Below, piece after piece: positions 1 through 17,775 of a stretch of 17,775 nt of DNA. The notes under the pieces are model-generated. The model had not been told where the DNA came from, did not search any database, and worked only from the letters and a program-made list of their open reading frames with translations. The stretch comes from a bacterium (GTDB lineage: Bacteria; Babelota; Babeliae; Babelales; JAUWHS01), in NCBI GenBank assembly GCA_043818275.1, contig JBDRFY010000089.1:1-17775 (forward strand), written 5' to 3'. Each line of letters starts with the position of its first letter. Within the stretch, counting starts at the first letter, position 1. The translations under genes were made by a program, and so were the position numbers.

Positions 1-35
1 AATGTATCACTGTGAGTTTTTCTAATACGAGCCAT
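1..35 (-). CDS. N-terminus of a probable IS3-family transposase OrfA (partial, runs off window)
   Basis: ATG at 35-33 with AGGA about 6 nt upstream; reads MARIRKTHSDT(F/L), like the 'M..R+.(H/Y)S..FK' start of IS3 OrfA HTH proteins. Only 11 full codons are visible. Confidence 0.5.
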   Translation of the reverse strand, partial: MARIRKTHSDT

Positions 36-141
36 TGTGCATCCTATGTTTTAAATTTGTAATTTTTACCAACATTCATAGTCTACACTCCGCATTCAAA
101 AATTCTCAAATACAGTGGTCTGAATTTATGGGGTCATTATA
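1..141 (-). mobile_element. Left end of a probable IS3-family insertion sequence (continues off the window)
   Basis: On the minus strand the ATPase reads TGT CCT CAT (CPH, 150-142) and then switches to TATAATGACCCCATAAATTCAGACCACT, which resembles IS3-family terminal inverted repeats. About 105 bp inside is an AGGA RBS and an ORF starting MARIRKTHSDT. The other end is not visible, and the tip is TA rather than the usual TG. Confidence 0.62.
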
Positions 142-1032
142 ATGAGGACAAGTAATAACCATTACAGTAACCATTCGTTCTAGCGCGAATGCAAATGTTT
201 GGTTAAAAATTAACCATAAAATAAGAGAGAGAGACCCTGTAAAAATAGCGGTAAAGGTTAAATATTTTGCAAATTTATCTGCTAAATTTTGAGTTTTGGA
301 TTTGTTTTGTAAACTTTCTTTTACAAGTTTTATTACTTGTGCCAGATAAGTTTTATTACCTGTTTTTTGAACAAGTACTTCTAATGAACCTGTTGTATTT
401 ATTGATCCTCCAATAACAGAATCGCCGGTTTTTTTAAATTTAGGTTTTGATTCTCCTGTAACAAATGCTTCATTAATTTCGGATTGTCCGTTTATTATTT
501 TTCCATCAACCGGAATTTTTTCTCCAGGTTTTATTAATACTTTGTCATTTTCTTTTAATGCTTTTATTTCAATATCCTTAATCGAACCATCAGATAAAAT
601 TAGATGTGCTTTAGATGGTAATAATTTTATTAATTGTTCAATATTAAATGTTGCTTTCATAGTAGCCGCCATTTCAATTATGTGGCCAAGGAGCATAATA
701 TCTATTAAAGTGGCTAGTTCCCAAAAAAAAGTTTTTCCTTCGATTAAAAAAGTTACAGCGGTGCTATATAGATAAGCCACACTTATAGCTAAAGCGATTA
801 ATGTCATCATTCCAGGGGATTGTTTTTTTATTTCTTTATAAAAACCTGTTAAAAAGGGTGAACCGCCATAACCAAATATTAAAGTTGCGAGTAAAAAAAC
901 AATAAATTTGTCCCCTGAAAATTTTAGAGAGTAACTAAAAATATTTTGAATTGTCGGAGATAAAATTAAAATAGGAATAGTAAGAATTGTTGAAACAAAA
1001 AGTTTTTTCTTGAAATCTTTAATCATGTCCAT
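106..1032 (-). pseudogene. copB: Truncated P1B-type (CPH motif, CopB-like) copper-transporting ATPase; homologous part 142-1032
   Basis: PGMMTLI, FFWELATLIDIMLLGH, PGEKIPVDG, the TGES actuator motif and TM6 VMVITCPH are present. The expected ALGLA.P, DKTGT phosphorylation site and GDGxND are absent; 11 unrelated codons follow CPH, then a stop. Confidence 0.88.
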
Positions 1033-1062
1033 AGTAGTTTTCCTTTTAATTAAAAGATTGAA

Positions 1063-1091
1063 TTGTTTTTTTAAATGTATGCTGGTATAAC
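1063..1091 (+). promoter_or_regulatory. Candidate sigma70 promoter for asnB
   Basis: TTGTTT (1063-1068), 17-bp spacer, TATAAC (1086-1091) preceded by TGn (extended -10), in the divergent copB/asnB intergenic region. The AT-rich background lowers specificity. Confidence 0.35.
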
Positions 1092-1134
1092 AATTTTATG
1101 CCAGTTTTTTATTATTTTGTAAGGTTTTTAATTA

Positions 1135-3081
1135 ATGTGTGGAATTGCCGGTTTTTATAATTTATTTAGGTTTCAATTCAAAATAGATGAAGAATTATTG
1201 CATCTAATGCAAAAAAAGCTACAGCATCGTGGACCAGATGACAGGGGTTTTTTTGTATCCGATAAATATCAAATAGGTTTAACTCATTCCAGGTTAAGCA
1301 TAGTGGATTTGTCCAAATTTGGGCAACAGCCAATGATTGATAAAGAAAAAACGGTCGTAATCTCTTTTAATGGTGAAATTTATAATCATTTAAATCTAAG
1401 ATCTGAACTTGAAAATCTTGGTTATAAATATTTTTCAAATACTGATACAGAAACCTTAATTTATGCATACAAGCAATGGGGTATAGACTTTTTGCATAAA
1501 TTGGATGGTATGTTTGCATTTGCTCTTTTTGATTTACAGAAAAAAGAACTTTATCTGGTTCGGGACCGAATTGGAATTAAACCGCTATACTTTGCAGTTC
1601 AAAATGGAATTTTATCTTTTGCATCAGAAATTAAAGCTTTGGATGTTTTGCCATGGATTAATAAAAAAATATCAGATATTGCTTTTTATCATTATTTAAC
1701 TTTTATGATTCCACCTGCTCCGTATACAATTTTTGATGATATTTATAAATTACCTGCCGGATTTTACGCAAAGATTGATAGCAAAAAAAACATAACTTTT
1801 CATGAATGGTATAATCCGGTAAAAAAAATAAACGATTCAGAAAAGAAAGAGTTCAACAATGAAAGTTTTTGCATTGAAAAAATTGATAATTTATTGCAAG
1901 AAGCAGTAAAAAAAAGAATGATGGCAGATGTTCCGGTTGGCGCATTTTTATCTGGAGGAATTGATTCAAGTTTAATTGTCGCATTAATGTCGCAGCACTC
2001 AACAAAGTTAAAAACATTTAACGTTGCATTTAAAGATAGTCCCGAAATTGATGAGAGTATGTGGGCTAAAAAGGTGGCAGATAATTTTTCAGCAACACAT
2101 CATCAAATTTTAATTTCTGAGCAGGAAGCCTTTGATTTTTATGAGAAAATGCTTTATCACCTTGATGAACCTTTAGCAGATTGTGTTTGCATTCCTTTTT
2201 ATTTTGTTTCAAAAATTTGTCGTGAAAATAATGTGCCTGTTGCTCTGGTTGGTGAAGGGGCAGATGAATTATTTTTTGGTTATCCAACTTATGCAAAATA
2301 TAAAAAATTTAATGATTTTATTTGGCAGCCAACCAAAAAATTAATTCCAGGTTTTTTAAAAAAGGGTTTGTATAAAACATCAAAGCTCTTTTTTAGGAAA
2401 AATTTGAATGTGGCTGAGGTTTTACACAATTGGTCTAATAATAAATTTTTGTATTGGGGTGGAGCAATTGGGTTTAATGAATTGCAAAAAAATAAAATTC
2501 TGAATTCTGGTTTTTTTATGCAAAAAAGTTTGAATTCAGATTCAATTGTGCAAAAAATTTATGCAGGGTTGAAGTCTGGTTATGATAGTTCATTAATAAT
2601 TGATTATCATCTTAATAAATTACAAAAAATCGATGATAAATCGGATTTTTTAAAGCGTGTTTTATATCTGGAATTTAAACAACGTCTTCCCGAACTTCTT
2701 TTAATGCGCGCAGATAAGATGTCTATGGCTGTTGGTCTTGAAGCCAGGGTTCCCTACCTTGATCATAAATTGGTTGAGTTTATGTTTAATGTTCCAGGAA
2801 AGTTAAAATTTAAAAACAATCAGACAAAATATCTTTTAAAAAAAGTGGCGGAAAAATATTTGCCTAAAGAAATTATTTATCGAAAAAAAGTTGGCTTTGC
2901 AGCTCCAACGGTTCAATGGTTTAATGAGGGAAAATATTTTCCGGCGTATTATGAAAAAAAATCCGGAAAAATTAAATCAAAAATTTTTGATGCAAAAGAT
3001 TTTTACAACAAATATAAAGCAGGAGAATCTGTTATTGCTGTGCAAAAATGGATATTGCAAAATTTTGCCGCCATGAAGTAA
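1135..3081 (+). CDS. asnB: Asparagine synthase (glutamine-hydrolysing) family amidotransferase, probably glycan-amidating
   Basis: Ntn nucleophile start MCGIAG, HRGPD, RLSIVDL, FNGEIYN, TDTE, RDRIGIKPLY, FLSGGIDSS, GEGADELFFGY and EARVPYLD. Its glycan-cluster context suggests sugar amidation (inference). Confidence 0.93.
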   Translation: MCGIAGFYNLFRFQFKIDEELLHLMQKKLQHRGPDDRGFFVSDKYQIGLTHSRLSIVDLSKFGQQPMIDKEKTVVISFNGEIYNHLNLRSELENLGYKYFSNTDTETLIYAYKQWGIDFLHKLDGMFAFALFDLQKKELYLVRDRIGIKPLYFAVQNGILSFASEIKALDVLPWINKKISDIAFYHYLTFMIPPAPYTIFDDIYKLPAGFYAKIDSKKNITFHEWYNPVKKINDSEKKEFNNESFCIEKIDNLLQEAVKKRMMADVPVGAFLSGGIDSSLIVALMSQHSTKLKTFNVAFKDSPEIDESMWAKKVADNFSATHHQILISEQEAFDFYEKMLYHLDEPLADCVCIPFYFVSKICRENNVPVALVGEGADELFFGYPTYAKYKKFNDFIWQPTKKLIPGFLKKGLYKTSKLFFRKNLNVAEVLHNWSNNKFLYWGGAIGFNELQKNKILNSGFFMQKSLNSDSIVQKIYAGLKSGYDSSLIIDYHLNKLQKIDDKSDFLKRVLYLEFKQRLPELLLMRADKMSMAVGLEARVPYLDHKLVEFMFNVPGKLKFKNNQTKYLLKKVAEKYLPKEIIYRKKVGFAAPTVQWFNEGKYFPAYYEKKSGKIKSKIFDAKDFYNKYKAGESVIAVQKWILQNFAAMK

Positions 3082-3138
3082 TAATGATATTATTGTGTTT
3101 GTGGTAATTTTATTAAATTCAATAATAAGGAGCTCTTT

Positions 3139-3354
3139 ATGAAAAGAGCATTAGAATTTGATGCTGAATTAGAAGATGGGGTTATAAAAATTCCAAAGAC
3201 ATATCAAAAAGAATTAAAAAAAAAATTTAGAATTATAATACTTCTTGAAGATGAACTCCCTAAAAAAAAGATTTCTTTGAAAGATAAATTTAAATCAATT
3301 GAATTGGATACAAAGGGTTTTGAATTTGATCGGGATGAAATTCATGAGCGATAA
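3139..3354 (+). CDS. Probable antitoxin of a VapBC-like type II TA pair
   Basis: 71 aa with a strong AAGGAG RBS; C-terminal 'FEFDRDEIHER' overlaps the start of a PIN gene (ATGAGCGATAA), a typical antitoxin-toxin coupling. Confidence 0.75.
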   Translation: MKRALEFDAELEDGVIKIPKTYQKELKKKFRIIILLEDELPKKKISLKDKFKSIELDTKGFEFDRDEIHER

Positions 3355-3754
3355 GATTTTTATTGATACTAATATTTTAATTTATTTGTATTCCAAAACT
3401 GAATTAGGAAAGCGAGATAAAATAATAAAATCCTTAGAAAATAAAACCTTGGTTATAAGCACACAGGTTTTGAATGAATTATCTAATATTTTAATAAAAA
3501 AGTTTTATTTTTCTGTAGGTAATATTTTAGCTGTTTTTGAAGAGCTCTCAGAATTATGTTTGATTAGTATTATTCGTGTCAGTACTATTAAAAAAGCATT
3601 AATCATACATGAGCAATATAAATATTCTTATTATGATAGTTTGATTATATCTTCTGCTTTGGATAAATATTGTAATATTTTGTATTCTGAAGATATGCAT
3701 AATTCTCAAACAATAGAAAATTCTTTGACTATATTAAATCCATTTAAATTTTAA
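3344..3754 (+). CDS. vapC: PIN-domain ribonuclease toxin (VapC-like), 136 aa
   Basis: IFIDTNILIY, STQVLNE, YSYYDSLIISSA and LYSEDM provide the PIN acidic residues. Start moved from 3299 to the ATG at 3344, which overlaps the antitoxin stop. Confidence 0.88.
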   Translation: MSDKIFIDTNILIYLYSKTELGKRDKIIKSLENKTLVISTQVLNELSNILIKKFYFSVGNILAVFEELSELCLISIIRVSTIKKALIIHEQYKYSYYDSLIISSALDKYCNILYSEDMHNSQTIENSLTILNPFKF

Positions 3755-3771
3755 AATTTTGAGGCGGTTGA

Positions 3772-5184
3772 GTGGAGAATAAATATTTTTTGTTTTTTTT
3801 TACGATGATTTTTTTGATTTTCTCTACGATTTTATATTTAAATATTGATCCTATTAATCCGCATCAGGATATTGATTCAAAAGCATACACTGAAAGAGGT
3901 TTAAAATTTGCCAATACAGGTTCTTTGCTCGAGAATGATTTAACTCGGCCGCCATATTTTGTTGTTGGATATTCTTTTTTTATAGGTCTTATTTATAAAT
4001 ATTTAGGTCAACATCATTTTTATATTATTTTAATTCAGATTTTATTGGCCTTATTATCCGGTTTTTTAATTTTTAGAATTTGCCGGCGATTTTTAAATGA
4101 AACAATTGCCAGAATTGCTTTCGTACTTTTTTCTTTTAACTTAGGTTATTTGGTTTTTTCTCAATTTATTTTAACTGAGATTCTTTTGGCGTTTCTGTTT
4201 TTACTTTTTATGGATTTCTTTTTAATTTTTTTTGAAACAAAAGAAGGATTTTATCTTATTTCGGCATGTCTGATTTTAGGATTATCAGTTTTAATAAAAC
4301 CGGCAGCTTTGTTTTATATATTTTTTATTTGGACCTTAATTTTTTCTTTTTTAAAATTGCCAATTCACCATAGAATTGTATTTATTTTAATCGCGGCGTT
4401 TTCTTTTTATCTGCCGATTTTTGCTTACATGGGATTTAATAAAAAAAATTATGGTCATTTCAAACTTTCAGCGCTTGGTGAAGTTAATTTATATCTCTGG
4501 TATTATCCAAATGTTTTGGCTGAAAAAAATAGCACTGATTCTAATTTTGAGAGACAACTTTTAGATTTTAAAATTAAGGGTGATCGATTTACGCAAGATA
4601 GTTGGACGGAGATTAAAAAAGATTTTTATAAAGATTTAAAAAGACAACCATTTTTGTTTATTTATGTCTGGGGTAAAAACGTTGCCAAAACTTTGTTTGG
4701 CGCTTATCTGACCAATATGAAAATTTTAGTATCTGATATTGAGGGCGGAACGATTTCTTATTTTAAAGGACAGGGGACTTTCCTGGAAAAAATTCATCAA
4801 TATATTGCTGCAGGTGCTAAGTCAAATTGGATTATATTTATTGGTTATTTAGAAAGTATCTGGTCTATATTTCGTTTTGCGTTAGCATTACTTGGATTAT
4901 TTTATTTATTGTTAAAAAGACGATATGAACTTGTTTCAATTTTTTCATCGTTTATTTTTTATTTTGCCTTGATATCAGGGCATGATGGTTGCGCAAGATT
5001 TAGAATGATGTTTGAATTTGTTTTAATAATTTTGGCTGCTTTGGGTTTATATATTTTATTTTGGTTTGATTCTTCCATACTTGAACAAAAAAATGTTTTA
5101 TGTGATCCGCAAGTGACATCAAAAAAAGTTTTTTTTAAAAATAATTTTATAAATAAACAATTTTCAAGGTTGTTTAAAAAATAA
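3772..5184 (+). CDS. Multi-pass GT-C glycosyltransferase (ArnT/PMT, GT39/83-like)
   Basis: GTG start after GAGG; many hydrophobic segments; first-loop DIDSKAY, RPPY..GY, ILTE, GLSVLIKP and a late RFR motif fit lipid-phosphate-sugar-dependent transferases. Confidence 0.72.
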   Translation: MENKYFLFFFTMIFLIFSTILYLNIDPINPHQDIDSKAYTERGLKFANTGSLLENDLTRPPYFVVGYSFFIGLIYKYLGQHHFYIILIQILLALLSGFLIFRICRRFLNETIARIAFVLFSFNLGYLVFSQFILTEILLAFLFLLFMDFFLIFFETKEGFYLISACLILGLSVLIKPAALFYIFFIWTLIFSFLKLPIHHRIVFILIAAFSFYLPIFAYMGFNKKNYGHFKLSALGEVNLYLWYYPNVLAEKNSTDSNFERQLLDFKIKGDRFTQDSWTEIKKDFYKDLKRQPFLFIYVWGKNVAKTLFGAYLTNMKILVSDIEGGTISYFKGQGTFLEKIHQYIAAGAKSNWIIFIGYLESIWSIFRFALALLGLFYLLLKRRYELVSIFSSFIFYFALISGHDGCARFRMMFEFVLIILAALGLYILFWFDSSILEQKNVLCDPQVTSKKVFFKNNFINKQFSRLFKK

Positions 5185-5209
5185 ATAAAAATATTTATCG
5201 GGATCAGTT

Positions 5210-6250
5210 ATGAATAATGTTTTTTTTGTAATTTTAGCTGGTGGTCAGGGACAACGACTTTGGCCTTTAAGCAGACAAAATACCCCTAAGCCATTAATAC
5301 CTTTTTTGGGCGAGAAAAGTTTATTAGAACAAACGATAGAAAGAATTCAGGATTTAACAGAGAGCAAACAAAATATAGTGATTGTTACGGCTTCTGATCA
5401 GTTTGCATCAGTTAATAATTTAGTTAATGACAAAGTTGACCAAATTATTTCTGAGCCTGAAGGCAAAAATACAGCGCCCGCAATTTTACTTAGTTGTTTG
5501 AAAATAAAAGAGCAAAATGAAAATGCTGTTATTGTAGTTTTATCCGCTGATCATTTTATTCCTGAAAAAGGAAAGTTTCAGGAATATTTAAGAAATGTTA
5601 TTCAGTTTGCAAGTAAAAATGATGAGTTGGCGATTTTTGGCTTAAAACCCAGATATGCCGCAACGGGATACGGATATATTCAGGCCGATACTTTTTCAGA
5701 AATGAAAAAAGAAAATTTTGAAAGTTACAAAGTTTTAAAATTTCACGAAAAACCAAATCAGGACGTTGCCGATCTTTATGTTGAATGTAGTTACATGTTT
5801 TGGAATGTTGGAATTTTTGTTTCTAATTTAAAAACTTTTTTAAATGAATTTGAAAAACATCAACCGAAATTGGTTGAGCAGATGCAAAATTATTTAAAAA
5901 CAGGCAACGGTTATGAAGATTTACAATCGATTTCAGTTGATTATGCAGTGTTGGAAAAAAGTGAAAATGTAACAGTTTTTCCAGCTGATTTTGAATGGTA
6001 TGACGTTGGTAATTTAGATGTATTTTTAACACTGCAGGAAAAACATTACCAAAAACAAAAAAACATAATTGACATTGATTCTCAAAATAATCTGGTTAAT
6101 ACAAAAAAACTTGCAGTTTTAATTGATGTCGAAGATTTATGTGTCGTTGAAACTAATGACGTAATTTTAATTTCCAAACGGGATAAAGTTGAAAAAGTTA
6201 AAAATGTGGTTGGTTTTTTGAGTGAGCAAAAATTAAAAGAATTGTTGTAA
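5210..6250 (+). CDS. manC: Mannose-1-phosphate guanylyltransferase (no PMI domain)
   Basis: ILAGGQGQRLWPLSR..PK, EPEGKNTAPAI, ADHFI, TGYGYI, FHEKP, WNVGIF, SVDYAVLEKS and WYDVG. Confidence 0.92.
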   Translation: MNNVFFVILAGGQGQRLWPLSRQNTPKPLIPFLGEKSLLEQTIERIQDLTESKQNIVIVTASDQFASVNNLVNDKVDQIISEPEGKNTAPAILLSCLKIKEQNENAVIVVLSADHFIPEKGKFQEYLRNVIQFASKNDELAIFGLKPRYAATGYGYIQADTFSEMKKENFESYKVLKFHEKPNQDVADLYVECSYMFWNVGIFVSNLKTFLNEFEKHQPKLVEQMQNYLKTGNGYEDLQSISVDYAVLEKSENVTVFPADFEWYDVGNLDVFLTLQEKHYQKQKNIIDIDSQNNLVNTKKLAVLIDVEDLCVVETNDVILISKRDKVEKVKNVVGFLSEQKLKELL

Positions 6251-6252
6251 TT

Positions 6253-7185
6253 CTAAAAATTAACCTTTTCATCAATCAAATAAGTTGGTCGTTTTTTGAT
6301 TTCTTCAAAAATTTTACCAACATAAATTCCGATTATACTTAAAAAAAACATTATACAAGCTGATAAAAACAATATTGTAATAATTAATGATGTCCATCCG
6401 GTCATTACAACCATGCCAAAGAATTTCATAAATAAGACAATTATTGTTCCTAAAATACAGCCCAAAATTATAAAAAGAGAAAAAAACATCATTAAATAAA
6501 TTGGCATAGTTGAGAATGAAATAATATTTTCAAGCGCGAAAACTGAAAGTTTAAAATAATTATATTTGGATTTTCCTGCATATCTACGTCTTCGAATAAA
6601 AAAAAATCCTTTTTTGGGTAAACCTGACCAATAAATTAAACCTCGAACAAAGCGAGAACGTTCCGGAAGTTGATTAAAAATTGTCACTGCCTTTTTTGAG
6701 AGTAAACAAAAGTCGCCAGTATCTTTTGGAATATCAATTTTAGTAATTTTTTTGAAAAGAGGATAAAAAATTTTAGAAGTTATTTTTTTTAGCCAACTTT
6801 CATTTAATCTTTTTTCTCTCTGTCCATAAACAATATCAAAGCCATTTAAATATTCACGTTCAAAATCCAAAATTAATTCTGGTGGATCTTGTAAATCCGC
6901 GTCAATTAATACAACAGCATCTCCCGCTGAGTTATTTATACCGGCCGTTGTCGCGGCTTCATGTCCAAAGTTTCTGGTAAAGGAAATAATTTTTAAATTT
7001 TTATCATGATCACTTAATTCTTTTAAAATTTTTAAAGAATTATCCGCGCTTCCATCATTAACAAAAATAATTTCATAAGAGTTAAAATATTTTAATTTTT
7101 TTATAACATTGATCAGTTCTTCATAACATTTTTTTATATTTTCTTCTTCGTTAAAAGTTGGAGAAACTATAGATATTTTTGGCAT
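6253..7185 (-). CDS. GT2 polyprenyl-phosphate glycosyltransferase (GtrB/CsbB/YkcC-like)
   Basis: SIVSPTFNEEEN, VNDGS.D, RNFGHEAA, IDADLQDPPE, DTGDF, R.AGKSKY, two C-terminal TM helices and EIKKRPTY. Confidence 0.9.
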   Translation of the reverse strand: MPKISIVSPTFNEEENIKKCYEELINVIKKLKYFNSYEIIFVNDGSADNSLKILKELSDHDKNLKIISFTRNFGHEAATTAGINNSAGDAVVLIDADLQDPPELILDFEREYLNGFDIVYGQREKRLNESWLKKITSKIFYPLFKKITKIDIPKDTGDFCLLSKKAVTIFNQLPERSRFVRGLIYWSGLPKKGFFFIRRRRYAGKSKYNYFKLSVFALENIISFSTMPIYLMMFFSLFIILGCILGTIIVLFMKFFGMVVMTGWTSLIITILFLSACIMFFLSIIGIYVGKIFEEIKKRPTYLIDEKVNF

Positions 7186-7201
7186 TTGATTTTTCCCTGG
7201 T

Positions 7202-7229
7202 TTTACATTTTTTTGTTTAGTTATACACT
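7202..7229 (+). promoter_or_regulatory. Candidate promoter of the phosphonate operon
   Basis: TTTACA (7202-7207), 16-bp spacer, TACACT (7224-7229) in the divergent intergenic region; a purine-rich AAGGGG RBS precedes ATG 7272. Confidence 0.3.
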
Positions 7230-7271
7230 AATCAAATATTTAGGAAAAGGGTTTTGTGAAAGGGGTAAGAA

Positions 7272-7487
7272 ATGAGATTTTTAAAATGTTTTTTCTTTTT
7301 ATTTTGTCTTTTTTCTTTTCAGGATGTTTATTCATATATAGATCCGGGCACCGGAACATATATCATTCAATTATTAATAGCTGTTTTTGCCGGTTCGGTT
7401 TATTTGGTTAAAGTGTTTTGGGTTAATATTAAATCTTTTTCTTCCAAAGTTTTTGTAAAGATAAAATCTTTAAAACGCAAATTATAA
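7272..7487 (+). CDS. Small membrane protein with YIDPGTG motif, function unknown
   Basis: Good RBS; signal-peptide-like N-terminus ending VYS, then YIDPGTG, one TM helix and a Lys-rich tail. First gene of the operon. Confidence 0.8.
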   Translation: MRFLKCFFFLFCLFSFQDVYSYIDPGTGTYIIQLLIAVFAGSVYLVKVFWVNIKSFSSKVFVKIKSLKRKL

Positions 7488-7512
7488 TATCTATTGTTTA
7501 AAGATTAATAAG

Positions 7513-8625
7513 ATGTTTTTTGAACTGAAAAATTTATTTCATTTTTTTAGGTTATCTGAAAAAGAAAAGGAAATAGTTTTTTATTCGGAACACGCCGGTT
7601 ATTATCCAAGTTTTGAAGGGGTTTTACGAGAACTTGATATCCAGAGTGATCAAAAAATTTGTTATATAACTTCAGATATTAATGATCCAATTTTAAAAAA
7701 CAATAATCCAAAAATAAATTCTTTTTATATAAAAAGGTTTTTACCTTTTTTTATGTTGCTTGTTAATTGTAAAGTTTTTGTGCTTACGCTTACCGATTTG
7801 AATCAATTTCATTTAAAACGTTCAATAAATAATGTTCATTATGTTTATGTTTTCCATGCGCTTGTAAGTTCACACATGATGTATCGAGAGGGTGCTTTTG
7901 ATCATTACGATACAATTTTATGTGTTGGTCCTCATCATGAAAAAGAGATTAGAAAAAGAGAGAAAGATTTAAATTTAAAATCTAAAAAATTAATTTATGG
8001 TGGTTATTATCGATTAGAGAGAATCAGCCAGAATTATAAAAATTTAAATTTTAAAAATACAGGGAAAAATATTTTAATTGCTCCTTCATGGGGACCTCAA
8101 AATATAATTGAATCTTGTGGCGTTGAGTTGGTGCAAAATCTATTGAATTTAGGGTACAAAATTACATTGCGTCCTCATCCAGAAATAACTAGAAGAAAAC
8201 CGGAAATTTTAAAAAATTATTTTGATAAATTTACAGGTCATAAAAATTTTATTCTGGAAACAAATGTTGCCAGTGATGATTCAATGTTGAACGCGGATCT
8301 TTTAATTACAGATTTATCTGGAATTGCTCTTGAATATTCTTTTGGAACTTTGCGACCAACCTTATTTATTGATTTGCCTAAAAAAATTCAAAATAAAAAT
8401 TATAAGGATTTGGGAATCGAACCATTTGAAATATCAATTAGAGAAAAAATAGGTATTGTTATTAAACCGGAAGAAATAAAAAACATTGATGAGATTGCGC
8501 AAAATTTAATAAATAAAAAAGATTTTTACAAAGAAGAAATTGAAAAAATTAAGCAAGAAGCAATTTATGAATTTGGTAATTCATCGAGAGTTGGAGCAAA
8601 GGCGATTTTAGATATTTTGGGCTAG
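7513..8625 (+). CDS. CDP-glycerol glycerophosphotransferase family protein (TagB/TagF-like); candidate CMP-phosphonate transferase
   Basis: [13 protein letters not shown] and [13 protein letters not shown] match the APTW/R, K.HP and LITDYSS motifs of the family; 10 bp upstream of pepM. Confidence 0.78.
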
Positions 8626-8635
8626 AGGGGAATTT

Positions 8636-10246
8636 ATGAAAAAAACAACTCAATTAAAAAAAATTATTAATTCTTCTGAGTTAGAATTTATTATGGAGGC
8701 GCACAACGGTTTAAGTGCCAAAATTGTGCAAGAGGCAGGTTTTTCTGGCATTTGGGGAAGCGGTCTTTCTATTTCTGCGGCATTGGGTGTTCGCGACAAT
8801 AACGAGGCATCCTGGACGCAAGTTTTAGAGGTTTTAGAATTTATGAGTGATGCAACAACTATTCCAATTTTACTTGATGGTGATACCGGTTATGGAAATT
8901 TTAATAACATGCGTCGCCTTGTTAATAAGTTGGAGCAACGAAATGTTGCCGGAGTTTGTATTGAAGATAAACTTTTTCCAAAAACAAATTCTTTTATTTC
9001 AGGAGAAACTCAACCATTGGCAGATGTTGATGAATTTTGTGGAAAAATTAAAGCGGCAAAAGATAGTCAACTTGATGATGATTTTATTGTTGTTGCAAGA
9101 GTTGAGGCTTTTATTGCCGGTTGGGGTTTAAAGGAAGCGCTTGAACGCGCAGAAAAATATCGTTGTTCTGGTGCGGATGCCATCTTGGTTCATAGCAAAA
9201 AATCGGACTGTTCTGATATTGAAAATTTTATGAAAGAATGGGCAAATAGACATCCAATTGTAATTGTTCCCACAAAATATTATTCAACGCCAACAGATAA
9301 ATTTAGAGAACTGGGAATAAGTTTGATTATTTGGGCAAATCATAATTTAAGGTCTTCGATTCGCGCGATGCAGAAAATTTCAAAACAAATTTATGATGAA
9401 AAAACTTTAATTAATGTTGAAGATAATATAGTTTCGGTTAGCGAAGTTTTTAGATTGCAGGGAGCTGATGAGTTGAAAGATGCAGAAAAAAAATATTTAC
9501 CAGCAACAGGAAAAAATGTAAACGCGATTATTTTAGCGGCTTCAAAAGGGGATGGTTTTGCAGGGCTGACAGATGAGATTCCAAAGGCCATGTTGCCGGT
9601 GAATGGTAAAACCATTCTTGAATCCCAGATTGAAACTTTAAATTTAGCAGGTATTAAAGATATAAACGTTGTTGTTGGTTTTAAAAAAGATAAAATAAAT
9701 TTTGTAAATATAAATAAAATTGATAATGATTTTTTTAATTCAACAACAGAGTTGCACTCATTATTTTTGGCAAGAGAAAAAATTAATGGTGATACTATAA
9801 TTAGTTACGGAGATATTGTTTACAAGAGTTATGTTTTGAATGATTTATTAAATGATACAAATGATATTACTTTGATTGTTGACGCGGACTTTGTAAATTC
9901 AGGTGGTTATAAAGATTTTGTGGACACAGATATTGCCTATTCCAAAAAAGTTTTTTTTCAGGATGTTTCATTAACAAATATTTCTTTTAAATTAAATTCA
10001 GAAAAAATCACGGGAGAGTTTATTGGTATATGGAAAGTTAATTTTTCCGGAGCGAAAATTGTAAAAGATTGTCTTGAAAAAATATCAAAAAAAGATAACT
10101 TTGCAGCCATGCGCATGAGTGATCTTTTTAATGAGATTTTAAAGAATCATAAAATCGCGGTCCGATTTATAAAAGGTTCCTGGCTTGATGTTGACAGTAT
10201 TGTAGATTTGCAAAAGGTTGGAGAATTGCAAAATGTTGGATACTAA
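8636..10246 (+). CDS. pepM: Phosphoenolpyruvate mutase fused to a C-terminal nucleotidyl(cytidylyl)transferase domain
   Basis: Diagnostic [10 protein letters not shown] motif, plus [22 protein letters not shown] and VPTKY. From about residue 290 an NTP-transferase domain follows ([30 protein letters not shown]). Confidence 0.96.
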
Positions 10247-10841
10247 ACAACTAGGTATTGTTTTAAGTCAGTATGGATTTAATTTTTACAGCGGTGTTCC
10301 TTGTTCTTTCTTAAAATATTTAATCAATTATGCAATTAATGACAGACAATTTTTAATGGCAGCTAATGAAGGCGATGCTGTTGCGATTTGCGCGGGAGCT
10401 TTTTTGGGTGGACAAAAATCGGTTTTGCTTTGTCAAAATTCTGGATTAGCAAATACAGTTTCACCATTAACTTCCTTAAATTATATTTTCAAAATTCCCC
10501 TTCTTGGTTTTGTAAGTTTGCGTGGAGAAATTGGTCTTGAGGATGAACCCCAACACGAACTTATGGGTCAAATAACAACTGAATTGTTAGATGTCATGAA
10601 AATTAAATGGGAATTTTTATCTCCAGATTTTGATGTTGCCACTCAACAAATAAAAAGAGCAAATGATTTTATTGAAAAAAATGAGAGCTTTTTCTTTGTT
10701 GTTAAAAAGGGAACATTTGCTCCTGTGGAGTTGAATGGAAAAAAAATTATTCGGATGACCCTTCGAGACGCTTCGCTCCTCAGGGCGAACGGGAAGAGGT
10801 TGTTAAAAAAAGGTTTTTTGAATATGATGAAAAATTTTTAG
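10233..10841 (+). CDS. ppd: Phosphonopyruvate decarboxylase, N-terminal (PYR) half; residues after about 10757 derive from the inserted element
   Basis: [29 protein letters not shown] and VVKKGTF. Start set at ATG 10233, with GGAG 9 nt upstream and overlap of the pepM stop. Confidence 0.88.
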
Positions 10842-11017
10842 ATCAAAGTAAAAATGACTTTTATAGGAAGATTTTTTTTAAATTTTTATCAAAAATAACT
10901 CCAGGGCTATTTAAAATGCAGCCTTTTCTTGAATGTGAAAAAGAAGAAAATATTCTCCCTTCCGTTCGCCCTGAGGAGCCTGAAAAAGCTTTAGCTTTTG
11001 AAGGCGTCTCGAAGGGT
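10758..11017. mobile_element. 260-bp REP/MITE-like element bounded by palindromic inverted repeats, inserted in the ppd linker
   Basis: Left arm 10758-10792 ACCCTTCGAGACGCTTCGCTCCTCAGGGCGAACGG. Right arm 10962-11017 CCGTTCGCCCTGAGGAGC[..]GCGTCTCGAAGGGT is its reverse complement plus an extra internal hairpin (AAAAGCT-TT-AGCTTTT). The arms are GC-rich in AT-rich DNA. Confidence 0.85.
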
Positions 11018-11584
11018 TTCAAACGTCTACAAATTCTGGAAAAATTGACTGAATTAAAAGACGAAAAAACCGTTTTTATTTCATCCACCGGTTTTACATC
11101 GAGAGAACTTTACGAAGTAAGAGATGATGAACAAAATTTTTATATGGTTGGTTCAATGGGATGTGCAAGTTCCATTGGTTTAGGTTTATCTTTGGTGCAA
11201 CAAAACAAAGAAATTGTTGTAATTGAAGGTGACGGATCTCTTTTAATGCGTTTAAGTTCTTTACAAACTAATGCTTTTTATAGTTTAGGAAACATGCTTC
11301 ATATTGTTCTTGATAATAATGCACATGAATCAACAGGTGGGCAAAAAACAGTTTCAGAAAACGTTGATTTTGTTAATTTGGCGTTAGATTCTGGTTATAA
11401 AAAATCTGTTTACATTCATGATTTGGATGAACTTGAAAAAGAATATAAAAAATGGAAAGAGAATAAAATTTTAACATTTTTTTATATTAAAATTTTGCAA
11501 GGTAAAAAAGAAAATTTGGGTAGGCCAAAAATTAAACCGTTTGAGGTTAAAGAAAGATTAATGGAATGGTTAAAAAAGCCGTAA
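10916..11584 (+). CDS. ppd: Phosphonopyruvate decarboxylase, C-terminal ThDP-binding half (frame open from 10706; homology starts about 11018)
   Basis: STGFTSRELY, FYMVGSMG, the ThDP motif GDGSLLM...LDNN, HESTGGQ and LGRP. Confidence 0.88.
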   Translation: MQPFLECEKEENILPSVRPEEPEKALAFEGVSKGFKRLQILEKLTELKDEKTVFISSTGFTSRELYEVRDDEQNFYMVGSMGCASSIGLGLSLVQQNKEIVVIEGDGSLLMRLSSLQTNAFYSLGNMLHIVLDNNAHESTGGQKTVSENVDFVNLALDSGYKKSVYIHDLDELEKEYKKWKENKILTFFYIKILQGKKENLGRPKIKPFEVKERLMEWLKKP

Positions 11585-12279
11585 TCGTTGCAGCTGGACT
11601 TTCAAGTAGATTGTATCCTTTAACAACTGACATCCCAAAAGGTCTTCTTGAGGTTGGATCTATTTCTTTATTGCAAAGAAGTATTAATATTTTGAAAGAA
11701 AATGGAATAGAAAAAATAGCAATTGTTGTTGGGTTTAAAAAAAATAAAATAGTTTCAAGTTTGCAAAATTCCGTTGAATATATCTTTAATCCGTTTTATG
11801 AGCATTGTAATAACATGGGTTCTTTATGGTTTGCAAAAGATTTTATTGATAATGAACCGTTTGTTTATTTGCATGGTGATATTATTTATCAAGATGTGAT
11901 ATTTAAAAATTCCAAAAAATATTTTGAAAATAATTTAAATGATATTGAATTAGTTACAGATTTTGATTTTTTTGATGAGGAATCAATGAAGGTCAGGATT
12001 AATGAAAAAGGGAATTTGATTGAGTCAAAAAAGGAAATCGATTTAGCAAAAGCGCATGGTGAATGGATAGGTTTAACTTTTGTCAGAAATCCTAAGATTT
12101 TATTTAATTACATTGAAAACATTATGTTTAATGAAGGTTTAAATTTTTATGATACTTATGCTTTTACGCAAATGGCGCGTGATGGTTTTAAAATTTTTTG
12201 TAGCTCAACAGAAAAACAACCATGGGTAGAAGTTGATTTTATACATGATTATAAAAAGGCAAAAGAATTATTTGGATAG
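11566..12279 (+). CDS. LicC/PntC-like phosphocholine or phosphonate cytidylyltransferase
   Basis: AVIVAAGLSSRL..LT.DIPKGLL, VVGFKK, FNPFY...NNMGSLW, HGD, DEESMKV, GEWIG and WVEVDF..D; overlaps the ppd end. Confidence 0.85.
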   Translation: MVKKAVIVAAGLSSRLYPLTTDIPKGLLEVGSISLLQRSINILKENGIEKIAIVVGFKKNKIVSSLQNSVEYIFNPFYEHCNNMGSLWFAKDFIDNEPFVYLHGDIIYQDVIFKNSKKYFENNLNDIELVTDFDFFDEESMKVRINEKGNLIESKKEIDLAKAHGEWIGLTFVRNPKILFNYIENIMFNEGLNFYDTYAFTQMARDGFKIFCSSTEKQPWVEVDFIHDYKKAKELFG

Positions 12280-12284
12280 GGGGA

Positions 12285-13394
12285 ATGATGGATTTTTCGT
12301 ATTATAATCCCGTAAGGATGGAATTTGGACAAAATAAATTTTCTGTCGTAGGAGAAGCGATTGAAGACAGAAGAGCATTGTTGGTTACGATGCCTGTTTT
12401 TAAAGAGTTGGGATTTGTTGATGAAATTAAAGCTTATACAGAGAATATTGTTTTTACTTTGGATGATGTTGAAGCTCAGCCCAATTTTATAAATTTAAGA
12501 CGACAATATGATCTGGTCTGGAAAAATGATTTTGATGTGATAGTGGCCCTTGGTGGTGGCTCTGTTATTGATACAGCAAAAGTATTGTCTGTTTTTAATC
12601 CGGAAAAAGAGTTTGATTTTATTGATGATTTAATAAGAGAAAAAATTGCAAAGTCTGGTTATAACAAGATTCCAGTTATAGCAATTCCAACAACTGCCGG
12701 TACGGGAAGTGAAGTGACTCCATGGGCAACAGTCTGGGATACTGACAGAGTAAAAAAATATTCTTTGCATTTAAAAGATTTGTGGTGTGAAACTGCAATT
12801 TTAGATCCATGTTTAACCTTATCGATGTCCAGAAGTTTAACAATTCAAACAGCTCTTGATGCTTTGTCTCACGCTTTGGAAGCTATATGGAATAAAAATG
12901 CAAATTATGTTTCAACCGCTCATGGAATTCGTTCTTCAAGAGATATTCTGAAAAATTTGCCTCTTGCTCTTCGTAATTTATTTGATGTTGATTATCGTGA
13001 AAAATTATTATTGGCCTCTTTTCATGCTGGACTTGCTTTTTCTAATACTCAAACCTCAATTGCGCACGCGATTTCTTATTTTATTACTGGACGCAAAGGA
13101 ACTCCTCATGGTATTGCATGTAGTTTTACGTTACCGGATATTATTGATGCTGTTGTTGGTCAGGATATTATAATTGATAATGCAATAAGAAGTATTTTCG
13201 GTGAAGTATCAAGCATTCCGCTGCGAAAATTTTTTGCGCATTTGGGTGTTTCGGTTTACCTGAAAGATTATGGAATTAAAAAGGATGAGTTATTTGATTT
13301 GAAGAATTCATTAATTTCTAATCAGCGGGCAAGTAATAGTTTGATTAATAATTCAAAGTTATTTAATATTTTTGAAAAACAATTTTGTGTTTAA
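12285..13394 (+). CDS. Iron-containing (group III) alcohol dehydrogenase; probable phosphonoacetaldehyde reductase making 2-hydroxyethylphosphonate
   Basis: GGGSVIDTAK, PTTAGTGSEVTPWAT, and metal ligands in DALSH, AHAISY and HG. Position after pepM-ppd matches PhpC/FomC-type reductases. Confidence 0.85.
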   Translation: MMDFSYYNPVRMEFGQNKFSVVGEAIEDRRALLVTMPVFKELGFVDEIKAYTENIVFTLDDVEAQPNFINLRRQYDLVWKNDFDVIVALGGGSVIDTAKVLSVFNPEKEFDFIDDLIREKIAKSGYNKIPVIAIPTTAGTGSEVTPWATVWDTDRVKKYSLHLKDLWCETAILDPCLTLSMSRSLTIQTALDALSHALEAIWNKNANYVSTAHGIRSSRDILKNLPLALRNLFDVDYREKLLLASFHAGLAFSNTQTSIAHAISYFITGRKGTPHGIACSFTLPDIIDAVVGQDIIIDNAIRSIFGEVSSIPLRKFFAHLGVSVYLKDYGIKKDELFDLKNSLISNQRASNSLINNSKLFNIFEKQFCV

Positions 13395-15270
13395 TATTTT
13401 TTTATTTATTCAACCACTACTGATATCTTCTTATGCTGTTTTATTCACTTATTTATCCGCTATCGGTGAAGTATCTTTTTGGGAATTTTTTATAACTTAT
13501 TTTATTGTTTTGCTTTTTTCTTTGTTTTTAATTTTTCTTTTTAAATTTATTTATAAAAATTTTTCTAAAGCAACATTGTTTTCATCAATTTTATTATTAT
13601 TTTTTTGGAGTGTTACACCATTATCAAGAACTTTGTACGCGGTTAAATTTTTTGATATTCAAATTTTTCGTTTGCGATATTTGATTCCGGTTGTTGTTTT
13701 TTTTTTATTTATTTTATTTATTAGGTTATTTAAATCTAAAAAGCAAAATTATTTATTATCTACTCTCCTTTTTTATCCTTATTTAGCGTTAAATCTTTTT
13801 TGTGTGTTTAATATTGTTAAAGAAAAAATAGAAATAAATAAATTGATAAAAAAATTGGAATTAAACAGTGTCGCCCCGCAAACGGGGCTATGCGATGGTT
13901 ATTCTTTTGTACCCAGAGCTGCACCGCTTTGCGGCTTGCACTGGGCTAACAAATTTCACCCATTTCATGGGTTGTCCAATAAAAAGACATATTCTATTTA
14001 CAAAGAGCAATATGATGTAATTGAAAACGGTACAGCTTTCAATCAGTTTGCGGTTGTTGATAAATTATCTAATTTGTCTGATTACAATGATTTGCAAGAT
14101 AGAGAGGCGCATTCTCCTGTTTTTAATGAGTTTGCGGTTGTTGATAAATTATCTAATGTATTTGATAAGACCTCGAAGAGGTCGGCAATTTTTAGCCCAG
14201 TGCAAGCCGCAAAGCGGCGTAGCTCTGTGTTGGAAAAAAAACATAAATTAAGCCCCGCGGCGGGGCGACACATAAATCCAGATATTTATTTTATTGTTTT
14301 AGATACTTATTTATCCAATGAAGCATTGAAACAAAATTTTAATTTTGATAACAAAGAATTTTTGGATAATTTACAGAAAAAAGGTTTTGAGGTTTTTAAT
14401 AATTCTTACAGTAACTATCCGGAAACGGTTTCTTCTTTGTCTTCGACATTAAACATGAATTATCACGAAAATGTTAAATCTGGTGATATTCAACAATTTT
14501 TTGGCCTTGGTTTTTATAAAAATAAAAATAATATTGTATCAAAGTTTTTAAAATCTCAAGGTTATAAAATAATTAATATTCCATCAGTTTGGGGGCATGT
14601 TCCAAAAAATAATTATGCAAATGTTGATTATTATTCAAAATTTCCAAAACGTTTTTTTGCAAAACTTCTTGAACACATGTCTATAATGTCTCCGTTCGTT
14701 TATTTATATATTGGTTATAATTCAAGAACGGTTTTTTTTGATCAATTAAAAATAATTGAAAAACATATAAAAGATCTTTCACCTAAATTTATTTTTGCGC
14801 ATATTTTATGTCCGCATGCGCCATTTGTTTTTGATGAAAATGGTGGAAATACAAATTCAGCTGATTGGCTTAATGATAAAAAATTGTATCTTGGACAATT
14901 GAAGTTTGTTAATAAAAAAATCAATGAATTAATTGATAAAATTTTGCAACAATCTTCAAATCCACCAATTATAATTTTGCAGGCTGATCACGGTTTGAAT
15001 GCAGGAATTATGTTTTCAGATTATTCAAAAATAAATGAAATTGATAAAGAAAAATTAATAAAATGTTTTGGCATTTTAAATGCTGTTTATTATCCAGATT
15101 TAAATCATTTGGATGAACCCTTCGACAAGCTTCCCCCTTCGCCTATTAATAATTTTAGACTTTTATTTAATAATTATTTTGGTACTAATTTTGAATTATT
15201 AAAAGATCAATCATTTATTGGACCAGATAGTAATGGTCAATTTGTAAAAATTGAAAAATTAAGAGGGTAA
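13372..15270 (+). CDS. Membrane-anchored alkaline-phosphatase-superfamily (LtaS/EptA/sulfatase-like) protein with a roughly 135-aa linker insertion
   Basis: About five N-terminal TM helices, then PDIYFIVLDTY, SNYPET (Thr nucleophile position), HILCPHAPF and QADHG. The TTG start is uncertain. Confidence 0.82.
   Translation: MKNNFVFNIFLFIQPLLISSYAVLFTYLSAIGEVSFWEFFITYFIVLLFSLFLIFLFKFIYKNFSKATLFSSILLLFFWSVTPLSRTLYAVKFFDIQIFRLRYLIPVVVFFLFILFIRLFKSKKQNYLLSTLLFYPYLALNLFCVFNIVKEKIEINKLIKKLELNSVAPQTGLCDGYSFVPRAAPLCGLHWANKFHPFHGLSNKKTYSIYKEQYDVIENGTAFNQFAVVDKLSNLSDYNDLQDREAHSPVFNEFAVVDKLSNVFDKTSKRSAIFSPVQAAKRRSSVLEKKHKLSPAAGRHINPDIYFIVLDTYLSNEALKQNFNFDNKEFLDNLQKKGFEVFNNSYSNYPETVSSLSSTLNMNYHENVKSGDIQQFFGLGFYKNKNNIVSKFLKSQGYKIINIPSVWGHVPKNNYANVDYYSKFPKRFFAKLLEHMSIMSPFVYLYIGYNSRTVFFDQLKIIEKHIKDLSPKFIFAHILCPHAPFVFDENGGNTNSADWLNDKKLYLGQLKFVNKKINELIDKILQQSSNPPIIILQADHGLNAGIMFSDYSKINEIDKEKLIKCFGILNAVYYPDLNHLDEPFDKLPPSPINNFRLLFNNYFGTNFELLKDQSFIGPDSNGQFVKIEKLRG
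13868..14271. mobile_element. 404-bp in-frame REP/MITE-like element with composite inverted-repeat ends
   Basis: Outer IR GTGTCGCCCCGC (13868-13879) / GCGGGGCGACAC (14260-14271). Inner 36-bp IR 13914-13949 / 14192-14227 with 2 mismatches. Each end carries three local hairpins. Absent from the adjacent paralog. Confidence 0.88.
14045..14157 (+). repeat. Two exact 29-bp direct repeats, 84-bp period, inside the element
   Basis: AGTTTGCGGTTGTTGATAAATTATCTAAT at 14045-14073 and 14129-14157, encoding FNQFAVVDKLSN and FNEFAVVDKLSN. Confidence 0.95.
15117..15133 (+). repeat. Possible short relic of the same repeat family as the ppd element
   Basis: ACCCTTCGACAAGCTTC versus ACCCTTCGAGACGCTTC (10758-10774), 15/17 identical; lies in a loop that differs from the paralog. 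Confidence 0.45.
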
Positions 15271-15271
15271 G

Positions 15272-16846
15272 ATGAATTTTTTTAAAGATAAAAATTTTTG
15301 GTTGAGTTTTTTACAACCATATTTAATTTCAATTTATCCTGCGGTTATGGTTGCGGGTGGAAATTTGGGACAATTTTATTTCAGCGAGTTTTTAATTTAT
15401 ATTTGTTTTTTATTTGTTTTAATTTTATCTGTTTTTTCTTTTTTAACGTTTCTTTATAAAGATTGGAACAAAAGTTCTTTGTTTTTGTCTTTATTCCTTA
15501 TTTTTTTTTATGGGTTTCACCATTTTGCAAATATATATTTAATTCCTGTTGCAATTTTTACAGAAAAATATTTTTTTAAGTTTCAGGTCAGATATTCATT
15601 TATTATTGCCGTTTCATTGTTGATTTATCTTTTTTTAAAGCTGTTTAAAATAAAAAAAGTTCACAAAGTTTTTGCTCGGGTTTTAATTTTCCCTCTACTT
15701 ATTATTTATGTTTGGGCTTTTATCCAAATGGGTATTTTTTATAAAGAGTTAAATATTGAAATTAAAAAATGGGATAGTTTGCAGGATCAGGTTTACGAAA
15801 AATATTTTACTAACCTTAATTTGGATAAAAATAATAAAAAATTACCAGATATTTATTACATAATTTTGGATACTTATACATCTGAAAAAGCGTTGAAAAA
15901 ATATCACGACAAAGATATTTCCTGGTTTACAGATAATTTAAAAAAGAAAGGTTTTTATATAGCTCAGGATAGTTTTTGCAATTATGTATGCACAGAAATA
16001 TCTTTAGCTAGTTCATTGAATATGATACATCATGATAATTTTCCAAGAGAAATGTTTTATGGATTTTTACATCACCAAATCAAAAACAATTTAATCATAA
16101 AATTTTTAAAAAACTTAAATTATAAACATGTTTATATTGGTTATGATATTCCTTTGGTAATAAAAGACCTTAATAAAAGATCTCTTGTTAATGATATTAA
16201 AGATTATTTTACAGCCTCTTTTTACGATATGATTCGTCCCTTTAGTTTTATTCCATGTGTTTTAGGTGGGTGGTCCTTATGGTATTATCATTGGACCAAG
16301 TTAGAAGCATATCGGCATAGAAATACAATTCTTAATAACCTTATTAACTTAGAAAATGTTATAAATATTGATGGTCCTAAATTTGTTTTTACGCATATTG
16401 AATGTCCTCATGCGCCATATGTGTTTGATGAAAATGGTGATTATGTTGATGTTGATCCGGATATGGCTTACGCAGCTCAAACTGAATTTATAAGTCGTAA
16501 AATTGATAAAGTTTTAGATTTGATTTTGGATAGAAATAAAAATTCGGTTATTATTTTGCAGGGAGATCATGGTTTGCCAATTACTGGAACTTTTGCAGGT
16601 GGAGAAATTGAGAGATTTACTGATTTTGATTATGAAGTAAAATTAGTATTTCCTATTTTAAATGCTTATTATTTTCCTTTCTCTGATGATAAAAAAAATT
16701 TATATAACAATATTTCTCCGGTAAATTCATTTAGAATTTTATTTAATAATTATTTTGGTACAAGATTTGAATTGTTAAGAGAAGATTCATTTATTGGACC
16801 GGATAATACCGGACAACTTTATAAAATGAATAATTTTTTGACTTAG
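15272..16846 (+). CDS. Second membrane-anchored LtaS/EptA/sulfatase-like protein (tandem paralog, no insertion)
   Basis: TM N-terminus, PDIYYIILDTY, CNYVCT, HIECPHAPY and QGDHG; C-terminal LFNNYFGT.FELL...SFIGPD is shared with the upstream gene. Confidence 0.85.
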   Translation: MNFFKDKNFWLSFLQPYLISIYPAVMVAGGNLGQFYFSEFLIYICFLFVLILSVFSFLTFLYKDWNKSSLFLSLFLIFFYGFHHFANIYLIPVAIFTEKYFFKFQVRYSFIIAVSLLIYLFLKLFKIKKVHKVFARVLIFPLLIIYVWAFIQMGIFYKELNIEIKKWDSLQDQVYEKYFTNLNLDKNNKKLPDIYYIILDTYTSEKALKKYHDKDISWFTDNLKKKGFYIAQDSFCNYVCTEISLASSLNMIHHDNFPREMFYGFLHHQIKNNLIIKFLKNLNYKHVYIGYDIPLVIKDLNKRSLVNDIKDYFTASFYDMIRPFSFIPCVLGGWSLWYYHWTKLEAYRHRNTILNNLINLENVINIDGPKFVFTHIECPHAPYVFDENGDYVDVDPDMAYAAQTEFISRKIDKVLDLILDRNKNSVIILQGDHGLPITGTFAGGEIERFTDFDYEVKLVFPILNAYYFPFSDDKKNLYNNISPVNSFRILFNNYFGTRFELLREDSFIGPDNTGQLYKMNNFLT

Positions 16847-16855
16847 GATGTAGTT

Positions 16856-17641
16856 ATGAAGAAAAACAATTTACCGGTTATGATTTTGGCTGGAGGTTAT
16901 GGTACGCGTTTGCGGGAAGAAACTGAGTTTCGGCCAAAACCGATGGTGCCAATTGGTGGCAGACCAATTTTATGGCATATCATGAAAATTTATTCACATT
17001 ATGGTTTTTATCGATTCATAATTTGCCTTGGTTATAAAGGTGAGATGATAAAAAATTATTTTCTAAATTATAAAAACAATGGAATTGATTTAACTGTAAA
17101 TACAAAAACGGGAAATGTGATTGAGCACCAAATAAATGAAGAAGAATGGGAAGTAACTTTGGTTGATACGGGATCTGATTGTTATACCGGTGGACGCGTT
17201 GCCCGGGCCGCAAAATATGTTAATACCGATCGTTTTTTATTAACTTATGGCGATGGCGTTTGTGATATTGACATTGAAAAATCAATAAAATTTCATGAAT
17301 CGCATAAAAAAATTGCAACGCTGACCGGCGTTAATGTTTTTTCTCGTTTTGGAAATTTAATTGTTGATGGAGATAAGGTTACATCATTCGCGGAAAAAAA
17401 ATTAATTGAAGATGAATGGATAAATGGTGGGTTCATGATTTTAGAAAAAGATTTTTTAAAATATCTTTCAACAAATTCGAAATGTGTTTTGGAAAAAGAT
17501 CCGCTGTTTAATTGCGCGAATGATGGTCAACTTATGATTTATAAACATAAAGGTTTTTGGCAATGTATGGATACTTATCGTGAACAGCAAATGCTGGAAG
17601 AAATGTGGAAAAATGGTGCGCCCTGGAAAATTTGGTGTTAG
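16856..17641 (+). CDS. rfbF: Glucose-1-phosphate cytidylyltransferase
   Basis: ILAGGYGTRLREET..PKPMV.IG, ICLGYKG, VDTG...TGGR, LTYGDG, WINGGF, GFWQCMDT and APWKIW. Confidence 0.93.
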   Translation: MKKNNLPVMILAGGYGTRLREETEFRPKPMVPIGGRPILWHIMKIYSHYGFYRFIICLGYKGEMIKNYFLNYKNNGIDLTVNTKTGNVIEHQINEEEWEVTLVDTGSDCYTGGRVARAAKYVNTDRFLLTYGDGVCDIDIEKSIKFHESHKKIATLTGVNVFSRFGNLIVDGDKVTSFAEKKLIEDEWINGGFMILEKDFLKYLSTNSKCVLEKDPLFNCANDGQLMIYKHKGFWQCMDTYREQQMLEEMWKNGAPWKIWC

Positions 17642-17775
17642 AGCAATGTGATAATTTCCGGTAGTTGGGCAAAGTAAAAATTTCCTGTTGTGGCAAAATT
17701 AAAAAGATAAAAAATTTTTTTTTAACAATGCTAACAAACAGGAAACTATATGGAAATTATTACAATGAGTAAAAA
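17636..17775 (+). mobile_element. Left end of a probable ISNCY/IS1202-like insertion sequence (continues off the window)
   Basis: Begins TGT; sub-terminal direct repeats GCAATGTGATAATTTCC (17643-17659) and GCAAAGTAAAAATTTCC (17669-17685) are 14/17 identical, with a partial third at 17693. A downstream ORF starts MEIITMSK. Confidence 0.55.
17750..17775 (+). CDS. Start of a probable ISNCY-type transposase (partial)
   Basis: AGGA RBS then ATG GAA ATT ATT ACA ATG AGT AAA (MEIITMSK), resembling the 'TMS.KE' N-termini I associate with these transposases. Only 8 codons are visible. Confidence 0.4.

Follow-up and report, generated by a model that had tools for sequence, protein, structure and literature searches.

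Palindromic Repeats in the Interdomain Linker of a Babelota ppd Gene: A Probable In-Frame Expansion with One Missing Base

The Interrupted ppd Gene and Its Neighbours

The window analysed here is a 17,775-nucleotide stretch (contig JBDRFY010000089.1, assembly GCA_043818275.1) of a Babelota genome in 92 contigs, which we call G000 (contigs C5, C36 and so on). G001, a genome of the same genus that is 90% complete, was used for comparison. All features of the locus lie on the forward strand. The pepM gene, fused to a nucleotidyltransferase domain (8636–10246; TIGR02320 above cut-off), is followed by ppd, by a nucleotidyltransferase gene that overlaps the ppd stop (11566–12279; below all cut-offs) and by an iron-containing alcohol dehydrogenase of phosphonate clusters (12285–13394; TIGR03405, 363 bits against a cut-off of 424). 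Upstream lies a gene of the glycerophosphotransferase family, and downstream are two membrane proteins with sulfatase domains. We take these neighbours to point to hydroxyethylphosphonate surface modification. The cluster (8636–13394) is rare: besides the split copy, Ppd was found above cut-off in 1 of 261 genomes (G001), which suggests that the genus of G000 and G001 acquired it.

The ppd gene is present as two overlapping open frames. The first (N-frame, 10233–10841) encodes the PYR domain and matches TIGR03297 positions 1–169, TIGR03845 and RhiE (PDB 9iz3_A), with 83% identity to G001 Ppd. Its homology stops at about 10735–10755, and its final ~28 codons read into an insert as far as the TAG at 10839–10841. 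The second (C-frame, 10706–11584), which is −1 relative to the first, is free of stops for 292 codons after a stop at 10703 and encodes the PP domain from 11021, matching TIGR03297 170–360, TIGR03846 and RhiF (PDB 9iz3_B). The two halves score 172 and 205 bits with TIGR03297, each alone under the 312.5 cut-off, and the insert lies where profile positions 1–169 and 170–360 meet. All 53 invariant Ppd columns are kept and pepM is adjacent, which places the gene among the phosphonopyruvate decarboxylases (TIGR03297). An earlier, sequence-only reading had described ppd as interrupted by a hairpin-bounded insert, at what proves to be the interdomain linker, and had noted that one extra base gives a 450-residue protein; both points hold, the second by arithmetic.

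The junction begins with an SD-like GGAG (10727–10730) that spans Val-Glu codons, followed by a run of eight A's (10739–10746). The left repeat unit has a bipartite palindrome core (10758–10792), with a family-like flank probably starting at ~10749. The AT-rich spacer (10793–10960) is unique in the genome and coding-like in the C-frame; it contains an A7 run (10805–10811), a T6 run (10814–10819), the N-frame stop and an ATG (10916–10918), and ends in the host linker's Leu-Pro. The right repeat unit (10961–11020) is inverted and carries an inner hairpin. As had been reported, perfect inverted repeats pair 10758–10771 with 11004–11017 (14 nt) and 10775–10792 with 10962–10979 (18 nt). The predicted fold of 10740–11035 reaches −102 kcal/mol (z −7.8) and that of the right unit −26.4 kcal/mol, and in neither case was any of 200 shuffles as good. 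In a test with 20,000 dinucleotide shuffles, the C-frame stays open across the AT-rich middle in 0.76% of them, and at least one of the three frames does so in 2.2%. The inverted repeats and the openness of the C-frame exceed chance.

The Arms Are Copies of a Dispersed Repeat

The two arms are copies of a dispersed, bipartite palindromic repeat, of which we counted 36 units on 22 of the 92 contigs and none in a reversed control. The left core has a copy at C44:883–916 that is identical over 34 of 34 nt. The core motif gave no match in G001; among 261 other genomes of the phylum, 54 had a match, the best of them to the arms and many weak ones to AT-rich parts only. Where repeats occur as intergenic pairs, they face outward and have a conserved spacer. 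Gene-less pairs of this type are found on C6, C27, C30, C50 and C71.

Inverted repeat variants, oriented as in the intergenic pairs, also flank 2 of 6 small GIY-YIG genes inspected (C18:20566–20778 and C75:30805–31020), and these two are candidate parent cassettes. A search of the small GIY-YIG nucleases against NCBIfam profiles gave no family above cut-off. The published SRM pattern of the Ssn/CGTC REP type has no match in the insert or in the genome, so the repeat, which works in the manner of an Ssn cassette, is at best a candidate for one. Y1 transposases were considered as parents and rejected, as none of the 5 genes inspected has a flanking pair. We also rejected a MITE identity: the ends have no target duplication or microhomology, the interior is unique and the right arm is an in-frame unit of its own.

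No homologue of the AT-rich spacer was found. Its origin as a duplicate of upstream ppd was not accepted: the protein similarity lacked significance (1601 of 2000 shuffles) and the DNA similarity was borderline (23 of 1000), while comparison with the G001 linker gave 160 of 1000 and comparison with 41 linkers 20 of 300. The borderline DNA similarity joins spacer positions 10912–10958 to upstream ppd 10678–10723, possibly a decayed duplication. A promoter and terminator scan gave chance-level results. A literature search over titles and the openings of abstracts returned no paper on a frameshifted ppd and none on this repeat in Dependentiae; the supplements of PMC3733652 and PMC11893778 may list the family.

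Copies of the Repeat Are Translated in Other Genes

Could the repeat be carried within proteins? The motif has 85 matches, and 24 of them fall within long ORFs. Among the 14 sense copies there, 11 are read in the frame that corresponds to the ppd C-frame and 3 in that of the N-frame; of the antisense copies, 9 of 10, the ppd right arm included, are read as in ppd. The closest parallel is uvrA (C36:42925–43077), where the same inward-facing pair is in frame, adds 68 codons relative to G001 and has both arms in the ppd C-frame reading. The family thus has in-frame copies in unrelated genes that are absent from the orthologues, as is characteristic of intragenic REP- and RPE-like repeats.

A comparison of 520 orthologue pairs with G001 showed 43 in-frame inserts of at least 10 aa in 30 genes of G000, not all of them repeats. 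The reverse comparison (501 pairs) gave 22 inserts in 20 genes. A second in-frame insert lies in the window itself, at 13860–14280, where 127 codons absent from G001 are present in a sulfatase-domain gene (13372–15270). It is bounded by a different palindrome family, one that flanks a Y1 transposase (C36:2823–3164). Here too the ends of the cassette stand in reversed order, and the insert contains a direct repeat of 46 nt.

Linker Length and the Case Against Precise Removal

G001 Ppd is a single chain of 384 residues, without the repeat, and its linker ends in Leu-Pro-Lys-Arg-Leu. In the C-frame of the window, Leu-Pro is followed by the exactly 20 codons of the right repeat unit and then by Lys-Arg-Leu. 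Because the repeat sits exactly between Pro and Lys-Arg-Leu, the right arm can be recognized as a 60-nt in-frame insertion of its own, and the spacer ends in host linker. As a self-contained unit, this arm shows that the stretch from one inverted repeat to the other is not one element.

The sequence-only reading had proposed that precise removal of 10758–11017 from DNA or RNA restores a normal-sized Ppd of 363 residues. The deletion is in frame by arithmetic, the two halves of the profile meet there and the ends pair in the predicted fold. However, while the total length is normal, the linker would fall 21 residues short of that in the G001 orthologue, and each of the 76 single-chain homologues exceeds the deletion product there by 2 to 21 residues (median 14). 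The deletion would also lose the host Pro, present in 43 of 62 homologues, and keep one repeat-derived codon. A short linker need not be fatal, since the TIGR03297 profile joins the halves without a gap. The ends of the proposed deletion belong to two genome-wide repeat units, with no microhomology or target duplication at the junction, and the other copies of the repeat are simply translated. An Rfam scan of 10500–11300 gave 9 chance-level matches, none of them an intron and all far below the gathering scores. No joint that skips the insert was present in four shallow sequencing runs, which is weak evidence because no piece in them crosses the whole insert or the left junction. Taken together, we give precise removal next to no credence.

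The Insert Reads as Coding, and One Base Is Missing

Codon scores favour the C-frame throughout the insert. Over the left arm they are +3.5 bits in the C-frame versus −7.9 in the N-frame, and over 10799–10840 they are +7.1 versus +0.9 bits; directly after the A8 run the difference is weak (+2.1 versus −1.1). The spacer scores 0.31 bits per codon in the C-frame, compared with 0.42 in the true PP domain. This coding appearance along its whole length makes it probable that the insert was once translated and that a base was lost afterwards. The frame scores point to a loss no later than the left arm, with the A8 run as the preferred site, since from there on the C-frame outscores the N-frame. On the other hand, the N-frame Ile-Ile-Arg after the A8 run resembles Ile-Val-Arg in G001 and would put the slip farther downstream, although these bases are also similar to what flanks the repeat copies in uvrA.

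In the structural model of G001 Ppd, the linker (residues ~165–198) is a coil and the least confident part (blocks with pLDDT of 72–91, against a mean of 94), so that a long insert would plausibly be tolerated there. The net expansion would be ~66 residues (450 compared with 384 in G001). A single-sequence fold of the C-frame (pLDDT 38) was not used.

We found no second example of the insert. A search for another protein with the C-frame insert returned only the query itself, and none of 30 candidates of 160–511 aa was an in-frame 450-residue allele. The exact pattern around the A8 run had no match in a collection of genome contigs, from which the own genome may be left out. In exact look-ups the N-half ORF, with either start, was absent from the collection searched, and the C-half and two neighbours were found on one contig only.

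Sequencing Evidence and Frameshifts at A Runs

We mapped four DNA runs from other studies, all of them shallow and yielding read-sized contigs; a look for RNA runs with the locus listed none. Run X1 covers 10806–10956 and run X3 covers 10905–11089, in both cases with no difference and no gap. Their agreement indicates that the right junction is real in DNA, that there is no indel between 10812 and 11089 and that the T6 heptamer is no miscall. The X1 piece from 10806 begins inside the A7 run and has no bearing on its length. A second X1 record (10598–10748, gapless) has two differences from the assembly, one at 10639 and the other at an unlisted position near an end, possibly the far end; nine A's would produce exactly one mismatch with this record, at 10747. 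Nine other exact pieces have no differences over ~1,290 bases. This record hints at nine A's at 10739, although no read displays them.

Is a single-base shift of this kind unusual in the assembly? Compared with G001, eight frameshift entries, which correspond to seven loci, were found in the 520 orthologue pairs; these include valS (A11), an amidase gene (A11), polA (A10), one antisense artefact and ppd, which is the only one of the seven at a large insert. The reverse comparison, over 501 pairs, gave 2 entries, and neither lies at a long run of A's. Frameshifts at A10–A12 runs lie at valS C39:523, polA C78:22947, amidase C75:21570 and three other sites (C5:3331, C57:6606, C64:15568), and may reflect either systematic assembly error or an endosymbiont-like reliance on slippage. 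All five A10–11 runs with at least 100 open codons on both sides are shifted, whereas of 290 A8 runs flanked in the same way by long open frames, 282 keep the frame. In 5 of the 6 other A-run shifts there is one base too many at a run of at least 10; ppd has one too few at a run of 8, and only polA shares its sign. The A-run frameshifts are a property of the assembly or the strain, among which ppd is atypical in run length and, polA aside, in sign. If the account preferred below holds, single-base frameshifts in this assembly call for reads before any biological interpretation.

Single-base frameshifts also affect a pgsA fusion gene (C19:~15300, near a C5 run) and a gene of 359 aa (C80:~46344). 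An A19 run at C79:495 lies directly upstream of a long ORF, presumably a group II intron reverse transcriptase, to judge from its motifs. In two near-identical metagenome loci, L077 and L078, the Ppd linker is in frame in one and frameshifted in the other, so this linker readily shows single-base differences.

Is the Junction a Recoding Signal or a Switch?

The junction has the layout of a −1 frameshift signal, with a slippery heptamer in phase, an SD-like word upstream and structure downstream. The three heptamers described earlier (10739, 10805 and 10814) are indeed all in N-frame phase, the A run is 8 long and GGAG is at 10727–10730. On one reading this arrangement is a selected switch, in which GGAG, A_AAA_AAA and the hairpin drive −1 frameshifting, or A8/A9 varies in DNA or RNA, and so tune surface phosphonylation. 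Bacterial −1 signals share this layout, and in E. coli the V_VV.A_AA.R motifs belong to the efficient ones (PMC4066793). The triad of SD-like word, A7 and hairpin is rare: among 875 A7 sites that are in phase within intact ORFs, only 1 has it, and this site adjoins another copy of the repeat. In addition, the poly-A frameshifts of essential genes in Blochmannia are described as possibly corrected by slippage (PMC3017870), and G000 has several frameshifts at A runs.

However, in-phase heptamers of the ppd kind occur at 1.07 per 135 nt in 635 long ORFs, 621 of 6002 windows hold at least three of them, and an A run of at least 8 is present in 334 of the 635 ORFs; the three heptamers and the A8 run are not above chance. 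The local hairpin does not exceed its shuffles in stability (z −0.1 and −1.6). When an A run loses one base, an in-phase heptamer arises by itself, and the hairpin is brought in by the repeat; it is probably the repeat's own structure and not a selected recoding signal. Only GGAG then remains as a coincidence in the triad, and an SD-like word precedes 53 of the 875 sites. GGAG, the A8 run and the repeat are all absent from the ppd orthologue of G001. In a transcriptome-wide study of Buchnera (PMC5574713), no transcription error restoring a frame was found. A programmed switch gains no support from these comparisons, and we find a selected one very doubtful. Frameshifting by −1, or slippage during transcription, may still take place incidentally at the A8 run.

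A bolder variant can be drawn. The repeat, landing a short way downstream of a chance SD-like word and an A run, would have built a working slippage or −1 site de novo at the gate of surface phosphonate synthesis, and A8/A9 alleles would switch the phosphonate coat between low and high. As valS and polA are also out of frame at A10–A11 runs, this variant may extend to a genome-wide reliance on slippage. We hold it to be quite improbable; if recoding were measured, it would be a case of a repeat creating a frameshift signal de novo.

Two Subunits or a Decaying Gene?

Could the two frames instead encode separate subunits? The insert would have supplied both a stop (10839) and a start (10916), giving alpha and beta subunits like RhiE/RhiF or ComD/ComE. 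The break falls at the PYR–PP boundary, and RhiEF is an active Ppd of two ORFs (PDB 9iz3; PMC12141560). The linker is a coil of lowest confidence in the G001 model, and both halves look conserved. The ATG at 10916, the sole ATG, GTG or TTG in the C-frame ahead of the PP domain, has AGGG 9 nt upstream and would yield a putative 222-residue product. Against this, the C-frame is open and coding-like for 70 codons upstream of that ATG, which a split leaves unexplained. Both pepM and the dehydrogenase gene have a stronger SD than this start, which is itself buried in the large hairpin of the predicted fold. Furthermore, of 81 related Ppd loci, 76 are single chains, 2 are frameshifted, 3 are partial and none is cleanly split at the linker. 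A functional split is thus unlikely in our judgement. If it were real, it would be gene fission caught in the act, with Ppd returning to the two-subunit state of RhiEF and ComDE, the meaning of which is called enigmatic in a review (PMC12141560).

Alternatively, the frameshift may be real and ppd inactive or decaying, as an early pseudogene. Two nearly invariant Gly residues are Ser in the C-half, in G000 only, which may mean relaxed selection; departures at conserved columns number 8 in G000 versus 6 in G001. With Ppd above cut-off in a single genome of the 261, the gene is dispensable for most relatives. However, there is no second lesion, every invariant column is intact, and so are pepM and the downstream genes. 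The dN/dS values against G001 are 0.04 and 0.15 for the two ppd halves, within or below the 0.09–0.17 of four neighbouring genes (another two lacked an orthologue in the contig compared), although this measure is blind to very recent relaxation. Decay therefore appears highly improbable. Even a true frameshift need not kill the pathway, because a two-subunit Ppd exists naturally and the ATG at 10916 could start a putative beta subunit.

The Preferred Account

The observations are probably best explained by an in-frame repeat expansion of a known kind, combined with one unprogrammed missing base in an A run. The ancestral ppd would have been a single chain. After the split from the sister species, two GIY-YIG-associated palindromic repeat units may have entered the PYR–PP linker in opposite orientations, with AT-rich DNA between them, and the repeat-bearing linker would have been translated in frame as a net expansion of ~66 residues, as in uvrA and other genes. 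We infer this order of events; the repeat family, the in-frame copies and the intact orthologue behind it are observed. Finally, one base would have gone missing, most likely when nine A's at 10739–10746 were read as, or mutated to, eight, otherwise at the A7 run at 10805. That the missing base is an assembly error or a minority allele, with cells making the 450-residue enzyme, comes close to an even prospect without reaching it. In a less likely form of the same account, the slippage mutation would be real and recent, with leakiness provided by incidental slippage or frameshifting.

Of the sequence-only reading as a whole, its two mundane alternatives, a homopolymer error and two subunits, remain live, and the switch and the excision are largely unsupported. 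The comparison of related ppd alleles that it had called for showed an intact single chain in G001 and at 75 other loci and turned up no relative with the insert. If the preferred account holds, ppd adds to the cases in which palindromic repeats decorate a protein, with an insert towards the upper end of the lengths known.

Comparison with Known Systems

The layout of SD-like word, heptamer and hairpin is like that of IS-type −1 frameshift signals (PMC4066793). The poly-A frameshifts of Blochmannia and Buchnera (PMC3017870) share with ppd an AT-rich genome and a gene that is intact but for one indel in a run of A's; their tracts, in contrast, are of at least 9 and some are conserved between species, whereas the ppd run is of 8 and unconserved. 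RhiEF and the sulfopyruvate decarboxylase ComDE (PMC12141560; PDB 9iz3/9iz4) have separate PYR and PP ORFs with the break at the same boundary. Those are old, clean splits, whereas the nearest relatives of this ppd are fused and its two ORFs overlap through repeat-derived DNA.

With regard to the repeat, the Ssn GIY-YIG nucleases and their SRM/NTS hairpins (Chenal et al. 2025, PMC11893778) offer a close parallel in the small single-domain gene, the flanking inverted hairpin repeats and the many solo repeats. The difference lies in the SRM pattern, which matches neither the insert nor the genome. Rickettsia palindromic elements (PMC10969869) are likewise GC-rich palindromes in frame in unrelated genes of an AT-rich genome. 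They differ, in a comparison by description only, in being ~150 bp long with a conserved peptide, whereas the G000 units are 35–60 bp and the spacer is unique.

The intragenic REPs of the GTAG and CGTC super-families (Di Nocera et al. 2013, PMC3733652) are palindromes of 20–40 bp that occur as singletons and dimers, with dimer spacers conserved in one orientation and variable in the other; many are in frame in ORFs, including uvrA, and clusters encode up to 82 aa. The G000 unit differs from these in being bipartite with a variable inner hairpin, no GTAG/CGTC tag was seen in it, and, as assembled, the copy in ppd stands one base out of frame. It nevertheless resembles them in occurring as single and paired palindromes, in spacers that depend on orientation and in copies carried in frame within ORFs, uvrA among them.
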